Shown here: one piece after another, positions 1 to 64,000 of the stretch
Position numbering within the stretch: position 1 is the stretch's first letter
How the letters are laid out: each line of letters opens with the position of its first letter
Assembly: GCA_017461545.1 (NCBI GenBank)
Contig: JAFTXP010000014.1
Location: 121,006 to 185,005 of the forward strand
Origin: Clostridia bacterium
GTDB lineage: Bacteria; Bacillota; Clostridia; UBA1212
Direction: 5' to 3'
DNA: 64,000 bases
The notes under the pieces: model-generated
The model's database searches: none
Told to the model about the DNA's origin: nothing
What the model saw: the letters and a program-made list of their open reading frames with translations, nothing else
Made by a program: the position numbers and the translations under genes

Positions 1-1639
1 TAATAAATTCTGAAATTATATCTATAGAATTTGAAATATCCTCAGTACCGAAAGCACAAGCTAAATCTATTAAAACTTTTTTCAATGCATTATCACTATT
101 AGATTTCTCCAATAATAATTTCCATACAGGAATTATACAAAGTGCGACTGCGTGTCCATGACTGATATTATAATCTGTTGTCAATTTATAACTCATAGAA
201 TGAGCAGCAGTTGTTCTTGTAATATTAATTGCTCTTCCGCTATAATTTGAAGCAGTAATAATATCTTCATAGCACTCTTCTTTTCCGTTTAAATAGTCTT
301 TATAATTATTTAAAATTAATCTTATGCATTTCTTAGAATATTCTTTACTTTCTTCTGTTGCTCCTTTAGACCAAAACGATTCTACTGCCTGACATAACGA
401 ATCCAGTATAGTTGATTTTTTTTGATAATCAGGTAATGTCTTTAATGCATCAGAGCATAATATTGCATGATCAGGCAATGCACATCCATAATCTATCGAT
501 ATTTTTTTACCTTTATGATACATAACAGCAATTTGGGTTGATTCGCTGCCGCTGCCTGCCGTTGTAGGGACAGCAATGTGTCTCATATTATTATATTTAA
601 ATTTCTTTTCTAAAAAATCATATTCATTTTCTAATGAAGAAAATAGCTTTATACATTTTGCAACATCAATTGCACTTCCTCCACCAATAGAAATAATTAC
701 TTTATAATCACGTTTTTTAAAAAGTTCTACGCCTTTTTTTATCTCTTCATATTTTGGATTTGAAGTAAAATCAGTGAATAAGCTATATTCATAATCCACA
801 AATTCTTTTTTAACAGAATCGGTTAATCTATTACTGCAAACAACAAAAATGTTATCATTAAACCCTATTAATTCCTTTATTGATTTAAAATAATCACCGG
901 AAACTGTAATTGGCTGTTCTCTGTAATCAAAGAACTTAATTTCATTTAAAACACGATTATAATCTATTTCATTATCTATCTCATCAATATAATCATTTTT
1001 ATAAGACATACCTTGTATATTTAATTTATGTGATATTTCGTTTAAAGCGTTTTCAGCATAAACATTAACATATCCTGCCGAAACAAATTCAGCAACTTTA
1101 TTCTTCCATAAAGTCAAATCTTTTTTACTTAACTTATATAGCGGCTGGAAAGCATAACAATCATTATCAAATATATTTATTGAAACTTCTAACAATTTAT
1201 TATCCTTAAATCTACATTTGAAATCCTTTTCCGGCAATGATTTTGTTTCATCATAAAGACAAACTGATTCATTTTTATTTTCTAATAATTTTATAACTAA
1301 ATTTTTATTAAAAACCAAATCACCATGGAGTAATAACACATCATCATCTAAAAATATATTGGCATTATTCATTGATACAATATAATTAGTTTTTTTATAA
1401 TCATCATTTGCAACAAAATCAAAATGAAGATTTCTGAATTTATTTGCAATGTCGTATAATTGCTCTTTAAACGGTCCTGTGGTAATTATAAAATCTTTAA
1501 TTCCGCACTCACTTAAAATTCTTATTTGTCTTTCAAATATTGTTTCACCATTATATAACTTAACCATACACTTTGGATTATTTTCGGTCAATCCTGCCAT
1601 TCTGCTGCCTAATCCTGAGTTAAATATTAATGCTTTCAT
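1..1639 (-). CDS. Bifunctional LicC-like nucleotidyltransferase (phosphonate cytidylyltransferase-type) fused to iron-containing alcohol dehydrogenase (phosphonoacetaldehyde reductase-like). Partial: the C-terminus lies beyond the window start.
   Basis: Hand translation of the minus strand from ATG at 1639 (RBS AAGGA upstream) gives MKALIFNSGLGSRMAGLTENNPKCMVKL..., a GxGxR nucleotidyltransferase N-terminal domain. It is followed by the Fe-ADH glycine motif ISIGGGSAIDVAKCIKLF and a later HGHAVAL. The frame stays open to position 1. The ORF track does not list it because it runs off the edge. Confidence 0.6.
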   Translation of the reverse strand, partial: MKALIFNSGLGSRMAGLTENNPKCMVKLYNGETIFERQIRILSECGIKDFIITTGPFKEQLYDIANKFRNLHFDFVANDDYKKTNYIVSMNNANIFLDDDVLLLHGDLVFNKNLVIKLLENKNESVCLYDETKSLPEKDFKCRFKDNKLLEVSINIFDNDCYAFQPLYKLSKKDLTLWKNKVAEFVSAGYVNVYAENALNEISHKLNIQGMSYKNDYIDEIDNEIDYNRVLNEIKFFDYREQPITVSGDYFKSIKELIGFNDNIFVVCSNRLTDSVKKEFVDYEYSLFTDFTSNPKYEEIKKGVELFKKRDYKVIISIGGGSAIDVAKCIKLFSSLENEYDFLEKKFKYNNMRHIAVPTTAGSGSESTQIAVMYHKGKKISIDYGCALPDHAILCSDALKTLPDYQKKSTILDSLCQAVESFWSKGATEESKEYSKKCIRLILNNYKDYLNGKEECYEDIITASNYSGRAINITRTTAAHSMSYKLTTDYNISHGHAVALCIIPVWKLLLEKSNSDNALKKVLIDLACAFGTEDISNSIDIISEFI

Positions 1640-2762
1640 TTTTATTCCTTAACTTTTCTTGAAATTCTTTTTTATTAAACGCCGGAGTTGTTGTAGGTCT
1701 TCCTAAGTCCTGTCTTGAAATATTATTTGTATTAATTATCATTGCAATTTTACTATTATTTTTTAATAGTTTAATATTACTTTTCAGTTCTTCTTCGGTA
1801 CATGCAATTAATACTTCTTCAAATCCAAATGCTTTCAAGATTGAATATAGATCAATTTTATCGGAGATTGTCGGCTGTCCTCCGACAGATTCATGACATC
1901 CATTATTGATAAGTATATATTTAAAATTATTTTTAACATTTTGCATTGCTACTGCCAGTCCACCTAAGTGCATTAAGAAAGAACCATCTCCATCTATGCA
2001 AAATATATTTTTATTACTAAACAGACTTATTCCTGCTGCTAAAGATGCTGTATGTCCCATAGAACCAACTGTCAAAAAATCATTAGCGTGATTCTTATCT
2101 TTCTTTTCTCTTATTTCGAAAATTTCCCTTGATGTCTTACCGGTTGTTGAAACTACAAAATCATTATCAGATATATTATTTATAATTATTTCCAGTGATT
2201 TTTCTCTGGTTAAATCATTAATACTATTGTTTTTTATTTGGTTTTCATATTTTGAAAAAGTATCTTTTTTTACAATTACAGCAATAGGTTTTTCATTTTT
2301 TTTAATATAATTGTGACAATAGTTGATTTGATTTTTATATTCATCATTTAAAACAATGTATTTAATATTTAATGTATCTAATAAAGGTAATGTTAATTCT
2401 CCTTGTTTGATATGTTGCGGCTCATCTTTTACACCGGGTTCTCCTCTATAACCAATAACTAACAACATAGGAATTTTATATACGTTCTCATCTGCCAAAG
2501 ATAAAAGAGGATTAATAATATTACCAAGCCCGGAATTCTGCATATATACCAGTCCATAATCAGATGTTGAAATATTGTACCCACACGCTAACGCTAAAGC
2601 ATTACCTTCATTTGCTGCTATTATATGATTCTTACTCGGTGATTTATCTGTTATACACATACAAAGTTCTTTCAATAACGAATCAGGCACCCCCGTAAAA
2701 AAGGTAAATTCATTATCTAATAATGTGTTATAAAAATCTAATGGATTAATCACTACTATCAC
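1620..2762 (-). CDS. ppd: Phosphonopyruvate decarboxylase (TPP-dependent)
   Basis: 380 aa. N-terminal FFTGVPDSLLKEL and TPP-binding GDGSFLMHLGG...NNG motifs. Typical Ppd length. Overlaps and follows the PEP mutase gene. Confidence 0.75.
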   Translation of the reverse strand: MIVVINPLDFYNTLLDNEFTFFTGVPDSLLKELCMCITDKSPSKNHIIAANEGNALALACGYNISTSDYGLVYMQNSGLGNIINPLLSLADENVYKIPMLLVIGYRGEPGVKDEPQHIKQGELTLPLLDTLNIKYIVLNDEYKNQINYCHNYIKKNEKPIAVIVKKDTFSKYENQIKNNSINDLTREKSLEIIINNISDNDFVVSTTGKTSREIFEIREKKDKNHANDFLTVGSMGHTASLAAGISLFSNKNIFCIDGDGSFLMHLGGLAVAMQNVKNNFKYILINNGCHESVGGQPTISDKIDLYSILKAFGFEEVLIACTEEELKSNIKLLKNNSKIAMIINTNNISRQDLGRPTTTPAFNKKEFQEKLRNKNESINI

Positions 2763-3639
2763 CTATTACTTTTAATATTTCTTCCATGGATGCACAATAG
2801 TTTTCGCTGACATCTTTTGAACATTCATCCTTTAATATTTGTTCGGCAACCATTGTCATTACTTTATAAGAACTTCTCAGCAATTGATTTGCATAAATTA
2901 CTATGTTAGCTCCTCGATCAAATAATTCGTGTTCTTTAAATTGATTATATGCAGTCGGCACTACAACTAACGGGATGTTAACATATTTTATTTTAAATCG
3001 GGTAATAAAATCTAAAATTTCCTGTCCATCATTTTTATAACTATGAATCATTATTCCATCAGCTCCCGCTTTAACATAAGCATCGGCTCTGTCCATCGCA
3101 TCTTCTACATCTTTACCGGCAATAAAACTTTCTACTCTGGCAATAATCATAAAATCATCTGTTTGAAGATGAGATTTACCTTTTTTAATTTTATCAGCAA
3201 ATATTTCTTTATCTTCTAATATTTGAACAGCTTTATTACCCAATAAAGAGTTTTGCTTCAAGCCTTTTTTATCCTCAATAATAACAGCCGATACTCCGAT
3301 TCTCTCTAAAGTTTTAACATTATAAATAAAATGTTCTACATGTCCGCCTGTATCACCATCTACTATAATTGGTTTTGATGTGACTTCCATTATTTCCTCA
3401 ATAGTCTTAACTCTGCTTGAAAAATCTATCACTTCATTGTCAGGTTTTCCTTTTAGAGTAGAATCACACAATGAACTTAACCACATAGCGTCATATTCTT
3501 TATTATCAACTTTTGTATTTTCAACAATTAATCCTGTCAATCCATTTGATGCTTCCAGTACTCTCAAAATTTTTTTCTTATATAAAATTTGTTTTAATCT
3601 TTTTCTTCTTACTTCCGGCATATTGTTATTCACGCACAT
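2746..3639 (-). CDS. pepM: Phosphoenolpyruvate mutase (PEP phosphomutase)
   Basis: Carries the ICL/PEPM-family motif VIIEDKKGLKQNSL (EDKxxxxxNS) and DGDTGG. About 297 aa from ATG (MCVNNN...). The track ORF 2746..3654 begins at an upstream TTG. Adjacent to ppd. Confidence 0.75.
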   Translation of the reverse strand: MCVNNNMPEVRRKRLKQILYKKKILRVLEASNGLTGLIVENTKVDNKEYDAMWLSSLCDSTLKGKPDNEVIDFSSRVKTIEEIMEVTSKPIIVDGDTGGHVEHFIYNVKTLERIGVSAVIIEDKKGLKQNSLLGNKAVQILEDKEIFADKIKKGKSHLQTDDFMIIARVESFIAGKDVEDAMDRADAYVKAGADGIMIHSYKNDGQEILDFITRFKIKYVNIPLVVVPTAYNQFKEHELFDRGANIVIYANQLLRSSYKVMTMVAEQILKDECSKDVSENYCASMEEILKVIGDSSD

Positions 3640-4285
3640 CAGTCCCTCTTGCAATTAATCTGTAAATTAACTTACCATTAAGCTTCAAAAATAACCAAAT
3701 ATTTTTAAATATACTAACATAATCCATATAGTCTTTTGTCGCTTCTTTTGTCTTTAGAAAATATTCTTCTTTATAGAAATATTTACTTAGTAAAACATCT
3801 AAGTTTTTTATGTTATATTTGTAATATTGCTCTTCCATTGTTACCGAATCAGATAATTCTACTATTTTACTTACAAATGACATACAATTATAAGCTTTAT
3901 AAATTTTAAACCCATGAAATATTGGCATTGTAATCATTGAAAAGAAATTAAATATATATTCATCATCATTTGATATATTATTTATAAACTTTTCAATTTC
4001 ATTTTTATTTTCTCTTGATACCGGTATTTTAAATATTTTTAATTTTACATATTTGTTTTTTCCAAAAGCATAACAATCCAACGTTTCAATCATAAAACCA
4101 CAATCAAAAGGTGAATAATGTTTTCTTCTTGAAAAAGTAATAAATTTATCAAGCTTATCATCTAAACATACAGCAATATGAGTATAGTCATATTTCGCGA
4201 ACAATCTTGCAAACTTACCCAAACCTGTTAATGCTTTTACTAATACAACATATATACAATCATTTTGACTCTCGTTCTTCTGCAT
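3626..4285 (-). CDS. Hypothetical protein (219 aa) embedded in the phosphonate cluster
   Basis: ORF overlaps both neighbours in an operon-like arrangement. No motif I can name. Lys/Asn/Tyr-rich and predicted soluble. Confidence 0.4.
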   Translation of the reverse strand: MQKNESQNDCIYVVLVKALTGLGKFARLFAKYDYTHIAVCLDDKLDKFITFSRRKHYSPFDCGFMIETLDCYAFGKNKYVKLKIFKIPVSRENKNEIEKFINNISNDDEYIFNFFSMITMPIFHGFKIYKAYNCMSFVSKIVELSDSVTMEEQYYKYNIKNLDVLLSKYFYKEEYFLKTKEATKDYMDYVSIFKNIWLFLKLNGKLIYRLIARGTDVRE

Positions 4286-4964
4286 CTTTTTTACTTAGCC
4301 TTTTAAATAATTGAATTTGTAATCTAATCATTTCATAATACATTGGTATTCCGCCAACAATAAATACAATATCTGCAAATTTTAATTTAACGTCTAAAAC
4401 TTCTACTATCACATTTGGTCCGAATATCATACTTCCTATACATAAAACAATAAAAAATAAATGTGTTTCAATCGGTCCGAGTCTCGGAAATAAAAATTCT
4501 TTTAAGTATAAAATATAATTCATTGCCGTAAAAATTATAAGTGCATAAACCGGTACTAAAAAAATTGATATTTGAAAACTAACAAATCCTGCAAAAGAAA
4601 GAGCGATTATTAAATATGTAATATGTAATATATCACTCAACAAATCAAAATATCCACCTGCTATTGATGACATATTTCTAGTTCTTGCTACATAACCATC
4701 AAGATCATCACAAATTAAATGACATAAAAGACCTGATATAGTTCCTATCAAAAATAATGGATTGAGCTTAGCTAAAAACGCACAGACAATTCCAATCAAT
4801 CCACCTATTGCTCCAATTAAGGTTATTTGATTAGGAGTCATATTTTTAGGAATATGAACACCTACCCGTTTATATAAAAATTGTTGGAAACCGGTTTCTA
4901 ATTTACTGGGTATTATTTTTTTCACTTTATCTTCTTTTGCCACATTATTTTCACTCATGATCAT
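4260..4964 (-). CDS. CDP-alcohol phosphatidyltransferase family protein
   Basis: 234 aa, multi-TM. Family signature CDDLDGYVARTRNMSSIAGGYFDLLSDILH (D-G-x2-A-R...G-x3-D-x3-D). Confidence 0.7.
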   Translation of the reverse strand: MIMSENNVAKEDKVKKIIPSKLETGFQQFLYKRVGVHIPKNMTPNQITLIGAIGGLIGIVCAFLAKLNPLFLIGTISGLLCHLICDDLDGYVARTRNMSSIAGGYFDLLSDILHITYLIIALSFAGFVSFQISIFLVPVYALIIFTAMNYILYLKEFLFPRLGPIETHLFFIVLCIGSMIFGPNVIVEVLDVKLKFADIVFIVGGIPMYYEMIRLQIQLFKRLSKKDAEERESK

Positions 4965-6330
4965 TTCTCCTTTTTGATTTAAACATATTAACTATAAATG
5001 ATTTAATATAATCACCGTAATCTATAAAATCATAAACTCCTTCTTTTTTCCCTTTTAAAAATAATTTTATCAACAGCATATAATAATTTAAATAATATTT
5101 CTTTACACTCATTTTAGACGGTTTAGCTACAACATGAAGATAATCCCAATGGGATGGATTATCAGTTATAATTCTGTCCCTATACATGTCATAAGTTTCT
5201 ATCCCAAATTCAGGTGTAAAAATAGAAATCGCAACGTGTTTCAAATTATGGTTTTTTATCCATTTATATAACAATTTAAAATCTTTTGATTCGAAATCTA
5301 AATCAACAATAAACATTCCCATAATGTTTATTCCGTACTTATTGCAAATGTCGATACTTTTAATATTGTTATTTACATTAGACTTCTTATTATATTTTGT
5401 TAAATTATTATCATTTATCGCTTCTAATCCAACTAAAACATAATACAGACCTATGTCTTTTAGCTCTCTCATTGTTTCTTCATTCTGAACTATAAAATCA
5501 GATCTTCCGTAACATATATATTTCTTATTAACTTTTTTCTGTTTAATCAATGAAATAAAATTTTTTAATCTTTCTTCATTAAATAGAAAATCATCATCAA
5601 CTATATAAATATTATCTGTCTTTATTTTTGATATTTCATTTACTACATCTTCTATATCTCTGTAAACATATTTTCCGCAATTCATTCTGTTCCTGTGACA
5701 GAACTTACAATGATATGGGCAACAATATGCCGTTCTTACCCATGCTGAATGTTCTAGTTCCAAATAACGATAATTATTAGGATGTTCATAAAAATAAGTT
5801 CTGTCCGGCAATGGTAATTCGTTTATATCAAATGGTTTAGATTCATTTTTTATCCATACATTATCTCTTTTATAACAAATACCATCAACATTCTCTAATT
5901 TTATTTTCTTTTTGTTTATACTGTAATCAACCATATCCAATATTTTAAAAATATCAAATGTAGTCAAAATATAATCAACACAATCTTTGTACATTCTTTC
6001 ATAACTTAGTTGTGCGTGTAATCCCCCGATAATTGTTAAAATATTACTATTAAACTTTTTAGCTTCTTCGCAATATTCAAGCATAAAGTTTTCTTGTCTT
6101 GTTCTACCACATACATATACAACATCCGGATTAATTTCTTTTATTTTAGTTGGTACATCAATTTTTTCAATTTGACCGTCATATATATGTATTTCATAAT
6201 CTCGTTCTTTTAAAACACTTGAAATGTATTCTAATTCTAAACATTCGTTCTCTATAACTCCTACAAAGTTATACTTTGTTCTGGATATTTCAGGATGAAT
6301 TAAGAGAAATTTTAATTTTTTATTGTTCAT
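4951..6330 (-). CDS. B12-binding domain radical SAM protein (class B, Fom3-like candidate methyltransferase)
   Basis: N-terminal Rossmann/B12-like region (KLKFLLIHPEIS...). Radical SAM cysteine triad CPYHCKFC (CxxxCxxC). Likely start is ATG (MNNKK) with GAGG 9 nt upstream. The track start 6345 is an upstream ATG with no RBS. Confidence 0.7.
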   Translation of the reverse strand: MNNKKLKFLLIHPEISRTKYNFVGVIENECLELEYISSVLKERDYEIHIYDGQIEKIDVPTKIKEINPDVVYVCGRTRQENFMLEYCEEAKKFNSNILTIIGGLHAQLSYERMYKDCVDYILTTFDIFKILDMVDYSINKKKIKLENVDGICYKRDNVWIKNESKPFDINELPLPDRTYFYEHPNNYRYLELEHSAWVRTAYCCPYHCKFCHRNRMNCGKYVYRDIEDVVNEISKIKTDNIYIVDDDFLFNEERLKNFISLIKQKKVNKKYICYGRSDFIVQNEETMRELKDIGLYYVLVGLEAINDNNLTKYNKKSNVNNNIKSIDICNKYGINIMGMFIVDLDFESKDFKLLYKWIKNHNLKHVAISIFTPEFGIETYDMYRDRIITDNPSHWDYLHVVAKPSKMSVKKYYLNYYMLLIKLFLKGKKEGVYDFIDYGDYIKSFIVNMFKSKRRNDHE

Positions 6331-6440
6331 CTTCATCCGCCTCATTAATTACAATAATTCATAATTTCTTTCTACAATTTTTTGTTAATTCTGCTCGATC
6401 CTTTGTTTAAATACGCTATTATAAAACTTATATCAAAAAG

Positions 6441-7091
6441 TTAAGATTTTTTTACACTTACTATACCGCTATATTTACTAATCACTTTTGTTTCTAATTC
6501 ATTTTTATCCATATTTTCCTCTAACAATTTCTTTATTGCATTAAATAGTTTTTCATTTGCCTTTTCCATATCCAACTTTGATACATCTATTGGTTTACCA
6601 AATACTATTTTTAAATTCTTGGAAAACATCTTATAACTTCCTGTTATTGAATAAGGAACAATAATGCTATTGGTTTTTTTCGCCATTGATACTGCACCGT
6701 ATTTAAAGGGTAGCAATAGTTCTTCAGTATAATTCCTTTTTGCTTCAGGAGATAAATTAATTAAATTACCTTCTTTCAGCTTTTCTGTTGCAGCATCAGA
6801 GGCGGCTTTATTAGTTGCACTGTTTAAATCAACAGGTATTGTTCCAACCGCTCTAAAAAAGAATCCAAATATTCCATCATGCAAATTTTTTTTGGCTAAA
6901 GTAAATACTATCCGCTTTGTACAAACATCTACTAATATCGGATCTAATGCGTGTTTATGATTCCCTGCAATTATTGCAGCACCATTTTTAGGTATGTATT
7001 GCTCATTTATAATCTTCGGTCTAAATACAAATTTGAATAACGGTAAAAATATCACTCTAAATACTTTATACAAATAATACTTCTTTGTCAT
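6441..7091 (-). CDS. 1-acyl-sn-glycerol-3-phosphate acyltransferase family (PlsC-like)
   Basis: 216 aa. HxxxxD acyltransferase motif (AGNHKHALDP). RBS AAAGGAG and an extended -10 promoter lie upstream. AT-rich like the downstream cluster. Confidence 0.65.
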   Translation of the reverse strand: MTKKYYLYKVFRVIFLPLFKFVFRPKIINEQYIPKNGAAIIAGNHKHALDPILVDVCTKRIVFTLAKKNLHDGIFGFFFRAVGTIPVDLNSATNKAASDAATEKLKEGNLINLSPEAKRNYTEELLLPFKYGAVSMAKKTNSIIVPYSITGSYKMFSKNLKIVFGKPIDVSKLDMEKANEKLFNAIKKLLEENMDKNELETKVISKYSGIVSVKKS

Positions 7092-7117
7092 AAAAACTCC
7101 TTTTGTTTACAAAAAAC

Positions 7118-7146
7118 ATTATACCACATTTTACAAATATTGACTA
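7118..7146 (-). promoter_or_regulatory. Sigma-A-type promoter for the plsC-like and phosphonate cluster genes
   Basis: Minus-strand reading TAGTCA-17 nt-TGgTATAAT (extended -10), about 25 nt upstream of the start at 7091. Confidence 0.4.
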
Positions 7147-7191
7147 AAGCATATTAAGAGATGTAATGTATTACCTCTGATTTTCATTGCA

Positions 7192-7228
7192 AAAAAATTG
7201 TCTACACTTTATTGTGCAGACAATTTTA
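7192..7228 (-). terminator. Intrinsic terminator downstream of secA
   Basis: Near-perfect inverted repeat ttgtctacac/gtgcagacaa followed by a T7 run on the minus strand. Confidence 0.6.
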
Positions 7229-7343
7229 TTATCTTATATTTTTTAATACATTTCTAAATTCTGTATTATTATCAATTCAAACCTTACCATCGTTTATATT
7301 ATCGTGAAATGCAAACGATGGCAATAATTCTACCTGCATCAAC

Positions 7344-10151
7344 TTAATCATCATCCTTGCCGCAGCAATCCTTATATTTCTTACCGCTTCCGCAGGGGCA
7401 TTTATCATTTCTTCCTACTTTAGCAGTATTTCTCTTATAAGTATTTATACTATTTTTACCGGAAGCAATTGCCGCAGGGTCTTCACCTTTAGCATTCACC
7501 GTTACCGAAGAACGTGTCACATCGGTCGTATCAAATTTCTCTGAAAAGCTCTTTGCAATTTTCTGACGCTCAATGGCCTCATCCATCTTAGAAAAATTTG
7601 TAAACAATGTTCTGACAGTATTTTTCTGAATGTCTGCATTCATTTCATCAAACATTTCGCTTGCCTCAAACTGATATTCTACAACAGGATCATGATGTCC
7701 GAGAGATCTGAGACCTATACCGTGCTTTAACTGATCAACAGCATCAATATGTGTCATCCAATTTGTATCTACTATCCTTAAAAGAATACTTCTTTCATAT
7801 TCACGCATTTTTTCAGGATCAAACATTTTTTCGTGTTCTTCATAACGATTTATTGCTTCGGAATATAAAGATTCTTTTAAATCATTCTTCTTGGCATTTG
7901 AACAATTATTACAAACATCGTTTAAAGTGTCTGCAGACACGAGCGCAGCCATGGAATCTCTGAAAGCGTCAACATGCCATTCTGAAGAAGGAATATCTTT
8001 TCTGCAAAACTCGTCAACAGCATTTTCTATGACACGTTTTATCATATTCATCAAAACTTCTCTGATATCTTCCCCGTCAAGCACACGTCTTCTTTGCTCA
8101 TATATAATCTCACGTTGCTGATTTATTACATCATCATACTTTATGACATTCTTTCTGATTTCAAAGTTTCGGCTTTCAATCTGTTTCTGAGCATTTTCTA
8201 TAGCCCTTGTAATCATTTTCATCTCGATAATCGGTTGATCTTCCGGAACATCAAGTGCATTTACAAGACCTGCAACTCTGTCTGAACCGAAAAGACGCAT
8301 TATATCATCTTCAAACGAAATGTAAAATCTTGATTCACCCGGGTCCCCCTGTCGGCCTGAACGACCGCGAAGCTGATTATCTATACGTCTTGACTCATGA
8401 CGCTCTGTACCCATAATAAACAGACCGCCTGCTTCTCTGACCTTTTCGCGCTCTGCATTTACGTCAACAGAAAACTTCTCAACAAGATCCTTATATGTCT
8501 TTCTTACATCGCATATCAATTGGTCATCTGTATCATTTACGCCGTCAGCTTCCAATACCATAGCTTCTTCGTATCCCATTCTGCGAAGTTCCTGCTTTGC
8601 CATATGCTCAGCATTACCGCCCAATGTAATATCGGTACCACGTCCTGCCATGTTTGTAGCTATTGTTACAGCGCCTAACTTACCGGCCTGAGCAACAATC
8701 TCTGCTTCTCTTTCATGATGCTTAGCATTAAGAACATTATGTTTGATGCCATGTTTCATAAGTAACTTGCTCAGATACTCGGATTTCTCAATAGAAACAG
8801 TACCTACAAGTACAGGCTGTCCTTTTTCGTGAGCCTTTATAACATCATTTGCCAAAGCCTGATATTTACCCTTTACAGACTTGAAAACCGCATCCTCATG
8901 GTCAATTCTTTTTACAGGTTTGTTTGTAGGAATAACAACTACATCAAGGTTGTAGATTTCATTAAATTCCTCTTCTTCGGTAAGAGCAGTACCGGTCATA
9001 CCGGAAAGCTTTTTGTACATACGGAAATAGTTCTGGAAAGTAATCGTTGCAAGTGTCATACTCTCCTTTTCTACTTTTACACGCTCTTTAGCCTCAATAG
9101 CCTGATGCAAGCCTTCGTTGTATCGTCTTCCGATCATAATACGACCGGTAAATTCGTCGACAATCAAAACACTGTTGTCTTTTACAACGTAATCAATATC
9201 ACGCTTCATAATTCCGTGAGCTTTGATAGCCTGATTTATATGATGTGCAATAGATGCATTTTCCGGATCGGAATAACATTCGATATTAAACCAAGCCTCA
9301 GCTTTTGCAATACCGTTTCTGGTAAGTGTTGCAGTACGGGCTTTTTCATCAACGATGTAGTCTTCTTCCACATCCTCCATCAAGTCTTTTTTGTCAGCTT
9401 CTTTTATGACAAGTTTTGAAAGCGATACTGCAAATGAGTTTGCCTTTTCGTACATTTCGCTGGATTTATTGCCCTGACCCGAAATGATCAAAGGAGTACG
9501 TGCTTCGTCGATGAGAATACTATCCACTTCGTCAACAACGGCAAAGTGAAGATCACGCTGTACCATCTCACTCTTATATCGAACCATATTGTCACGGAGA
9601 TAATCAAATCCCAGCTCATTGTTTGTTCCGTAAGTAATATCACATGCATATGCCTGCTGTCTCTGCTCATGGTTCATATCGTGTATAACAACACCGACAG
9701 AAAGTCCGAGAAAATTGTAAATTTTACCCATCCATTCGCTGTCACGCTTTGCAAGGTAATCATTTACCGTAACAACATGTACGCCTTTGCCTTCCAATGC
9801 ATTAAGATACGCCGGCAATGTAGAAACAAGGGTTTTACCTTCACCGGTTTTCATCTCGGCAATTCTGCCCTGATGCAGAACAACACCGCCTATAAGCTGA
9901 ACATCATAATGACGCTGTCCGAGGACACGCCATGCGGCTTCGCGTACCACAGCAAAAGCTTCAGGCAATATGCTGTCAAGAGTTTCTCCCTCGGCAATTC
10001 TTGCTTTAAACTTATCCGTCATGCCTCTGAGCTCTTTGTCACTTAAAGATTTCATTTTAGGCTCAAGAGAATTTATTTCATTTATTATCGGTTTAATTTC
10101 TTTTACGGCTCTTTCACTGTTCGAGCCGAATATTTTTTCAAATAGACCCAT
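7344..10151 (-). CDS. secA: Preprotein translocase ATPase SecA
   Basis: 935 aa with a DEAD-like motor. C-terminal zinc finger [14 protein letters not shown]. Confidence 0.95.
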
Positions 10152-10224
10152 TTATAGTAAACCTCATTTATTTAATAATATTATTTTTTATAATACCGCA
10201 ATTTAAGTATTATGTCAAAAGCAG

Positions 10225-10827
10225 TCAAAGACCGCCGAGCTCATCAAGCGAGCATTCAAAAGAAGGTATAAAATTATCTATAAAATAATCTGCCTCCGGC
10301 ATATTCATAACCTTTATACTTTCTGCAGTAGCCTTTTTAGCGGCAAGAAATTCGCTGTTTCCCGATTTAACTTCCTCGATGCACTTGATATGTGCCGAGA
10401 TCTTATCGGCCGCTTTAACTATCTTTTTGCACTCCTCGTTATCCTCATCAAAGAAAAGTATCTCCTCATATTCTTTTCTGAAATCATCGGGAAGCATTTC
10501 AAGCAATCGGTTTTTGCTTAAATTCTCTATCTCGCGGTAGGACTCATTTATCTGATGATTGAAATATTTTACCGGCGTCGGCAAATCTCCGGTAATCGTT
10601 TCGTTTGCATCATGGTATAACGCATAAATACAAATCCTGTCCGCGTCATAATTTTTACCGTAATACTTATTGCCTATCAAAGCAAGCATATGTGCAAGCA
10701 TCGCCGTCTGACCGCTGTGCTCCAGAATATTTTCTGTAGCGGTGTTTCTCATAAGACCCCAGCGATTTATATATTTCATGCGGTTTAAGTATGCGAAAAA
10801 ACTTTTATCATTTTGTAAACTTTTCAT
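10225..10827 (-). CDS. yfbR: HD-domain 5'-deoxynucleotidase (YfbR-like)
   Basis: NRWGLMRNTATENILEHSGQ and YHDANETITGDLPTPVKY closely resemble YfbR. Likely start is MKSLQ... with GAGGT RBS. The track start 10845 lies inside a hairpin. Confidence 0.7.
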   Translation of the reverse strand: MKSLQNDKSFFAYLNRMKYINRWGLMRNTATENILEHSGQTAMLAHMLALIGNKYYGKNYDADRICIYALYHDANETITGDLPTPVKYFNHQINESYREIENLSKNRLLEMLPDDFRKEYEEILFFDEDNEECKKIVKAADKISAHIKCIEEVKSGNSEFLAAKKATAESIKVMNMPEADYFIDNFIPSFECSLDELGGL

Positions 10828-10845
10828 AAAGTACCTCAAAGGCAT

Positions 10846-10885
10846 TCACGCAGCGACAGCAGATATGCCAGCTGTCGCTGCGTGA
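10846..10885 (-). promoter_or_regulatory. Perfect 15-bp-stem RNA hairpin between the prfB stop and the yfbR RBS, with no U-tract
   Basis: tcacgcagcgacagc-agatatgcca-gctgtcgctgcgtga. No T run follows on either strand. Possible processing or stability element, or weak attenuator. Confidence 0.45.
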
Positions 10886-10894
10886 AAATAACCG

Positions 10895-12005
10895 TTATTT
10901 ATTATTAAATTCGTTAGCAAGGAAAGCGTTGATAAATCCGTCCAACGCTCCGTCCATAACCTTCTGTACATTCGTATCTTCAAAAGATGTTCTGTGGTCT
11001 TTTACAAGAGTATACGGGCAAAATACGTATGAACGAATCTGACTGCCCCAGGCAATCTCTTTCTGTACACCTTTTATGTCCGAAATTTTCTCAACCTGCT
11101 CTTGCTGTTTTATTTCAAACAGCTTTGACTTAAGCATTTTCATAGCAGTTTCAGTATTCTGGAGCTGCGAACGCTCAGTCTGACAAGAAACCATAATGCC
11201 TGTAGGCTTGTGAACGATACGCGTAGCCGAGTCAGTTTTGTTTATGTGCTGACCGCCGGCACCGCTTGAACGGTAGTGGCTCACTTCTATATCCTCTGCC
11301 GGTATATCGATCTCTATGGTATCATCTATCTCGGGCATTACCTCAACTGACGTAAACGATGTGTGACGTCTGCCGGCCGAGTCAAACGGCGAAATTCTGA
11401 CGAGACGGTGAACACCGTGCTCACTCTTCAGAAAACCGTAAGCATTTATTCCGTTTACCTGAATAACAGCACTTTTTATACCTGCATCATCGCCGTCAAG
11501 AAAGTCAATAAGCTTTACTTCGTAACCGTGCGCATCGCCCCAACGTGTGTACATACGGAGAAGCATCTGAGTCCAGTCCTGTGCCTCCGTTCCGCCGGCC
11601 CCGGAGTGAAGTGTCAGAATCGCATTATTTGCGTCATATTCGCCGGTAAGAAGCGTTTCAAGACGAAGTGCATTAAACTCACTTTTAAATTTATCCATGA
11701 GTTCTGCAACAACATCAACATATGCAAGATCCTGCTCTTCGTTTCCGATTTCAATCGTGACCTGTATCTCTTCAAAAACAGACTCAAGTTCCGTAAATTT
11801 GCCCAATTTTTCTTTTAAAACCTTAAGCTGTTTGAGCACAGCCTGTGAATTTGCTGCATCGTTCCAGAAATCAGGTTCCGATGCTTTGTTTTCAAGTTCT
11901 TCTATCTTGTTTGACATCCCGGTCGTGTCAAAGTGAATCCCTCAAATCATATAAATTTTTCTGTAAACCCTCAAGCTCCAAGCTGAACTGGTCTAACTCA
12001 AACAT
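10895..12005 (-). CDS. prfB: Peptide chain release factor 2, with programmed +1 frameshift
   Basis: The track ORF 10895..11917 carries the GGQ motif SSGAGGQHINKTDSA and SPFDSAGRRHTSF. The upstream frame from ATG at 12005 reads MFELDQFSLELEGLQKNLYDLRDSL then CTT TGA C, the canonical RF2 frameshift site at about 11927-11933. That joins the main frame in +1 (DTTGMSNKIEE...). Confidence 0.9.
11927..11933 (-). other. prfB: Programmed +1 ribosomal frameshift site CTT TGA C in prfB
   Basis: Read directly: ...AGG GAT TCA CTT TGA CAC GAC C. An SD-like AGGGAT sits a few nt upstream, as in classic RF2 autoregulation. Confidence 0.8.
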
Positions 12006-12009
12006 ATAC

Positions 12010-14148
12010 TCATCTCCTTTTGCCTTTTCGGGGCGCTTTTTTCTTTACAGAAGTCTTTTTCTTGCTTCTTTTTGATTTTTTTAAAAAGTCATTTGCACCG
12101 TAAGATGCTTTTATATTTCTGCGCGGTTTTCTGCTGCGGTCTGATCCCGATCGCTTCTCATCGGCAGGCACAAATTCTATCTGCCTCATGATTGTATTTG
12201 CCTCCGCCAGAATAACTCTGACAGAATCACCTATATGAAGGACACGGCCCGACTGCATATTTCTGGCAACCATATAATCGTTGTCAAATTCGTATCTGCC
12301 GCGCATTTCACTATATCGTAACAATCCTTCGACCGTGTTGTCAAGTACAATAAATACACCGAAGCCCGTAATACCCGAAATAGTTCCGGTAAATTCTTCG
12401 CCTTCAAACTGTTTCATATACTCTACACACTTAATATCTATACTTTCTCGCTCGGCATCGGCGGCCCTTCGCTCCATTGCAGAACACTGCTTTGCGATAT
12501 CAGGCATCTTCGCAGAGTAATATTCGTACTTCTTCGACGTAAAATTACCGATTAAAACAAGTTTCATTATCCTGTGAATCATCAAGTCTGGATAACGTCT
12601 TATCGGAGAAGTAAAATGGGTGTAATATTTCATACTCAAGCCGAAATGGCCGAGACATTCATGACTGTATTCTGCCTTTCTCATAGATCGAAGTGTCAAT
12701 AAGTTCACAAGATTTTCGGTCGGTCTGCCCTTTGCTGAATCCAATAACATCCGGAATGCTTTGGGATGAATATTTCCGCCTGCTTTTCCTTTTAAAGAAT
12801 ATCCTAGGTTTTTAACTACTCTTGCAAGTTCGCCTATTTTTTCGGGATCGGGGTCTTCGTGTACACGGTACAAAAAAGGAACATCTCTCCAGTGAAAATC
12901 CTCCGCAACGGTTCTGTTGCACAGCAACATAAACTCTTCGATGATATTGTTTGCAAAAGTTACTGAGTACGGTTTTATTTCAACAGTATTTCCGTCCTGA
13001 TCCAATACAACCTTTGTCTCGGGAAAATCAAAATTTATATACCCATCTTGCTGTCTCCGCCAGTTAAGCGCATCGGCAAGGTTTCTCATCATGACCAGCT
13101 CGTCTATATGCTCCGAATACACCTTCTCAAGCTCCGGGGTCCGGTTTTCCAACAGGTCATACAGCTTCTCGTAGGAAATTTTATATTTAACATTTATTAT
13201 GCTTTCAAAAATCTCATGACTTACAACAGCGCCGCTCGGAGAAATCTCCATCATGACAGTGAACGCCAAACGGTCAACGCCGACGTTCAAACTGCATATT
13301 CCGTTTGAAAGACTTCTTGGAAGCATCGGTATCACACGGTCTGCAAGATATACGCTTGTAGCCCTCTCATACGCCTCCCTGTCAAGTGCGGTGCCCGGTT
13401 TTACATACTCGTTTACATCCGCGATATGAACGCCCAAAAGATAGTTTCCGTTTTCAAGCATTTCAATCGAAATACCGTCGTCAACGTCCTTTGTATCCTC
13501 GCCGTCAATCGTTACCACGGTTATGTTTCTGATGTCGCGTCTGCCCTTATTTATATAACCGGCAATCATTTCATCGCTTAGCTCTGACGGCAAATACATC
13601 GCTTCGTGTAGAACATCTTCCGGAAACTCTGCAATAATTCCCTTTGCTTTCATCATAGCAGTTATTTCAACAGAAGATTCTCCGACTTTACCGACAACCT
13701 CAAGTATTACAGCTTCTCCGTCATATTTTCCCTCTACAGGCATTTTATTTATCTCAAATATAACTTTATCATTTCCGCTGATGCCTGTGACATCACCTTT
13801 TATTCTTATGATACCGTTATATTTCATATTGTCCGGAGCAACACACAAATAACTTCCATACGAGTATACATTACCTGAAAAAATCCGATTTCCCTTCTCA
13901 ATGATTTTTAAAACTTTACCTTCGCGCCTGTTTTTCGAAACAGCACTTCCACCGCTCAGATGTATATATATTTCTCTTTTAGAAAGCTCAACAAGAACAG
14001 TATCACCGGTGAGAGCTCCGCCCGTATTATTTTTTCCTATATAAATATCTCTCTTGTCCTCAAGCAAATTCTCGTCAGACGGAGTAACAAAAGCTGTACC
14101 CTTTGACGTAATCTGAATTACTCCTTTTATATGGTTCTTATCAGTCAA
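12010..14148 (-). CDS. rnr: Ribonuclease R (3'-5' exoribonuclease, RNB family)
   Basis: 712 aa with an RNB catalytic core and S1 domain. Lys/Arg-rich C-terminal tail. secG-rnr synteny. Confidence 0.9.
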   Translation of the reverse strand: MTDKNHIKGVIQITSKGTAFVTPSDENLLEDKRDIYIGKNNTGGALTGDTVLVELSKREIYIHLSGGSAVSKNRREGKVLKIIEKGNRIFSGNVYSYGSYLCVAPDNMKYNGIIRIKGDVTGISGNDKVIFEINKMPVEGKYDGEAVILEVVGKVGESSVEITAMMKAKGIIAEFPEDVLHEAMYLPSELSDEMIAGYINKGRRDIRNITVVTIDGEDTKDVDDGISIEMLENGNYLLGVHIADVNEYVKPGTALDREAYERATSVYLADRVIPMLPRSLSNGICSLNVGVDRLAFTVMMEISPSGAVVSHEIFESIINVKYKISYEKLYDLLENRTPELEKVYSEHIDELVMMRNLADALNWRRQQDGYINFDFPETKVVLDQDGNTVEIKPYSVTFANNIIEEFMLLCNRTVAEDFHWRDVPFLYRVHEDPDPEKIGELARVVKNLGYSLKGKAGGNIHPKAFRMLLDSAKGRPTENLVNLLTLRSMRKAEYSHECLGHFGLSMKYYTHFTSPIRRYPDLMIHRIMKLVLIGNFTSKKYEYYSAKMPDIAKQCSAMERRAADAERESIDIKCVEYMKQFEGEEFTGTISGITGFGVFIVLDNTVEGLLRYSEMRGRYEFDNDYMVARNMQSGRVLHIGDSVRVILAEANTIMRQIEFVPADEKRSGSDRSRKPRRNIKASYGANDFLKKSKRSKKKTSVKKKAPRKGKRR

Positions 14149-14201
14149 AATAATAAAACTCCTTTGTACTTTAATCTCTCATATTTATCATCAATAAATA
14201 A

Positions 14202-14246
14202 CAAAAAAGCCGGAACATACACTAAAATACGTTCCGGCAAAAAAAC
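14202..14246 (-). terminator. Intrinsic terminator downstream of secG
   Basis: gccggaac...gttccggc stem followed by T6 on the minus strand. Confidence 0.55.
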
Positions 14247-14266
14247 TGTAAATAATACAATGAAAA

Positions 14267-14491
14267 TCAAAGTGCAATAACGACAGTAAAAGCAACAGCA
14301 GATACGGCAAATAAAACACCTAATACAATAGTAAGCTTACTGAGAAAAGCTTTTTTGGAAGACGATTTGTTCTTTCCATAAAAAGACTCAGAACTCTGTC
14401 CTGTAATCGCTGAAGCGTTTCCTTCGTTAGAATCCTGCAACATAACAATAATTACTAACGCTAAACATATAATTAAATAAACAATTCCCAT
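14267..14491 (-). CDS. secG: Preprotein translocase subunit SecG
   Basis: About 74 aa from MGIVYLIICLALVIIVMLQDS..., a two-TM SecG-like sequence. The track ORF is extended upstream. Confidence 0.65.
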   Translation of the reverse strand: MGIVYLIICLALVIIVMLQDSNEGNASAITGQSSESFYGKNKSSSKKAFLSKLTIVLGVLFAVSAVAFTVVIAL

Positions 14492-14606
14492 TGCAACCTT
14501 TAAAACACCCACAGTTAAGCACCTCCATAATATCATCTGCATGTCAAAACATGACATACAAACGACAATATTCTATCACATAGAAACTTCTAAAGCAAGT
14601 CTTATT

Positions 14607-15956
14607 TTACAATATTTCTCCGTTTGATTTTATAATATCCCTGTAATGATATGCAGAATCTTTAATAGTTCTCTTACCGGTTTCAAAATCAACATGAACA
14701 AGACCGAAACGTTTTGAATAACCCATACACCATTCAAAATTGTCAAGCATAGACCAGTAGAAATAACCTTTTACAGGGATACCCTCGTCTGCCGCCCTCT
14801 TATATGCTCTCAAATAGCGATCAATATAATCCATCCTGAGCGGATCGTGTACCTTTCCGTCAGCAAATACCCATGAGTTGTCAGATATTCCGTTTTCTGA
14901 AATCATTACAGGCAGTTTATATCTCTCATTCACCATTCTCGAAGCCCAATACAAACATTCCGGAACTACTGCCATAGGCATTGTAGACTCAGCTGCACCT
15001 ACCTTCTTAGGTAACATCTCATACATACCGTTTCCCGAAGACTTTTTATAGCGCACACCCGCATAGATATTCATCGAAAGATAGTCGAGCGGCTGAACAA
15101 CAGTCTTCATATCGTCCTGCCAGTAATCAGGAAGATAAGGCTCGTAATTTTTCGGATATTTTCCGAGAACCACAGGATCAAAACATTCTGCATAATCGCA
15201 TAAATACTTATCATCAGCTGTACGCTCAAAGTTCCTGCATCTTGCAGCCTCTATATCCTCGGGAGTCTCTGTAGCAGGTACAGCAAAATCACCGCAGGCA
15301 ACATACGAAACAGAAGGTTTGAGTTTTGATTCGCTTCTTATAACCTTTACAGCCTCGCCGTGACAAACCATATTGTTGTGCCATGTTCTTACAAAGTCAC
15401 CGAACGGAAGTCTAAGTCCCGGAGCCATTCCTCCTGTCAGATAGCCGTTAAGAAGATAGCACGGCGGCTCATTCTGTGTAAACCAATTCGCGACTCTGTC
15501 CGAATATCTGTCAACAACCTTCTGTGTATACTCCGCAAACCATTTTGAGCAGTCACGGTTTAAAAAACCGCCTTTATAAAGCAGTTCCAGAGGATAATCC
15601 CAATGGAAAAGCGTGACATACGGTGTAATGTTATTCTCGAGAAGATTATCTATAAGTCTGTCATAGTAATCCATCCCCTTTTCATTTACTTTTCCGATAC
15701 CCTCAGGTAAAATTCTCGGCCAGCTAAGCGAAAAACGGTATGCATTAACACCGATTTCCTTAAGTGCATAAATATCCTCGTTCATACGGTGATAACTGTC
15801 ACAAGCAGTATTTCCGTTATGATTTTCAAAGATTTTTCCGGGCTCATTTGAAAATCTGTCCCATACGGAAAGTCCCTTTCCGTCCTCAAATGCTGCACCT
15901 TCTATCTGATACGAGGCAGTCGCAGTACCCCATACAAAATCCTTTGGAAAACTCAT
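14607..15956 (-). CDS. bglA: GH1 beta-glucosidase / 6-phospho-beta-glucosidase
   Basis: 449 aa. N-terminal FPKDFVWGTATASYQIEGA. Catalytic TQNEP and ISENG motifs. Confidence 0.85.
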   Translation of the reverse strand: MSFPKDFVWGTATASYQIEGAAFEDGKGLSVWDRFSNEPGKIFENHNGNTACDSYHRMNEDIYALKEIGVNAYRFSLSWPRILPEGIGKVNEKGMDYYDRLIDNLLENNITPYVTLFHWDYPLELLYKGGFLNRDCSKWFAEYTQKVVDRYSDRVANWFTQNEPPCYLLNGYLTGGMAPGLRLPFGDFVRTWHNNMVCHGEAVKVIRSESKLKPSVSYVACGDFAVPATETPEDIEAARCRNFERTADDKYLCDYAECFDPVVLGKYPKNYEPYLPDYWQDDMKTVVQPLDYLSMNIYAGVRYKKSSGNGMYEMLPKKVGAAESTMPMAVVPECLYWASRMVNERYKLPVMISENGISDNSWVFADGKVHDPLRMDYIDRYLRAYKRAADEGIPVKGYFYWSMLDNFEWCMGYSKRFGLVHVDFETGKRTIKDSAYHYRDIIKSNGEIL

Positions 15957-15992
15957 TATACATTTCCTCCATAAATGTTAGTAATTTAAAAT

Positions 15993-17990
15993 TTATACTA
16001 TTTTTTCTTTTATTAAACCTTTGTTATATGTATACAATAATTTCTCAAGCTCACAAATGCTTCTTTTTATGTTTCTTCCGGTATCAGTATCCGCGACCAG
16101 AATTCTGTTTTTCGAATAATGGTATTCTACGGTCGAAGAAAGAATATCTTTTTCTTCACGAACCGCAATCTCCACTGATTCGAAAGGTTCGTGAGATACC
16201 AAAACCAAGCCGTGTGAGTTATAAATAAGCGTATATCCCGCAATTCCGGTAACTTTCTGATATGCTTTTGCAAAACCTCCGTCAATAACAAAAAGCTTAC
16301 CGTTTGCCTTTACCGGACGCTCTCCCTTTGTAACCTGAACGGGAACATGACCGTTTATTATATGCGAACAGCTCGGATCAAGGCCGAAGTCAGTCATGAT
16401 CTCATCGCACACAGCTTCGTTATCGCGCATCAGATAATACGGATTTCTTTTTTCTTTATGCGATGCAGGATCGTCTATAAAATATCTCTCAAAAGTAGTC
16501 ATTTTTACTTTTCCGAATACAGGAGAATCACTTCCGCACCACATGTACCATGTTTCATCAAGGCATCGATTCTTCTCTTCCGTATTGCGCACATTGAAAT
16601 AACCCTCGCGGATAGTTCTGTCGATAGAATCAAAGTACTCTCTGCCCTTTAACCTTTCGCCTCTGAAGCTTACCTCCTTAAGAGTACCGTCCTCATTCAT
16701 AGGAAGGCATCCGTGAAAAAGCAGGTTTGAATTGAATATAGTATATAAGCTGCCGTGTGTGAACAAAAATCTCACATGGCTCTGAAGTTTCTCATTCTTT
16801 ACAAAAGAAACCGTTATTTTTTCAAGAACATCAAGTTCTTCCTCCGTGAAAGCCGTCGGATTCTTCGGGTCAACAGTCGGGAACTCGGTATCATTCAATT
16901 CATATTTTACGCCTTCAATTTCTATTGTACCGTCTTCGAAATTAATCTTCTCAAGCAGAATCCTGTCATCCATATTGAAATTGGGATTGCGTTTGATAAT
17001 CTGAGCCTCACATTTAAATTGCATTATTGTAATAGCCTTATGCATTTTTGCAATCAGATTTATCTCTTTTTCACTCAGGAAGACGTTTTCCGCAACAGAA
17101 GGCATAAAATGCTCGCACGGATCCTTTTTGTATTTTTCCATAGCAAAAGTAGCAAGAGGAATAAGATTTATTCCGTATGCTTCTTCAATAGTATCGAGGT
17201 TTGCATATCTTGCCTGAATTCTTATAACGTTGCAGATAAGCGCCCTGCAGCCTGCAGCGGCACCCATCCAGCTAATGTCGTGATTACCCCACTGAATGTC
17301 AACGGAGTGATAATTTGATATCATATCCATTATTTTAACAGCATCACGTCCTCTGTCGTATATGTCACCGATAACATGGAGTCTGTCAATCGCAAGACGC
17401 TGAATGAGATGCGCCATCTCAATAATAAAATCATTTGCTCTGTACAAACGTATAATGGTTTCGATGATTTCGTCGTAATACTGTTGTTTGTCGGCACTGC
17501 CCGTACTGCTGTCTTCCTCGTGAAGAAGTTCCTCGATGATATAGGAGTAGTTTTTAGGAAGAGCCTTACGCACCTTTGAACGCGTGTACTTCGATGAAGC
17601 GGCCTTACACATGATAATCATGCGGTGAAGAATAATTCTGTACCAGTCATTTATATCTGTTTCTGTCTTTTCAACGATGGCAAGCTTCTTTTCAGGATAA
17701 TATATCAGCGTAGCCAGTGCCTTCTTCTCACATTCTCTCATAGTGTTACCGAAAACTCTGTCAATCAAATCTTTGATAACACCTGAGGCATTCTTTAAAA
17801 CATGTCGGAAAGATGCATATTCACCGTGTATATCTGATACAAAATGTTCTGTACCTTTTGGCAAGTTTAATATAGCCTGAAGATTGATTATTTCAGAACT
17901 TGCACTTTCTATCGTAGGATATTGTTTAGCAAGCAACTGCAAATAACGTAAATCTTCATCGTTTAATTCTATGGGTTTTGAATTTAACAT
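15993..17990 (-). CDS. fbp: Fructose-1,6-bisphosphatase class 3
   Basis: 665 aa. N-terminus YLQLLAKQYPTIESASSEIINLQAILNLPKGTEHFVSDIHGEY is typical of Firmicute FBPase III. Confidence 0.85.
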   Translation of the reverse strand: MLNSKPIELNDEDLRYLQLLAKQYPTIESASSEIINLQAILNLPKGTEHFVSDIHGEYASFRHVLKNASGVIKDLIDRVFGNTMRECEKKALATLIYYPEKKLAIVEKTETDINDWYRIILHRMIIMCKAASSKYTRSKVRKALPKNYSYIIEELLHEEDSSTGSADKQQYYDEIIETIIRLYRANDFIIEMAHLIQRLAIDRLHVIGDIYDRGRDAVKIMDMISNYHSVDIQWGNHDISWMGAAAGCRALICNVIRIQARYANLDTIEEAYGINLIPLATFAMEKYKKDPCEHFMPSVAENVFLSEKEINLIAKMHKAITIMQFKCEAQIIKRNPNFNMDDRILLEKINFEDGTIEIEGVKYELNDTEFPTVDPKNPTAFTEEELDVLEKITVSFVKNEKLQSHVRFLFTHGSLYTIFNSNLLFHGCLPMNEDGTLKEVSFRGERLKGREYFDSIDRTIREGYFNVRNTEEKNRCLDETWYMWCGSDSPVFGKVKMTTFERYFIDDPASHKEKRNPYYLMRDNEAVCDEIMTDFGLDPSCSHIINGHVPVQVTKGERPVKANGKLFVIDGGFAKAYQKVTGIAGYTLIYNSHGLVLVSHEPFESVEIAVREEKDILSSTVEYHYSKNRILVADTDTGRNIKRSICELEKLLYTYNKGLIKEKIV

Positions 17991-18071
17991 ATTAAAACCT
18001 TCTTTACGTACAAATAATATATAATATATATATCACATTTCTGTTATTTTATCAAACAGAACAATATCATA

Positions 18072-18905
18072 TCAGAAACTAAATCTTGCCGTGAGCGGAT
18101 AGTCACGTTCAGGCATTACAAACGTATAATCAGCTGCATCAGTGATAAAATCATCACCTATATACCATCCGTCAAAAGAACACCCTTTATATGCTACAGC
18201 AGAAATAGAAACATAATCGCCTGCTTCATACCAACCTTTATTTATATTTGTCGCCCCGTAAATACCTTGATTAATATAAACATAGCCTCCGCCCATTTCA
18301 ACGTTCAAAGTTAATACATAATAATCCTCAGGTCCCTCTGTAATGACAGGAGCCTGTGTCACAGTGGGAACAGGAGCAGAAGTCTGTGATTGGTTATCAG
18401 TCGGAACTGCAGTTGCGGTCGGTTTAGCTGTTGCAGTCGGTTTAGCTGTTGCAGCTGAAGTCTGAGCAGAAGACATTGGTACATTAGATGTCTGACCCGA
18501 TGTTGCTGTCGCCTGACCTGATGTTGCAGCGGAATTCGCTGAAGATGTTTTGTTGGGAGAAGAAGCTGCTACAGTACTTGTAGGCACAGGTTGAGTCTCT
18601 CCTCCTGTTGTGCTGTCAGGTGGCGAAGCAGTATTCAGGGGATTTTCTGAAATTTCCGGTATTATATCTATATTTACCTCACCATTTCCCGTAGCATCAG
18701 CAGTACCGGGTTCTTCCGAGGCCCCCAAATCCGATGTTTCATTATTCAAAATTACTTCCGTCCCGGCAAGATTAGCAGAAATGCTCGGGATATATGTTTC
18801 TTTATTCCGGTATGATCCGCTGCTTTCAGTTTCTGTATTTTTATTACATCCTGCAAAATAACTTAAAACAGCGGCTATGAGTAAAATAATAAATACTTTT
18901 TTCAT
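18072..18905 (-). CDS. Lipoprotein with Thr/Ser/Ala/Pro-rich low-complexity linker and tandem TAKPTA repeats
   Basis: Signal peptide plus lipobox (LSYFAGC). A repeated 21-bp DNA unit lies at about 18410-18455. The C-terminal domain is globular. Confidence 0.5.
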   Translation of the reverse strand: MKKVFIILLIAAVLSYFAGCNKNTETESSGSYRNKETYIPSISANLAGTEVILNNETSDLGASEEPGTADATGNGEVNIDIIPEISENPLNTASPPDSTTGGETQPVPTSTVAASSPNKTSSANSAATSGQATATSGQTSNVPMSSAQTSAATAKPTATAKPTATAVPTDNQSQTSAPVPTVTQAPVITEGPEDYYVLTLNVEMGGGYVYINQGIYGATNINKGWYEAGDYVSISAVAYKGCSFDGWYIGDDFITDAADYTFVMPERDYPLTARFSF

Positions 18906-18984
18906 ACAATCACTTTCTCCGCAATGTATTTCGTTTTTTATAATAACATACTACTGCTTTGCAATCAAATATCAGACAAAAACA

Positions 18985-19013
18985 CAACCGTACAAATTTA
19001 TTTTGTACGGCTG
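18985..19013 (-). terminator. Intrinsic terminator downstream of hydA
   Basis: ccgtacaaa/tttgtacgg stem followed by a T-rich tract (ttgtgtttttgtc) on the minus strand. Confidence 0.55.
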
Positions 19014-19036
19014 TGTGCAAAAGATTAAGATCAATA

Positions 19037-20782
19037 TTAATAATTATCTCTCTTGTAATAATGAGTGTGAAGCTCATGATGTGCCTTTTCGCTTCCGGGC
19101 TTTCCGTAATATTCATCGTACAACGCTTTTACAAAAGGATTGTCATGTGACTTACGGATAGGAAGATCGCAATCCTCCTGATATGCTGCAGCAGCTCTTA
19201 CTGCGCGGAGATCTGTCCAGCTTCTTATGGAAGAAGGCTGAATAATCTGACCGCCGCCGTTTACGCAACCGCCGGGACAAGCCATGATTTCTATAAAGTC
19301 ATAATTTGCCTCACCTGCACGTATAGCGTCAAGAAGCTTTCTGGCATTTCCAAGACCGCTTGCAACTGCAACACGAATATCTTTACCTGCAATATTTACA
19401 GTAGCCTCTTTTATACCCTCGACGCCTCTTACTGCATGATACTCGATCTTGTCAGCAGGAGCCGATTCTCCTGTGAGAACATCAGCAACAGTTCTGAGAG
19501 CAGCTTCCATTACACCGCCTGTAGCGCCGAAAATAACGCCTGCACCTGATGCATTTCCGAGCGGATTATCAAAGTCTGAATCAGCAAGATTCGGAAGATC
19601 GATACCTGACTCTTTAATCATTTGTGAAAGTTCTCTCGTTGTGAGAACAGCATCAACATCGCAAAGTCCATTTACTTTCATCTCGCTGCGCTTTGACTCA
19701 TATTTTTTAGCTGTACAAGGCATAACAGAAACAACATAGATGCTTTCAGGGTCAATACCCATCTTCTGCGCATAGTAAGTTTTAAGAACTGCTCCAAGCA
19801 TCTGATGAGGAGACTTACAAGAAGAAAGATTATCAAGGAAGTCAGGATAATTATGCTCACAGAATTTTATCCAACCTGGACTACAGGATGTGATCATCGG
19901 AAGTTTTCCGCCGTTTTTGATACGCTCAAGGAGCTCTGTGCCTTCTTCCATAATCGTAAGGTCGGCGCCTGTATTTGTATCGAAAACTTTATCAGCACCG
20001 AGCATGCGGATAGCTGTTACCATTTTGCCTGTGGGTCTTGATCCGATAGGCATTCCGAAAGCTTCGCCGATAGATACTCTTACAGCAGGAGCTGTCTGGA
20101 AAATCACATGTTTGTCAGGATCTGCAATTGCTGCCCATACATCATCGATAGCACTCTTCTCTGTCAATGCACCTACGGGACATACTGCAATACACTGTCC
20201 GCAAGCTACGCAAGGTGTCTGTACAAGAGCTTTGTCAAATGCACAGCCTACAACCGTACGGAAACCTCTTTCCATTGTATCAATAACGCTCACAGTCTGT
20301 ACATTTTTACACATACTTACACATCTTCTGCAAAGAATACATTTGTTCGGGTTACGTACAATCGAAGGCGACATGTCATCAATCGGCATCGGAGCCTTGT
20401 CCGAAAGCGACGGGAATCTGATTTCTTTTATATTTAATTCTTTAGAAAGTGTCTGAAGCTCACAGTTTTCTGAACGGGGACATGTGAGACAACTGCGATC
20501 ATGGTTTGAAAGAATAAGCTCCAAAGTTACCTTTCTTGCCTTTCTTACTTTTTCACTGTTTGTGAGAACCTCGAGACCTTCGGCAACGGGATAAACACAC
20601 GCAGCCTGGAGTGCACGTGCACCCTTTATTTCTACAACACACATACGGCAAGCGCCGATTTCATTTATATCTTTCAAGAAACACAATGTAGGAATTTTAA
20701 TATTAGCGCGCTTAGCGGCTTCTAAAATTGTTATTCCTTCCTCAACCTGAAGTGCAATACCATCAATTTTTATATTAACCAT
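19037..20782 (-). CDS. hydA: [FeFe]-hydrogenase catalytic subunit HydA (NuoG-like N-terminus plus H-cluster domain)
   Basis: N-terminal 2Fe-2S and 4Fe-4S ferredoxin motifs. H-cluster motifs MPCTAKKYE and EIMACPGGCVNGGGQ. The L1 motif reads TSCSPGW. Start is ATG (MVNIKIDG) with GAGGTG RBS. Confidence 0.85.
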   Translation of the reverse strand: MVNIKIDGIALQVEEGITILEAAKRANIKIPTLCFLKDINEIGACRMCVVEIKGARALQAACVYPVAEGLEVLTNSEKVRKARKVTLELILSNHDRSCLTCPRSENCELQTLSKELNIKEIRFPSLSDKAPMPIDDMSPSIVRNPNKCILCRRCVSMCKNVQTVSVIDTMERGFRTVVGCAFDKALVQTPCVACGQCIAVCPVGALTEKSAIDDVWAAIADPDKHVIFQTAPAVRVSIGEAFGMPIGSRPTGKMVTAIRMLGADKVFDTNTGADLTIMEEGTELLERIKNGGKLPMITSCSPGWIKFCEHNYPDFLDNLSSCKSPHQMLGAVLKTYYAQKMGIDPESIYVVSVMPCTAKKYESKRSEMKVNGLCDVDAVLTTRELSQMIKESGIDLPNLADSDFDNPLGNASGAGVIFGATGGVMEAALRTVADVLTGESAPADKIEYHAVRGVEGIKEATVNIAGKDIRVAVASGLGNARKLLDAIRAGEANYDFIEIMACPGGCVNGGGQIIQPSSIRSWTDLRAVRAAAAYQEDCDLPIRKSHDNPFVKALYDEYYGKPGSEKAHHELHTHYYKRDNY

Positions 20783-20795
20783 TGTTATACACCTC

Positions 20796-22721
20796 TCATT
20801 CCTTAACAATCGCATTAAACTTACAGCCTTCCATACAAGCGCCGCACTTTAAGCACTTAGCTTGATTTATAGCCATAGATGCAAGTTTATGACCGTCCGG
20901 AATATGCTCTGTTCTGACAATAGCGTCAGCAGGACACATTCTCGCACATTTACCGCAGCCGATACATTTATCTTCAATAATGTTGTAATGCATAAATGCC
21001 TTACATACACCGGCAGGACATTTCTTATCAACAACGTGAGCAATATACTCATCCTTAAAATATCTGAGTGTACTGAGAACCGGGTTCGGAGCTGTCTGTC
21101 CAAGACCGCAAAGTGCCGAATTTTTAATAGCATCTGCAAGCTCGTACAAATCGTCAATATCCGAAAGCTCACCGCGGCCGCTTGTGATTTTTTCGAGGAT
21201 GTCATACATTCTCTTTGTACCGATACGGCACGGAGGACATTTGCCGCAAGATTCTTCAACAGTAAATTCGAGGAAGAATTTAGCTATGTCAACCATACAT
21301 GTATCTTCGTCCATTACGATAAGTCCACCTGAACCCATCATGGAACCGATTTCTATAAGAGTATCGTACTCGATAGGAGTATCAATCAATGACGCGGGAA
21401 TACATCCGCCTGAAGGACCGCCTGTCTGAGCTGCCTTGAATTTCTTTCCGTTAGGGATACCGCCGCCGATGTCATATACAACTTCACGGAGTGTCGTTCC
21501 CATAGGAATTTCAACAAGTCCTGTATTTTTGATCTTACCGCCTACGGCAAAAACTTTTGTTCCTCTGCTCTTTTCAGTACCCATAGTTGTAAACCAATCG
21601 GCACCCTTTAGGATAATCTGAGGAATATTTGCGTAAGTCTCAACGTTGTTGAGAATTGTGGGCTTCATGAAAAGACCTTTTACTGCCGGGAACGGAGGTC
21701 TCGGTCTTGGTTCACCTCTGTGACCCTCGATACTTGTCATAAGGGCAGTTTCCTCACCGCATACAAATGCACCTGCACCGAGTCTGAGTTCAACTCTGAA
21801 GGAGAAATCAGTTCCGAAGAGATTGTCTCCGAGTACACCGTATTTTTCAGCCTGTTCAATAGCGATTTTCAATCTCTGAACCGCAATCGGATACTCAGCT
21901 CTTACATATATGTAACCCTGATCTGCGCCGATAGCGTAACCTGCAATGGCCATAGCCTCCAAAACAACGTGAGGATCACCTTCAAGAACACTTCTGTCCA
22001 TGAATGCACCCGGATCGCCCTCGTCGGCATTACAACAAACATATTTCTGATCCGAAACGCTTGATTTAGCAAAAGCCCATTTGCGTCCTGTCGGGAAACC
22101 TGCGCCGCCGCGGCCTCTGAGTCCTGATTTAAGAACTTCATCAATGACCTCGTCGGGAGTCATAGCAGTAACAGCCTTACCGAGAGCAAAATAACCGTCG
22201 TGAGCAATATACTCCTCGATGTTTTCGGGATTAATCCTACCGCAGTTGTGAAGAGCTACACGCTGCTGCTTCTTAAAGAAGTCGCTACCCTCCAAATCTT
22301 CTTCCGTAACTGTTTCGTCCTCAACCTTTTCCACACCTTCGAGTAATCTTTTAACGATTTTGCCGTTAACAAGATGCTCGGTAACAATCTCTGCTACATC
22401 CTCAGGTTTAACCTGACAGTACATAGCAGCTTCGGGATATACAACAACTATAGGACCCTCTGCACAAAGACCGAAACAACCTGTCTTTATAATTTTGACT
22501 TCATTTTCGATACCTGCTTTTTTTATCAATCTTTCAAACTCTTTTATAAGAGTTACGGAACCTGAAGAAGTACAACCTGTACCGGCACAGACCATTACGT
22601 GTGCTCTATAACCATCAGTTGTCTTACCGTCAGTGTTGCCTGTAGCCTCCTTGACATTACGAACATATATATCGCCAAGAGCTTTTTCTTTTATTGCCTT
22701 TAATTCTTCTAAAGACTTCAT
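20796..22721 (-). CDS. hydB: NADH-binding flavoprotein subunit HydB (NuoF-like) of a bifurcating-type hydrogenase
   Basis: 641 aa. GRGGAGFPTGRKW FMN/NADH site. N-terminal thioredoxin-like 2Fe-2S. Two C-terminal 4Fe-4S CxxCxxCxxxCP motifs. Confidence 0.85.
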   Translation of the reverse strand: MKSLEELKAIKEKALGDIYVRNVKEATGNTDGKTTDGYRAHVMVCAGTGCTSSGSVTLIKEFERLIKKAGIENEVKIIKTGCFGLCAEGPIVVVYPEAAMYCQVKPEDVAEIVTEHLVNGKIVKRLLEGVEKVEDETVTEEDLEGSDFFKKQQRVALHNCGRINPENIEEYIAHDGYFALGKAVTAMTPDEVIDEVLKSGLRGRGGAGFPTGRKWAFAKSSVSDQKYVCCNADEGDPGAFMDRSVLEGDPHVVLEAMAIAGYAIGADQGYIYVRAEYPIAVQRLKIAIEQAEKYGVLGDNLFGTDFSFRVELRLGAGAFVCGEETALMTSIEGHRGEPRPRPPFPAVKGLFMKPTILNNVETYANIPQIILKGADWFTTMGTEKSRGTKVFAVGGKIKNTGLVEIPMGTTLREVVYDIGGGIPNGKKFKAAQTGGPSGGCIPASLIDTPIEYDTLIEIGSMMGSGGLIVMDEDTCMVDIAKFFLEFTVEESCGKCPPCRIGTKRMYDILEKITSGRGELSDIDDLYELADAIKNSALCGLGQTAPNPVLSTLRYFKDEYIAHVVDKKCPAGVCKAFMHYNIIEDKCIGCGKCARMCPADAIVRTEHIPDGHKLASMAINQAKCLKCGACMEGCKFNAIVKE

Positions 22722-22756
22722 TTATGTAAACACCTCCGAAATACCGTTCTGTCAAA

Positions 22757-23239
22757 TTAGTCTTTATACTTAGCAAGAATGCCCGGAACATCATCCGGTC
22801 CTATTCTGCCGTATACATCATCATTTATAGTAAATACCGGAGCCAAACCGCATGCGCCGATACATCTGCATGCCTCGAGTGAGAACTTGCCGTCTGCAGT
22901 GCAATCTCCGACTTCAAGATGGAGTTCTTCTTTCAATTTATCAAGAAGCTTATCTGAACCTTTTACGTAGCACGCTGTTCCGAGACATACAGAAATTCTG
23001 TATTCGCCCTTCGGCTTAAGTGAGAATTGTGCATAAAAGGTTACAACTCCGTAAATTTCTGCAAGTGGAATATCAAGACCCTCAGATATCATCTTTTGAA
23101 CCTCAATCGGAAGATATCCGTATATATCCTGCGCTTCATGAAGAACATGAATCAAGGAACCCGGCTTGCTTTTGCTCTCTTCGATAATTGCGAGCAGTTT
23201 TGAGTGTTTTTCTTCTGTGTCAACAAAACCAATGCTCAT
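22757..23239 (-). CDS. hydC: NuoE-like 2Fe-2S subunit HydC
   Basis: CLGTACYVKGS...CRCIGACGLAPV thioredoxin-like 2Fe-2S. Start is ATG (MSIGFV) with GGAGGG RBS. Confidence 0.8.
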   Translation of the reverse strand: MSIGFVDTEEKHSKLLAIIEESKSKPGSLIHVLHEAQDIYGYLPIEVQKMISEGLDIPLAEIYGVVTFYAQFSLKPKGEYRISVCLGTACYVKGSDKLLDKLKEELHLEVGDCTADGKFSLEACRCIGACGLAPVFTINDDVYGRIGPDDVPGILAKYKD

Positions 23240-23286
23240 TATTATCACCCTCCGTTCAATATATTAAATTTTTTTGCATTTTAAAT

Positions 23287-23315
23287 ATTATATCACTATT
23301 AATTTACATAAACAA
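23287..23315 (-). promoter_or_regulatory. Candidate sigma-A promoter for the hydCBA operon
   Basis: Minus-strand TTGTTT-17 nt-TATAAT, about 45 nt upstream of the hydC start. Confidence 0.35.
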
Positions 23316-23359
23316 TCATAAATTATGCCAAAAAACTGTAAAACAACCGATAAACGAAA

Positions 23360-23389
23360 GCACCGCTGCGGCATATGCCGCAGCGGTGC
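23360..23389. terminator. Perfect 30-nt palindrome (bidirectional terminator-like) between the lipoprotein gene and the hyd operon
   Basis: gcaccgctgcggcat|atgccgcagcggtgc with T-rich tracts on both sides. Confidence 0.5.
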
Positions 23390-23417
23390 TTCTGATTTTT
23401 ATTACAATTTTGTATAT

Positions 23418-24803
23418 TTAATTAAAAACAACACCGGATGTTAAGGCATCCTCATAATAGTCGCCATAATCATCACTATAGTCATAATCGTAATCATAAT
23501 CATAAATGTAATAATCGTCATACGACTCATCGCTACCGGAGAAAAGACTCTCAATCTGTACAATAAATGACTCTAATGAAATACAATCAGATGCGCTGAT
23601 TTCAGAAATGTTTTCACTGCTTCTGTCAATAGACGTATTAGTTGAGAGAACAATTTTATTACCACTATCAGTTTTATCATAAACGGACAAAGAATTATTT
23701 ATATCAAAGAAACCACTATCAGTTTCATCAACAGTAAATTTCAACTCGTAATCCATACCTTTTTCACTAAAGAAATCTTCTAATTCTTTCTTTCCGTCAT
23801 TCCACTCATCATCCAAAGAAGAAAGGCTGTCAATCATTTCATTCTTATACTCATCTGTGAAAATTTCGTCTTTGTCATCTTCAGCATATGAATTTTTCAT
23901 TGCCTCAAATATCTCAGTAGCAAATAATGTGGAATGTTCAGATACAAGAGAAACTACAGCGTCACATAAAGCTACAATATCTTTATCTGTTATTTTCACT
24001 TCAATTGTGTTACCAGATGCAGTTACGACATTTATATCCTTTACCAGGTCTTGTGCACTTGCCAAAACATTCTTGTCTGCAGCAATGTCCTTAACAGCAT
24101 TTATGAACTCGTCAAGTTTCATACCTGTCACAGAATAGAACATTTCAGAAATATCAAAAGATTCTCCGGATAAATCATCTGAAGGCGTATCAACTACACC
24201 AATCAGCTCAATCAAAGAAGGAAGATTTATCTGAATATATTTCTTGTCATTATAAGCATCAGTAATACTATTTATCACATCGTCCATCTCAGCTTCGCCG
24301 GCAAGATCCGAAACAGTTTTAAGAATTGCAGTCAATTCTTCGGTCGGTATAAAAATGTCTTCTTTAATACAAATAATATCATCAATACCTATAATCTCTG
24401 TATCATTTCCACCGTAAACATTAAACCCAAATTTGCATTTTCCATCAGATGAAGTTAAAACAGACACCTTAAGAGATGCATCCATCTTATTATCTGACCA
24501 ACCGAATTTTGAGAATATTTCAGAATAATCCTCAGAAGTCACACCTTCTGAAGCCTCTACTGTTATTTTAACCTCAGCAGTAGTCAATGAACCCTCTGAA
24601 ATTTCTTTAGCAATATCTGCAAATTTTGTCAAAGCAATAGATTCACCTGTTCCGTTCTGTGTATCATCTGCTGCATCGCCTGATACATCTGAAGTTGACT
24701 CTTTTTCTTTGTCATCAGAGTCATCAACCTTATCTTCTCCGCATGCAGTAAATAAACTCATCACCATCACAAGTGAAAGTAAAAAACATAAAAACTTTTT
24801 CAT
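23418..24803 (-). CDS. Acidic lipoprotein with C-terminal Asp/Tyr-repeat tail
   Basis: Start MKKFLCFLLSLVMVMSLFTAC (lipobox) with AAGAGGTG RBS. Highly acidic. C-terminus DYYIYDYDYDYDYSDDYGDYYED. The track ORF is extended upstream without an RBS. Confidence 0.5.
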   Translation of the reverse strand: MKKFLCFLLSLVMVMSLFTACGEDKVDDSDDKEKESTSDVSGDAADDTQNGTGESIALTKFADIAKEISEGSLTTAEVKITVEASEGVTSEDYSEIFSKFGWSDNKMDASLKVSVLTSSDGKCKFGFNVYGGNDTEIIGIDDIICIKEDIFIPTEELTAILKTVSDLAGEAEMDDVINSITDAYNDKKYIQINLPSLIELIGVVDTPSDDLSGESFDISEMFYSVTGMKLDEFINAVKDIAADKNVLASAQDLVKDINVVTASGNTIEVKITDKDIVALCDAVVSLVSEHSTLFATEIFEAMKNSYAEDDKDEIFTDEYKNEMIDSLSSLDDEWNDGKKELEDFFSEKGMDYELKFTVDETDSGFFDINNSLSVYDKTDSGNKIVLSTNTSIDRSSENISEISASDCISLESFIVQIESLFSGSDESYDDYYIYDYDYDYDYSDDYGDYYEDALTSGVVFN

Positions 24804-24876
24804 GATTAACACCTCTTTTATTAATAAAAGCCAACTATACTTCATGTTACAGTCAGCTTTCAGAATCAGATATATT

Positions 24877-26016
24877 TTACATGCCGCTAAATAAACGGTC
24901 AAGTATATTTTCAATATCCTTCTCTTTCGGAACTCTCGGATTGCTCGTTGTACAAACATCCGCGAGAGCAGACTTTACTATAACAGGCTTTGCTTTTTCA
25001 AAAGCTTCACGTGACACACCTAACTCGACAAGAGTCGTCGGCAGCTTCATAAGTCTTAGCATTTCATTAATTTTCTTTATGAAACTCATAACACTCAAAC
25101 GTGTTCCTAAGGACTCATAACCTATTTTATTATACGCTATTGCGTACTTCTGAGCTGCAACTGATTTGTCCATTCCAAACGGCACATCAAGACATGAATT
25201 AAATGCAATGACATACGGAAGAACCATCGCATTAGCCGTACCGTGACTAATATGGAAATTTGCACCTAAGCCATGTGCAATACTGTGGGTTATGCCGAGA
25301 CCTGCATTATTAAAAGCAAGACCTGCAATATACGATGCCATGAGCATATTTTCACGGGCAGACAAATCACCGCCGTCCTTGTACGCCTTGTATAAGTTAT
25401 CAAAAGCAAGTACAAGACCTTTTTCTGCAAGTGAATCAGTTATAATATTTGATCCTGTAGATACATATGCTTCAAGAAGATGTGTTATTACATCCATACC
25501 TGTCGCGGCAGTGACTGCGGGGGGCACGCTCACCGTAAACTCCGCACACAAAACAGCAAGATCGGGAGCCATTTTTTTATCAACAATCGGATATTTTACA
25601 CCGTTTTCCTTATCGGAAATAACGGAGAAATCCGTAGCTTCTGAACCCGTACCGCTCGTAGTAGGAATTGCAACAAGCTCAATTTTTTTACCTGGATTAA
25701 CATCTGCGTCAACATATATTACAGCCTTCGCAGTATCTATTGCCGATCCGCCTCCGAAAGCAATGAAAACATCCGCATCGTGCTCTTTTGCAAACTTATA
25801 ACATGCGCCTACCTGTTCAATACTCGGGTCAGGTGCAATATTTGAATACACAAAACAGTTATTACCTTCAAGCTTACTAAGTACAGCATCGACTTTATGA
25901 TTTTCCGCTAAAAACGGATCTGTATATATTATTATATTTTTATTGTTATATCTTCTGAGTGCGTCAAGAGAATTTTCCCCGAAGCAAACATTCGACATAA
26001 TATTCAACTCAGTCAT
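24877..26016 (-). CDS. Iron-containing alcohol dehydrogenase (lactaldehyde reductase / propanol dehydrogenase-like)
   Basis: 379 aa. FGGGSAIDTAKAV and HSIAHGLGANFHISHGTANA Fe-ADH motifs. Sits beside the BMC locus regulator. Confidence 0.8.
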   Translation of the reverse strand: MTELNIMSNVCFGENSLDALRRYNNKNIIIYTDPFLAENHKVDAVLSKLEGNNCFVYSNIAPDPSIEQVGACYKFAKEHDADVFIAFGGGSAIDTAKAVIYVDADVNPGKKIELVAIPTTSGTGSEATDFSVISDKENGVKYPIVDKKMAPDLAVLCAEFTVSVPPAVTAATGMDVITHLLEAYVSTGSNIITDSLAEKGLVLAFDNLYKAYKDGGDLSARENMLMASYIAGLAFNNAGLGITHSIAHGLGANFHISHGTANAMVLPYVIAFNSCLDVPFGMDKSVAAQKYAIAYNKIGYESLGTRLSVMSFIKKINEMLRLMKLPTTLVELGVSREAFEKAKPVIVKSALADVCTTSNPRVPKEKDIENILDRLFSGM

Positions 26017-26061
26017 ATTATCAAAGTCTGCCTTCCGACTATATTTGTACTAATCTAAATC

Positions 26062-26820
26062 TCAATAAATCAATTCTACTTTTTCTTTTTCAAAAGTTTC
26101 AATCCATTTGTTTTCCGGTTTTCTGTCCGTAACTACAAGGTCAATATTCTTTAAGTCAGATATACCAACAAATGAAACAATGTCAAACTTTGAATGGTCT
26201 ACCGCCAAAATTTTTCTGTGAGCAGAAGCGATAATCGCCTTTTTTATCTCAGCATCATTTTCATTTGAATCAGTTAGACCGTTATCCACGCTGATACCTT
26301 TGCACGAGAATACAGCAAGATCAACATGATAATTATTTATGGTTCTTGTGGCCTGAAGACCAACAAGCGCAAGAGCACCCTCTTTAAGAGTGCCGCCTGT
26401 CGATATGACTTTCCAACTGTTTCTGTCGGAAACCTCACATATAATCTCGATTGAATTGGTTATTATCGTAATATTTTTCTTGGACTTTATATTTTGAGCA
26501 ACAAAAAGTGCAGTAGAACTTGCATCAAGCATTATATTGTCGCCGTCCTGAATCATATCAGCAATCAGTCCGGCAATATACTGCTTATCGGTAACATTTG
26601 ACCTTTTTCTTACCGCATAAGGAAGATCTACATTAAAACTTTCTTTAAGAACAGCACCGCCGTAAATCTTCTGCGCAAAACCTTCTCTTTCAAGTTTTTC
26701 AAGATCACGGCGTATTGTCTCTTCAGTAACATCAAAAATCTTTGCCAAATCAGAAACAATTACTTTTTTATCACGCTGAAGCTGCTCTAAAATCAGCTTT
26801 TTTCTTTCTATTGCAAGCAT
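26062..26820 (-). CDS. DeoR-family transcriptional regulator
   Basis: 252 aa. N-terminal HTH (VIVSDLAKIFDVTEETIRRDL) plus a DeoR C-terminal sugar-phosphate-binding domain. Confidence 0.8.
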   Translation of the reverse strand: MLAIERKKLILEQLQRDKKVIVSDLAKIFDVTEETIRRDLEKLEREGFAQKIYGGAVLKESFNVDLPYAVRKRSNVTDKQYIAGLIADMIQDGDNIMLDASSTALFVAQNIKSKKNITIITNSIEIICEVSDRNSWKVISTGGTLKEGALALVGLQATRTINNYHVDLAVFSCKGISVDNGLTDSNENDAEIKKAIIASAHRKILAVDHSKFDIVSFVGISDLKNIDLVVTDRKPENKWIETFEKEKVELIY

Positions 26821-26866
26821 TACAGAATCCTTTCAAAAACTAAAACAACAACACCTACTGACAATA

Positions 26867-27415
26867 TTAAAGGATTGTTTCCCAAAGTTTCTTGTCAGGA
26901 CTTGCAATAACAGAGCTGTCAAGGAACATTCCCATTCTGCCTGCCTCTGCTTCGGCTTTCTGTACTGCTGCTGTTACTGCAGATACGTCACCTGTCAGCA
27001 TAGCATATGACTTACCGCACATACCGCGTGCAAGTCTGAGCTCAACCAACTCAACATCTGCAGTCTTTGCTGCAGCATCTGCAGCCACTATGGCAGATGC
27101 AACAGAAAACGTTTCAACAACGCCGAGAGCTCTTGCATCTGTAATTTCTGCAGCACCGTAAATTGCTGCAAAAATAGATTCGTCGGGATTACCGAGAACA
27201 AAGCTGTCAATAAGCTGTGTTGTGTAACGTGTCTTTGCCGAGTCAACAGCAGCTCTTACAGCACTGAGGTCACCTGATATAAGCACAATATACTTACCGG
27301 GACATACCGGATGAGCTTCCAATACAGAAACCTCTGCAGTTTTTATCATTAAGTCAGCAGCGGAAACACCTGCTGCGACTGTTTTATATTCTACTAAACC
27401 TATTGCTTTACTCAT
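26867..27415 (-). CDS. pduT: Tandem-BMC-domain shell protein, PduT-like (BMC-T with putative Fe-S Cys)
   Basis: 182 aa, two BMC repeats, Cys at about position 38 (PVCPGKY) as in PduT. Confidence 0.7.
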   Translation of the reverse strand: MSKAIGLVEYKTVAAGVSAADLMIKTAEVSVLEAHPVCPGKYIVLISGDLSAVRAAVDSAKTRYTTQLIDSFVLGNPDESIFAAIYGAAEITDARALGVVETFSVASAIVAADAAAKTADVELVELRLARGMCGKSYAMLTGDVSAVTAAVQKAEAEAGRMGMFLDSSVIASPDKKLWETIL

Positions 27416-27433
27416 GAGAAGTACATCCTTTCA

Positions 27434-28768
27434 TCAAGCTTTAACAGTAACAAACTGATCATTTACATCAACTACCGAACCGGCAATAGATGAATGTATG
27501 CATACGCCGAGTTTTCCCTCGTCTGTACAACCTATAACCTGGCCTTTTTCAACCTTATCGCCAACACTTACTTTTGCAACACACGGAGCTCCGATATGCT
27601 GTGAAAGTTTAATTTTAACCGTTGTCGGCTTAACCGCTGTCTCATCAAGCGGTGCAGGAAGATTGTACTGAGTAAGACCGAGGCGTGCAGTGAGACGTTT
27701 CATCGGCACACGGCGATAATCTCTCTTAGGTTCAACGGGAGCTGCATCAACTTTCGGAATTGAGACGCCGTTCTTTCTGAGATTTCCCTTTGCAACACCA
27801 ATCAATGTTTTAGGCGACAAGCCCTGGAAACATGAATACATTTCGCAAAGACCGCACTGTGAGCAGAAGAATGTATTTACAACCGCATCAACCTGTGAAG
27901 CCGCATTATTTGCAAGAGCATTCATGAATGCATGAGGCTCTATCGGATGTCCCAAAAGATTTCTCGGACACAGGTCAGTACACATTCTGCACTGACAGCA
28001 TGCAGATTTCGCTCTGTTTACATCAACCTTTACATTCTGCTTTCTCTTCTCCGCAACAAACGAATTTGAGGGAAGTATAAGCAAAGCATTTGTTGTCTTT
28101 GTGACAGTATCGAATATGTTAGCCTTAGGACCTGTCATAGGACCGCCGTTTATAATCACGTAATCATCAATAGTTGTGCCGCCGGCAAGAGCAATTACGT
28201 CATCAAAACGTGTTCCGAGAGGAACTTTTACGGTTATGGGGTTCTTGACCTCGCCCGCAACTGTTATATACTTTTCCGTAACAGGCTCTGAATTCTTAAT
28301 CGCATTATAAGCATTCAGCATTGTCTCAACATTGTAAACAATTACACCGACAGAGATCGGAATGCTTCCCGGAGGAACAACACGGCCTGTAGTTTCATAA
28401 ATCGTTATGACTTCATCGCCTGCAGGATAAATCTCCGGCAAAATACCTATTTCAATTTTTTTGAAAGAATCAAGATTAGCTTTAACCGCATCGATTGCGC
28501 CCTTATATGATCCTTTTACTGCAATAATTACTCGGTTAACTTCACAAGCATCAGCTACAATATCAAGTGCAGTCATTATTTCAAGTGCATACTTCTCTAA
28601 AACCTGTCTGTGAAGTTTCAGAAGAGGTTCACACTCTGCACAGTTAAGCACGATTGTATCAGCTGCTTTGTTAAGCTTTGCATACGAAGGGAATCCGGCA
28701 CCGCCGGCACCGACAACACCTGCTTCACGCAAAACCTTCGTAAGTTCTTCCATTTTCATAAAATACAC
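27434..28768 (-). CDS. pduS: PduS-like RnfC/NuoF-family flavoprotein with two 4Fe-4S motifs
   Basis: GAGGAGFPSYAKL plus CCQCRMCTDLCP and CSQCGLCEMYSC. About 440 aa. The track start is GTG. An ATG (MKMEEL) lies 3 codons in. Confidence 0.75.
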   Translation of the reverse strand: MYFMKMEELTKVLREAGVVGAGGAGFPSYAKLNKAADTIVLNCAECEPLLKLHRQVLEKYALEIMTALDIVADACEVNRVIIAVKGSYKGAIDAVKANLDSFKKIEIGILPEIYPAGDEVITIYETTGRVVPPGSIPISVGVIVYNVETMLNAYNAIKNSEPVTEKYITVAGEVKNPITVKVPLGTRFDDVIALAGGTTIDDYVIINGGPMTGPKANIFDTVTKTTNALLILPSNSFVAEKRKQNVKVDVNRAKSACCQCRMCTDLCPRNLLGHPIEPHAFMNALANNAASQVDAVVNTFFCSQCGLCEMYSCFQGLSPKTLIGVAKGNLRKNGVSIPKVDAAPVEPKRDYRRVPMKRLTARLGLTQYNLPAPLDETAVKPTTVKIKLSQHIGAPCVAKVSVGDKVEKGQVIGCTDEGKLGVCIHSSIAGSVVDVNDQFVTVKA

Positions 28769-28800
28769 CTACTCTTTGTCAAACTGTATATAAAATTTTA

Positions 28801-29064
28801 TTATAATCCAACTCCATCATCAACTATACCTACTATAGCTGCGTCAACCGGTGATGAATCAATACCGCAACCTATACGTGCAGCACTGCCTTGAGCGACA
28901 AGTACGATTTCCCCGATACCGGCGCCTACATTATCAACGGCAACTATTCTGTTCAGATTGCAGTCCATGCTTTTTAAAGGCTCTACAATCATAAATTTGC
29001 TTCCGATAAGGTTTTCATTTTTTCTTGTGGCAACAATACTGCCTACAACTTTTCCAATAATCAC
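28801..29064 (-). CDS. pduN: BMC vertex (pentamer) protein EutN/PduN/CcmL family
   Basis: 87 aa. MIIGKVVGSIVATRK... EutN/CcmL-like. GTG start with AGGGTGA RBS. Confidence 0.75.
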   Translation of the reverse strand: MIIGKVVGSIVATRKNENLIGSKFMIVEPLKSMDCNLNRIVAVDNVGAGIGEIVLVAQGSAARIGCGIDSSPVDAAIVGIVDDGVGL

Positions 29065-29156
29065 AATATCACCCTGTTGAAAATCTTATTAAACGAGTTG
29101 TCCCAAAGGGCTGTTATGATTTTATCATAACGGCCCGATTTAAAGACAACATAATA

Positions 29157-29792
29157 TTATTTTACAATTATACCGATATCTCCGGTCTTAATTTTTGAAG
29201 CATTGGCTTCGTCTGTATCAATGTGCATCTCGAGAGTAAATGTCTCATCAACACGGATTGTTACATTATTGAACATCGTACCGCGCTCATTGTTGAACTT
29301 AACAGATACAACATCCTTATCTTTTACGCCAGCAACTTCAGCGTCTCTCGGGCTCATATGTATATGACGCTCTGCAATAATACATCCTTCGTCAAGATAT
29401 ACAACACCTTTAGGACCGACTACTGCTATAGGAGCAGAACCGTTTAACTTTCCCGAAAGTCTGATAGGAGCTCTTACACCGAGTTTTACTGCATCAGTCT
29501 GAGAAATCTCAACCTGTGATTTACTTCTTACAGGACCGAGAACTCTGACATTTTCAATCGCACGGAGCTTAACGCCTACGATTGTAACAAGCTCATTTGA
29601 AGCGAACTGACCGCCCATAAGCTCTTTTTTCTTTGTAAGCTGATATCCCTTACCAAAGAGAGTTTCAACATGTTCCTGAGTCAAATGAATATGTCTTGCG
29701 GAAACACCTACCGGAACTGCAAAGCCGGTATCTTTTTCTTTTTCAAGAATACCCAAGACAATCTTCGTAATATCCTCAACAGATCTATCCAT
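29157..29792 (-). CDS. pduL: Phosphate propanoyl/acetyl-transferase PduL
   Basis: 211 aa with two PduL repeats (SARHIHL...GVRAP and AERHIHMSP). Confidence 0.8.
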   Translation of the reverse strand: MDRSVEDITKIVLGILEKEKDTGFAVPVGVSARHIHLTQEHVETLFGKGYQLTKKKELMGGQFASNELVTIVGVKLRAIENVRVLGPVRSKSQVEISQTDAVKLGVRAPIRLSGKLNGSAPIAVVGPKGVVYLDEGCIIAERHIHMSPRDAEVAGVKDKDVVSVKFNNERGTMFNNVTIRVDETFTLEMHIDTDEANASKIKTGDIGIIVK

Positions 29793-29854
29793 AATAAATC
29801 ACCTGCTAAATCGTTAATAACTAAACTAATCGTTCAGTGAAATAATGCAGTTTT

Positions 29855-29875
29855 ACCGCCGCCGCAGGCGGCGGT
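29855..29875 (-). promoter_or_regulatory. GC-rich 9-bp hairpin inside the BMC operon, between a shell gene and pduL
   Basis: accgccgcc-gca-ggcggcggt. On the coding (minus) strand no U-tract follows it, so it is not an obvious terminator. Confidence 0.4.
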
Positions 29876-29919
29876 TGCATTACTTTTTTAGATTTCACAT
29901 TCTTTGTGAAAAGAGAAAA

Positions 29920-30393
29920 TTACTTCAATGAAGGAAGAATTTTCTCAACATCTGTATGAGGTCTCGGGATTACGTGAACAGCAACGAGCTCACCGAGCTT
30001 TGAAGCAGCTGATGAACCAGCCTCTGTAGCTGACTTAACAGCGCCTACGTCGCCTCTAACCATAACACTTACCAAACCGGAACCGATTTTCTCTGTGCCG
30101 ACCAACTCAACGTTAGCTGCTTTGCACATAGCGTCTGCAGCTTCGATTGCTGCAACCAAACCTCTTGTTTCAACCATACCTAAAGCCTGCTGAACCATTT
30201 TCTTTTCCTCCTTAATAGTTGTAGATACTTTTTCAATAGCATCTGTTTTTACAGATTTTTTATCTGCAGCGGCAGCTATAGAAGCTGCTACTGTGTTAAT
30301 CTTTTTCGCTGCTTTTGTAGAAGCAGCTTTTGCACCACTTTTAGATGATGCAGTAGTTGTTTTTGGTTTTTTAGTCTCTGCCATCTCAATCAC
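29920..30393 (-). CDS. BMC-H shell protein (PduA/PduJ-like) with about 64-aa Lys/Ala/Thr-rich N-terminal extension
   Basis: The C-terminal 92 aa are a canonical BMC domain ([26 protein letters not shown]...). The upstream in-frame 190 nt show coding-like 3-periodicity (gct/gca/aaa). The start overlaps the upstream stop. A strong internal SD (GGAGG, 8 nt) precedes ATG at about 30198 (MVQQALG). Confidence 0.7.
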
Positions 30394-30677
30394 ACTTTCT
30401 TGAGTCTACTCGCGCTTATCTCAACGATACGCTTTGTTTCCTCATGGGGATTAGCAATAACCGCGTGCGAACACGGTTTAACTTTTCCTCTTTCTAATGC
30501 AGCCTCAACAGCTTGTGTTACTGCAGATACATTTCCGGTAACAATTACAGTTACCAATCTACCGCCTAACTTTCGTTCCCATGTAACGAACTCGACATCA
30601 GCTGTCTTGCACATAATATCAAGAGCATCAACCGCACCTGTAACACTAGAGACTTCAATAAATCCTAATGATTTCAT
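30390..30677 (-). CDS. Atypical BMC-H shell protein
   Basis: 95 aa from ATG ([28 protein letters not shown]...) with GAGGAG RBS. Has the BMC-domain pattern. C-terminal [10 protein letters not shown]. Confidence 0.6.
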
Positions 30678-30721
30678 TGTTGTACTCCTCTCAGTCAAAT
30701 AATAAAACTATGTAAGATTTA

Positions 30722-31000
30722 TTATTTTATTGAAGGGAGAATTTTCTCAACGTCTGTATGAGGTCTCGGAATTACATGAACAGCTACGAGCTCGCCGAGT
30801 TTTGTAGCAGCTGAAGCGCCTGCCTCTGTAGCAGCTTTAACAGCACCTACGTCGCCGCGAACCATAACACTTACCAAACCTGAACCGATTTTCTCAGTAC
30901 CGACGAGAACAACCTCTGCAGCTTTAACCATAGCATCTGCAGCTTCGATTGCTGCAACTAAACCTCTGGTCTCGATCATACCTAAAGCTTCCTGTGACAT
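30722..31000 (-). CDS. pduA: BMC-H shell protein PduA/PduJ-like
   Basis: 92 aa: [30 protein letters not shown]... GGAGG RBS 8 nt upstream. About 85% nt identity to the 3' part of 29920-30200. Confidence 0.85.
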
Positions 31001-31072
31001 AATAAATACCTCCAATTAAAAATCAATTAAATAAAAATAAAATATATAAATGATTATCAATAAAGCAAATGC

Positions 31073-31387
31073 TTACTTTTTATCCAAACCGCTCAGCTTG
31101 AGCATTTTTTCCGTTCCTGTCTCCGGATTTGCAATGACATGTGTCGAAATCACGGATGTCACGTTGTTTGCGGCATCCTTAGCAGCCTCTAAAGCAGCCT
31201 CGACTGCAGCAACGCTTCCACGGAATTTTACTAAAACGATAAGCGGTACAGGCAATGTATCAGCCTTTGCAGGTTTGTTTCTGTCAAAAACTTCCATTCT
31301 GACATCGGCAGCCTTACATCCGGCATCTCCGGCAACAAATGCTGCAACCAATCCATATACCTCAATAAATCCTACGGCTTCTGCCAT
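31073..31387 (-). CDS. Atypical BMC-H shell protein with internal insertion
   Basis: 104 aa. MAEAVGFIEVYGLVAAFVAGDAGCKAADV... with an inserted DRNKPAKADTLPVP segment and C-terminal HVIANPETG. GAGGAG RBS. Confidence 0.55.
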   Translation of the reverse strand: MAEAVGFIEVYGLVAAFVAGDAGCKAADVRMEVFDRNKPAKADTLPVPLIVLVKFRGSVAAVEAALEAAKDAANNVTSVISTHVIANPETGTEKMLKLSGLDKK

Positions 31388-31406
31388 GACAATCTCTCCT
31401 CAAAAA

Positions 31407-32627
31407 TTATTTGTTAATGATAGCAATCTTAAGACCTTCCTGCTTGAGGTTGGTTACATATGCTTCATTAATCTGTTCGAGCGGGAATTTATGTGTAATC
31501 AAATCCTTCATCGGAAGTCCGATAGCCTGTGCTCTCTTAAGGAAATCAAATGTTGTTACATAGTCTCTCAATGTGTAAACCCAAGAACCTACTGTTGTGA
31601 TTTCTTTTGAGCAGATATCAAAGTGCGGGTTGATTGTAGCATCTCCGCCGTTGATGAAGAATCCGAGTTCGCAAAGTCCGCCGCCGTTTCTGATGAACTT
31701 GTAGATATTTGCATGAGCTACAGGAGATCCTGTGCACTGGAATGCAAAGTCAGCGAGCGTACCGCCGCAAGCCTCTTCTACAGCTTTAGCAAGAGCTTCA
31801 ATACCCTTGTGCTCCATAAAGTTAACAGATTTGTTTGCACCCATCTTCTTAGCGAATTCGAGACGCTTTGCATTTCCGTCAACTGCTACGATGTTCTCAA
31901 TACCCATTGTTCTGAGAACTGAAATACAGATAAGACCGATAGGTCCGCATCCCTGTACAACAACTTTGCTGTTGAATTTGAGGATACCTGTTGTTTTAGC
32001 TCTTTCTACAGCATGGATAAGAACTGCGCAAGGTTCGATCAAAATTCTTGATTCGAGGTCAAGGTCGCTTACATTGAAGAATGTAGAACCGAGTTTTCCT
32101 CTGATAAGAATGTAGTCAGCGAACCAACCGTTAAGATGTACATCGTCATCCGGAAGAAGTCCGTAAACGTCTGCACCGCCTACATTCTGCTTATTAAGGT
32201 CGAACATTGTGATAGCCGGGTTATCTTTAAAAATCATACATGTAACAATCTTGTCACCGACTTTAACAGGCTTTCCTGCGCTGTCAACCTTAACGTTTTT
32301 ACCCATTTTAACGATCTCACCTGTTCCCTCATGTCCGAGAGCTACGGGAATAAGACCGAATGGGTCTCTCTTATATTCGTGAGCGTCAGTACCGCAGATA
32401 CCGCAGCCTTCTACCTTAACAAGCATATCGTCGTCACCGACTTCAGGCATGGGGAATTCTTTGATTTCGACTTTCTCAAGACCTGTGAGCATTGCAACCT
32501 TTGCTTTGGCCGGAATAGCACCGTTTGAAGCAGGAGCTGCAGAAGCTGTTGCAGCTGTTGCAGCAGGAGCGCCGTTCATAGATTCGAGAACTTTTCTGAC
32601 GATCTCTTCGATATTCATATCACTCAT
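31407..32627 (-). CDS. Zn-dependent alcohol dehydrogenase (MDR family) with N-terminal encapsulation-peptide-like helix
   Basis: GHEGTGEIV zinc site, GCGPIGL Rossmann motif. N-terminus MSDMNIEEIVRKVLESM followed by an Ala/Thr/Pro-rich linker. Confidence 0.75.
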   Translation of the reverse strand: MSDMNIEEIVRKVLESMNGAPAATAATASAAPASNGAIPAKAKVAMLTGLEKVEIKEFPMPEVGDDDMLVKVEGCGICGTDAHEYKRDPFGLIPVALGHEGTGEIVKMGKNVKVDSAGKPVKVGDKIVTCMIFKDNPAITMFDLNKQNVGGADVYGLLPDDDVHLNGWFADYILIRGKLGSTFFNVSDLDLESRILIEPCAVLIHAVERAKTTGILKFNSKVVVQGCGPIGLICISVLRTMGIENIVAVDGNAKRLEFAKKMGANKSVNFMEHKGIEALAKAVEEACGGTLADFAFQCTGSPVAHANIYKFIRNGGGLCELGFFINGGDATINPHFDICSKEITTVGSWVYTLRDYVTTFDFLKRAQAIGLPMKDLITHKFPLEQINEAYVTNLKQEGLKIAIINK

Positions 32628-32642
32628 TTTTTCACTCCTCTC

Positions 32643-34019
32643 TTATCTTACACACAAACTGTCAGCCATTATGCAATGTCTTCTCTTTGTGAATGTTGCC
32701 GCAGATGTAAGACCTTCGCCTGTTCTGCTGGCGATTGTAAATGTACAGTAACCTTCACCGCCGAATCCGAGTGCCGCATATGACGGAGCATTCTTTACGA
32801 AGATAGCTGTGTCAACTGCTTTACCGAATTTTGTAATATTGTCAACATTCTTTGAATGGATGTGTGCGGAATGTCTGTTTCCGTGTTCGAGCCATACAGC
32901 TTTTTCGATAGCGTCATCGATGTCTTTAGCTCTTACAACACCGAGAATAGGCATCATAAGCTCTTCTGCGATAAGAGGATGTTCCTTTTCGCCTTCAAAG
33001 ATGATACAACGAATGTTTGAAGGAACGTCTACACCGATCATAGCCATCAATGTCTTCGCGTCACGGCCGACACATTTTCTGTTCAATCCCTTGGGAGTAA
33101 GAACAGTGCCGATGAGTTTTTCTATCTCAGCAGGAGAAGCGACATAACAGCCGTTTTCTACCATGTGATACATGAGTTCATCAGCGATTGACTCAACAGC
33201 AACAACTTCTTTTTCTGCGATACAAGGGAGATTGTTATCGAATGTACATCCGTTAACAATATCTCTTGCAGCTTTCGGAATATCAGCTGTCTCATCAACG
33301 ATTACAGGCGGGTTGCCTGCACCGGCTCCGATACCTCTCTTACCTGAAGAAAGGACAGTAGTAACAACACCGGGACCTCCTGTTGCAACGATAAGCGGAA
33401 TCTTCTTATGTGCAAGCATAGTCTTTGAAGAATCCATTGTCGGCTTTGTTACGGAAGTTGCAATATTTGCGGGACCGCCTACTTCGAGTGAAGCACGGTT
33501 AACAAGCTCTATCGCAAGATGTGAAACCTTTACTGCTGCCGGGTGGGGATTGAATACAACGGTATTACCGCCTGCTATCATACCCATACTGTTACAAAGA
33601 ACAGTTTCACTCGGGTTTGTACACGGTGTTATAGCACCTATAACTCCAAAAGGTCCCATTTCAATAAGAGTAAGTCCTCTGTCGCCTGACCATACTCTTG
33701 TTGTTATATCTTCCGTACCGGGAGTTTTCTCAGCGAGCAATTTATGTTTCAAAATCTTATCGCCTACATTACCCATGCCGGTTTCTTCTACGCCCATTCT
33801 TGCAAGAAGTTCGGCGTTATCAATTGTAAGTTTTCTGATATTAGAGATTATTTTCTCTCTGAAATCCATCGGCATCTTCTGCATAACTTTTTGAGCTTCT
33901 GCAGCCGCAGCGATGGCATCATTCATGTCATCAAAAATACCGAGTTTTCTATCAGAGTTTGAAAGTTCCATTGAAGCCATTACTTTTTTAACAATTTCCT
34001 GAATATCTTGTTCATTCAT
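32643..34019 (-). CDS. pduP: CoA-acylating aldehyde dehydrogenase (PduP/EutE-type) with N-terminal encapsulation peptide
   Basis: 458 aa ALDH fold with catalytic Cys region. N-terminal MNEQDIQEIVKKVMASMEL amphipathic helix. Confidence 0.85.
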   Translation of the reverse strand: MNEQDIQEIVKKVMASMELSNSDRKLGIFDDMNDAIAAAAEAQKVMQKMPMDFREKIISNIRKLTIDNAELLARMGVEETGMGNVGDKILKHKLLAEKTPGTEDITTRVWSGDRGLTLIEMGPFGVIGAITPCTNPSETVLCNSMGMIAGGNTVVFNPHPAAVKVSHLAIELVNRASLEVGGPANIATSVTKPTMDSSKTMLAHKKIPLIVATGGPGVVTTVLSSGKRGIGAGAGNPPVIVDETADIPKAARDIVNGCTFDNNLPCIAEKEVVAVESIADELMYHMVENGCYVASPAEIEKLIGTVLTPKGLNRKCVGRDAKTLMAMIGVDVPSNIRCIIFEGEKEHPLIAEELMMPILGVVRAKDIDDAIEKAVWLEHGNRHSAHIHSKNVDNITKFGKAVDTAIFVKNAPSYAALGFGGEGYCTFTIASRTGEGLTSAATFTKRRHCIMADSLCVR

Positions 34020-34024
34020 GTTTT

Positions 34025-34537
34025 TCAGTTAGCCTCCTTTAATGTTAATTCCCGGAAGAAATTTCTTCCGTACTCTGCCAAAGATGTATCCTGTTCTTCG
34101 CTTCCGCCGCTCACTCCGAGTCCGCCGATAATCTTATCGCCTACCGCAAGAGGTTCGCCGCCTCCGAAAATTACGATTTTACCGTTGTTGGTAAACTGGA
34201 TACCGTACAACGAGCCTCCGGGCTGACTGAGCTTCTTTAATGCTATGGTCGACATTTTCAGTGCAACAACAGTATATGATTTCTGCAATGCTACATCGTA
34301 ACTTGCAAGATATGAATCATCCATACATTCTATCGCAACGGGATTACCTCCCGCATCAGATACTGCAACAACTGCATTAACGCCTATCTCAGCAGCTCTA
34401 TGTTCTACGGCTTCAATAACCTTCCGGGCAAGAGCAAGATTCATTTTGGATGTGTCCAAGACACACTTTTTATTTTTATCGGATTTCATATCAGATACAA
34501 CTGACTTTACGATTTTTTCCAAATCAAGTTGATTCAT
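34025..34537 (-). CDS. DUF336 (GlcG/PduO-C-like) protein with N-terminal encapsulation-peptide-like helix
   Basis: 170 aa. N-terminus MNQLDLEKIVKSVVSDM parallels the ADH and AldDH peptides. GGAGG RBS. Confidence 0.6.
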   Translation of the reverse strand: MNQLDLEKIVKSVVSDMKSDKNKKCVLDTSKMNLALARKVIEAVEHRAAEIGVNAVVAVSDAGGNPVAIECMDDSYLASYDVALQKSYTVVALKMSTIALKKLSQPGGSLYGIQFTNNGKIVIFGGGEPLAVGDKIIGGLGVSGGSEEQDTSLAEYGRNFFRELTLKEAN

Positions 34538-34569
34538 GATTGAAACCTCCTTAACGTCTCACAATCGGA

Positions 34570-35373
34570 TTATTTACCGAGCTGAGCCATTACTTTCTTT
34601 GTGATTTCTGCTATGAGATCTGCATCGTTTCCGCAGTCTTTCTTAGATCCGCATCCACCCTTACATGAATGACAGCTGGGCTTGCCTTCTTTTGTATTCG
34701 GGCAGAGGTTTGCAGGATGCTTACCTGTCATGCCGAACTTTCTTCTGATCTCATAAAGTTCTTCAACCTGCTGAGGTGTGAATTCCTTAGGTCCGCCGAG
34801 AACTCTTGACTGATAAAGGAGCTGAGCATAGAACTCAGTAGATTCCATCTTGTAGTATGCATTGATCAACGAATCAGAGAATGTCAATGCACCGTGGTTT
34901 TCGAGAAGAACTGCATCAAAATACTGAACATACTCTGAAACAGCATCCGGAATTTCCTCTGTAGAAGGTCTGCCGTATTTAGCAATCGGAACACAACCGA
35001 GTGTGATAATTGCTTCAGGCATAATAGGCTGTGTAAGCGGAATACCTGCAATAGCAAATGATGTAGCATACATCGGATGTGCATGTACAACTGCGTTTAC
35101 ATCAGGTCTCTCCTTATACACACGCATGTGCATCTTAATCTCTGAAGACGGCTTAAATCCTGCATTAGCCTGGATTACTTTACCCTCTCCATCAACCTTA
35201 CAAATAAAATCAGGTGTCATGAAACCTTTACTTACACCTGTAGGTGTGCAAAGGAACTCATTAGGTCCGATTTTTACTGAAATGTTACCGTCATTTGCGG
35301 CAACCATGCCTCTGTCATAAATACGTTTGCCTATGTCGCAAATCTCTTTTTTAATCTCGTACTCTGACTTCAT
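34570..35373 (-). CDS. Class II aldolase (fuculose/rhamnulose-1-phosphate aldolase-like) with Cys-rich C-terminal extension
   Basis: Start ATG (MKSEYEIKKEICDIGKRIYDRGMVAANDGNISV) with AGGAGG RBS 8 nt upstream. The track ORF begins at an upstream TTG. C-terminus LCPNTKEGKPSCHSCKGGCGSKKDCGNDADLIAEITKKVMAQLGK. Confidence 0.75.
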   Translation of the reverse strand: MKSEYEIKKEICDIGKRIYDRGMVAANDGNISVKIGPNEFLCTPTGVSKGFMTPDFICKVDGEGKVIQANAGFKPSSEIKMHMRVYKERPDVNAVVHAHPMYATSFAIAGIPLTQPIMPEAIITLGCVPIAKYGRPSTEEIPDAVSEYVQYFDAVLLENHGALTFSDSLINAYYKMESTEFYAQLLYQSRVLGGPKEFTPQQVEELYEIRRKFGMTGKHPANLCPNTKEGKPSCHSCKGGCGSKKDCGNDADLIAEITKKVMAQLGK

Positions 35374-35455
35374 AAAACTCTTCCTCCTAAAAAATAATTT
35401 TTCGAACAACTTGTTCTTTTGTTGTTTCTTATTGTTTTTTGTTGGTTACGGTATC

Positions 35456-35484
35456 ATTGTACTCCATACAGCACAATGTGTCAA
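35456..35484 (-). promoter_or_regulatory. Sigma-A promoter for the aldolase...pduT transcription unit
   Basis: Minus-strand TTGACA-17 nt-TACAAT. About 75-nt leader to the aldolase ATG. Confidence 0.5.
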
Positions 35485-35532
35485 CAGAAAATGTTGGTTT
35501 GTGTTGTCTTTTTCAAAAACACCGCAATCTAT

Positions 35533-35562
35533 AAAAAAGCCCTCAATTAAGGGCATTTTTTA
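35533..35562. terminator. Bidirectional intrinsic terminator ending the GRE-activase-pduU-eutP unit
   Basis: gccctcaattaagggc hairpin flanked by A6/T6 runs. Confidence 0.6.
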
Positions 35563-35609
35563 ACTTTTAAAAGATAAACCAAAATAAAAAAACTGTCTTT
35601 TTGTGTTTT

Positions 35610-36086
35610 TTATTCTTTATTCTTTTGGTTTTCGTCAACTTCCCACGGCATTACATCTCCGTCTTCTCTCAGATACTCCAGAATATCGCTTATGCCCTCT
35701 CCTATGATCGAGTCAACATAAAATATCTTGCTGCATCCGCAATTCTCAAGCCAGAGCGTCGCAAGCTTCGCATCTGCATACCTGGAATTTATATGTGTAA
35801 CAATTCCGATAACCTCTCTGTTTACCATACATGTAACATTCGGAGGAAACAGGCAGTACGGTTCTTCGGCATTTACCACAATTCCAATGACATCAGCCTC
35901 ATACGAATATAAAGCCAACGCTCTTCCCAGAACATGATTTTCGGCGTATTCACCGGGCGTATCAATAATCACATCAAAGTTATTTATGTACTGTGTCTTG
36001 TGATATTGAATTTTTTCACCTTTGAGAGCCTGCGTAAGTGTTGTCTTTCCGCACTCGCTCCTTCCGGTAAGCATTATTTTTCTCAT
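35610..36086 (-). CDS. eutP: EutP/PduV-family small GTPase
   Basis: 158 aa. P-loop GRSECGKTTL. EutP/PduV-like length and context. Confidence 0.75.
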   Translation of the reverse strand: MRKIMLTGRSECGKTTLTQALKGEKIQYHKTQYINNFDVIIDTPGEYAENHVLGRALALYSYEADVIGIVVNAEEPYCLFPPNVTCMVNREVIGIVTHINSRYADAKLATLWLENCGCSKIFYVDSIIGEGISDILEYLREDGDVMPWEVDENQKNKE

Positions 36087-36094
36087 AGCCTGTA

Positions 36095-36484
36095 TTAAGT
36101 CCTTGTTATCTCACATACCGTGAACAACAGAACATCCCTTACGTAATCTACAACGGCGTGTACTGCAGCCTCTACTTCCGAAACTGTTCCGGTCACAATC
36201 AAAGTTCCGCTGAATCTGTCAACGAAGCCAAGTTCAACACCGGAAGACTTTATGGCAATATCACCTGCGATGATGGCCGTCTCACTCGGGCTCATTGTGA
36301 TAATTCCGATAGCAGACTTTGAATAGTCTATATCAGGATTAAGACCGAGCTTTCTGTATAAAATGTTGTCCGGGTTTGCGATGATGTGAGCAAGTGTCAC
36401 CTGTTTTCCGGGAACGAGCTCCTGTACTATTCGCAATTTGTTATCACCCTGTGTTATCAATCCCTGTAAATCCATAACAACCAA
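36095..36484 (-). CDS. pduU: Circularly permuted BMC shell protein EutS/PduU-like
   Basis: LVPGKQVTLAHIIANPDNILYRKLGL...ITMSPSETAIIAGDIAIKSSGVELGFVDRFSGTLIVTGTVSEVE closely matches PduU. Confidence 0.75.
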   Translation of the reverse strand: MVVMDLQGLITQGDNKLRIVQELVPGKQVTLAHIIANPDNILYRKLGLNPDIDYSKSAIGIITMSPSETAIIAGDIAIKSSGVELGFVDRFSGTLIVTGTVSEVEAAVHAVVDYVRDVLLFTVCEITRT

Positions 36485-36504
36485 TTCCTAATCTAAATTT
36501 AATC

Positions 36505-37299
36505 TTAACCGCCTATCTGACACTTGAGACCGCTCTTTTCGGCGACTGCAAGCAAAGGCAACATATCATCGTTATTAAGTGGTTCGATACCGTCGAGCAA
36601 ATATTTTCTGCCGAGACCCTCGTATTTATCCTGACCGAGTCTGTGGTAAGGAAGCAAATGCAACTCTTTCACATTCGGAAGCGAAGCTGCAAATTCGGAA
36701 ATAGCTCTTATCTCCTCCGGAGTGTTATTGAAAGTCGGAATAACCGGAACTCTTATAATCAACTCTTTGGCGCGCTCTGCAATCTTTCTTGCATTTTCAA
36801 GAATCAGTCCGTTTGGCTGTGTCGTAAATTCCTGATGCTTTTGGCTGTCCATATGTTTTATATCCATAAGATACAAATCAAGGTGCGGAAGAATTCTTTC
36901 TATAACTTCAAATTTCGCATGACCTGTAGACTCCATCGCAGTATGTAAACCGTTCACTTTACACGCATAAAGCAATGCTTCGGTAAAGTCAGGCTGTGCA
37001 AGTGATTCTCCGCCAGAGAGTGTCACTCCACCGCCCGAACGTCTGTAATACTGAATATCTTTCAGTATCTCAGGCATTATCTCACGCACGGTGACATCCC
37101 TGCCGATAACTTTAGTCTTTCCTGCAACAGTCATATTCTGAATATCATACTCCTGTGACTCAGGGTTACAACACCAACGGCAACGAAGGTAACATCCCTT
37201 CAAAAAAACAATAGTTCTGATACCCGGTCCATCATGTATCGAATACTTCTGTATATCAAATATTCTGCCTTTTTGATCTAAATAATTCTCTAAAGACAC
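36505..37299 (-). CDS. Glycyl-radical enzyme activating enzyme (radical SAM, PflA-like)
   Basis: 264 aa. CYLRCRWCCNPES CxxxCxxC near the N-terminus plus a GGE motif. No extra ferredoxin-type Cys cluster insert is visible. Confidence 0.85.
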   Translation of the reverse strand: MSLENYLDQKGRIFDIQKYSIHDGPGIRTIVFLKGCYLRCRWCCNPESQEYDIQNMTVAGKTKVIGRDVTVREIMPEILKDIQYYRRSGGGVTLSGGESLAQPDFTEALLYACKVNGLHTAMESTGHAKFEVIERILPHLDLYLMDIKHMDSQKHQEFTTQPNGLILENARKIAERAKELIIRVPVIPTFNNTPEEIRAISEFAASLPNVKELHLLPYHRLGQDKYEGLGRKYLLDGIEPLNNDDMLPLLAVAEKSGLKCQIGG

Positions 37300-37327
37300 G
37301 ATATATTCTCCTTAAATAAACTCTTAA

Positions 37328-39853
37328 TTAAAACCCTTGGGTCGTACGATTAATGATGTCATCCTGAAGCGAACGTGAAAGCGATGTAAATAATGCGCTG
37401 TATCCTGCAACACGGACAACAAGTGATTTGTACTTTTCGGGATTCTGCTGTGCGTCGAGCAATGTCTCTCTGCTTACGACATTGAACTGTACGTGCATAC
37501 CCTTCTGGTCAAAATAGCCGCGGATGTACGATACAAATTTTTCGAGAGCACTTGTACTGCTGAGTGCTGACGGATGGAACTTCTGATTGTAAAGCGTACC
37601 GTTAGAAGCAATTCCATGGTCAAGTCTTGCAACAGAGTTTGCCGCAGCTGTCGGACCGAGTTTGTCTCTGCCCGAAGCAGGACCTACGCCGTCTGCTATA
37701 GGTTTGCCGGCAAGTCTTCCGTCAGGTGTAGCACCTGTCTGAGCGCCGAGCGGAACGTTTGCAGAAACAGGATAAAGACCTGCCTGGAACATACCGCCTC
37801 TGGGGTTCTTATATGTCTCCATAGGTCTTGTATATGTGTAAGCAACATCTTTTGCGAAAAGGTCAATTTCTTCGATATCATTACCGTATTTCGGCAGCTC
37901 ATCAATCGCAGCAAGAAGTGCATCGTACTTTTGTTTCTTTTCAGGTGAAACAGCCGACTGCTTAACCTGCTCGTAAATCGACTTAATCAAATCCTCGGTA
38001 ATAGGTGTACCCGAAGCCGCAACAGACTGTGCAACTGACTGAGTGATCTTCGAAACTGTCGCATCGTCCATAGCTGCGCCGAAGTTTTCCTGCAATGCAA
38101 CTTTAAACTCCGCAAGGGTAAGAAGCTTCTGCTCAAATACAAGAGTTCTGATGGCAACAAGCGCATCGGTTACGTTTGCGATTCCGAATCCCTGAGGACC
38201 TGTGAAGTTATAAATCGCTCCGCCCTCCTGGAGAGTCTTACCTGACTCTAAACATCCGTCTACCATACATGATTCGAACGGAAGCGGACATCTTTCCATG
38301 TGAGCAAGATCAACAGCGTTATCAGCATTTACGAGCAGTTCGATAGCGTAATTCATCTGAGCTTTATAAGCATCATAGAATTCTTCGAAAGTCTTCATAT
38401 TTGCAACGTCGCCTGTTTCTATTGTCACCAGCTCGCCGTCCTCATAACCGTTGCTGAATACCATTTCGAGAGGTCTGAGCATATTGAAGAACGCGGCGTC
38501 ATGCCAGCCTTCTGTTTTGCCCGGAGCCTGAGGCTCAACACATCCGATGATACAATAATTTCTCGCATCCTCAAGTGAAACACCTCTGCTGAGAAGCGAA
38601 GGAATGATAACTTCGTCATTGTAATAAGCAGGAAGACCTACACCTGTTCTTGTAAGTGTGGCAGCTTTCATCATAAGCTCGTGAGGAGTACCGTTCCATA
38701 CACGGATGGAAAGTGACGGCTGCGGAAGCATAACATGCATAGCTGCATCAATACACATAAATGACAAATCATTTGTAACATCAATACCTGCAGCATTCTG
38801 ACCGCCCACGATAAGGTTCTGGAACAGACTGTATCCTGCAAAACCCTCCGCAGAAGCAGCGTCACGGACTTTGTTTATATCATTTAACTTAATCCAAAAG
38901 CAATCGATAAGCTCCTGTGCAAATTCTCTTGTGATAACACCGTTATCGATATCTTTCTTATAGTAAGGATACATGTACTGGTCAAAACGTCCGGGAGAAA
39001 TCGAGTGTCCGCTCGACTCAACCTGGAGAAGCTGCTGAATAAACCATACGGTCTGGCAAGCTTCGTAGAAAGAGGTCGCGCCTTTTCTCGGAACATTATG
39101 GCAGTTCTTTGCAATCTGCAAAAGCTCTGCTTTTCTTACCGAGTCAGAACATTTAGCAGCTTCTTCCTCAGCAAGTTTTGCATATCTTTCGGCATATTCT
39201 ATAACAGCCTTACAGCTGATGATAACCGCCTCATAAAAATGAGTCTTTCTTCCGCAATCCATATCGCCGGGACGCAAAGCTTTCAGGAGAGCTTCGGTTT
39301 TAGCAATAATGCCCTCGTAACCGATTGCCAGAACTTCGTCATATTTTACACATATATGTCCTACACCGTTATAATAGTAGTTTCCTACTGTAAAAAGGTT
39401 GTGCTTTATGGCAGTCTTTGTTTCGGGCGTCATGTAGGAAGTGGCAAGCTCGCTTGTTGTTCTGCCCTTCCAATATTTATTAGCTTCGGCAAGCTTTTCG
39501 CAGGTCTCCTTAGAAATATTAAACGGGTCTGCAATTCTGTTTGCAACAGTGTCAAACTCAGCCTCAAGCCAGTCATAAGAGAACTCAGGGAAAGTCTGAC
39601 AGCCTCTTGATTTTTTAGAGCTGCTGCCTACGATAAGCTCGTCCTCTCTGATGACGATCGGAATATTCTTTAATATATGTTCGAAAGCCTTTGCTCTTCT
39701 TGTGACCATAGGCTCATTCTCGGTAGCCTTATAAGACTCGGTAACAAGAACTGCTCTGTCAGCATCGATCTCGGGAACAGACGCAAAATATCTGTCAAGC
39801 AAACGATCGATTCTCGGGCTTTTTTTGACAGGTTCCGAATTGAATTTTGCCAT
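37328..39853 (-). CDS. Glycyl radical enzyme (PFL-fold), candidate B12-independent 1,2-propanediol dehydratase
   Basis: 841 aa. C-terminal glycyl radical motif VVRVAGYSALF. GGAGG RBS. Heads a BMC locus that contains an aldolase, PduL and PduP. Confidence 0.8.
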   Translation of the reverse strand: MAKFNSEPVKKSPRIDRLLDRYFASVPEIDADRAVLVTESYKATENEPMVTRRAKAFEHILKNIPIVIREDELIVGSSSKKSRGCQTFPEFSYDWLEAEFDTVANRIADPFNISKETCEKLAEANKYWKGRTTSELATSYMTPETKTAIKHNLFTVGNYYYNGVGHICVKYDEVLAIGYEGIIAKTEALLKALRPGDMDCGRKTHFYEAVIISCKAVIEYAERYAKLAEEEAAKCSDSVRKAELLQIAKNCHNVPRKGATSFYEACQTVWFIQQLLQVESSGHSISPGRFDQYMYPYYKKDIDNGVITREFAQELIDCFWIKLNDINKVRDAASAEGFAGYSLFQNLIVGGQNAAGIDVTNDLSFMCIDAAMHVMLPQPSLSIRVWNGTPHELMMKAATLTRTGVGLPAYYNDEVIIPSLLSRGVSLEDARNYCIIGCVEPQAPGKTEGWHDAAFFNMLRPLEMVFSNGYEDGELVTIETGDVANMKTFEEFYDAYKAQMNYAIELLVNADNAVDLAHMERCPLPFESCMVDGCLESGKTLQEGGAIYNFTGPQGFGIANVTDALVAIRTLVFEQKLLTLAEFKVALQENFGAAMDDATVSKITQSVAQSVAASGTPITEDLIKSIYEQVKQSAVSPEKKQKYDALLAAIDELPKYGNDIEEIDLFAKDVAYTYTRPMETYKNPRGGMFQAGLYPVSANVPLGAQTGATPDGRLAGKPIADGVGPASGRDKLGPTAAANSVARLDHGIASNGTLYNQKFHPSALSSTSALEKFVSYIRGYFDQKGMHVQFNVVSRETLLDAQQNPEKYKSLVVRVAGYSALFTSLSRSLQDDIINRTTQGF

Positions 39854-39915
39854 TTATAATTCCTCCATCTATACAATTAAATATCAAATTTTCCAATAAA
39901 CACTCTTATGAATCT

Positions 39916-39944
39916 ATATTATTGTTTCAACGATAAAATGTCAA
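39916..39944 (-). promoter_or_regulatory. Sigma-A promoter for the GRE operon
   Basis: Minus-strand TTGACA-17 nt-TAATAT, about 60 nt upstream of the GRE ATG. Confidence 0.5.
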
Positions 39945-40059
39945 CACCTTCAAAGGCGTTTTTTAGTTGTTTTTTGTTGATTTGCACAAACCGGAAATAA
40001 AACAATATAAAATTCACGCATGATACTGTTTTAATTCAACAAGATACAACATTATAGTA

Positions 40060-40854
40060 TTATTTACCGAAAAAACTCATCACAGACTTCACAACATCGT
40101 CAGTGACATAGTCTGCCGCAGATATAACCTCGGGCGCACTTCCGGAAATCGCATACGAATATCCGGCGGACGATAGCATAACAATATCATTTGTGCCGTC
40201 GCCGAAAGCCATAACATCCTTCATATCAACAGAGAACTTTTCACAAATAATATTTACACAACTGCCTTTATCTGCAGATTTACTTATAAATTCACACCAA
40301 CCGTTTTTCGTATATACATTATGTAAATAATTTTTCCACTCATCAATAAACGGCTCAAAATCATATACAAAATTTTCTTTCTTATAAAAAACAGACAATT
40401 TAAAGAACGAATCTTTTATGTCATGGAAGTCATCTATCCTTGTTATGCAGTTATCCATAGTGGCAGCTTTTTTCATAGCAACAACAGGTGCACTTTTTTC
40501 ATTACATTCCGAAGAAACATATACAGAACCTGTACCGTAAACAGCAATATCATATTCTGTATTGTTTTTTATACCATCTATAAAAGAATACGCCAAATCC
40601 TTATCAACAGAAAAATCTGCAATCACTTCATTTTTATATACTGCCAGACTGCCGTCGTAGCAGATAACTATAATATCATTTATAACATCGGAAAAAAGAC
40701 GCACTATATCACAAAAAGGTCTGCCGCTTGCAACAGCAACAAGAATACCTTTCGACAAGAGATATTTCATCATATCAATGACGGAAGCAGAAATACGAAC
40801 AGCATCACGCGGAAGCAATGTGTTATCAACATCAAAGCAAACCATTCTTACCAA
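40060..40854 (-). CDS. HAD-superfamily hydrolase (Cof-like, subfamily IIB)
   Basis: FDVDNTLL motif I. GDGTNDIVML motif III. Confidence 0.65.
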   Translation of the reverse strand: MVRMVCFDVDNTLLPRDAVRISASVIDMMKYLLSKGILVAVASGRPFCDIVRLFSDVINDIIVICYDGSLAVYKNEVIADFSVDKDLAYSFIDGIKNNTEYDIAVYGTGSVYVSSECNEKSAPVVAMKKAATMDNCITRIDDFHDIKDSFFKLSVFYKKENFVYDFEPFIDEWKNYLHNVYTKNGWCEFISKSADKGSCVNIICEKFSVDMKDVMAFGDGTNDIVMLSSAGYSYAISGSAPEVISAADYVTDDVVKSVMSFFGK

Positions 40855-40912
40855 TATACACGCCTCCTTTCTGCAACAATTATAAACATTTTAAAACATA
40901 TAACCCTATTTT

Positions 40913-41173
40913 TCAACATTTTATTTTATCGAAAAGATTTTCATCGATGTCCACAATGATTAAATCCTCTCCTACACTTACAATCTTATTAAACGGAATA
41001 ACTATATCTGCATTATGATTATATTTTCTGAAAAACTTTCCTTCACCGTATATTATCACGCTGTCAATTTTACCTGTATGAAAATCGGCCGCAACATCGG
41101 AAACATATCCGACCCTGCGACCGTCAAAAAGATTTATAACTTCCATTTTTATTATATCATTCAATCTATGCAT
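40913..41173 (-). CDS. ylmC: YlmC/YmxH-family sporulation protein (PRC-barrel)
   Basis: 86 aa. VINLFDGRRVGYVSDV... Confidence 0.65.
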   Translation of the reverse strand: MHRLNDIIKMEVINLFDGRRVGYVSDVAADFHTGKIDSVIIYGEGKFFRKYNHNADIVIPFNKIVSVGEDLIIVDIDENLFDKIKC

Positions 41174-41240
41174 ATGAATTCACTTCAAATAAACGTCACA
41201 AACATATCTATGTGAAGATAATCAAAAAAATTCTATTCAA

Positions 41241-42020
41241 TCAAGTTTTAATATATTTATTTATATGCCTTAAGGCACTCTTTTCAAGACGTGACACCTG
41301 GGCCTGACTTATTCCGATTTCTTCCGCAATTTCCATCTGAGTGAGTCCGTCAAAAAATCTTAATTTGATTATTTTCTGTTCTCTTTCATTTAATCTGTCT
41401 AAAGCGCTGTTTAAAGTCAATGTCCTGTCCCATGCCTCTGCATTCTGTTCTGAATCTTTTACCTGATCCATTACACATAATGTATCGTTTCCCTCCTGAT
41501 AGACAGGATCAAATAATGATACAGTATCCTGAATTGCGTCAAAAGCAATTACAACATCTTCACACGGAATATCGAGTTCTTTTGCTATTTCACTTACGGT
41601 AGGTTCTTTGCTGTTCTGAAAAAACAATCTCTCTTTAACCTGCAAAGCTTTATATGCTGTATCCTTTATAGACCGACTTACTCTGATAGAATTGTTATCG
41701 CGCAAATAACGTCTGATTTCTCCGATGATCATAGGAACAGCGTAGGTGGAAAACTGAACATTCTGACTTAAATCAAAATTGTCAATTGCCTTCATCAAGC
41801 CGATACAGCCCACTTGAAATAAATCGTCGACAACTTCCTTTCTCCCGTTAAAACGCTGGATGACACTGAGAACAAGTCTCAGATTCCCGTAAATAAATTG
41901 GCTTCTCGCCTCTTCATCACCGGCTTTTATTTTAAGCATCAGCTGCTCTTTTTCTTCGCTGTTTAAAATCGGAAGCTTTGAAGTATTTACTCCGCATATC
42001 TCAACTTTGTTTATAATCAT
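41241..42020 (-). CDS. sigG: Sporulation sigma factor SigG
   Basis: NKVEICGVNTSKLP...GNLRLVLSVIQRFNGR...FSTYAVPMIIGEIRRYLRDNNSIRVSRS is near-identical in pattern to SigG. Confidence 0.85.
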   Translation of the reverse strand: MIINKVEICGVNTSKLPILNSEEKEQLMLKIKAGDEEARSQFIYGNLRLVLSVIQRFNGRKEVVDDLFQVGCIGLMKAIDNFDLSQNVQFSTYAVPMIIGEIRRYLRDNNSIRVSRSIKDTAYKALQVKERLFFQNSKEPTVSEIAKELDIPCEDVVIAFDAIQDTVSLFDPVYQEGNDTLCVMDQVKDSEQNAEAWDRTLTLNSALDRLNEREQKIIKLRFFDGLTQMEIAEEIGISQAQVSRLEKSALRHINKYIKT

Positions 42021-42098
42021 TGCGGCCTCCTTAATGAATAAATTGACATTAAAAGTATTACCGCAATATTTTTAGTTTATTCTATTTTACACCATAAT

Positions 42099-42827
42099 TC
42101 ATCCGAACTTTGTCATCTCATTTTTCAGCCTTGAAATTATTCGCTTTTCAAGTCTTGAAATGTAAGACTGCGATATTCCCATCATGTCAGCAACCTCTTT
42201 TTGAGTAAATTCTTTTTCTCCGCTCAATCCGAATCTCAGTGACATAATCCGTCTTTCTCTCATGCTCAATTTTGAAATTGCGTCATTCAACATCTGCCTG
42301 TCTACTTCTTCATCCATTTCCCTGTATATTATATCTTCATCACTGCCTAATATATCAGAAAGCATAAGTTCATTGCCGTCCCAGTCAACATTCAGCGGTT
42401 CATCAATTGATACTTCAGCCTTTTGTTTATTGGTACGTCTTAGATGCATTAGTATTTCGTTTTCAATACACCTGGATGCATAAGTTGCAAGTTTGATGTT
42501 TTTATCCGGTATGAATGTATTTATTGCTTTTATAAGTCCTATTGAACCGATTGAAATCAGATCTTCAACATTTATGCCGGTTGTTTCAAACTTCCTTGCG
42601 ATGTAAACTACCAATCGTAAATTTCTTTCGATCAGGATATTTTTTACATTTGCACCTTCATCGTAAAAATGGTCAATTAAATACGCTTCCTCCTCTGCGC
42701 TGAGCGGAGGCGGAAGCAAATCGGCATTTCCGATATAAAATATATTTTCTGCAAAGTCTATTTTTAACAGCTTAAAAATCTTATGTACAAACAGAAATAT
42801 TTTTAATTTAAAAACCTTTATATTCAT
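42099..42827 (-). CDS. sigE: Sporulation sigma factor SigE (pro-sigma-E)
   Basis: [13 protein letters not shown]...[42 protein letters not shown], with an N-terminal pro-sequence. Confidence 0.85.
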
Positions 42828-42839
42828 TTTTATTCACTC

Positions 42840-43769
42840 CTATATTTCACATAACAGTATTTCAGGCGATATAATCGCATTGTACTCATCAGTTTCCGAC
42901 AGTTTTTTGTCTACAAAACAAACCGTTGCTTTCATCCTTTTTTCACCATCGGTTTCATCTTTAATAGAAACATAATCAACAGCCAAACCAATCATAATAT
43001 CACTTCCGCTGCTTACTGTCTTAAACGGAATCACAGATATCCTGTCCGCGAAACCTTCCTCTGCAAAAACAGAAATCATGTCGTTTGCTGTTTTTGCACT
43101 GGTTTTATCAAAATACTTACTTTTCAGATTCTCATCAAATAAATTCAAAAATGCATCAGATTCACAAATAACTACAGGCAAATTATGTAAGTTATCCCGT
43201 ATCTCGTTTCCTGTGTCACACAAAGCCTGCACAAATATCGACTTTTCAGATAAAACAATTTTTGTTTCATATATTTTTCTCGGCATCCTTTTATTTTTCT
43301 TAATATAATAAAAAAATACCGTTATAATTATGTATCCTATGACAAGCATTTCAATTATGTATACAGCTGAAGAGCTTCCCCAATTCACAACTATTCCGCC
43401 TTCATTTACTGCAACGGGATTACCTGTGAATTTCAGTACTAAAAAAACTCCTGCAAACATAAAAGAAACAATGTACAGAATAACGTTACATATTAAAATT
43501 TTTCGTCTTTTTTTCAAGCCGAAAGACAGCGCACACATAAAAAATGATGAAATTATTTTAAAAAAAAGTGAAAGAAAAAAATTGTCGGTCAAACAGGGAA
43601 AAACACAAACAAGAACAGCATACAGCGCACCCACTGCAGCTCCAGACAGTATTCTGAACGGTTTTGATGAATATCCTGCCGCTTTTCCGCTTATATCAAT
43701 AATTACAAAATCAATTAAGAGGTTTTCCAAAAAAATAATATCAACATAAACAGATATTTCATTTTGCAC
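42840..43769 (-). CDS. spoIIGA: Sigma-E processing peptidase SpoIIGA
   Basis: Polytopic membrane N-terminus. spoIIGA-sigE-sigG synteny. Likely GTG start (VQNEISVYVDIIF, AGAGGTG RBS), giving about 309 aa. The track ORF extends upstream into a terminator hairpin. Confidence 0.65.
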   Translation of the reverse strand: MQNEISVYVDIIFLENLLIDFVIIDISGKAAGYSSKPFRILSGAAVGALYAVLVCVFPCLTDNFFLSLFFKIISSFFMCALSFGLKKRRKILICNVILYIVSFMFAGVFLVLKFTGNPVAVNEGGIVVNWGSSSAVYIIEMLVIGYIIITVFFYYIKKNKRMPRKIYETKIVLSEKSIFVQALCDTGNEIRDNLHNLPVVICESDAFLNLFDENLKSKYFDKTSAKTANDMISVFAEEGFADRISVIPFKTVSSGSDIMIGLAVDYVSIKDETDGEKRMKATVCFVDKKLSETDEYNAIISPEILLCEI

Positions 43770-43807
43770 CGCTTCACCTCTCTGTCCTTTGATGTTGTCA
43801 GTATTAT

Positions 43808-43845
43808 AAAAGACAGGGTGCGTCGAAAGACGACGCACCCTGTCG
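43808..43845 (-). terminator. Second (distal) intrinsic terminator downstream of gap
   Basis: 12-bp GC-rich stem cagggtgcgtcg/cgacgcaccctg followed by TCTTTTAT on the minus strand. Confidence 0.5.
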
Positions 43846-43895
43846 GCAAAGGCAAAATCTTTTCAGGTTATGTAAAAAAAGACTTCTCTATTTTT

Positions 43896-43944
43896 TCCGG
43901 ATAAAAAACGGCAAAGATTTCAACTTAAAATTGAAATCTTTGCC
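43896..43944 (-). terminator. Proximal intrinsic terminator downstream of gap
   Basis: Perfect 14-bp stem ggcaaagatttcaa/ttgaaatctttgcc followed by GTTTTTTAT on the minus strand. Confidence 0.6.
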
Positions 43945-43981
43945 TATAAAACTTAATTTATACAGAATATCAGAACTGTAC

Positions 43982-44995
43982 TCAACCCAATTCAGCAAAG
44001 TATTTAATTGTTCTTACCATCTGGCTTGTGTATGAATTTTCGTTGTCATACCATGAAACAACCTGTACCTGATAAAGATCGTCGCCAATCTTAGATACCA
44101 TTGTCTGTGTAGCATCGAAAAGTGAACCAAAACGGATTCCGATGATATCAGATGAAACAATCTGATCTTCGTTGTAACCGAAAGACTCTGATGCAGCAGC
44201 CTTCATAGCAGCGTTGATGCCTTCCTTAGTAACATCAGCACCCTTAACAACTGCTGTAAGGATTGTTGTAGAACCTGTAGGAACAGGAACACGCTGTGCA
44301 GAACCGATGAGCTTTCCGTTGAGCTCCGGAATAACGAGTCCGATAGCTTTAGCAGCACCTGTTGAGTTAGGAACGATATTTACTGCGCCTGCACGTGCTC
44401 TTCTGAGGTCGCCTTTTCTGTGAGGACCGTCGAGAATCATCTGGTCGCCTGTGTAAGCGTGGATTGTAGACATGATACCTGACTGAATCGGAGCATAGTC
44501 GTTAAGAGCCTTAGCCATAGGAGCGAGACAGTTTGTAGTACATGATGCAGCAGAAATGATTTTATCGTCTGCTGTAAGAGTCTTTTCGTTTACTGAGTAA
44601 ACGATTGTCTTAAGGTCATTTCCTGCCGGAGCTGAAATAACAACTTTCTTAGCACCTGCATCGATGTGAGCCTGTGATTTGTCCTTTGAGCAATAGAAAC
44701 CTGTACACTCGAGAACAACGTCAACACCGATTTCTCCCCAAGGAAGATTTGCAGCGTTGGGCTCTTTGTAAATGATAATTTCTTTACCGTCAACCTTTAT
44801 AGAACCTTCGCCTGCTTCTACAGTATGTCCCTCATAACGACCTTGTGATGAGTCATACTTGAGCAAATGAGCAAGCATCTTAGGATCTGTAAGATCATTG
44901 ATAGCTACTACTTCGTAACCTTCAGCACCGAACATCTGTCTGAAAGCGAGACGGCCGATACGGCCAAAACCATTAATCGCAACTTTAACTGCCAT
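43982..44995 (-). CDS. gap: Glyceraldehyde-3-phosphate dehydrogenase
   Basis: [15 protein letters not shown]..., about 337 aa. Catalytic SCTTNC. GGAGG RBS. The track ORF is extended upstream. Confidence 0.9.
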
Positions 44996-45141
44996 AATAA
45001 CAATTAACCTCCATACAAATAAAAATAATATAATAAACAAATTAAGTCAGTGCTTGTCTTTCAACAAAACACATCAAAAATTATTTTACCCTCTTTTACT
45101 ATAAAAATCAACAATAATTTCCAAAAGCAGTAATTATTATA

Positions 45142-47301
45142 TTATATCAAAAAAAACTCTGCACAATTCTCCGTATCACTGTCAGCACCTATATAAGCTT
45201 TAAATAATCCTTTTTCAGATGTGAACTCACCGCTTACAGTGTTAAACCGCAGCATTTCCTCAGATATTTCAAACGAAACATCTGATTCTTCACCCGGCAT
45301 AAGCTCAATTCTCTTATATTCGCGTAGTTCTTTAACAGGACGCGCAACGGATGCAAAGACATCAGATATATAAAGCTGAATAAGAGTTTTCCCTTTTCTT
45401 TGACCGACATTTTTTACCTTGACTGTAGCAATCAAAGAATCGTCCGAATTCATTTTATCACTTGAAAGCGCTATATCGGAAATTTCAAATTCATTGTATG
45501 ACAATCCGTAGCCAAATGAGTACAGCGGAGTATTAAGGCAATCAAGATACCTTGTGCGGTAAGGGGTTTCTCCGTTTGGTGTTTCCTGCGGTCTTCCTGT
45601 TTTAAGATAATTATAGAATACCGGACATTGACCGACACTTCTCGGAAAGGACATCGGGAGTCTGCCTTCAAAATCACATTCGCCGAAAAACAGATTTGCA
45701 CATGCGCTTCCGCCCTCCGTACCGGGCTGCCACATTACAGCCATTGCGGATAAATAAGGTTCAATGTCGGTAAGAACAAGAGGTCTGCCGCAGAAAATCG
45801 CTGCAACGTTATTCCTATTTACCGAAGTCACTGCCTTTACAAGTTCAACTTGCGCGTCGGGAATAGAAATTGAAGTTTTTGAAAAAGCCTCGCCGCTTTC
45901 AAATGAGTCTTCTCCTATGCACAAAATCACGGCATCCGCTTTGCGTGCGGCTTCGGCTGCTTCTTCAATGAGATCATACGAATTTTCTGCTTTCTCAGCA
46001 AATCCGGCTTTGCAACCGGCTAAATACAAGACCTCACAGTCCGGAAGAAGTTTTTTCACACCTTCAAAAACAGTCATGGATTCAGCTTCACTACCCATGC
46101 CGAACCATGCACCGTTCATTCCCTTATTGGCGTAAGGCCCGATAACAACAATCTTTTTAATGCTCTTTGAGAATGGAAGTACATCATTATTCTTCAAAAG
46201 TACGGCAGACTTTTCGGCAGCTTTTCTTGCAATAGCACGGTGTTCTTCACAAAGAAATACTGTCTTTTCGTCTTCAATGCTTGCACCCCTTGCAGGATCG
46301 TCAAAGAGTCCGAGTTTTTCCTTTAATTTGAGAACACGAAGTACAGCCTTATCAATGAGTTCTTCGGAGACAGTTCCGTCTGCAACAAGACTTTCCATAC
46401 AGGTGATATATGTATTGGACATCATTTCAATATCATTGCCGGCCTTGACAGCCTTTTCGGCGGCTTCTCTCCCGTCGGCACAGTAACCGTGCTCAATCAT
46501 CTCTCTAAAGGAATTATAATCAGATATAACTATCTTATCAAAACCCCATTCCTCACGGAGAATATCGTTTACAAGCCATTTATTTCCCGCAGACGGAATT
46601 CCGTTCAAAGTATTAAAAGCAGTCATTACAAGTTCGCAACCTGCATCAATTGCTGCCTTATATGCCGGTAAATAATATTCTCTGAGTTTATGTTCACTCA
46701 TATCGACCGAGTTATAATCTCTGCCTGCTTCGGCCGCACCGTACGCAGCAAAATGCTTTACACAGCATGCAATATTATGTTTACTTTCAAAGTTGCCCTG
46801 GTATCCTCTCACCTGTGCGGCAGCCATTTTTGAGTTGAGATATGCATCCTCACCTGTCGACTCCATGCATCTTCCCCATCTTGCATCACGCACGAGATCG
46901 ACCATAGGAGAAAAAGTGACGTGAATTCCGCCTATTGCAGCCTCTTTTGCAGCCATACGCGAGCATTCTTCCACTATATCTTCATCAAATGTCGCACCCA
47001 TTCCGAGAGGAATCGGATACACGGTTTTATACCCGTGAATTATATCAGCCATAAGCAACAACGGAATTTTATGAGGATCTTCGGCCAAGTGTGTGTCTTG
47101 AATTTTGTTTGTTAATTCAGCACCGCACGCACCTAAAACAGTTCCTATCGACGCAACATCCTCAGCTGTCAAATTAAAAGCAGCCGCAGGACCCGTAATC
47201 ATTCCTTCTGCATCTTTTAAAATAAAATCACAAGTGTACTGCGACAACTGTGCAAGTTTTTGCCTGAGTGACATATCGGCAACAATTTTTTTGATGTTCA
47301 T
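45142..47301 (-). CDS. bglX: GH3 beta-glucosidase / beta-xylosidase
   Basis: About 720 aa from MNIKKIVADMSLRQKLAQL (AAAGGGG RBS). GH3 N- and C-terminal domains (GFDKIVISDYNS). Confidence 0.8.
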   Translation of the reverse strand: MNIKKIVADMSLRQKLAQLSQYTCDFILKDAEGMITGPAAAFNLTAEDVASIGTVLGACGAELTNKIQDTHLAEDPHKIPLLLMADIIHGYKTVYPIPLGMGATFDEDIVEECSRMAAKEAAIGGIHVTFSPMVDLVRDARWGRCMESTGEDAYLNSKMAAAQVRGYQGNFESKHNIACCVKHFAAYGAAEAGRDYNSVDMSEHKLREYYLPAYKAAIDAGCELVMTAFNTLNGIPSAGNKWLVNDILREEWGFDKIVISDYNSFREMIEHGYCADGREAAEKAVKAGNDIEMMSNTYITCMESLVADGTVSEELIDKAVLRVLKLKEKLGLFDDPARGASIEDEKTVFLCEEHRAIARKAAEKSAVLLKNNDVLPFSKSIKKIVVIGPYANKGMNGAWFGMGSEAESMTVFEGVKKLLPDCEVLYLAGCKAGFAEKAENSYDLIEEAAEAARKADAVILCIGEDSFESGEAFSKTSISIPDAQVELVKAVTSVNRNNVAAIFCGRPLVLTDIEPYLSAMAVMWQPGTEGGSACANLFFGECDFEGRLPMSFPRSVGQCPVFYNYLKTGRPQETPNGETPYRTRYLDCLNTPLYSFGYGLSYNEFEISDIALSSDKMNSDDSLIATVKVKNVGQRKGKTLIQLYISDVFASVARPVKELREYKRIELMPGEESDVSFEISEEMLRFNTVSGEFTSEKGLFKAYIGADSDTENCAEFFLI

Positions 47302-47338
47302 TTTTGCCCCTTTTTTTTCAACAGTCATCTGATTATTC

Positions 47339-47815
47339 TCAGTCCATTTCAGGAAAATCAAGCTGTCTGATTGCCTCATACAAAATGATTGCAGCAGCAT
47401 TTGATAAATTCAGACATCTGAAATCATTCTTCATCGGAATCCTTATCGATGTGTCAGGATTTGCTTCAATCAAAGAAACAGGAAGCCCTTTTGTCTCTTT
47501 TCCCAAAACAATATAGTCACCGTCATTATATGTAACATCTGTATGCCTTCTGTGAGCTTTCGTTGTGCACATAAAAAATTTCGCACCCGGATTTTCTGAA
47601 ACAGCAGCCTTATAAAAGTCATCATAGCTGTCATAATATTTTATGTTAACCAAATGCCAGTAGTCGAGACCGGCTCTCTTTAGATATCTGTCTTCAACAG
47701 AAAATCCCAAAGGCTTTATCAGGTGAAGATTTGTACCTGTTCCGGCACAGGTTCGGACGATATTTCCTGTATTTTGAGGAATTTCAGGTTCAACCAAAAC
47801 AATATTCATTGCCAT
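47339..47815 (-). CDS. trmL: tRNA (cytidine/uridine-2'-O)-methyltransferase TrmL (SpoU family)
   Basis: 158 aa. MAMNIVLVEPEIPQNTGNIVRTCAGTG. Confidence 0.8.
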   Translation of the reverse strand: MAMNIVLVEPEIPQNTGNIVRTCAGTGTNLHLIKPLGFSVEDRYLKRAGLDYWHLVNIKYYDSYDDFYKAAVSENPGAKFFMCTTKAHRRHTDVTYNDGDYIVLGKETKGLPVSLIEANPDTSIRIPMKNDFRCLNLSNAAAIILYEAIRQLDFPEMD

Positions 47816-47830
47816 ATATATTACACATCC

Positions 47831-48448
47831 TTAAAATACATTTTTAATTTTATCTGCCATAATTCTCAGAGCTTCTCCTCTGTGGCTGATTTTGTTCTTT
47901 TCATCAGATGACAGCTCGGCAACTGTTTTATTAAACTCGGGAATATACATTATAGGATCATATCCAAAGCCGTTTTCTCCTTTTTTTTCAAAAGCAATAC
48001 GACCTTTCATGTATCCGTCGGTATTGAGTTTTTTTCCGTCAGGTAAAATAACGGCGATGCTGCAGACAAAAGCCGCTGTTCTCTTTTCTTCAGGTACATT
48101 TTTTAATTCGGATAACAGCTTGTTTATTCTGTCATCGTCGGTTGCATCTTCGCCTGCATACCTTGCGGAAAACACACCCGGAGCACCGTCCAACGCATCA
48201 ACACTTAAACCGGAGTCATCAGCAAGTACAACTGTATTTTCGTCAATTTCAACGTTATCATACATATACTGAGCTTTTATAAAGGCATTTCCGATAAATG
48301 TACTTTCTGTTTCTTCCGGAAAATCATGGACACCGCACTGCGCGGCGCTTTTCATCTCAACGTCAAAGCCGTACGACGAAAAAATCTCTCCGAACTCTTT
48401 CAGCTTATTTTTATTACCTGTTGCCGCAATTATCTTTATCTTTTTCAA
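47831..48448 (-). CDS. rdgB: Non-canonical purine NTP pyrophosphatase RdgB/HAM1
   Basis: KIIAATGNKNKLKEF... Likely TTG start with AGGTGA RBS, giving about 205 aa. Confidence 0.7.
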   Translation of the reverse strand: MKKIKIIAATGNKNKLKEFGEIFSSYGFDVEMKSAAQCGVHDFPEETESTFIGNAFIKAQYMYDNVEIDENTVVLADDSGLSVDALDGAPGVFSARYAGEDATDDDRINKLLSELKNVPEEKRTAAFVCSIAVILPDGKKLNTDGYMKGRIAFEKKGENGFGYDPIMYIPEFNKTVAELSSDEKNKISHRGEALRIMADKIKNVF

Positions 48449-48468
48449 TTCAATCACCTTATATAAAC

Positions 48469-49266
48469 TTACTCTTTTATAACTTTTCCCATGATGCAGT
48501 TTACGGGAATACAACCGATTTTACGGCTGTCCTTGCTGTTGATGCGGTTATCGCCCATGACAAAAACATAGCCCTCTTCTACAGTCCAGGTTTGTCCCTC
48601 ATATGCAAAATATGCAGTTCCGTCGTCATTTATCGAATAGCCGTCATTTTTCAGAGGCTCATTGTTCAGATACATCACACCGTCTTTTACCGTTATAACA
48701 TCACCCGCAACACCGATTACCCGTTTTATATAAAATTGCTCTTCAGTATTGTAAACAGGTGTTTCAACAAAAAGCCTGGTTATCGCATTATCACGAAGTG
48801 CTTCTTTAACATCAAGAATAAATGTTCTTTCACTTTTTGAAGAATCAAAAACAACAATGTCACCGCTCCGGGGTTCATCAAATAAATACGGCAATCTTGA
48901 AATCAATACATTTTGTCCGCTTTCTAAAGTGGGATTCATTGAAGGACCTATAACATGACTTGTCCTGATTACATATATATTTATTAAAACTGCAATTATG
49001 AAAGCCAAAAAAATGATAACAACAAACGATAATACTTCCTTTAAAATTGCCTTAGCTTTTTTCTTTTTGCGTTTTTTCTTCTTTCCCGGATCCTGCGCCA
49101 AAGAAGTATCATCTATAACAGATACTTCTTCAATTTCTTCTGCTGTTTCCGTGACTTCTGATATTTCTTCTGCGTCATCCGGCTTCTCTTCCGTTAATGC
49201 AGCTGTCTCATTTCCTTCAAAAATATCTGAATTTTCGTCATAATCGTATAAACCCATAATAAACAC
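48469..49266 (-). CDS. lepB: Signal peptidase I
   Basis: VIGPSMNPTL (catalytic Ser box). GDNRINSKDSR box E. Acidic N-terminal cytoplasmic extension. Confidence 0.8.
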   Translation of the reverse strand: MFIMGLYDYDENSDIFEGNETAALTEEKPDDAEEISEVTETAEEIEEVSVIDDTSLAQDPGKKKKRKKKKAKAILKEVLSFVVIIFLAFIIAVLINIYVIRTSHVIGPSMNPTLESGQNVLISRLPYLFDEPRSGDIVVFDSSKSERTFILDVKEALRDNAITRLFVETPVYNTEEQFYIKRVIGVAGDVITVKDGVMYLNNEPLKNDGYSINDDGTAYFAYEGQTWTVEEGYVFVMGDNRINSKDSRKIGCIPVNCIMGKVIKE

Positions 49267-49275
49267 TTCTTTTCC

Positions 49276-49869
49276 TTATCTATATTCTTTAGACGGCATA
49301 CAACCGCAATACTTTTGTCTGTAAAGACCTATATCTTTAGCCTGCTGCTGACCTTTTCTGAAATTAATACTGAAATCATGATAGAAGAATTTTACGCCGT
49401 ACTTTTCTGCTGCACTTTTTCCGGCCTCATATATTTTCATATGATTCTGATACGGACTCACAATAAGAGTCGTTGAAAAAAACTCATATCCGTGTTCTGC
49501 AGCAAATTTTGCTGACATCTCCATACGCAGTTTGTAACACATTTCACAGCGCTTTTCCTGAATATCCGTAAAATTCTCCCAACGCTTCTGATCAAAATCA
49601 CTTAAATAGTCTAAATCAATATTTTTATATTCAGCAGCTTTCTGTGCATTTTCAAGTCTTCTTTCAAATTCTTCATACGGATGAATATTAGGATTTGCAT
49701 ACAATCCTCTGATTTCTATGTTTCCAAATAAATCACGCAAATCATCTATGACTTGCAAGCTGCACGGGCCGCAGCAAATATGGAGCAATATTTTATCCAA
49801 TTTTTCTATTTTATCATTTTCAGGTTTTATCTGCTCAACAGGCATATTCCGCACCGCTTTCGTTTTCAA
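49276..49869 (-). CDS. queH: Epoxyqueuosine reductase QueH (DUF208)
   Basis: LLHICCGPCSL Cys motif characteristic of QueH. 197 aa. Confidence 0.7.
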   Translation of the reverse strand: MKTKAVRNMPVEQIKPENDKIEKLDKILLHICCGPCSLQVIDDLRDLFGNIEIRGLYANPNIHPYEEFERRLENAQKAAEYKNIDLDYLSDFDQKRWENFTDIQEKRCEMCYKLRMEMSAKFAAEHGYEFFSTTLIVSPYQNHMKIYEAGKSAAEKYGVKFFYHDFSINFRKGQQQAKDIGLYRQKYCGCMPSKEYR

Positions 49870-50619
49870 CTAAATCAATCGCATCTTCTTGGCCGTTTCG
49901 GTTCCGAACAATGCTTCAAAATCTTTTCCCCTGAGATATCTCCATGCGCCGGGTTTTAATTCGCCGAGTTCCAATGCTGCAATCTGCACTCTTTTCAAAT
50001 CGATGACAGGATGTCCGATTGCTTCCAACATACGTCTCACCTGGCGATTACGTCCTTCTCTGAGTACAATTTCCACTATCGCATTTTTACCTTTATAACC
50101 GATAACGTCAATATGCGCAGGAAGAGTCATTCCGTCTTCAAGCTCAATACCGCGCTCAATTTCATCAAGTTTATTCTGTGTTGGAACACCTTTTACTACA
50201 GCCTGATATGTTCTCCATATTTCATATGAAGGATGTGTAAGTTTCTGCATAAAATCGCCGTCATTTGTAAGTAATATCAAACCGGACGTATCATAATCAA
50301 GTCTGCCTACAGGAAAAAGTCTTGCGTCAACACCTTTTACCAAGTCTACAACACATGTACGATCTCTGTCATCTTTGGCAGAAGAAAGTACCCCTGCAGG
50401 CTTATTTAGCATAATATAAACCTTTGAACTTTCGGGAGTGACTTTTTTGCCGTCAACAGTAACAGTATCACTTCTGACAACTTTTACAGCAGGATCTGTT
50501 ATAATTTTTCCGTTAATTTTTACTCTGCCCTCTGCGATTATGATTTCAGATGCACGTCTTGACGCGACACCGCAGCTTGCAAGAAATTTTTGGAGCCTTG
50601 TACCTTCCATATATATCAT
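49870..50619 (-). CDS. rluB: Pseudouridine synthase (RsuA/RluB family) with S4 domain
   Basis: S4: RLQKFLASCGVASRRASEIII. Catalytic region PVGRLDYDTSGLILLTNDG. Confidence 0.75.
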   Translation of the reverse strand: MIYMEGTRLQKFLASCGVASRRASEIIIAEGRVKINGKIITDPAVKVVRSDTVTVDGKKVTPESSKVYIMLNKPAGVLSSAKDDRDRTCVVDLVKGVDARLFPVGRLDYDTSGLILLTNDGDFMQKLTHPSYEIWRTYQAVVKGVPTQNKLDEIERGIELEDGMTLPAHIDVIGYKGKNAIVEIVLREGRNRQVRRMLEAIGHPVIDLKRVQIAALELGELKPGAWRYLRGKDFEALFGTETAKKMRLI

Positions 50620-50633
50620 TCTCTTTCTTTAAA

Positions 50634-51941
50634 CTAAATAACCGGACTGCCGAAGCATTCTTCATTTTCAAAACCGGTAATTCTAACATCAACAATCATG
50701 TTTTCCATGCTCTCACCGCAAGGAACTTTTACATATAAAAAGTTTTTAGTATGTCCGCAATTATATTTGCCGTCAAATGTTTCAAATAATACAGAATGAA
50801 TAGTTCCAATCTGTTTTTCGTAAAATTCTTTTTTCGTATACTCTCCTATTTCAAACATTTTCATCGCACGTTTCTTCTTTTCTTCCGGAGATATCTGATT
50901 TAAACTTTTCGCAGCTTTCGTACCCGGTCTTACAGAATACGGAAAAACATGAATTTTTGAAAAACCTATTTTGAGTGCGGTCTCGCATGTTTTATCAAAT
51001 TCCTCCTGTGTCTCTCCTTCAAAACCTACAATAATATCAGTTGTGATGGCAGGATTATTAAATTTTGATTTAATTTTTTCAATCAAATTTTCGTATTCAT
51101 CTACGGTATAATGACGGTTCATTCGCTTTAAAACCGTGTCGCATCCGGACTGCATGGAAACATGAAACTGTGGACAAAACTGCGGAATATCTGACAATTC
51201 ATCAAGCAATTCGTCCGTTATCAAATCCGCTTCGAGCGAACCGAGCCGTATTCTTTCAACACCTGATTCCAAAACAGCTTTTATAGCATCAGAAAGACTG
51301 TTCCCTGAATCAGTACCGTACATACAAAGATTTATTCCCGTCAGTACAATCTCGCGGTGACCCTCTGATACGAGTGTCACAGACTGTTTTTTTATCTCGT
51401 CTATAGGCATAGAACGAATCGGACCTCTTGCATAAGGGATCAGACAATACGCACAAAATCTGTTGCAACCATCTTCAATTTTAAGATTTGCCCGGGTGAG
51501 ACTTTCATAAGACTTCGGAGCCAGAATTTCAAATTTCTCCTTGTCTTTGTAACATAATACTGCATCAACCGGCTTTTTCCCATTTTCATAATATAAGTCT
51601 AAAAGTTCGATAAGACGACCGCGTTCTTTGTTTCCGAAAAGAATATCTGCACCGATTTTTTGTGATTTTTCGTACAAAGCCTGAGGCATGCAACCGCAAA
51701 GTACAAGTGCTCCGCTCGGATTCTCCCTTCTGTACCTGCGAATTATTTTTTCAGCCTTTTTTTCACTCTCTGCTGTCACTATACACGAATTTAAAATAAA
51801 AACATCTGCATTGTATTTTTCTTTTTCCGAAATCGATAAATATTTTCCTGACTCAGTCAGCAATGCAGACATTGCCTCAGACTCATATCGGTTCACCTTA
51901 CAACCCAATGTATATATATAAAATGATCTGATTATATCCAT
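50634..51941 (-). CDS. mtaB: tRNA methylthiotransferase (MtaB/MiaB family)
   Basis: N-terminal MTTase domain YIYTLGCKVNRYESE. Radical SAM CxxxCxxC (CNRFCAYC). TRAM-like C-terminus. Confidence 0.8.
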   Translation of the reverse strand: MDIIRSFYIYTLGCKVNRYESEAMSALLTESGKYLSISEKEKYNADVFILNSCIVTAESEKKAEKIIRRYRRENPSGALVLCGCMPQALYEKSQKIGADILFGNKERGRLIELLDLYYENGKKPVDAVLCYKDKEKFEILAPKSYESLTRANLKIEDGCNRFCAYCLIPYARGPIRSMPIDEIKKQSVTLVSEGHREIVLTGINLCMYGTDSGNSLSDAIKAVLESGVERIRLGSLEADLITDELLDELSDIPQFCPQFHVSMQSGCDTVLKRMNRHYTVDEYENLIEKIKSKFNNPAITTDIIVGFEGETQEEFDKTCETALKIGFSKIHVFPYSVRPGTKAAKSLNQISPEEKKKRAMKMFEIGEYTKKEFYEKQIGTIHSVLFETFDGKYNCGHTKNFLYVKVPCGESMENMIVDVRITGFENEECFGSPVI

Positions 51942-52014
51942 AACAAAACTCTTTTTTATAAATTATATTTGTCTGTAACAACATTTTTTAGTATAACCCA
52001 TCGTCAATTTTGTG

Positions 52015-52048
52015 TAAAGAAAAAAAGGGTTGAAATTAATCAACCCTT
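52015..52048 (-). terminator. Intrinsic terminator downstream of the 112-aa ORF
   Basis: aagggttga/tcaaccctt stem followed by T7 on the minus strand. Confidence 0.5.
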
Positions 52049-52051
52049 ATA

Positions 52052-52390
52052 TTACTTATCTTCGGAATAAAATCTTTTCCCCGGGTAAACCTTGATTATA
52101 TTCCCGTCTGCAACAATATCATTCATTCGGTTTTTAATAAAAATTTTTTTGTCAAGTAGGTCATAAAACAAAAAAACATCCGAATAGAAACACAAACGAA
52201 TCCTTTCATTACACAGAATCGGCAGATATGAAAAATCTATTATATGAATATCTCCTTCCAACTCTAAAACAAAGTCAGAAGAATACAGATTCTTTATATC
52301 AATTTCATAAAAAACATAATCATCGACATTAGTGAGCTTAACCGTGCCGACAATTTTATTTCCGAACAAGTATGCAATTGCTTTCTCCAT
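52052..52390 (-). CDS. Hypothetical protein (112 aa)
   Basis: Open frame with its own terminator. No recognisable motif. Confidence 0.35.
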   Translation of the reverse strand: MEKAIAYLFGNKIVGTVKLTNVDDYVFYEIDIKNLYSSDFVLELEGDIHIIDFSYLPILCNERIRLCFYSDVFLFYDLLDKKIFIKNRMNDIVADGNIIKVYPGKRFYSEDK

Positions 52391-52459
52391 TCTGACGGTC
52401 GCTCCAAAAATATCTTACAATATAATTTATGAAAAAAGTTTACATAAAGCGACCGCAGA

Positions 52460-52492
52460 AAAAAATAAAATCCCGGCTGACGCCGGGATTTA
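52460..52492 (-). terminator. Intrinsic terminator downstream of the small membrane protein gene
   Basis: aaatcccggc-tgac-gccgggattt stem followed by an ATTTTATTTTTTT run on the minus strand. Confidence 0.55.
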
Positions 52493-52503
52493 AATAGTTG
52501 TCA

Positions 52504-52824
52504 TTATTTGACAATAGCAGGAAGCTTATCAAACAGAGGAAGATATTTCTTCTCATCTTTAGCAGCATATACAATTCCGAGGACCATAAGGACAATAGAA
52601 ACTGCATTTATAAGCAAACCAACGAGTGTTCCGACAATAGGAATAATACCGAATATACCCGATACAACACCAAGTGCAACATTTACGATTGTCAACCAAA
52701 TTCCCTGATTAACATGGAATTTTACCGTTTCGTTTTCTTTGTCACAAATCAATCCAACCAACCAAAGTATAAAGATGTAAGATAAGATCGAATATACTTT
52801 AGTGTTATCGCTCTTCTGTTCCAT
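52504..52824 (-). CDS. Small integral membrane protein (two or three TM helices)
   Basis: 106 aa with hydrophobic stretches (ILSYIFILWLVGLI and IPIVGTLVGLLINAVSIVLMVLGIVYA). Confidence 0.45.
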   Translation of the reverse strand: MEQKSDNTKVYSILSYIFILWLVGLICDKENETVKFHVNQGIWLTIVNVALGVVSGIFGIIPIVGTLVGLLINAVSIVLMVLGIVYAAKDEKKYLPLFDKLPAIVK

Positions 52825-52933
52825 AAAAACAACTCCTTAAAATATTTTTATAACAATATAATTATATCAAAAGTATTCAAATATGTAAATAATTCTCAAG
52901 AAAAATAATAGAACTATACCTTGACAATTAAGC

Positions 52934-55099
52934 TCAATTATCACTGCTCTTCAAAAACGAACCCGCTGCAGGAATTTCCTTAATTTTATATACTTTAGGA
53001 TTTGCAAAATCTGCATCTGCAACTTTCTTTATATACTTCATTGTGCAACCCTTTTTCAGCTTGATTACAGACACTCCGTGTGAACTCTTTGTCGATTTTA
53101 TCGGAACAAGAGACACAGGTAATACAACAACTCTGTCATTAGATGAAGATATTGCAATTTCGTCATCAGGCGACATCACATGCACCGCGCCGACAAGCGG
53201 AGATGCACCGCCATATGCATTTATAAGTTTCTTACGGTTTGTCTTTGTCTCATATGCTTTAAGAGGAACTTGTGAAACTTTTCCGTTTTCAAACCCGTAA
53301 AGAATAAAACCTTCGTAATTGTCTGTCACAATGATACTGATTATTTTCTCGTCAGAATCTGTTCCCAGTATATTTGGTAAGTATTCGCCGAAACTGCTCG
53401 CTTTACAATCCGGTATATCATGAATCTTCATTTTATATACAGTTTGTTTAGACGAAACAATTATTATTTCGGATTTGTTATGCCAATCTATCTCCTGCGT
53501 AATTTCATCGCCGTCTTTTACTTTCTGCTCGGGTGATGAACGCAGTGCAGTAAGTGGAATTTTTTTCAGATAACCGTCACGTGTCAAATAGAGCTTTATG
53601 TTGTTATCTTCAATGAATTCATCTTTTGTTACAACTACAACATCATCTTCATGTATAACATCTGTTTTTCTTTCCTGACCGTACTTTTTTGCAATCTCCT
53701 GAAGTTGCTCCTTGATAAGATTATTGATTCCGGACTGACTTGAAAGAATCTTTTTCAACTTTGCAATTTCATTAATCAAAGCATCCTTTTCATCAATTTT
53801 ATTTATAATATATTCTTTATTGATGTTACGAAGTTTAATTTCTGCAATAAACTCCGCTTGGATTTCATCAATATCGAATCCTATCATCAAGTTAGGAATA
53901 ACCATCTCGTTTTTTTCAGTCTCTCGTATAATCTTTATCGCCTTGTCTATGTCAAGAATTATCTTTTCAAGACCACGTAACAAGTGAAGCCTGTCCTCTT
54001 TTATACGTATATCATTTAAAAGCATTCGCCTTACGCATACACGTCTGAAATTAAGCCACTCCGCAATAAGTCCTCTTACGCCGAGAACAACAGGTCTTGC
54101 ATTGATCAGGACGTTAAAATTACAAGAAAAACTTTCTTGCATCGGAGTCATCTTATAAAGCTTGCTCATCAATAAATCCGGATCAACAGACTTTTTGATA
54201 TCAATAGCAATTTTCAAACCTTCCAGATCTGTCTCATCGCGGACATCGGTTATATCCTTAATTTTGCCTTTTTTCACAAGATCAATTATCGCATCAACGA
54301 TTGCTTCGCTTGAAGTTGTGTACGGAATTTCATAAATTTCAATACAGCTGTTTTTCTTATCGTATCTGTATTTGCCGCGTACCTTGAGACTTCCGCGACC
54401 TTTTTCGATAATCTCTGTCATATCTTTATGAGAATATATCACAGTACCTCCTGTTGAAAAGTCGGGAGCAACAATATATTCAAGAAGATCTACCGTGTTA
54501 TCATCAATAAATGCACATGTAGCATCACAGATCTCTTTAAGATTAAAACTGCAGATATTTGTCGCCATACCAACTGCAACACCCATATTAGAGTTAACCA
54601 AAATAGACGGAAATGTAACAGGAAACAAGGTTGGTTCCTTCATTGTACCGTCATAGTTATCGACGAAATCTACAGCATCTTTGTCAAGGTCACAAAAAAG
54701 TTCTTCACTTATTTTTTCAAGCTTTACCTCAGTGTAACGCGCAGCAGCATATGCTGTATCCCTTGAATAAACTTTACCGAAGTTACCCTTGGAATCTACA
54801 TACGGATGAAGTAACGTAGCGTTTCCCCGAGTCATACGTACCATTGTTTCGTATATTGCCTGGTCACCGTGCGGATTCAGTTTCATCGTTTCTCCGACAA
54901 CATTTGCAGATTTTGTACGCGGACCTTTTAAAAGACCTTTCTTATACATTGTATACAAAAGTTTTCTGTGAGAAGGTTTGAATCCGTCAATCTCCGGAAT
55001 TGCCCTGGAAATAATAACACTCATCGAATAAGGCATGTAGTTGTTAAGAAGTGTCTCTGTTATATTCTGTTCATTAAATAATTGTTTCTCATTTTCCAT
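52934..55099 (-). CDS. Type IIA topoisomerase subunit A (GyrA/ParC-like, divergent, short C-terminal domain)
   Basis: 721 aa. FKPSHRKLLYTM...KSANVVGETMKLNPHGDQAIYETMVRMTR. Active-site YAAARYTEVKL. No GyrA-box-like QRRGGKG seen. Confidence 0.75.
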   Translation of the reverse strand: MENEKQLFNEQNITETLLNNYMPYSMSVIISRAIPEIDGFKPSHRKLLYTMYKKGLLKGPRTKSANVVGETMKLNPHGDQAIYETMVRMTRGNATLLHPYVDSKGNFGKVYSRDTAYAAARYTEVKLEKISEELFCDLDKDAVDFVDNYDGTMKEPTLFPVTFPSILVNSNMGVAVGMATNICSFNLKEICDATCAFIDDNTVDLLEYIVAPDFSTGGTVIYSHKDMTEIIEKGRGSLKVRGKYRYDKKNSCIEIYEIPYTTSSEAIVDAIIDLVKKGKIKDITDVRDETDLEGLKIAIDIKKSVDPDLLMSKLYKMTPMQESFSCNFNVLINARPVVLGVRGLIAEWLNFRRVCVRRMLLNDIRIKEDRLHLLRGLEKIILDIDKAIKIIRETEKNEMVIPNLMIGFDIDEIQAEFIAEIKLRNINKEYIINKIDEKDALINEIAKLKKILSSQSGINNLIKEQLQEIAKKYGQERKTDVIHEDDVVVVTKDEFIEDNNIKLYLTRDGYLKKIPLTALRSSPEQKVKDGDEITQEIDWHNKSEIIIVSSKQTVYKMKIHDIPDCKASSFGEYLPNILGTDSDEKIISIIVTDNYEGFILYGFENGKVSQVPLKAYETKTNRKKLINAYGGASPLVGAVHVMSPDDEIAISSSNDRVVVLPVSLVPIKSTKSSHGVSVIKLKKGCTMKYIKKVADADFANPKVYKIKEIPAAGSFLKSSDN

Positions 55100-55117
55100 A
55101 AAAACACCTCATACAAA

Positions 55118-57103
55118 TCAGTTAACATCCAAATCATCCATATAAAGATGACCGTTCTCTTCAATATAGCGCTTACGTTCCGCAAGCTCGTCACCCAAAA
55201 GCATATTAAAATAATAATCTGTACGCTCTGCATCTTCCGGCATAACCTTTATTAATCGCCGCGTCTCAGGATTCATAGTAGTCTGCCACATCATCTCAGG
55301 TTCATTTTCGCCGAGACCTTTTGAGCGCTGCAATGTATACTTACCTGTCAGCTTCGCAACAATTTCAGCTTTTTCCTTTTCATCATATGCAAAATATGTT
55401 TCATTTTTTGAAGTAATTTCAAAAAGCGGAGATTCGGCAATAAACACCTTGCCGTTTGTAATAAGAGACGGCGCAAGTCTGTAAATCATTGCTAAAATAA
55501 GTGTACGAATCTGAAATCCGTCTACATCGGCATCGGTACATATTATAATTTTATTCCATTTTAGAGAATTCAAATCAAACGCCATTGAATCCTTTGCATG
55601 TTTTGTTTTAATTTCAACACCGCATCCAAGAACTTTCATAAGGTCAGTAATGATTTCACTATCAAAAATCTTTCCTAAATCAGCTTTGAGACAGTTGAGA
55701 ATTTTACCTCTGACAGGCATAATAGCCTGAAACTCTGAGTCCCTGCCGAATTTTACGGAACCGAGAGCAGAATCACCCTCAACTATGTATAACTCACGTC
55801 GTTTTACATCTTTAGTACGGCAATCAACAAACTTCTTCACACGGTTATTTATATCAACATTTCCAGAAAGCTTCTTTTTAATGTTAATTCTTTGCTTTTC
55901 GGCATTCTCACGGCTTCGTTTGTTTATGAGCACCTGCTCCATTATTTTATCGGCTTCAGCTTTGTTTTCGATAAAGTAAATTTCAAGTTTCTTCTTTATA
56001 AACTCAGTAAGAGCAGATTGTATAAATGGATTTGTAATAGCCTTTTTAGTCTGATGTTCATAACTTGTCTTTGTCGATGACGAATTTGTTATAACAATTA
56101 AACTATCCTGTATGTCCACAAATGTTATTTTAGACTCATCTTTTCCGTATTTGCCTGAATTTTTAATATATTTATCTATTTCAGATGTAAAAGCCTGACG
56201 GACAGCCTTCTCAGGAGCTCCGCCGTTTTCCAAAAAACTTGAGTTATGGTAATATTCACAATTAGGATTATGATTATTGAAACAAAAAGCAAATTCTGCT
56301 TTTAATTTATATTCAGGCAAATCAGCTCTGTCACGGCCTTTAGTCTCCATATCATATCTCTTTATGCCTGTAAAAGCCTTTCCGTCGCTGAGCTCTTCCA
56401 TATAATCAACAATACCGTTTTCATAATAGAACTCAAACTTTTCTTTTGACAACTCATCAAATAATACAAATTTTATACCTGAATTTACAACCGCCTGCTT
56501 TTTAAGTAATGTTGTAAAGAACTCCAACGGAACTTTAATCTCTGTAAAAACTTCCAGATCGGGAAGCCAGTGCTGCATTGTACCTGTAAGTTTTGGAGAA
56601 CAAGGCTCTTTGTGTAAACCGCCTACATTGTATCCTTTTTCAAAATGCAGATCGTATTTTGTACCGTTTTTGTACACAGTTACATCCATAAAAGCAGAAG
56701 TATACTGTGTTGCGCAGCAACCGAGTCCGTTCAAACCCAAACTGAATTCATAGTTATCACCGGTTGTATTATTGTCATATTTTCCGCCTGCATATAGTTC
56801 GCAGTAAACAAGTTCCCAGTTGTAACGCTGTTCTTTCTCATTGTAATCGACAGGACAACCACGACCGTAGTCACGTACGGTAATGGAATAATCGGAATGA
56901 CGTGTCACCTCAATAACTTTTCCGTGACCCTCTCTTGCCTCGTCAATAGAGTTTGCAAGTATTTCAACAAAGGTATGCTGACAGCCTTCGATTCCGTCAC
57001 CGCCCAATATAGAAGCAGGGCGAAGTCTGATTCGGTCAGGTCCTTTAAGAGCTTTTATACTTTCATCATCATACTCTTTTTTTATTTTCTTCTTATCACT
57101 CAT
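55118..57103 (-). CDS. Type IIA topoisomerase subunit B (GyrB/ParE-like, divergent)
   Basis: 661 aa. GHKL ATPase (EILANSIDEA, GLNGLG). Toprim EGDSA. PVRGKILN, DADVDGFQI. C-terminal QRSKGLGEN in place of QRYKGLGEM. Confidence 0.75.
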   Translation of the reverse strand: MSDKKKIKKEYDDESIKALKGPDRIRLRPASILGGDGIEGCQHTFVEILANSIDEAREGHGKVIEVTRHSDYSITVRDYGRGCPVDYNEKEQRYNWELVYCELYAGGKYDNNTTGDNYEFSLGLNGLGCCATQYTSAFMDVTVYKNGTKYDLHFEKGYNVGGLHKEPCSPKLTGTMQHWLPDLEVFTEIKVPLEFFTTLLKKQAVVNSGIKFVLFDELSKEKFEFYYENGIVDYMEELSDGKAFTGIKRYDMETKGRDRADLPEYKLKAEFAFCFNNHNPNCEYYHNSSFLENGGAPEKAVRQAFTSEIDKYIKNSGKYGKDESKITFVDIQDSLIVITNSSSTKTSYEHQTKKAITNPFIQSALTEFIKKKLEIYFIENKAEADKIMEQVLINKRSRENAEKQRINIKKKLSGNVDINNRVKKFVDCRTKDVKRRELYIVEGDSALGSVKFGRDSEFQAIMPVRGKILNCLKADLGKIFDSEIITDLMKVLGCGVEIKTKHAKDSMAFDLNSLKWNKIIICTDADVDGFQIRTLILAMIYRLAPSLITNGKVFIAESPLFEITSKNETYFAYDEKEKAEIVAKLTGKYTLQRSKGLGENEPEMMWQTTMNPETRRLIKVMPEDAERTDYYFNMLLGDELAERKRYIEENGHLYMDDLDVN

Positions 57104-57183
57104 TTAATATCAAAAAACTCCTTAGCTTAAAAAAATTTCTGAAAGTATTTTTATATTCCTCCTCAGAAAACTTACACATCTGA

Positions 57184-58221
57184 TTAATCGTTTGTAATAT
57201 CCTTTAATGAATTAGTATATTCATACAAAAATGCATTATTGTCCGCAGTCTTATATCCTAAAATATAAAATGAAACTGACTCGGGTTTAATATTTCTTAT
57301 AGTAGATTGAACAGACTGCACAAATGAACTTCTAATATTTGTTTTACAGGATTTTATTACCCTTTCGTAAGCTAAATCATAAAAATTATCAATATAATAA
57401 CTATTAACGGAATCACCTAAAAGCTGACTTTCCAAAAAGGTCTTTGTAAATTGCTTAACCATCTCTATGCGTTTTATATCGGTTCCGTCATAGTATTGCA
57501 TCATATAACTACTGTATTCATTATCAGATGTCTTATAAAATCTCATCAACTCAACAGCACTCTTTCCGTCAAAAAACTGCTCACCGGAATTTATCGAAAT
57601 ACCCATTTCAACGTTTGAAGCATATACAGGAAAATTAAACAATAAGCCTTTATCAGCTCCTATAAAACCGTTAAACAGATTGCAACAGTCGTTAAAACTA
57701 AAAAACACATAGCTGTCAATAGGAATATTCAACATGTATGATACTATATCTGAAGTTACTTCTCCTTCAAATCTTGAATAAAGCTGACTCATTGTCCCGA
57801 GATTATAGGTCTTATTATAAGACTTAACAGCGGATTCACCATCGTCAGAATTTTCAGACATAATTTTTTTAAGAGTGTCAACATTTAAATAATACTTCAT
57901 ATCTTTCGGGATATATATGAAAGACATAGTATTCAATTCAGCATCGTATTGGCTTACAAACATGATTTCGGAATTCTCAACACCCTCATCACCGATAATC
58001 ACAAGTATGTTTTCTTTTACAAACTCTGTTTCATTTTTGTTTTCAACAGAAATCTGTTCACCATTATAATTCCACGCGGGAACAGCCTCCATTGCAGACG
58101 CAGTTTTGTAATAATCCAACGATAAAACAAAGCCGATGACGGTTATTGACAAAAACATAAAAACAGTAAAAAGAAGTATAGCTCTTCTTAAATTGTCCAT
58201 AACAAAATCTCCCAATATCAT
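57184..58221 (-). CDS. Membrane-anchored LytR-CpsA-Psr (LCP)-like protein
   Basis: N-terminal TM helix, then ILVIIGDEG...SEIMFVSQ...MSFIYIPKDMKYYL, resembling the LCP core. Weak call. Confidence 0.4.
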   Translation of the reverse strand: MILGDFVMDNLRRAILLFTVFMFLSITVIGFVLSLDYYKTASAMEAVPAWNYNGEQISVENKNETEFVKENILVIIGDEGVENSEIMFVSQYDAELNTMSFIYIPKDMKYYLNVDTLKKIMSENSDDGESAVKSYNKTYNLGTMSQLYSRFEGEVTSDIVSYMLNIPIDSYVFFSFNDCCNLFNGFIGADKGLLFNFPVYASNVEMGISINSGEQFFDGKSAVELMRFYKTSDNEYSSYMMQYYDGTDIKRIEMVKQFTKTFLESQLLGDSVNSYYIDNFYDLAYERVIKSCKTNIRSSFVQSVQSTIRNIKPESVSFYILGYKTADNNAFLYEYTNSLKDITND

Positions 58222-58291
58222 TTTATAAAACGGAATAATCCTTTTGTATTATACCACCACATTTTGTGTTTTGTCTATATTTTCCACCCAT

Positions 58292-58323
58292 ATGAACAAA
58301 GCCGGACATTAAAGTCCGGCTTT
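58292..58323 (-). terminator. Intrinsic terminator downstream of valS
   Basis: aaagccggac-attaa-gtccggcttt perfect stem with a T-containing tail on the minus strand. Confidence 0.5.
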
Positions 58324-58356
58324 AAACTTAAATATCTGTAATAAATAACAAAAATC

Positions 58357-61011
58357 TTACATTTTTGCTTTTAATGAATCAATTCTGTTCTTTGTGCTTT
58401 CATACATCGATTCATACTTTTCAAGTTTAGAACGTTCTTCTGCGATGAGCTTTTCCGGGGCTTTAGCCATAAATCCCTGGTTGCTCAATTTACCTCTTAC
58501 TCTTCCGAGTTCCGCCTCTGCTGTTTCAAGTTCTTTTTCAAGACGTGCAAGTTCTTTTTCAAAATCGATAAGCTCCTCTAAAGGAATATATATTTCCGCT
58601 CCGTCAACAACAGATGATGCCGCATCATCAGATATACCGTTACGGTCTGTCTGCATAAGAACATTCGAAGCATAACCTAAACGTTTTATATATTGAGCTG
58701 AGTCCTCGATAAGATTAAAATTCTCTTCCGCTGTAACAAAGATAACCGCAGATTTCTTTGACGGAGGAACATTCATCTGAGCTCGGATGTTTCTCATACT
58801 CTTAATAGACTCGATAATGAAGTTCATCTCATTTTCTGCTTTTACGTTACTTAAGGCTTTGTCATATACCGGCCATTGTGAAATCATTATACTTTCACAG
58901 TCTTTATAAAGATTCTGATATATTTCCTCCGTAATAAAAGGCATAAACGGATGAAGAAGCTTCATACAGTTAACAAGAACTTTATTCAAAACATACTGAG
59001 CCTCAAGTCTTGTTTCACATCCGGAATCAAACAGTCTCGGCTTAACAAGCTCAATATACCAGTCACAATACTGATCCCAAATAAAGTCGTACAACTTCGA
59101 CAAAGCAACACCGAGTTCGTATTTGTTAAGATTTTCGGTAACTTCTTCTATGAGTTTATTCATCGAAGAAAGAATCCACTTATCTTCCACAGTAAACTTA
59201 GAAGAATCAACCTTCGAAAAATCAACTTCGTCATCAAAATTCATAAGAACAAAACGGGTTGCATTCCATATCTTATTTGCAAAATTACGCGCAGCTTCAA
59301 CCTTTGAATCCATAAAACGCTGGTCATTTCCGGGTGAATTACCTGTAATAAGAGAGAATCGGAGTGCATCCGTGCCGTACTTATCGATAATTTCCAACGG
59401 GTCTATTCCGTTTCCGAGAGATTTGGACATTTTACGACCCTGTGAATCTCTTACCAATCCGTGAATAAGTACATGCTTAAACGGGACTTCATTCATCTGC
59501 TCGCAGCCTGAGAATATCATTCTTGCCACCCAGAAGAAAATAATATCATATCCGGTAACCAGCACATCCGTCGGATAGAAATATTCAAGTTCAGGAGTTT
59601 TTTCCGGCCAACCAAGAGTTGAGAACGGCCAAAGCGCAGAACTGAACCATGTATCAAGAGTATCCGGATCCTGCTCAAATTCCGTGCCTCCGCACTTTGA
59701 ACAAACTGACGGCATCTCCGCAGCAACTTCCATCGCACCGCATTTCTGACAATAATATGCAGGGATTCTGTGCCCCCACCAAAGCTGTCTTGAAATACAC
59801 CAATCCTGGATATTTTCCATCCAGTTGTAATAAGTATTTGAGAAACGCTCCGGGATAAACTTAATCTTACCGCTTCTTACCGCTTCGATAGCAGGCTCTG
59901 CAAGAGGCTGCATCTTTACATACCATTGACATGAAACGACAGGTTCTATAACAGTACCGCAGCGCTGACAAGTACCCACGTTATGCTTATAAGGTTCTGT
60001 TTTTACCAAATAGCCCTGCTCTTCAAGATCTTTTACAATCTGTTTTCTCGCTTCGTAGCGATCCAATCCCTCATATTTTCCGCCGTTTTCATTAATAATA
60101 CCGCGGTCATTCATAATTCTGATGACTTCAAGATTGTGTCTTAATCCAACTTTAAAATCGTTCGGATCGTGAGCCGGAGTGATTTTTACCGCGCCGGTAC
60201 CGAAACCGAGCTCAACATAGTCATCGGCGATTACAGGTATCTCTTTTCCTACAAGAGGAAGGATAAGTTTTTTGCCTATAATATCTTTATACTTCTCATC
60301 CTCCGGATTTACCGCAACAGCAGTATCACCGAGCAATGTCTCAGGTCTTGTAGTTGCGATCATTAATGAACCGCTTCCGTCTGCAAGAGGATAATTTATA
60401 TACCAGAAACTGCCATCCATCTCCTTGTACTCAACTTCAATATCAGAAATTGAAGTATTACATTTCGGACACCAGTTTGTAATACGCTCGCCTTTGTATA
60501 TAAGACCTTTCTTATAAAGTCTTAAGAATACCTCGAGTACTGCTTTGGAAAGCCCCTCGTCCATTGTAAAACGCTCCCGTTCCCAGTCACACGAACTTCC
60601 GAGACATTTAAGCTGTTCAACAATACGGTTTCCGTAAACATTCTTCCAAGCCCATGCTCTCTCAAGGAATTTTTCTCTGCCGAGAGCTTCTTTTGTAAGA
60701 CCTTCTTTGGCAAGAGCATCAACAATCTTAGCTTCGGTGGCAATGCTTGCATGGTCAGTACCGGGAAGCCAAAGAGTCGAATAACCCTGCATACGTTTAA
60801 ATCGAATTATCGCATCCTGCAAAGTATTATCAAGAGCATGTCCCATATGGAGCTGTCCCGTAATATTCGGAGGCGGTATAACGATTGTAAACGGTTTTTT
60901 ATTCTCATCAACTTCTGCATGGAAATATCCTTTTTCCATCCAATTAGCATAAATACTTTTCTCAACTTTTGACGGTTCGTAAGTTTTCGCCATATTTTCA
61001 AAAGTTTTCAT
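58357..61011 (-). CDS. valS: Valyl-tRNA synthetase
   Basis: HMGH motif ([14 protein letters not shown]) and KMSKS. C-terminal coiled coil. Start is [13 protein letters not shown]. The track ORF is extended upstream. Confidence 0.9.
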
Positions 61012-61098
61012 CAAAATATCATCCTTTACTGTTAATATATAATTCTGGAATCTAAGTAAATCAAGTAAGTCCCAAAAAGACTTGACATAGATTTGATA

Positions 61099-61128
61099 AT
61101 TATACGCCTTAATCAATTCTCTTGTCAA
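61099..61128 (-). promoter_or_regulatory. Sigma-A promoter for valS
   Basis: Minus-strand TTGACA-18 nt-TATAAT. Leader about 80 nt. No T-box elements recognisable. Confidence 0.45.
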
Positions 61129-61192
61129 TCAAATCAGTATACAATATGCGTAAAGCTGTCTTCGAAATAGAAACAAATATACTTTATTAATC

Positions 61193-61225
61193 ACCGTAAA
61201 AAGGCAACGGTTTAACCGTTGCCTT
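61193..61225 (-). terminator. Intrinsic terminator downstream of the dockerin-protein gene
   Basis: aaggcaacgg-ttta-accgttgcctt stem followed by TTTTTAC on the minus strand. Confidence 0.55.
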
Positions 61226-61260
61226 AAAAGTGCATAAAAATAAGATATGTAATCTATATT

Positions 61261-62916
61261 TTAATACATCATAGCAGTATACATTGCAGAAACGTCAGCA
61301 ATATTAACACCTTCTGTGCCGTCAAAATCCGCAGCCAAAATCTGTGTCTCGGTCATTGAAGTATTGCTGCCTATTACGTAATTAATTGTTGTCATTATAT
61401 CAAGAATATTTATATTTCCTGTCGGAACAACATCACCGTATACAACAATTTTATATTCGTTTCCGTCATCTAATTTTAAAATCATATCAGTAGCAACAGC
61501 GCTATACAAAGACGATACAGCCGTATCGCCGGAACTTACTGTAATACTGTTGTATGCACCGTATCTGCTTACAACTCCTGTCTTGGAAAGAGCCTCTGAA
61601 ATGTCTTTTACCTTTGCATTACAATATACTCCGGTAAATATAGAATTCTCAATCGCAGGAGTTCTGGTGTCAGTATAAACAGTTCCAATCAGATTGTATG
61701 AATAACTTGAGTCGGAAGAATTGTAAGTCTCATAATAAACTCTATCATCACGATTTCCCAATCCGATTAAAAACTCTGTATCAGATTCAGAAGAATATAC
61801 AATCGCGGACTCCATTGTCTCAAATGTAAGTCTTGTTATTGTTTTATTTTCCGTAAGATAGTAATAGCTGTCATCAGTCATGCTGAAAGATATTAAAACT
61901 CCGTCTGCTTCAAATACAGTATTTTCGTATGAAGCTGTTGAAACAATATTTGTCAGTCTTTTTACAATAACATCCGGATTTGACGGGGAAACATAATGCC
62001 AATATCCGTCATGATAGAACATTGGTGATACGATATTATTCCAGATTCTTATACGTACTGAGTCAGTTTCCGAAGCAGGAGTTCCTTCGAATATATATGC
62101 AACAGGAGCACTGTGTCCGTACATACTTAAAGATTCATTAATCTCAAGGAAATAAATATGGTTTCTGACTGAACCTAATGTATATGCATCTGTAACAGAT
62201 TGGTCAGCTGTTACATAAAAAGATTCGGTGTCATCCGAATAAACATCAATGTTATACCAATTGCCGTTAAGGTTATACATGTTCCAATAAAGAGACTTTT
62301 CCGCATCAGAAACAACGATACATTCGTTTCCTGTAATTTTTTCTGCCAATAACATATTTAACAGTGCATAACCAAGAGAGTCCGCACATCCGTAAACCAA
62401 TGCGCCATATGCCGTCGAACAAAGCATGTCATCAGTAATTGTCTCTAAAGAGGAAGTCTTATCTACATTATTTGCTATATATTCGTGGATTGCAAGCATC
62501 TGGTCAACCGTATGCATACCTGTAACCGGAATTTCGGAAACAGCCTTCTCTACATGCTCCTCGAATATCTTATCCATATCAGAAGTATCTTCCAGATAGT
62601 ACTCAACCGTATATGAATCAACGTACTGACCGTCTTCACTCAAAGTACATGTACTGTCTGTATAATTTAATTTTACATAGTATAACGAAGGATCTGATAA
62701 TATGACATAATAATAAATCTGCTCTGCATACGATGCAGGAAGTAAATATGCAGAGATATCGATAACTTTTTCTTTGTTCTTCATCGCATCAGATATCGCC
62801 TGCGCCGAATAATTGTATGCATCTTCGTCGGTAAAAGCCTTTGACGGCAAATCCGAGTAATAAAAAGAAACAAGCACAACCAAAGATATAAAAGCAGTAC
62901 ATAGTCTTTTAAACAT
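61261..62916 (-). CDS. Secreted protein with C-terminal dockerin-like module
   Basis: Signal peptide MFKRLCTAFISLVVLVSF. C-terminal duplicated Ca-binding-like segments GDVVPTGNINILDIMTTINYVIG and DFDGTEGVNIADVSAMYTAM. Confidence 0.5.
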   Translation of the reverse strand: MFKRLCTAFISLVVLVSFYYSDLPSKAFTDEDAYNYSAQAISDAMKNKEKVIDISAYLLPASYAEQIYYYVILSDPSLYYVKLNYTDSTCTLSEDGQYVDSYTVEYYLEDTSDMDKIFEEHVEKAVSEIPVTGMHTVDQMLAIHEYIANNVDKTSSLETITDDMLCSTAYGALVYGCADSLGYALLNMLLAEKITGNECIVVSDAEKSLYWNMYNLNGNWYNIDVYSDDTESFYVTADQSVTDAYTLGSVRNHIYFLEINESLSMYGHSAPVAYIFEGTPASETDSVRIRIWNNIVSPMFYHDGYWHYVSPSNPDVIVKRLTNIVSTASYENTVFEADGVLISFSMTDDSYYYLTENKTITRLTFETMESAIVYSSESDTEFLIGLGNRDDRVYYETYNSSDSSYSYNLIGTVYTDTRTPAIENSIFTGVYCNAKVKDISEALSKTGVVSRYGAYNSITVSSGDTAVSSLYSAVATDMILKLDDGNEYKIVVYGDVVPTGNINILDIMTTINYVIGSNTSMTETQILAADFDGTEGVNIADVSAMYTAMMY

Positions 62917-62979
62917 ATTAATTACTCCATTCTTATGATATTATTACATAATGATTATATCATAACAGCCATAAAAAAA

Positions 62980-63801
62980 CTATATTCTATTTTTTCCCTT
63001 GATTTCAACCTGCGGTAACGGCATAGATATTGAATTCTCATTAAAGGCCTTCTTCACATCTTCCTGCAATGTATAATTCGCATCCCAGTAATCTTCTTTG
63101 TTGCACCAGACCCGCAACAGCAGACTGACGGAACTTGGCTCATAAGAAGAAACAGCGGCAAAAGGAAGAACACTGTCTTTAAGTACATATTGATTCTTTG
63201 TCGCAACATCAACCAAAATCTTTTTTACTTCTTCAATCTCCGTATCATAATCAACAGAAAAAAGCATGTCTATTCTTCTTGTTTTATATTTAGAGTTGTT
63301 TATAATCGGGGAATTTGTAATAACACCGTTCGGAATTACAACCGAGCAATTGTCTGACGTAATAAGATTCGTGTAAAAAATATCAATTGAGGAAACGGTT
63401 CCCGACTCGGATCCGACAGTAATATAATCTCCTGTCTGAAAAGGTTTTGTAACCAACAGTATCACACCGCCCGCAAAATTCGACAGACCGCCCTGCAATG
63501 CCAGACCAATAGCAAGTCCCGCAGAGCCCAGAGCTGCAATTATCGAAGAAGTAGGTACACCCAAGATTATGACGACTGTCGCAATCAGGAAAATTTTCAA
63601 AACTATATTTATGCAGCTTGAAAAAAACTGCGCAGCATCATGGTCAATTTTAGAATGAGCCTTACTCTTTTTCCATAATTTCAGACACAGCTTTATCAAC
63701 TTTGAGCCGATGAAAAATACAATCGCCGCAAAAACAATTTTCAGAACTACATTCACAACAACCGGAATAAGCTGATCCAGAACAGTGTTTAAAATATTCA
63801 T
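62980..63801 (-). CDS. mscS: Small-conductance mechanosensitive channel (MscS family)
   Basis: Three N-terminal TM helices followed by an MscS beta-domain (GDYITVGSESGTVSSIDIFYTNLITSDNCSVVIPNG). Confidence 0.75.
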   Translation of the reverse strand: MNILNTVLDQLIPVVVNVVLKIVFAAIVFFIGSKLIKLCLKLWKKSKAHSKIDHDAAQFFSSCINIVLKIFLIATVVIILGVPTSSIIAALGSAGLAIGLALQGGLSNFAGGVILLVTKPFQTGDYITVGSESGTVSSIDIFYTNLITSDNCSVVIPNGVITNSPIINNSKYKTRRIDMLFSVDYDTEIEEVKKILVDVATKNQYVLKDSVLPFAAVSSYEPSSVSLLLRVWCNKEDYWDANYTLQEDVKKAFNENSISMPLPQVEIKGKNRI

Positions 63802-64000
63802 TTAAATAATCTCCTTCATATTTCTGAGAAAACATTTAACATTCCCCGAACTCTCTTCAATATCAATTACACCGTAGCTTCCATTTTGTACAGAGCCTGG
63901 ATTTAATATCACAATTCCTCCGTAGTTTGTACTCATAGGTGAATGTGTATGTCCGAACAACAGAATATCAGCCTCTTTTGACATTGCACGCATCGTTATT
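63802..64000 (-). CDS. Metallophosphoesterase (YfcE/MJ0936-like). Partial: the N-terminus lies beyond the window end.
   Basis: The C-terminal fragment GHTHSPMSTNYGGIVILNPGS is typical of this family. The track ORF is 63802..63993 and the frame continues off the window. Confidence 0.55.
   Translation of the reverse strand, partial: ITMRAMSKEADILLFGHTHSPMSTNYGGIVILNPGSVQNGSYGVIDIEESSGNVKCFLRNMKEII

Follow-up and report, generated by a model that had tools for sequence, protein, structure and literature searches.

A candidate two-part lipid cassette with a predicted hydroxyethylphosphonate head group in a Clostridia bacterium

We analysed a 64,000-nucleotide stretch of DNA from a Clostridia bacterium (the window) and propose that the island at its start is a horizontally acquired lipid cassette with two parts, which in this copy would make a 2-hydroxyethylphosphonate (HEP) head group and in which the B12-binding radical SAM enzyme (rSAM) is not a Fom3-type methylase. 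We put the probability of this reading at about 0.5. The constant part, comprising a PlsC-type acyltransferase, an acyl-AMP ligase (lost here), the rSAM, and a YiiX-type enzyme, would work on the hydrophobic portion or the backbone of a specialised lipid.

Open reading frame calling, Pfam and NCBIfam scans, and a motif check bore out the operon-like minus-strand block described in a sequence-only reading of this DNA. Seven co-directional genes, mostly overlapping, occupy the island (Table 1). Five junctions overlap by 14 to 29 nucleotides, and the single gap is 95 nucleotides long. Every domain listed in that reading was found, as was every motif quoted (EDKKGLKQNS, GDGSFLMHLGG, GGGS, DDLDGYVAR...G...D...D, CPYHCKFC, and HKHALD). 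On the source contig (L067), the cluster ends at the fusion gene and is followed by genes for a TPR protein and rpmF. Therefore, the seven genes are the full set here. The acyltransferase gene had also been credited with its own promoter. This cannot be confirmed, since the 55 promoter-like sites are about what shuffled sequence gives (54.7 expected). The block was correctly described as AT rich, with a GC content of 27.5% (27 to 29%) versus 40% in its flanks and about 40% from 8 kb onward. In most relatives, unlike in the window, the GC content of the cluster is close to that of its flanks, and the genomes hosting the nearest relatives have 25 to 29% GC. This points to the island being a recent, horizontally acquired copy of a lipid cassette.

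Table 1. Features of the island at positions 1 to 7091 and of the adjoining intergenic region
Feature	Position	Strand	Basis
LicC/PntC-type nucleotidyltransferase (residues 1 to ~240) fused to Fe-ADH	1-1639	-	Pfam NTP_transf_3/NTP_transferase, Fe-ADH/ADH_Fe_C
Phosphonopyruvate decarboxylase (Ppd), TPP dependent	1620-2762	-	TIGR03297 equivalog, 422.8 bits (cut-off 312.5)
PEP phosphomutase (PepM/Ppm)	2746-3654	-	TIGR02320 equivalog, 360.5 bits (cut-off 319.55)
YiiX-type permuted papain-fold (NlpC/P60 clan) Cys-His enzyme, 219 aa	3626-4285	-	No family match in Pfam/NCBIfam
CDP-alcohol phosphotransferase, integral membrane protein	4260-4964	-	Pfam PF01066, complete motif DDLDGYVARTRNMSSIAGGYFDLLSD
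B12-binding-domain radical SAM enzyme (rSAM)	4951-6345	-	Pfam B12-binding and Radical_SAM, CPYHCKFC
Deletion scar of acyl-AMP ligase (AMP-binding) gene	6346-6440	-	Collinear matches to L005 gene ends
PlsC-superfamily acyltransferase, first operon gene	6441-7091	-	Pfam PF01553, HKHALD motif
secA-to-cluster intergenic region, likely promoter region	7092-7343	-	Best candidate TAGTCA-17-TATAAT, TG extension, 7146-7118

The cluster encodes a true PepM and a true Ppd, each exceeding its curated equivalog cut-off (Table 1). The PepM protein scored only 101.8 bits against the methylisocitrate lyase (prpB) model, and it has the EDKKGLKQNS motif at residue 127. Ppd has the GDG...NN TPP motif. By homology, PepM would convert PEP to phosphonopyruvate (PnPy) and Ppd would convert this to phosphonoacetaldehyde (PnAA). 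The fusion protein is cut at its C terminus by the window edge (the whole protein, on the source contig, has 594 residues) and contains GLGSRM and GGGS motifs. Among solved structures in the PDB, its nucleotidyltransferase domain is closest to LicC (1jyk; E = 1.7e-9) and PntC (6pd1; E = 1.2e-7). There is no aminotransferase in the cluster. From the domain families, the fusion, and this absence, we propose that the Fe-ADH domain forms HEP from phosphonoacetaldehyde and that the LicC/PntC-type domain uses CTP to make CMP-HEP. The protein reached 115.7 bits against the phosphonate Fe-ADH family (Phn_Fe-ADH, TIGR03405), far under the cut-off of 423.7, so the HEP assignment rests on context.

The CDP-alcohol phosphotransferase has several hydrophobic spans. 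In the PDB, it is closest to CEPT1 (E = 6.8e-5) and CHPT1 (E = 1.3e-4), followed by AF2299 and IPCT-DIPPS. CEPT1 and CHPT1 use CDP-activated head groups, with diacylglycerol as the acceptor. The transferase would likewise take the HEP-phosphonyl group from CMP-HEP and attach it to the hydroxyl of a lipid, diacylglycerol being the most likely acceptor, to yield an HEP phosphonolipid. The gene set fits the route that had been suggested for the island (PEP to PnPy, PnAA, HEP, CMP-HEP, and finally lipid). As a counterpoint to CMP-HEP as the donor, the transferase scored best in NCBIfam against archaetidylinositol-phosphate and phosphatidylinositol-phosphate synthases. Synthases of this type use CDP-diacylglycerol or CDP-archaeol as the donor.

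The 219-residue protein had been listed as unknown. It indeed matched no family in Pfam or NCBIfam scans, but it was identified as a YiiX-type permuted papain-fold enzyme. This fold is common to lipid acyltransferases, and the protein is a probable acyl hydrolase or transacylase. The PlsC-type protein scored 74.4 bits against TIGR00530 (cut-off 102.95), matching the acyltransferase part of Aas-type enzymes, and it is kept in 56 of 60 fully scored entries. In most relatives, a ligase gene sits between those for the acyltransferase and the rSAM, and this ligase is of the long-chain type, scoring 355 bits against a model for fatty-acid-CoA ligases. The whole window has no AMP-binding homolog. However, the 5' part of the 95-nucleotide gap matches positions 6580 to 6613 of a related locus (L005), where the AMP-binding gene starts, and its 3' part matches positions 8109 to 8142, where that gene ends. 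Each match was equalled by 2 of 300 shuffles, and the two are collinear. These matches mark the gap as the scar of a lost acyl-AMP ligase gene, not a plain intergenic spacer.

The rSAM occurs in 61 other species, with a conserved core of acyltransferase, acyl-AMP ligase, rSAM, CDP-alcohol phosphotransferase, and YiiX-type Cys-His enzyme. All four companion genes are beside the rSAM gene in 47 loci, and 7 more lack only the ligase. Head-group genes are more variable. Among 51 assessable species-level loci, 23 have PepM and/or Ppd, 18 have a nucleotidyltransferase only, 1 has a nucleotidyltransferase and ADH without PepM or Ppd, and 9 have none, with absence scored within about 6 to 10 kb of the locus, so that PepM may lie in another part of those genomes. 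On the rSAM tree, phosphonate, nucleotidyltransferase-only, and bare forms are interleaved. The window's nearest relative has an rSAM that is 88% identical, yet it is without PepM and Ppd. In a sister clade from Ruminococcus, one locus pairs the core with PepM and Ppd and another has the core by itself. Two loci (L073 and L074) have no phosphonate genes and a non-orthologous CDP-alcohol phosphotransferase, with the acyltransferase, ligase, rSAM, and YiiX-like genes kept; L073 also carries relaxase/MobC genes. Therefore, the cassette is a constant lipid module plus an exchangeable head-group module, and the copy in the window is the HEP version, which has lost its ligase gene. It is not peculiar to this island but widespread in Lachnospiraceae, including many from gut and rumen, and in Ruminococcus. 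Butyrivibrio sp. LB2008 and Anaerosporobacter mobilis DSM 15930 are cultured strains with the full cluster.

The nucleotidyltransferase is fused to ADH in the window, to Ppd in L032, and to PepM in L041 and L072. Therefore, cytidylyl activation of the phosphonate is the recurring step. In L007, the nucleotidyltransferase is a separate protein that shares 84% identity with the window's domain, and its gene adjoins one for an MFS protein of the organophosphate:phosphate antiporter type. Spacing is the same in L005, L014, L018, and L059, where nucleotidyltransferase identity is 78 to 84%. This suggests that import replaces synthesis at such loci. At loci with phosphonate genes, PepM and Ppd diverge in step with the rSAM (rho of 0.75 to 0.78, compared with 0.72 to 0.74 for core genes). 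This indicates that PepM and Ppd were linked to the core long term and then lost repeatedly. An rSAM that modifies the head group would also be expected to be inherited together with PepM and Ppd for so long.

That is one reason to consider that the rSAM might be a Fom3-type C-methylase, converting CMP-HEP to CMP-2-hydroxypropylphosphonate and so giving a lipid with a hydroxypropylphosphonate head group. CMP-HEP is the Fom3 substrate (PMC8158854). The rSAM also has class B architecture (B12-binding and radical SAM domains with CxxxCxxC), its gene overlaps that of the CDP-alcohol phosphotransferase, and a nucleotidyltransferase is nearby in 42 of the 51 loci. However, a well-conserved rSAM is found without PepM or Ppd in 28 of these loci, and 9 of them lack any nucleotidyltransferase. 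The interleaving on the rSAM tree is also against this role, as are three loci (L070, L071, and L073) that keep the rSAM in phosphonate-free contexts and the sister clades that swap the head-group transferase and keep the rSAM. Neither a FomD-like nor an HppE-like gene is present. Among curated families, HpnR (143.6 bits) and BchE (113.3 bits) score best, ahead of the phosphonate enzyme PhpK (83.6 bits), all far under their cut-offs. A structure model (pLDDT 81.7) matched OxsB, MgmA, TsrM, AprD4, CysS, and TokK in Foldseek. The rSAM is thus set apart from Fom3 by gene context and curated-family scores, as distinct from sequence-to-sequence comparison. The Fom3-like role suggested in the sequence-only reading is unlikely, and a dedicated CMP-HEP methylase is not supported. 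Instead, the rSAM appears to belong to the constant lipid part. Its substrate would be something common to every cassette version, and its reaction is most likely a C-methylation, or some other radical modification, of the lipid part.

Less likely again is a transferase of reversed polarity, with CDP-diacylglycerol as donor and the HEP hydroxyl as acceptor. By analogy to PGP and PIP synthases, this would give phosphatidyl-hydroxyethylphosphonate, with a terminal phosphonate resistant to phosphatases. The NCBIfam matches agree with this, loci without a nucleotidyltransferase must use a general CDP donor, and L073 has a PGP-phosphatase-like HAD gene. However, L073 and the window have non-orthologous transferases, the best solved relatives use CDP-activated head groups, and nucleotidyltransferase fusions to ADH, Ppd, and PepM in separate lineages would be pointless if HEP were a mere acceptor. 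We consider least likely that no membrane lipid is made and that CMP-HEP decorates a glycan or teichoic-acid-like polymer, or enters a soluble phosphonate diester through IPCT/DIPPS-like chemistry. Glycans carry most of the phosphonate surface modifications characterised so far, an exopolysaccharide bearing HEP is known (PMC8942020), and the nucleotidyltransferase and CDP-alcohol phosphotransferase both match IPCT/DIPPS weakly. However, no glycosyltransferase, LicD, polymerase, or flippase gene lies in or beside the cluster at any locus examined, and the cassette's constant genes encode an acyltransferase, a long-chain-type ligase, and an enzyme whose fold also occurs in lipid acyltransferases. 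This absence of glycan genes and the transferase's closeness to CEPT1/CHPT1 argue for a lipid.

Phosphonolipid clusters with a PntC-type cytidylyltransferase and a CDP-alcohol phosphotransferase have been predicted already (Group 1/Burkholderiales_CDP-OH; Yu et al. 2013, PMC8942020), with an example in Nostoc (PMC5987646). This narrows the novelty that had been claimed for the island without removing it. As outlined in PMC8942020, those clusters resemble the island in combining PepM, Ppd, phosphonoacetaldehyde tailoring, and the two transferases, and their phosphonolipid product is likewise predicted from genes. However, those clusters, found in Proteobacteria and Cyanobacteria, rely on an oxygenase and on an aminotransferase (for AEP or 1-hydroxy-AEP). 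The island, from Clostridia, has an Fe-ADH fused to the cytidylyltransferase (for HEP) and is set in an rSAM, acyltransferase, ligase, and YiiX-like module that also exists phosphonate free.

The early steps of fosfomycin synthesis in Streptomyces (the Fom1 cytidylyltransferase-PepM, Fom2, FomC, and Fom3) share PepM, Ppd, Fe-ADH, HEP cytidylylation, and a B12 rSAM with the island. However, in Fom1 the fusion partner of PepM is a PF01467 domain (PMC6697681), whereas the island's cytidylyltransferase is LicC/PntC type (PF12804/PF00483) and fused to ADH. The island also differs in lacking HppE and FomD, in having a membrane CDP-alcohol phosphotransferase and an acyltransferase, and in having an rSAM that is also found without phosphonate genes. 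Kennedy-type transfer (LicC/CCT with CEPT1/CHPT1; PntC for AEP [PMC6697681]) similarly passes a small CMP-activated phospho- or phosphono-alcohol to diacylglycerol through a CDP-alcohol phosphotransferase. Here HEP takes the place of choline, ethanolamine, or AEP as the predicted substrate, and the proteins' relationship is distant (E of about 1e-4 to 1e-9). HpnR, the hopanoid C-3 methylase, is a B12 radical SAM enzyme acting on a lipid, and the rSAM has a lipid context too. However, the rSAM score is far under the HpnR family cut-off of 650, and there are no hopanoid genes. The predicted membrane lipid has not yet been observed, and cultured carriers of the cassette make the prediction testable.

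Seven genes in the same direction fill the first 7.1 kb of the window by ORF calls (see table), with overlaps of 14 to 29 nt at five of the six gene junctions. Pfam and NCBIfam scans upheld the domain that an earlier, sequence-only reading had assigned to each gene, and every motif it quoted is present. On the source contig, the fusion gene is the last of the cluster, with a TPR protein gene and rpmF coming next. A separate promoter had been proposed for the acyltransferase gene, but a promoter and terminator scan found promoter-like sites only at the chance frequency given by shuffled sequence. An Rfam scan of window positions 1-12000 found no riboswitch or other RNA family. Window 12000-64000 lacks tRNA genes and has negative GC skew over its whole length, and its 28 ORFs of at least 250 aa are all encoded on the minus strand.

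Genes of the island, with positions in the window
Feature	Position	Strand	Remarks
Nucleotidyltransferase/Fe-dependent alcohol dehydrogenase (ADH) fusion	1-1639	-	Cut by window edge; 594 aa in full on source contig
Phosphonopyruvate decarboxylase (Ppd)	1620-2762	-	TIGR03297, 422.8 bits (cut-off 312.5)
PEP mutase (PepM)	2746-3654	-	TIGR02320, 360.5 bits (cut-off 319.55)
219-aa protein	3626-4285	-	No family match in Pfam/NCBIfam scans
CDP-alcohol phosphotransferase (CDP-OH transferase)	4260-4964	-	Pfam PF01066
B12-binding-domain radical SAM enzyme (rSAM)	4951-6345	-	Pfam/NCBIfam
PlsC-type acyltransferase	6441-7091	-	Pfam PF01553

The sequence-only reading had taken these genes for a candidate phosphonolipid or phosphonoglycan island, possibly with a Fom3-type rSAM methylase. 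The gene observations were confirmed, and of the interpretation the PepM/Ppd route stood, whereas the Fom3-type rSAM did not. PepM exceeds the equivalog cut-off of its family and contains EDKKGLKQNS; the EDKxxxxxNS motif sets PepM apart from isocitrate-lyase-type relatives. We ran the comparison with methylisocitrate lyases that the reading had named as a way to refute it, and PepM is genuine: a methylisocitrate lyase identity was rejected because that model scored only 101.8 bits, versus 360.5 for TIGR02320. Ppd also exceeds its family cut-off and has the TPP-binding GDG...NN motif. Together, PepM and Ppd would yield phosphonoacetaldehyde, a step backed by homology above curated thresholds.

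The next step is assigned from context. The fusion protein has the Fe-ADH fold and GGGS motif, but its ADH domain falls below the cut-off of TIGR03405, the model for PhpC/FomC-type phosphonoacetaldehyde reductases (115.7 versus 423.7 bits), with a score level with generic Fe-ADH families. The cluster contains no aminotransferase, and this domain is its only redox enzyme and is fused to the nucleotidyltransferase. By this context, it is a putative phosphonoacetaldehyde reductase that would form 2-hydroxyethylphosphonate (HEP). A second Fe-ADH homolog, encoded on its own at window 24877-26016 (minus strand), shares 28% identity with the fusion's ADH domain. The nucleotidyltransferase domain matches PF12804/PF00483 and has the N-terminal G-x-G-x-R loop. 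Its best solved relatives in a PDB search were LicC (E 1.7e-9) and PntC (E 1.2e-7), the latter being AEP-specific. This domain might activate HEP as CMP-HEP. A nucleotidyltransferase of the same kind is fused to Ppd in locus L032 (a true Ppd, 489 bits) and to PepM in loci L041 and L072, suggesting that cytidylyl activation of the phosphonate is a recurring step across lineages. Such activation has precedents in Fom1 and PntC (PMC6697681).

On the lipid side, the CDP-OH transferase has a complete D-x2-D-G-x2-A-R-x8-G-x3-D-x3-D motif at residues 86-111, a Pfam score of 43.2 bits (cut-off 22) and hydrophobic spans. Its best solved relatives are CEPT1 (E 6.8e-5) and CHPT1 (E 1.3e-4), which use diacylglycerol. 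The cluster has no glycan machinery, and this transferase is its sole candidate consumer of CMP-HEP. These features lead us to propose that the enzyme would consume CMP-HEP to make diacylglycerol esterified to HEP, a phosphonolipid, with the steps from the ADH onward being putative. The acyltransferase scores 81 bits against PF01553 (cut-off 23) and has an HX4D motif (HKHALD); it is below the cut-off of the LPA-acyltransferase model TIGR00530 (74.4 versus 102.95). A PDB sequence profile search with the 219-aa protein gave no match, and its identification came only from fold comparison. Its AlphaFold model (mean pLDDT 78) has the YiiX-type permuted papain fold (NlpC/P60 clan), with a conserved His preceding a conserved Cys. 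These are His36 (Y-x-Y-T-H-I-A) and Cys134 (N-C-M), both invariant in an alignment of 21 homologs. Fold and residues together make it a YiiX-type Cys-His enzyme, for which acyl hydrolase or transacylase activity is plausible.

Predicted phosphonolipid clusters consist of PepM, Ppd, an aminotransferase, a PntC-type cytidylyltransferase, and a CDP-OH transferase, and they include the "Burkholderiales_CDP-OH" group (Group 1) and a Nostoc cluster, whose products are uncharacterised (PMC8942020, PMC5987646). The window has PepM, Ppd, a PntC-like domain, and a CDP-OH transferase in common with Group 1 (PepM-Ppd-AEPT-PntC-CDP-OH). However, Group 1 has an AEP transaminase, whereas the window has the Fe-ADH in its place. 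Markers of fosfomycin clusters are the HppE epoxidase (Fom4) and the CMP-HPP hydrolase FomD. Neither domain was found in the seven island products or the flanking genes, and membrane lipid enzymes are present; a fosfomycin-like antibiotic cluster was therefore rejected. HEP has been described as a natural-product intermediate, and it also occurs on an exopolysaccharide (PMC8942020). In the literature covered, which was partial so that absence is not proof, we found no account of this cassette, of a lipid bearing HEP, or of phosphonates from Butyrivibrio/Lachnospiraceae. The window cluster is a variant of the known predicted phosphonolipid clusters, embedded in a widespread, uncharacterised lipid cassette.

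The extent of that cassette is seen in the relatives of the rSAM, of which hundreds (66-88% identity) occur in gut and rumen metagenomes and Lachnospiraceae genomes. A species-level scan with one genome per species returned 62 loci; one was a remote 27% match, and the other 61 were retained. Most are labelled Lachnospiraceae or unclassified Clostridia, and the genera include Butyrivibrio, Agathobacter, Roseburia, Faecalimonas, Acetatifactor, and Anaerosporobacter. Each locus was scored against the window's proteins and an AMP-binding protein found in relatives. The conserved core comprises the acyltransferase, an acyl-AMP ligase, the rSAM, the CDP-OH transferase, and the YiiX-like protein. In 47 loci the rSAM is accompanied by all four of the others, and 7 more lack only the ligase. 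Two Lachnospiraceae genomes have the rSAM alone amid unrelated housekeeping genes (L044 9935-11377 and L036 8798-10171), with none of its usual partners within reach. At locus L035, the usual CDP-OH transferase is absent between the rSAM and YiiX-like genes, and a short (165-aa), non-orthologous one is encoded downstream of the YiiX-like gene (12066-12563).

Head-group genes vary around this core. Among 51 assessable loci, PepM and/or Ppd accompany it in 23, only a stand-alone nucleotidyltransferase of ~250 aa in 18, and a nucleotidyltransferase-ADH fusion without PepM or Ppd in 1; 9 have none of these genes within 6-10 kb. The forms are thoroughly interleaved on the rSAM tree. Even the closest relative of the window (rSAM 88% identical) is without PepM and Ppd, and its stand-alone nucleotidyltransferase is 82% identical to the N-terminal domain of the window fusion. 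At locus L007, the core and the nucleotidyltransferase (84% identical) are separated by the gene for an organophosphate:phosphate antiporter-type MFS transporter, which scores 148.9 bits against the PgtP/UhpC/GlpT subfamily model, under that model's cut-off. The gap between core and nucleotidyltransferase is the same in L005, L014, L018, and L059. In Butyrivibrio proteoclasticus P6B7 (L032 1478-5921), the region upstream of the core encodes a nucleotidyltransferase-Ppd fusion, a transporter of the sodium:alanine symporter family, and a separate Fe-ADH, and PepM is absent within 10 kb. Phosphonopyruvate might here be derived from a compound that the cell takes up, such as phosphonoalanine. Locus L055 (12864-14699) has a nucleotidyltransferase/Fe-ADH fusion, 43% identical to the window's, after the core, with no PepM or Ppd nearby. 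The PepM-Ppd locus L020 (14707-16751) encodes a stand-alone nucleotidyltransferase of 238 aa; the next ~1.3 kb contain no long ORF and may be a decayed ADH domain. Where phosphonate genes are present, PepM and Ppd diverge between pairs of loci in step with the rSAM (Spearman 0.75-0.78), as closely as the core genes do (0.72-0.74). This indicates that the phosphonate genes have long been linked within the cassette and were repeatedly lost or replaced.

An exhaustive search of cluster representatives gave a graded series of rSAM relatives. The rSAM-related protein P0241 is 47-48% identical to the window rSAM and 53-57% identical to Ruminococcus proteins, including those of R. flavefaciens. This clade shares the five-gene core; locus L070 has the core alone, L072 has it back-to-back with Ppd and a nucleotidyltransferase-cytidylyltransferase-PepM triple fusion, and P0241's own locus retains only the rSAM and a YiiX-like gene. 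Loci L073 and L074, at 45% rSAM identity, both retain the acyltransferase, the ligase, the rSAM, and a YiiX-like protein that is 36% identical (E 1e-36). The CDP-OH transferase at these loci is not an ortholog of the window's (E 0.13), and they also encode a class-I methyltransferase, an Rce1-like protein, and a PGP-phosphatase-like HAD protein, with no nucleotidyltransferase or phosphonate genes. From these gene contents, the invariant set is the acyltransferase, ligase, rSAM, and YiiX-like protein, with both the head-group transferase and the head-group supply exchangeable. Immediately upstream of the L073 version (L073 913-10408, on a contig of 25% GC) are TnpV, MobC, and relaxase genes, so this divergent version may be carried on a mobile element.

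The rSAM has an N-terminal B12-binding domain and a radical SAM core with CxxxCxxC, and it is a predicted cobalamin binder. Its best curated families are HpnR (143.6 bits), BchE (113.3), and PhpK (83.6), all far under their cut-offs, and no Fom3-specific model is among its NCBIfam matches. HpnR is a lipid methylase. The only PDB sequence match is AprD4, which is a 1,2-diol dehydratase and not a methylase. The rSAM model (pLDDT 81.7) resembles the methylases MgmA, TsrM, CysS, and TokK and, equally, the non-methylating OxsB and AprD4; structural comparison thus does not tell B12-domain methylases from their non-methylating counterparts. The archaeal tetraether synthase GDGT-MAS was only a remote structural match (TM 0.30). 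In bacteria, Mss is a membrane-spanning lipid synthase that makes diabolic acid, with proteins from Thermotoga and Thermoanaerobacter (PMC13159169).

A Fom3-type enzyme is expected to travel with HEP/CMP-HEP supply genes, but 28 of the 51 assessable loci are without PepM and Ppd, and 9 are without any nucleotidyltransferase within 6-10 kb. Loci L070, L071, and L073 are likewise without the supply genes. There is thus no obligate tie, and a head-group role is unlikely. The simplest interpretation is that the rSAM works on the lipid part, which every version of the cassette has in common. More distant relatives (~28-35% identity) occur as fusions (P0253, P0254, P0256, P0271, P0277, P0282, P0287, P0317, P0331, and P0332). 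The partner is a class-I SAM methyltransferase domain in 8 of these 10; the others are a FabD/enoyl-reductase-like module and a class I/II aminotransferase. A separate class-I methyltransferase lies beside or near the rSAM in L076 and L073. We rejected function transfer from the distant fusions and from the contexts of the related proteins P0242 and P0244, which are too remote or too short.

The island itself is 27-29% GC, 12-13 points below the rest of the window (about 40%). In most relatives, cluster GC equals flank GC, and the island's nearest relatives live in genomes of 25-29% GC. The low GC relative to the flanks, together with these low-GC relatives, indicates that the island was acquired recently by horizontal transfer. 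Further low-GC patches (31-36%) occur at ~23-25 kb, 40-44 kb, 52-53 kb, 57-58 kb, and 61-63 kb of the window. The 95-nt gap between the acyltransferase and rSAM genes (window 6346-6440) still contains traces of the ligase gene from its start and its end, in collinear order; only 2 of 300 shuffles equalled each match, and there is no AMP-binding homolog anywhere else in the window. These traces show that this lineage lost its acyl-AMP ligase gene through an internal deletion of about 1.5 kb. The ligase is also missing from L037, L039, L040, L046, L047, and L057.

The most far-reaching reading is tentative, and we put its probability at about 30%. In it, the invariant set would be an undescribed pathway of gut and rumen Firmicutes in which the rSAM either methylates an unactivated carbon in the tail or backbone of the lipid or forms a C-C bond there. 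Head groups would be interchangeable, and one of them would give the first HEP lipid, made in situ or from an imported organophosph(on)ate. Surface lipids or glycans are the presumed products of about half of bacterial phosphonate clusters, yet almost no lipid product has been seen (PMC8942020, PMC6697681). The new lipid that this cassette predicts is a specific one, diacylglycerol esterified to 2-hydroxyethylphosphonate. Its predicted makers are anaerobes abundant in the gut and rumen, and because cultured strains have the cassette, the prediction is directly testable. Butyrivibrio sp. LB2008 (L009) and Anaerosporobacter mobilis DSM 15930 (L025) have the full cluster, Lachnospiraceae bacterium A4 (L051) has the nucleotidyltransferase alone, and in Butyrivibrio sp. 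X503 and AE3009 and in Ruminococcus flavefaciens the locus is free of phosphonate genes. The cassette also reveals a widespread, well-conserved orphan B12-type radical SAM enzyme linked to lipid genes, and natural "swap experiments," in which the phosphonate is made, probably imported, or absent, narrow its possible substrate. A P-C linkage in the head group would resist phospholipase-D-type cleavage, and the frequent swapping of head groups among close relatives may hint at selection on the cell surface.

Follow-up and report, generated by a model that had tools for sequence, protein, structure and literature searches.

A cytidylyltransferase–iron alcohol dehydrogenase fusion predicted to make and CMP-activate 2-hydroxyethylphosphonate in a Clostridia gene cassette

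Tde1415 of Treponema denticola is a characterised bifunctional PntC–AEP transaminase (PDB 6PD1/6PD2), in which an N-terminal PF12804 LicC-like cytidylyltransferase is joined to a C-terminal enzyme that processes phosphonoacetaldehyde (PnAA), in this case a PLP class V aminotransferase making AEP, the logic being to make the head group and then CMP-activate it (PMC6697681). Fom1 of Streptomyces wedmorensis is a fusion of a different kind, a PF01467 CyTase domain joined to PEP phosphomutase (PepM) which catalyses HEP (2-hydroxyethylphosphonate) + CTP -> CMP-HEP, within a pathway of PepM, phosphonopyruvate decarboxylase (Ppd) and an iron-containing alcohol dehydrogenase (Fe-ADH) that leads to an antibiotic. 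The known PnAA reductases PhpC, FomC and DhpG (EC 1.1.1.309) are stand-alone group III Fe-ADHs (PF00465) of ~360–390 aa, encoded beside PepM–Ppd. HEP is increasingly regarded as an abundant environmental phosphonate (PMC13576164), however, its attachment to cell-surface molecules has been poorly defined so far. The preliminary description of the present locus took phosphonate nucleotidyltransferases (NTs) to be usually free or fused to PepM; this holds for the PepM fusion Fom1 but is incomplete, as Tde1415 (6PD1) is an NT–AEP-transaminase (PMC6697681).

We analysed a 64,000-nucleotide stretch of a Clostridia contig, referred to here as the window, which encodes a protein with the domain order of Tde1415, an N-terminal LicC/PntC-type NT, but with a C-terminal Fe-ADH and no aminotransferase domain. 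We assign a probability of roughly 0.72 to the reading that this protein is a bifunctional enzyme of the HEP branch, predicted to convert PnAA to HEP and HEP to CMP-HEP and thereby to feed a Kennedy-type CDP-alcohol phosphotransferase. It can be regarded as the HEP-branch counterpart of Tde1415, which is biochemically and structurally characterised, whereas the activities of the window fusion are computational predictions; the architecture itself is common in databases. Compared with Fom1, both are fusions within a PepM/Ppd/Fe-ADH pathway, and fosfomycin biosynthesis (Fom3) and the window cassette each include a B12-radical-SAM enzyme. The window NT is however a PF12804 domain fused to the reductase, with PepM stand-alone (302 aa, with no fused NT), hence it is not of the Fom1 type, although it may work like the Fom1 CyTase, and the end product of the window cassette is probably a lipid. 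The features of the cassette are given in Table 1.

Table 1. Coordinates in the window, strand and supporting evidence for the two fusion domains and the neighbouring cassette genes.
Feature	Position	Strand	Evidence
N-terminal LicC/PntC-type NT domain, aa 1-243	911..1639	-	Pfam PF12804 + PF00483; GxGSRx8PK; LicC/PntC profile match
C-terminal Fe-ADH (group III alcohol dehydrogenase) domain, aa 244-546 of 594	1..910	-	Pfam PF00465 + PF25137
Phosphonopyruvate decarboxylase (Ppd)	1620..2762	-	TIGR03297 422.8 bits vs cutoff 312.5; TPP_enzyme_N + TPP_enzyme_C
PEP phosphomutase (PepM), stand-alone	2746..3654	-	TIGR02320 360.5 bits vs cutoff 319.55; IEDKKGLKQNS
Conserved 219-aa protein, candidate permuted papain-like / NlpC-P60 His-Cys enzyme	3626..4285	-	Invariant H36, H56, N133-C134
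CDP-alcohol phosphotransferase, predicted CMP-phosphonate-using head-group transferase	4260..4964	-	PF01066; complete Dx2DGx2ARx8Gx3Dx3D
B12-binding radical SAM enzyme (class B, methyltransferase-like)	4951..6345	-	PF02310 + PF04055
PlsC-type acyltransferase, first cassette gene	6441..7091	-	PF01553 E 9e-23

The two domains had been described as lying in one frame that runs from the ATG at 1639 past the window start, and reverse-strand translation gives exactly this: a minus-strand ORF (ATG 1639–1637) of 546 codons, stop-free down to window base 1, in which the quoted peptides MKALIFNSGLGSRMAG...KCMV, ISIGGGSAIDVAK and HGHAVAL all share the same frame. Chance cannot plausibly account for an open run of this length that also matches two protein families. 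The ATG is preceded, at a distance of 6 nt, by an AAGGA ribosome-binding site, and 20 nt at the start of the ORF are shared with the 3' end of the Ppd ORF; PepM, Ppd and the fusion gene are probably translationally coupled. The window edge truncates the gene, as had been correctly recognised. Its full-length form is the 594-aa protein MBQ8164882.1, which matches the window ORF at 100% identity and coverage and is carried by a contig (L001) with the same gene order as the window, hence 48 aa of the fusion fall outside the window and 546 aa inside it. Annotation by HMM, which the preliminary description had proposed as a check, recovered NTP_transf_3, NTP_transferase, Fe-ADH and ADH_Fe_C in the fusion. 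The interruption that it had named as a refuting condition is absent, as no frameshift or stop separates the NT and ADH domains in the window gene or in 32 aligned homologues. The AlphaFold2 (AF2) model of the fusion reached pLDDT 94.2 and pTM 0.91, and a disordered linker is absent.

As the source is a metagenome-assembled genome, and as SAR11 and a further locus (L010) carry two separate genes, the fusion could in principle be an assembly or sequencing artefact joining two adjacent genes. This explanation is effectively refuted by the identical protein on several contigs from separate assemblies (ENA, Logan), by >120 homologous clusters of the same architecture from NCBI, ENA, JGI and Logan, by the conserved motif FDYREQxI at the junction of the two domains and by the continuous, confident AF2 fold. 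The fusion is a real gene. Its architecture occurs in at least 120 protein clusters when sequences are grouped at 90% identity, or ~60 when grouped at 50%, with members as distant as ~34% identity, and the catalytic residues of both domains are invariant in the 32 aligned fusion homologues. A cultured Faecalimonas (WP_461815683.1) is among the carriers of the cassette. The PepM–Ppd clusters of SAR11 and L010 encode the ADH and the NT by two genes, which are neighbours in SAR11; functions that are fused in certain genomes and encoded apart in others form the classic pattern. A full-length SAR11 tblastn match (30% identity) was rejected as a fusion, its ORFs being these two adjacent genes, ADH then NT. 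Triple and quadruple fusions were also detected, in which NT–ADH is joined to LicD or TagF-type transferases, hence an enzyme using a CDP-linked donor shares the polypeptide with both domains.

Pfam places NTP_transf_3 (PF12804) at aa 4–122 of the fusion (E 4e-9), with NTP_transferase (PF00483) at E 4e-5. LicC/PntC-type cytidylyltransferases are marked by a GxG(T/S)Rx4-8PK signature that includes the catalytic Arg and Lys (PMC6697681), found here as G9-L-G11-S-R13-(8 residues)-P-K23, with G9, G11, R13 and K23 invariant in 32/32 homologues; H105, D107, E196, E220 and D222 are likewise invariant. The domain had been called LicC-like, with sugar-1-phosphate NTs named as the competing assignment, and searches of the PDB bear out the former. 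The family profile matched LicC of Streptococcus pneumoniae (CTP:phosphocholine cytidylyltransferase, 1JYK) best, at 89 bits and E 2.8e-24, followed by Tde1415 PntC (6PD1) at 80 bits and E 1.3e-21, against 53 bits and E 3.4e-13 for the best sugar-1-phosphate NT; a single-sequence search gave the same ranking. The C-terminal ExD of the NT (E220, D222) aligns with the EID of LicC and Tde1415, and D107 aligns with Tde1415 D106, hence acidic residues are kept at the LicC/PntC positions expected to bind metal. By analogy with the LicC structure, D107, E220 and D222 are the putative Mg ligands.

One contact differs. PntC Glu104 is one of two acidic residues contacting the AEP amine, and its position, which is Asp105 in LicC, is occupied by an invariant His105 in the fusion; the second of these acidic residues, Glu196, is kept. 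The separate NT genes of other Fe-ADH-encoding clusters have His or Tyr at this position. Replacement of the acidic amine contact fits a neutral hydroxyl substrate, and suggests that the NT substrate is probably unlike those of both PntC and LicC, the latter being a stand-alone monomer whose substrate, a phosphate ester, bears a quaternary amine. CTP-dependent cytidylyl transfer onto HEP is the reaction that the NT probably catalyses, as predicted from these features. The CDP-product of LicC is used by LicD, a pairing which recurs in the NT–ADH–LicD relatives.

In the C-terminal half of the fusion, Fe-ADH (PF00465) was found at aa 254–394 (E 2.6e-30) and ADH_Fe_C (PF25137) at aa 409–528 (E 9e-17). 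The closest solved structure is the sulfoacetaldehyde reductase BkTauF of Bifidobacterium kashiwanohense (6JKO/6JKP; PMC6616044), with E 6e-30 and 26% identity by sequence, and E 3.8e-25 and TM 0.84 by Foldseek. Sulfoacetaldehyde is the sulfonate analogue of PnAA, and BkTauF is a stand-alone enzyme of taurine metabolism. All 32 homologues have the GGGS NAD-binding motif and the metal-site residues D413, H480 and H494. The remaining ligand of the four-residue site, position 417, is Gln in 29/32 and His in 3/32; this second ligand in sequence order is Gln in the window ADH (Q417) and His in PhpC, FomC and DhpG, the other three being shared with PhpC. In BkTauF, Gln has been proven to coordinate Zn (PMC13576164), and this enzyme has the same Asp/Gln/His/His site and the motif LxQAxExFWSKG in common with the window ADH. 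By analogy with this enzyme, the ADH domain is probably Zn-dependent.

The residues predicted to bind HEP in PhpC are Lys157, Thr256, Tyr264 and Arg349, of which Tyr264 is strictly conserved in PhpC but Phe in sulfoacetaldehyde reductases (PMC13576164). Their equivalents in the fusion are K379, T476, Y484 and R572, as mapped by spacing and via the BkTauF alignment, and not from an aligned PhpC sequence; the spacings to metal ligands (34, 4, 4 and 14) match PhpC. These four residues are invariant in the 32 fusions and present in 65–66 of the 66 stand-alone relatives that align at those positions. The domain thus shows the PhpC state at His+4, Tyr484, where BkTauF has Phe. This Tyr was not retained as a unique PhpC marker, since Thermotoga TM0920 carries it too. 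With the PhpC-equivalent residues conserved and the gene lying beside PepM–Ppd, the earlier description of the ADH as resembling PnAA reductases stands.

Unlike the known PnAA reductases, the window ADH falls below the cutoff of TIGR03405 (Phn_Fe-ADH / PsrA), a model named after a Burkholderia PsrA/PhpC homologue (PMC13576164), scoring 115.7 bits against a cutoff of 423.7. Ten relatives, including the ADH of the SAR11 PepM–Ppd cluster, scored 111–159 bits. As the cutoff is reached by none of the relatives, TIGR03405 is uninformative here and was set aside as a criterion of membership, the model being too narrow for this clade. Scores against ErcA (116.5 bits, the nominal top NCBIfam match) and lactaldehyde reductase equalled the TIGR03405 score. 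The ErcA match, along with the fact that PhpC homologues do serve HEP degradation (PMC13576164), would suit a catabolic ADH converting HEP to PnAA, or a non-catalytic, ErcA-like regulatory domain, in place of a biosynthetic PnAA reductase. We consider this very unlikely, as the ErcA score is far under its cutoff of 550, all NAD- and metal-binding residues are invariant, and the gene sits in a PepM–Ppd operon with no phnX, phnA, phnY or phnW nearby. Furthermore, loss of the ADH domain coincides exactly with that of PepM and Ppd.

The fusion lies directly downstream of PepM–Ppd in 7/7 contexts, the association expected of a PhpC-type biosynthetic gene, and the window PepM contains the diagnostic EDKxxxxxNS motif (PMC6697681). 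The best solved relatives of the adjacent CDP-alcohol phosphotransferase are Kennedy-pathway enzymes, at weak significance (CEPT1 8gyw, E 6.8e-5; CHPT1 9uet, E 1.3e-4). The 219-aa protein, with no Pfam or NCBIfam match, is present in every lipid-type cassette and has 343 homologues, every source-named one being hypothetical; its AF2 model (pLDDT 82.9) returned TseH, the C92 peptidase 3kw0 and YiiX as the top seven Foldseek hits, at only E 0.03–0.3. The B12 radical SAM gene accompanies the lipid module and not PepM–Ppd. A Fom3-like identity was not adopted for it, as its best NCBIfam matches, HpnR (143.6 bits, cutoff 650), BchE (113 bits), the PhpK family (83.6 bits) and AprD4, all lie far below cutoffs. 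PlsC at the cassette head is conserved in four relatives (L003, L016, L019 and L020) and in the salvage loci described below. Promoter-like sites in the cassette numbered 55, against 54.7 expected from shuffled sequence, and the minus strand of the cassette showed no terminator-like site; a single operon fits these results but is not proven by them.

Five salvage loci (L004–L007 and L009) have lost the ADH domain along with PepM and Ppd, and carry a GlpT/PgtP-family transporter in their place. All lipid genes are retained, as is the NT, which is 79–84% identical, stand-alone and ends at the domain junction. This module swap supports a division of labour between the ADH and NT domains. The nearest characterised relatives of the transporter carry phosphate esters (glycerol-3-phosphate, phosphoglycerate), hence the NT substrate could be a phosphate ester. 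Such a substrate, or another besides HEP (phosphoethanolamine, phosphocholine, AEP, glycerol-3-phosphate), would make the fusion a matter of co-regulation and not of consecutive chemistry, a possibility in keeping with LicC as the best solved match of the NT and with the name 'alcohol dehydrogenase class IV/choline kinase' given to one homologue by JGI. In addition, two loci (L015 and L018) carry both a Fom1-like PF01467 domain fused to PepM and the PF12804–ADH fusion, and the former could be the real HEP activator. We nevertheless judge a substrate other than HEP unlikely. Pfam and NCBIfam searches found neither an aminotransferase nor a choline kinase nor any other source of head groups in the window cassette, whose sole NT is the fused one; PepM–Ppd immediately precedes the fusion in all seven contexts, the residue that would contact a cationic amine is an invariant His, and functional coupling is indicated by the recurrence of the fusion, its junction conserved, in ~60 divergent clusters.

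The same module swap bears on the order of the two reactions. The NT could instead cytidylylate PnAA, with the ADH then reducing CMP-PnAA to CMP-HEP; the fusion and its compact predicted two-domain structure would suit hand-over either way, and a later fosfomycin enzyme, Fom3, acts on the CMP conjugate CMP-HEP (PMC8158854). However, the salvage-locus NT works without any ADH, hence its substrate must be one that requires no reduction afterwards. The precedents activate the finished head group, HEP for the Fom1 CyTase and AEP for Tde1415 (PMC6697681), and the ADH retains the residues (Lys/Arg clamp, Thr and Tyr) with which PhpC is predicted to hold a free phosphonate dianion, residues that are also widespread in stand-alone ADHs. 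The reverse order is therefore distinctly improbable.

In the preferred reading, PepM would make phosphonopyruvate from PEP and Ppd would turn it into PnAA, after which the C-terminal Fe-ADH would reduce PnAA to HEP with NAD(P)H and the N-terminal domain would convert HEP + CTP to CMP-HEP + pyrophosphate. For the fusion itself, only the co-translation of these two predicted consecutive steps is demonstrated, and the channelling put forward in the preliminary description is a conjecture beyond it. The adjacent Kennedy-type CDP-alcohol phosphotransferase most likely uses CMP-HEP as its donor and would place the phosphonate head group onto a lipid alcohol such as diacylglycerol; tailoring of the product, which is probably a membrane lipid, would fall to the B12-radical-SAM enzyme, the PlsC acyltransferase and the His/Cys protein. 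In relatives, LicD or TagF-type transferases would use CMP-HEP to decorate wall glycopolymers. To our knowledge, known phosphonolipids bear AEP-type head groups.

A broader reading, which we put forward only tentatively, is that gut Clostridia possess a conserved, mobile cassette of 7–8 genes in which the fusion acts as entry enzyme and which builds a so far undescribed class of phosphonolipids with HEP head groups. CMP-HEP and diacylglycerol would be joined by a Kennedy-like route, possibly with C-methylation by the B12-radical-SAM enzyme, as Fom3 does with CMP-HEP, and possibly with O-acylation. The sister salvage cassette would trade PepM–Ppd–ADH for an organophosphate:phosphate antiporter that scavenges phosphonate from the gut. 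CMP-HEP would then be a general surface building block in Bacillota, feeding also the LicD/TagF mega-fusions that place HEP on wall glycopolymers.

A targeted literature search found no paper describing an NT–Fe-ADH fusion, an absence that is no proof of novelty. If the preferred reading is true, the HEP branch gains the make it, then CMP-activate it logic set by Tde1415 for AEP, and PF12804 + PF00465 beside PepM–Ppd would be an easy sequence marker for CMP-HEP-using pathways. In gut Clostridia, the fusion family marks out HEP lipids and wall polymers decorated with HEP as candidates; such molecules could influence the phosphate economy of the membrane, recognition by phages or the immune system, and the cycling of phosphonates in the gut. 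Hundreds of entries could also be re-annotated, the database name of the fusion at present being only "iron-containing alcohol dehydrogenase".

The first gene of the window encodes one polypeptide in which a nucleotidyltransferase (NT) domain precedes an Fe-ADH domain. Its reading frame, with an AAGGA ribosome-binding site 6 nt 5′ of the ATG, contains 546 stop-free codons and reaches window base 1. Every peptide quoted in the preliminary description lies within this single ORF. The two domains thus share a frame, and the gene is truncated by the window edge, as first described. The complete protein was found in public data (P0001, MBQ8164882.1; 594 aa, 100% identical), hence the window lacks only its final 48 residues; gene order on its 150-kb contig (L001) is as in the window.

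Coordinates and features of the fusion gene, its neighbourhood and related loci
Feature	Location	Strand	Remarks
Fusion gene, start ATG	window 1639-1637	minus	
NTP_transf_3 / NTP_transferase domain	aa 4-122 of fusion		Pfam
Fe-ADH + ADH_Fe_C domains	aa 254-528 of fusion		Pfam
PepM (PEP phosphomutase)	upstream of fusion	same as fusion	above curated cutoff; EDKxxxxxNS motif
Ppd (phosphonopyruvate decarboxylase)	upstream of fusion	same as fusion	above curated cutoff
CDP-alcohol phosphotransferase	upstream of fusion	same as fusion	complete motif
PlsC-type acyltransferase	upstream of fusion	same as fusion	
Conserved 219-aa protein MBQ8164885.1	window 3626-4285	minus	no Pfam or NCBIfam family
B12-radical-SAM enzyme	window 4951-6345	minus	within phosphonate cassette
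Acyltransferase/radical-SAM interval	window 6345-6441		only ~95 nt
prfB (release factor 2)	window 10895-12005	minus	ATG 12005-12003
prfB programmed +1 frameshift site	window 11927-11933		
PF01467-PepM fusion (Fom1-like)	L015 7522-8856; L018 6567-7877		alongside PF12804 fused to ADH
Larger fusion P0120	L015 10001-12676		
Other larger fusions			P0107, P0135, P0186, P0190, P0192, P0203, P0168, P0187
Salvage locus, example	L006 3770-10735		
Split Ppd	L021 1625-2740		MAG

The architecture is recurrent. In a homologue search, proteins of ~580–630 aa carrying both domains formed at least 120 clusters at 90% identity, drawn from NCBI, ENA, JGI and Logan assemblies and from taxa including Lachnospiraceae, Faecalimonas and Clostridiaceae. 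When 1.84 billion representatives of 50%-identity clusters were scanned exhaustively with HMMER, ~60 aligned end to end, down to ~34% identity, and many lower-ranking matches were stand-alone ADHs (340–380 aa, 40–47% identical to the ADH domain). Across 32 aligned fusion proteins, 33–69% identical to the window protein, catalytic residues were invariant in both halves and the junction was short and partly conserved (motif FDYREQxI). The AF2 model was a continuous two-domain structure without a disordered linker (pLDDT 94.2, pTM 0.91). An artefactual fusion was excluded on the basis of this recurrence, the invariant residues and the confident continuous model. Source annotations were generic, such as “iron-containing alcohol dehydrogenase” or “alcohol dehydrogenase class IV/choline kinase”.

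The NT domain carries the GxG(T/S)Rx4-8PK signature of LicC and PntC (Rice et al., PMC6697681) at G9, G11, R13 and K23. A profile built from 22 NT domains matched Streptococcus pneumoniae LicC (1jyk; E 2.8e-24, 89 bits) and the Treponema denticola PntC-AEP transaminase Tde1415 (6pd1; E 1.3e-21, 80 bits) better than the best sugar-1-phosphate NT (E 3.4e-13, 53 bits), in agreement with the LicC-like assignment first proposed. In Tde-PntC, Glu104 and Glu196 (LicC Asp105 and Asp192) contact the AEP amine (Rice et al., PMC6697681). In the fusions Glu196 is kept and invariant, and His105, likewise invariant, stands in place of Glu104; the equivalent residue in separate NT genes of other PepM/Ppd/Fe-ADH clusters is His (L010) or Tyr (SAR11). 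Loss of this one acidic residue would fit a neutral-hydroxyl substrate such as 2-hydroxyethylphosphonate (HEP) over a cationic amine.

The best solved relative of the ADH domain was 6jko (sequence E 6e-30; Foldseek E 3.8e-25, TM 0.84), deposited as a methanol dehydrogenase but in fact the sulfoacetaldehyde reductase BkTauF (PMC6616044), which acts on the sulfonate analogue of phosphonoacetaldehyde (PnAA). Metal ligands are Asp191, His195, His260 and His274 in the phosphonoacetaldehyde reductase PhpC and Asp192, Gln196, His261 and His275 in BkTauF; Lys157, Thr256, Tyr264 and Arg349 are predicted to bind HEP in PhpC, with Tyr264 strictly conserved there and replaced by Phe in sulfoacetaldehyde reductases (Piazza et al., PMC13576164). 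The window equivalents, mapped onto PhpC indirectly but with matching spacing, are D413, Q417, H480 and H494 for the metal site and K379, T476, Y484 and R572 for HEP binding. The 32 fusions agree at all eight positions but 417 (Gln in 29, His in 3), and the same residues occur in 65–66 of the 66 stand-alone relatives aligning there, of which 36 have Gln and 30 have His at 417. These shared residues therefore assign the ADH to a coherent clade that has the substrate-binding signature of PhpC and a metal site of PhpC or TauF type. Tyr at His+4 is not exclusive to PhpC, as Thermotoga TM0920 also has it. The window ADH fell below the cutoff of the curated model TIGR03405 (116 versus 424 bits), as did every relative scored, including the SAR11 ADH inside a PepM-Ppd cluster; PhpC-type enzymes are very divergent, with a mean identity of 39% (PMC13576164).

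Genes upstream of the fusion lie on the same strand in overlapping or nearly abutting ORFs, the fusion start itself sharing 20 nt with the end of the preceding ORF. No aminotransferase was found in the window cassette, hence PnAA has no encoded fate other than reduction. The fusion gene was directly 3′ of PepM-Ppd in all seven contexts examined. Five represent the same lipid-type cassette in differing chromosomal neighbourhoods (window/L001, L016, L019, L020 and L021), and two are glycopolymer-type clusters, with LicD, TagF-type, ABC-transporter and glycosyltransferase genes (L015) or Wzy, Wzx, Wzz and glycosyltransferase genes (L018). Both of these clusters hold two different nucleotidyltransferase families, the PF01467 domain fused to PepM and the PF12804 domain fused to the ADH, either of which may activate HEP there. 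In L021, the Ppd gene upstream of the fusion is broken into two ORFs, one of 141 aa with TPP_enzyme_N and one of 152 aa with TPP_enzyme_C, which may reflect a frameshift, pseudogene or sequencing error.

Five putative salvage loci in four distinct arrangements (L004, L005, the near-identical L006/L007, and L009) retain the acyltransferase, AMP-ligase, B12-radical-SAM, CDP-alcohol transferase and 219-aa protein genes, with a stand-alone NT of 244 aa that ends at the junction motif and is 79–84% identical to the window NT domain. All five lack PepM, Ppd and the ADH domain together. A transporter gene substitutes for them, its MFS product belonging to the organophosphate:phosphate antiporter family (PgtP, UhpC, GlpT; E 1e-20 to GlpT structure 1pw4). 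The ADH therefore co-varies with the phosphonate-making module and the NT with the phosphonate-using module, as they should if the NT acts on the product of the ADH. Furthermore, ADH and NT are encoded separately inside the PepM-Ppd clusters of SAR11 (where the two genes are adjacent) and L010; partners fused in some genomes and split in others form a classic pattern. Taken with the residues of both domains and the PepM-Ppd context, this co-variation supports, at the sequence level, the proposed route from PnAA through HEP to CMP-HEP, in which channelling between the two domains is hypothetical. The window cassette lacks the AMP-binding gene (long-chain acyl-CoA-ligase-like, ~570–590 aa) that lies between the acyltransferase and radical-SAM genes in all salvage loci and in the other lipid-type cassettes with their upstream end on the contig (L003, L016, L019, L020).

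The preliminary description, in which phosphonate nucleotidyltransferases are usually free or fused to PepM, overlooked Tde1415 (PMC6697681), the closest precedent, which has the N-terminal NT family, domain order and logic in common with the window fusion. With an Fe-ADH at the C-terminus where Tde1415 has an AEP transaminase, the window protein is its HEP-branch counterpart. Fom1 catalyses the reaction proposed for the window NT, but its domain (PF01467, fused to PepM) belongs to another Pfam family, and the window protein may be Fom1-like in working without being a Fom1-family member. An NT-Fe-ADH fusion is not mentioned in the main text of a Ppm-fusion inventory (PMC6697681) or of a branch-point inventory (PMC8942020), and a 2026 PhpC study mentions fusions nowhere (PMC13576164). 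The fusion itself would not much surprise a specialist. Of greater interest is the surrounding cassette, from which an HEP phosphonolipid, a transporter-bearing salvage twin and glycopolymer-decorating mega-fusions are predicted.

The best solved relatives of the CDP-alcohol phosphotransferase were CEPT1 and CHPT1 of the Kennedy pathway (E ~1e-4), which use a CDP donor to attach a head group to diacylglycerol. This likeness weakly suggests that CMP-HEP and diacylglycerol would yield an HEP phosphonolipid. Larger fusions included NT-ADH-LicD, NT-ADH-LicD-LicD (1228 aa) and NT-ADH-TagF-MptE (1381 aa), with ADH-TagF-MptE and ADH-LicD-MptE built on the same domains; NT-CTP_transf_like-ADH (751 aa) and NT-rhomboid (612 aa) fusions were also among the relatives. 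As LicD/TagF-type extensions are enzymes using CDP-activated donors, they point to a CMP-activated phosphonate as the fusion product.

Fom3 methylates CMP-HEP, and the B12-radical-SAM enzyme could by analogy be a Fom3-like C-methylase of this compound, or could act on the lipid. Its best family matches (HpnR at 144 bits, BchE and the PhpK family) were all far under cutoffs. The gene stays with the lipid genes where PepM-Ppd is lost and is absent from glycan-type clusters. The 219-aa protein, found in every lipid-type cassette, has 343 homologues, hypothetical wherever a source names one, with invariant H36, H56 and N133-C134 (NCMSF). Its AF2 model (pLDDT 83) showed weak but consistent similarity to permuted papain-like/NlpC-P60 folds (TseH, 3kw0, YiiX; E 0.03–0.3), and the protein may act on lipids as an acyltransferase or hydrolase.

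Elsewhere in the window, codon 26 of prfB is an in-frame TGA within CTT TGA C, with an SD-like GAGGGA just upstream, and the match of the main ORF to the family model starts only at position 21. Programmed +1 frameshifting in prfB is classic, known biology.

Follow-up and report, generated by a model that had tools for sequence, protein, structure and literature searches.

HpnR, the hopanoid C-3 methylase, is a B12-dependent radical SAM enzyme that methylates lipids, and Fom3 from S. wedmorensis and S. fradiae is the methylcobalamin-dependent methyltransferase that acts on C2 of CMP-2-hydroxyethylphosphonate (CMP-2-HEP) in fosfomycin biosynthesis. To our knowledge, phosphonolipids have been predicted from many bacterial genomes and almost none has been isolated, and we know of none based on 2-hydroxyethylphosphonate (HEP). 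Among the closest known clusters are the phosphonyl-tailoring (Pnt) and predicted phosphonolipid ones, such as the 'Burkholderiales_CDP-OH' group, which combine Ppm-Ppd-AEPT with CDP-alcohol transferases and cytidylyltransferases of the PntC type (Rice et al. 2019, PMC6697681; Li & Horsman 2022, PMC8942020). Most of the characterised class B radical SAM enzymes are C-methylases (PMC8992657), and a 2026 review lists no lipid-modifying radical SAM enzyme of the bacterial glycerolipid or phosphonolipid kind (PMC13459092). Our literature search returned nothing on the cassette described below, on HEP or HPP phosphonolipids, or on a B12 radical SAM enzyme occurring with a CDP-alcohol transferase or DegV.

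The window, a stretch of 64,000 nucleotides from a Clostridia genome, carries a seven-gene island of 27% GC, and the boundaries of this low-GC island coincide exactly with those of a cassette. The second gene of the cassette encodes a radical SAM enzyme with a B12-binding domain (hereafter rSAM). The features of the locus are the following:

7118..7146, minus strand: promoter-like site (TAGTCA-17-TGgTATAAT, extended -10), a consensus match only, upstream of the acyltransferase gene
6441..7091, minus strand: PlsC-like acyltransferase of 216 aa, cassette gene 1 (Pfam PF01553, 81 bits)
6346..6440, minus strand: 95-nt gap where, by locus comparison, relatives have a gene for a FadD-like long-chain acyl-CoA ligase
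4951..6345, minus strand: B12-binding-domain radical SAM enzyme, 464 aa as an open reading frame (Pfam, NCBIfam, homologs, AF2 model)
5971..6237, minus strand: N-terminal Rossmann-type B12-binding domain of the rSAM (PF02310 and AF2 model with Foldseek)
5698..5721, minus strand: CxxxCxxC [4Fe-4S]/SAM motif of the rSAM, CPYHCKFC, residues 209-216
4260..4964, minus strand: CDP-alcohol phosphotransferase of 234 aa, shortened to 232 aa if the ATG at 4958 is used (Pfam PF01066, 43 bits, cut-off 22)
3626..4285, minus strand: 219-aa protein of a new family, with a predicted permuted NlpC/P60 papain-like Cys-His fold
2746..3654, minus strand: PEP phosphomutase, PepM (TIGR02320, 360.5 bits, cut-off 319.6)
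1620..2762, minus strand: phosphonopyruvate decarboxylase, Ppd (TIGR03297, 422.8 bits, cut-off 312.5)
1..1639, minus strand: fusion of a PF12804 nucleotidyltransferase (LicC/PntC-like) with an Fe-ADH (FomC/PhpC-like), last gene of the island

Starting with the rSAM gene, each gene overlaps the next through to the end of the island (14, 26, 29, 17 and 20 nt). The 14-nt overlap of the rSAM and CDP-alcohol phosphotransferase genes, given in a preliminary description of this locus, is correct when counted from the first ATG of the transferase; gene callers start it at the second ATG (4958), leaving an overlap of 8 nt, and the gene overlaps the rSAM stop codon. The same description placed the rSAM at the head of the operon, a position that belongs to the PlsC-like acyltransferase gene, located 95 nt before it and found upstream of the rSAM in nearly all loci. 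In NCBIfam, this acyltransferase matches the AGP_acyltrn domain and, weakly, the Aas-type acyl-ACP-phospholipid acyltransferases. The FadD-like ligase gene overlaps the rSAM start in the loci that keep it; it has been lost here, and L012, L018 and L045-48 carry it as a pseudogene. The cassette operon likely starts at the promoter-like site, which sits in the 252-nt gap after secA and is the only extended -10 site on this strand; in a promoter and terminator scan of the region, site counts were not above the shuffled expectation. An Rfam search of the whole window, covering for instance cobalamin riboswitches, gave nothing at gathering scores.

The search for relatives yielded 886 homologs of the rSAM, the best 120 of them at 66-88% identity, so it is not a chance reading frame. 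Its true start is probably M6 (ATG at 6330), giving a protein of 459 aa, since this start agrees with GenBank MBQ8164887.1 and with all homologs. In the reading frame, the Pfam B12-binding domain (PF02310) spans residues 37-125 with 44.5 bits (cut-off 32.1) and the Radical_SAM domain (PF04055) residues 207-354 with 62.5 bits (cut-off 29.5). These two domains together with C209, C213 and C216 bear out the earlier claim that a B12-binding-like domain and the CxxxCxxC triad are combined in one protein, and the motif is invariant in the rSAM family and in 101 relatives. A motif scan found no DxHxxG in the B12-binding domain, a motif that class B methylases lack as well. The AF2 model of the rSAM (pLDDT 77.9) matched the cobalamin-type radical SAM structures OxsB, MgmA, AprD4, CysS and TokK in Foldseek, with OxsB on top and similar scores for the methylases MgmA, CysS and TokK, while a sequence search of the PDB returned AprD4 as the only match (E 6e-6). 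A Fom3 structure came up in neither the sequence nor the structure search. AprD4 is a B12-free diol dehydratase that has the B12-type domain without B12, and the fold alone is thus no proof of cofactor use by the rSAM. Judged by its architecture and modelled fold, the protein is a cobalamin-type (class B) radical SAM enzyme.

The rSAM had been likened to Fom3. As a reference, we used the authentic Fom3 of S. wedmorensis (L004:8380-9981), from the fom cluster, which was located through the HppE sequence, identical to PDB 1ZZ6. Direct comparison of the two proteins gave 22% identity and 55 bits. With an HMM of the rSAM family, Fom3 scored 38 bits and came last, each of the 150 nearest 50%-cluster representatives scoring at least 176 bits, and the representative closest to Fom3 shares at most 26% identity with it. 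The best curated family of Fom3 is Sden_1168 (300 bits), annotated as a P-methyltransferase, which the rSAM does not match; those of the rSAM are HpnR (143.6 bits) and BchE (113 bits). Orthology with Fom3 was rejected on the identity, the family-HMM score and the differing best families. HpnR is also the best profile for 93 of the 101 nearest representatives, but the score of the rSAM lies under the 650-bit cut-off of the HpnR equivalog (TIGR04367), and none of the 101 relatives reaches that cut-off (best E 1.5e-90). The closest characterised homologs are an unrelated methylase, HpnR, and a non-methylating enzyme, BchE, an outcome that the preliminary description itself had named as refuting its reading. 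Some relatives are fused to PfaD or serine-palmitoyltransferase-like domains, and these fusions, together with HpnR as best profile, suggest that the clade leans toward lipids.

The phosphonate genes compare differently with the fosfomycin pathway. PepM carries the EDKx5NS motif as EDKKGLKQNS and is 51% identical to the mutase domain of Fom1, Ppd is 40% identical to Fom2, and we regard both assignments as established at the level of sequence. The nucleotidyltransferase/Fe-ADH fusion is a 594-aa protein, the final 48 codons of which lie past the window edge, and its Fe-ADH domain is 30% identical to FomC (E 2e-35). Set against these values, the 22% identity of the rSAM to Fom3 indicates that the rSAM was not inherited with the phosphonate genes. 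A tblastn search for FomD and HppE over the whole window gave nothing below E 0.5. The presence of PepM, Ppd and the fusion in the island makes CMP-2-HEP the predicted intermediate, and the HEP branch of the PEP-mutase phosphonate pathway appears to be encoded here, with phosphonoacetaldehyde the presumed substrate of the Fe-ADH. In the CDP-alcohol phosphotransferase, the motif D(x)2DG(x)2AR...G(x)3D(x)3D is intact (DDLDGYVARTRNMSSIAGGYFDLLSD at residue 86), reading DDLDGYVAR-x8-G-x3-D-x3-D, and the best NCBIfam families, the AIP and PIP synthases, are below cut-off. Of the overall proposal in the preliminary description, one part is retained, namely a class B-type radical SAM enzyme in a lipid or head-group cluster that would make CMP-2-HEP: the intact-motif transferase and the PlsC-like acyltransferase lie beside the rSAM, and PepM, Ppd, Fe-ADH and nucleotidyltransferase provide all predicted steps to the substrate of Fom3. 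The kinship of the rSAM to Fom3 itself has to be abandoned.

The 219-aa protein gave only noise against Pfam and NCBIfam and no match among PDB sequences, even by profile at E 10. We predict, from its modelled structure, that it is a permuted NlpC/P60 papain-like Cys-His enzyme; its invariant residues are H36 and N133-C134-M-S-F137. The family counts 343 members in 5.8 billion proteins, and all those seen stand beside this rSAM family. One variant is indexed in 114 contig-collection blocks, and among the four places listed are a Hadza sample and a human-gut metagenome; other loci of the cassette lie in a Butyrivibrio genome.

In a comparison of about 25 distinct loci, the unit that stays constant consists of the acyltransferase, the acyl-CoA ligase where present, the rSAM, the CDP-alcohol transferase and the 219-aa protein, and this core with the ligase is conserved in more than 30 loci. 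What follows downstream varies: PepM-Ppd-nucleotidyltransferase/ADH, CyTase-PepM-Ppd-nucleotidyltransferase, an OPA-family MFS transporter with a nucleotidyltransferase, a nucleotidyltransferase alone, or nothing. These variants are interspersed in the rSAM tree, and the phosphonate module is repeatedly lost or replaced. Adjacent PepM and Ppd are missing from about 11 of the 25 distinct loci, a count that concerns locus neighbourhoods only, and in one variant PepM and Ppd are present while the ADH is missing. The cassettes of GCA_003625475.1 and of the L019 and L025 contigs are among those without pepM, ppd and nucleotidyltransferase genes. The rSAM family as a whole thus does not show the consistent co-occurrence with phosphonate genes expected of a Fom3. 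Loci devoid of PepM might rely on another part of the genome for phosphonate, or on the environment, as the variant with the OPA transporter suggests. The basal cassette lineages in the rSAM tree all carry PepM. In a sister clade, the rSAM (39% identity) and a homolog of the 219-aa protein are encoded as a divergent pair; the homolog is 30-32% identical and conserves the His and the Cys. This pair occurs in two unrelated genome contexts, once beside the fatty-acid-binding protein DegV, and in both contexts we found no CDP-alcohol genes and no phosphonate genes. The cassette is horizontally mobile and common in gut and rumen Clostridia, and it may cross phyla. Faecalimonas and Butyrivibrio sp. 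X503 are examples of carriers in culture.

We tentatively favour a reading in which the rSAM, a member of a large HpnR/BchE-like clade and not a Fom3 ortholog, is a lipid-directed class B C-methylase acting with the Cys-His partner. The cassette would be a mobile low-GC unit for building lipids in which the rSAM is a fixed component, next to the PlsC-like acyltransferase, the FadD-like acyl-CoA ligase (lost here), the CDP-alcohol phosphotransferase and the 219-aa protein, which would be a new membrane-associated enzyme of the permuted NlpC/P60 type, PLAAT/YiiX-like. In the pathway that we infer, from HEP and CMP-HEP formation to the lipid acceptor, the methyl transfer and its site, the head group would be supplied by PepM converting PEP to phosphonopyruvate, by Ppd converting the latter to phosphonoacetaldehyde, by the Fe-ADH domain forming HEP from it, and by the fused nucleotidyltransferase forming CMP-HEP. 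The CDP-alcohol transferase would then place HEP on a lipid alcohol, yielding a HEP phosphonolipid. With a 5'-deoxyadenosyl radical and methylcobalamin, the rSAM would C-methylate an unactivated carbon of the lipid built by the cassette, more plausibly in its acyl part, carried as an ester or thioester on the Cys-His partner, than in the head group. A two-component tailoring of the lipid by the rSAM and the NlpC/P60-like protein, with the methyl on the acyl chain of the HEP lipid or in a 2-hydroxypropylphosphonate head group, is possible, if doubtful.

Several observations speak against the lipid-methylase reading. The HpnR match, at 144 bits, is far under its cut-off of 650 bits, and cobalamin binding by the rSAM is a prediction; AprD4, which the PDB sequence search matched, carries the domain yet contains no B12. 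The cassette can do without the ligase gene, which is lost here and a pseudogene in common human-gut variants, and translational coupling links the rSAM not only to the ligase gene but also to the head-group transferase. The sister clade, at its level of identity, may use a different substrate, and because all basal lineages carry PepM, the cassette containing the CDP-alcohol transferase may be ancestrally linked to phosphonates. This last point would also suit an enzyme that has converged on the Fom3 reaction and methylates C2 of CMP-2-HEP or of lipid-bound HEP, with the transferase installing 2-hydroxypropylphosphonate on the lipid. In favour of such convergence, one operon of closely overlapping genes encodes every enzyme needed for CMP-HEP, the rSAM gene in it overlaps that of the transferase that would consume the CMP-phosphonate, and two differently built phosphonate modules accompany the core; it also agrees with the prevalence of C-methylation among characterised class B enzymes (PMC8992657). 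We nevertheless consider it quite unlikely: the rSAM has no specific similarity to Fom3, the activating nucleotidyltransferase belongs to PF12804 and not to PF01467 like the Fom1 CyTase, and homologs of FomD and HppE are missing from the window. Moreover, about 11 of the 25 loci have the intact core with no PepM, Ppd or ADH gene next to it, the variant with PepM and Ppd has no ADH, and the sister clade retains the rSAM and its Cys-His partner without phosphonate or CDP-alcohol genes.

BchE, OxsB, HpnJ and AprD4 are precedents for enzymes of this architecture that do not methylate. Here too, the B12-like domain could support or scaffold a rearrangement, dehydration, cyclisation or C-C coupling on the lipid or its head group. 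This reading is supported by BchE as second-best profile, by AprD4 as the single match among PDB sequences, by OxsB as the first Foldseek match and by the absence of DxHxxG. However, the methylase HpnR is the best profile for the rSAM and for most of its relatives, methylases match the model at similar Foldseek scores, and class B methylases also lack DxHxxG, which leaves a non-methylating role rather unlikely. A PhpK-like P-methyltransferase with a phosphinate product is very improbable. The PhpK family profile does match, and the curated family nearest to Fom3 is annotated as a P-methyltransferase, but the match reaches 84 bits, far under its 600-bit cut-off and weaker than those of HpnR and BchE, and the cassette has no genes for making an H-phosphinate (HEPD-type dioxygenase and later steps). 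The loci without phosphonate genes count against a phosphinate role as well. P-methylation and anaerobic C-C cleavage of HEP were set aside, given the occurrence of the core without phosphonate genes and the absence of phosphinate-forming genes from the cassette.

If the two-component tailoring were real, abundant Clostridia of gut and rumen would possess C-methylated phosphonolipids, a new class whose synthesis needs no oxygen. The rSAM would extend the short list of lipid-modifying radical SAM enzymes with a bacterial glycerolipid or phosphonolipid case. The cassette unites a C-P head group, activation by CMP, a cobalamin-type radical enzyme and an unclassified Cys-His enzyme, and its product would bear on gut anaerobes through their membrane chemistry, phosphorus economy and need for B12. 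For annotation, context alone is insufficient to call a B12 radical SAM enzyme beside pepM Fom3-like.

Like Fom3, the rSAM joins a B12 domain at the N-terminus to a radical SAM domain with CxxxCxxC, and its gene likewise lies close to those for PepM, Ppd, an Fe-ADH and a cytidylyltransferase, with CMP-HEP predicted here too. The rSAM differs from Fom3 in length (459 aa against 534 aa), in its nearest curated families (HpnR and BchE against Sden_1168-like and HpnJ), in the family of the accompanying nucleotidyltransferase (PF12804 against PF01467) and in its conserved partners, which are lipid enzymes; it is also found without phosphonate genes. With HpnR it shares a near full-length alignment (rSAM residues 11-420 against profile positions 1-404 of 490) and a lipid-related setting, but no hopanoid genes were seen here and the host is an anaerobic spore-forming Clostridia MAG. 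The 219-aa partner differs from the PLAAT/LRAT and YiiX-type permuted NlpC/P60 enzymes in having no sequence-level match to Pfam, NCBIfam or the PDB. The Pnt and predicted phosphonolipid clusters share with the cassette PepM, Ppd, a PF12804 nucleotidyltransferase, a CDP-alcohol phosphotransferase and a phospholipid-type acyltransferase, as well as the underlying scheme, in which activation with CMP precedes the transfer to a lipid. The cassette, whose hosts are Clostridia and Lachnospiraceae from gut and rumen, differs from them in following the HEP branch, with an Fe-ADH fused to the nucleotidyltransferase and no aminotransferase, instead of the AEP branch, and in adding a B12 radical SAM enzyme and a new NlpC/P60-like protein.

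The ORF of the preliminary description is present and encodes a B12-binding radical SAM protein (rSAM) in which the B12-binding domain (residues 37-125) and the Radical_SAM domain (residues 207-354), including the CxxxCxxC triad, were borne out, both Pfam domains scoring above gathering scores. It and the neighbouring genes are as follows.

6441-7091, minus strand: PlsC-like acyltransferase gene, 95 nt upstream of rSAM
4951-6345, minus strand: rSAM ORF, 464 aa
5698-5721, minus strand: rSAM cluster motif C209-PYH-C213-KF-C216
3626-4285, minus strand: 219-aa protein, family match absent
downstream of the 219-aa gene: PEP mutase (PepM; TIGR02320, 360 bits, above cut-off; EDKx5NS motif)
downstream of PEP mutase: phosphonopyruvate decarboxylase (Ppd; TIGR03297, 423 bits)
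extending past the window edge: PF12804 nucleotidyltransferase (NT) fused to an Fe-alcohol dehydrogenase (ADH)

The 14-nt overlap of the rSAM stop with the ORF of the CDP-alcohol phosphotransferase (CDP-OH transferase) was also confirmed; it shrinks to 8 nt from the second ATG, the gene callers' choice. The true start of rSAM is likely 6330, because all homologs begin there (M6), and the exact protein from M6 (459 aa) is GenBank MBQ8164887.1, annotated 'radical SAM protein' in a Clostridia MAG. Each gene from rSAM onward overlaps its successor, and the CDP-OH transferase gene has four genes downstream, coding for the 219-aa protein, PepM, Ppd and the NT/Fe-ADH fusion. The placement of rSAM at the head of the operon does not hold, the acyltransferase gene lying upstream and being itself preceded by an extended -10 promoter-like site. 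We found 886 rSAM homologs, the best 120 of which share 66-88% identity and come for the most part from metagenome assemblies, under the source names Faecalimonas, Butyrivibrio, Lachnospiraceae and Clostridiaceae.

The window rSAM was aligned with authentic Fom3 (L004:8380-9981) from the S. wedmorensis fom cluster, which was obtained with an HppE query checked as identical to PDB 1ZZ6. With 22% identity and 55 bits, this alignment does not bear out a specific relationship. The best curated family of Fom3 is Sden_1168, followed by HpnJ, while the window rSAM gave no match to the Sden_1168 profile and best matched HpnR (144 bits), BchE (113) and PhpK (84), all far under cut-off. The NCBIfam name of Sden_1168 is 'Sden_1168 family B12-binding radical SAM P-methyltransferase' (Fom3 300 bits, cut-off 575); the nearest curated relatives of Fom3 therefore carry a P-methylase annotation. 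A HMMER scan over all 1.84 billion cluster representatives yielded 256 rSAM relatives at E<1e-30 and 6,398 at E<1e-10; every one of the best 150 representatives is at most 26% identical to Fom3, which scored 38 bits against the HMM of the window rSAM family versus 176 bits for the 150th representative. The AF2 model of rSAM (pLDDT 77.9) best matched the cobalamin-type radical SAM structures OxsB, MgmA, AprD4, CysS and TokK, with no Fom3 structure among the PDB search results. The low identity, the different curated families and the HMM gap rule out Fom3 orthology as judged from sequence. By contrast, PepM shares 51% identity with Fom1, Ppd 40% with Fom2 and the ADH domain 30% with FomC, and homologs of FomD, HppE and the Fom1-type CyTase were looked for in the window and none found; rSAM was therefore not inherited along with the phosphonate genes. 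By the refuting condition set in the preliminary description, the homology-based part of the proposal fails, since an unrelated methylase and an enzyme that does not methylate are the closest characterised homologs.

L060, another assembly of this genome, is identical to the window over 14.2 kb (0 mismatches) and contains the complete fusion, a 594-aa protein encoded by the final gene of a 25-31% GC island. This island (window 1-7300 = L060:7000-14500; genome ~40% GC) comprises exactly the seven cassette genes and is flanked by secA and a TPR gene/rpmF at 35-45% GC. In other genomes the same cassette occupies unrelated sites, by sortase-pilus genes, hrcA-grpE-dnaK, or recombinase/integrase genes. 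The exact fit of island to cassette and these unrelated insertion sites indicate horizontal transfer. Elsewhere the window carries housekeeping genes (prfB, rnr, spoIIGA-sigE-sigG, gap, parC/parE). From 7344 to 64000, all ORFs examined are minus-strand and the GC skew stays negative, a leading-strand arrangement; spoIIGA-sigE-sigG at 41.2-43.8 kb identifies a spore-forming Clostridia host. No RNA family reached Rfam gathering scores anywhere in the 64 kb.

We mapped the cassette proteins on ~40 loci, sourced by exact-protein look-ups and one metagenome scan. The constant unit consists of the acyltransferase, a FadD-like acyl-CoA ligase, rSAM, the CDP-OH transferase and the 219-aa protein. In relatives the ligase gene lies between the acyltransferase and rSAM genes and overlaps the rSAM start; it is wholly absent from window 6346-6440 and a pseudogene in L012, L018 and L045-48, the last being the common human-gut variant. 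The downstream modules vary.

Downstream modules, as distinct loci with duplicates collapsed
~14 loci: PepM-Ppd with NT and ADH, fused or split
1 locus (L054:10717-13881 / L055): Fom1-like CyTase(PF01467)-PepM fusion, Ppd and stand-alone PF12804 NT, without ADH or aminotransferase
4 loci: NT only, 2 of them (L011, L017) with an organophosphate:phosphate-antiporter-family MFS transporter replacing PepM-Ppd-ADH
5 loci: none, core amid housekeeping genes, e.g. L019 by hrcA-grpE-dnaK, L009 in Butyrivibrio sp. X503
1 locus (L041): rSAM alone

The transporter (L011:12683-13921, and in L017) is PgtP/UhpC/GlpT-like, and both loci are close relatives of the window cassette; among the mapped loci, the rSAM nearest to the window's is that of L011 (78% identical). 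Since the transporter stands in for PepM, Ppd and ADH while the NT is kept (84% identical to the window NT domain), these loci suggest that a phosphonate or phosphoester is salvaged from outside the cell instead of being made de novo. The neighbours of L054/L055 are Bacteroidota-like (SusC-like TonB receptor, ECF sigma/anti-sigma). L019, with no adjacent phosphonate or NT genes, encodes a second small radical SAM protein (L019:6692-7654; Radical_SAM + Fer4_12, 320 aa) immediately upstream of the acyltransferase gene. In a neighbour-joining rSAM tree, PepM is present in basal lineages and PepM-less types are dispersed among PepM-bearing ones, indicating that the phosphonate module was repeatedly lost or replaced while the core remained intact.

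At sequence level the 219-aa protein matched nothing in Pfam, NCBIfam or the PDB, profile search included, and its unclassified family has 343 members only. It adjoins this rSAM family wherever the contig permitted checking, a 39%-identical sister clade included. Its invariant residues include H36 (YTHIA) and N133-C134-M-S-F137, and a permuted NlpC/P60 fold (YiiX/PLAAT-like) is predicted for it, that of Cys-His enzymes with acyl-thioester intermediates; from fold and motif, it would be a Cys-His enzyme.

A profile built from 37-45%-identical rSAM representatives was used as search query for sister clades. In the 39%-identical Hungatella hathewayi clade, the genes for rSAM and for a 219-aa-protein homolog (30-32% identical, E 8e-36), in which His and Cys are conserved, are divergently paired. 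The pair occurs in two unrelated genome contexts, of which one adjoins DegV, from a family of fatty-acid-binding proteins; CDP-alcohol transferase, NT and phosphonate genes are missing from both. Further sister clades (L051, L052/L053, L058/L059) have 3-5 B12-rSAM paralogs in tandem, accompanied by a PP-binding carrier protein, an AMP-binding enzyme, a SAM methyltransferase and an Acetyltransf_6 protein; these arrays may be iterative methylation pathways on a carrier-tethered substrate. HpnR is the best profile for 93 of the 101 nearest rSAM representatives, none reaching its cut-off, and a few of the 101 are fused to PfaD or serine-palmitoyltransferase-like domains. On this evidence, the putative Cys-His protein and acyl-handling proteins, and not phosphonate synthesis, are the oldest conserved association of the rSAM lineage.

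We are therefore highly confident that rSAM is a class B-type enzyme of an uncharacterised HpnR/BchE-like clade, distinct from Fom3, and a fixed part of a mobile lipid cassette, equipped here with a supply module for 2-hydroxyethylphosphonate (HEP) and CMP-HEP. The supply line would run from PEP through phosphonopyruvate, phosphonoacetaldehyde and 2-HEP to CMP-HEP, the first two steps (PepM, Ppd) being predicted from equivalog-level matches and the last two proposed from homology to FomC/PhpC and PntC/LicC (the NT domain matches PDB LicC and the PntC enzyme Tde1415) and from the fusion.

As to its reaction, the reading that we favour, though tentatively and at somewhat short of even, is that rSAM would C-methylate the lipid made by the cassette at an unactivated carbon, the likelier place being the acyl side, where it would work together with the Cys-His partner. 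Convergent Fom3-like methylation of the head group would fit the complete predicted CMP-HEP pathway, the coupling of rSAM to the CDP-OH transferase and the ancestral link with PepM, but it is opposed by the loci without PepM, by the variant lacking ADH and by the sister clade, and we judge it improbable. A radical reaction without methylation, to which the presence of BchE, AprD4 and OxsB among the best matches would point, seems rather unlikely, and P-methylation by rSAM is scarcely credible.

No publication on this cassette came up in literature searches. In an inventory of phosphonate branch points, HEP-branch clusters are mentioned for other taxa only and radical SAM neighbours for Campylobacter only (PMC8942020). 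A 2026 review of lipid-modifying radical SAM enzymes covers Tes, Mss, Gms, Grs, Gmm, Cds, HpnH/J/P/R, Jaw5 and the ladderane enzymes, none of which resembles the enzyme of this cassette (PMC13459092). Both the class of enzyme and the way in which phosphonates are activated and transferred are already known; what is new is that they occur together with a B12-rSAM and a putative Cys-His protein of a new family.
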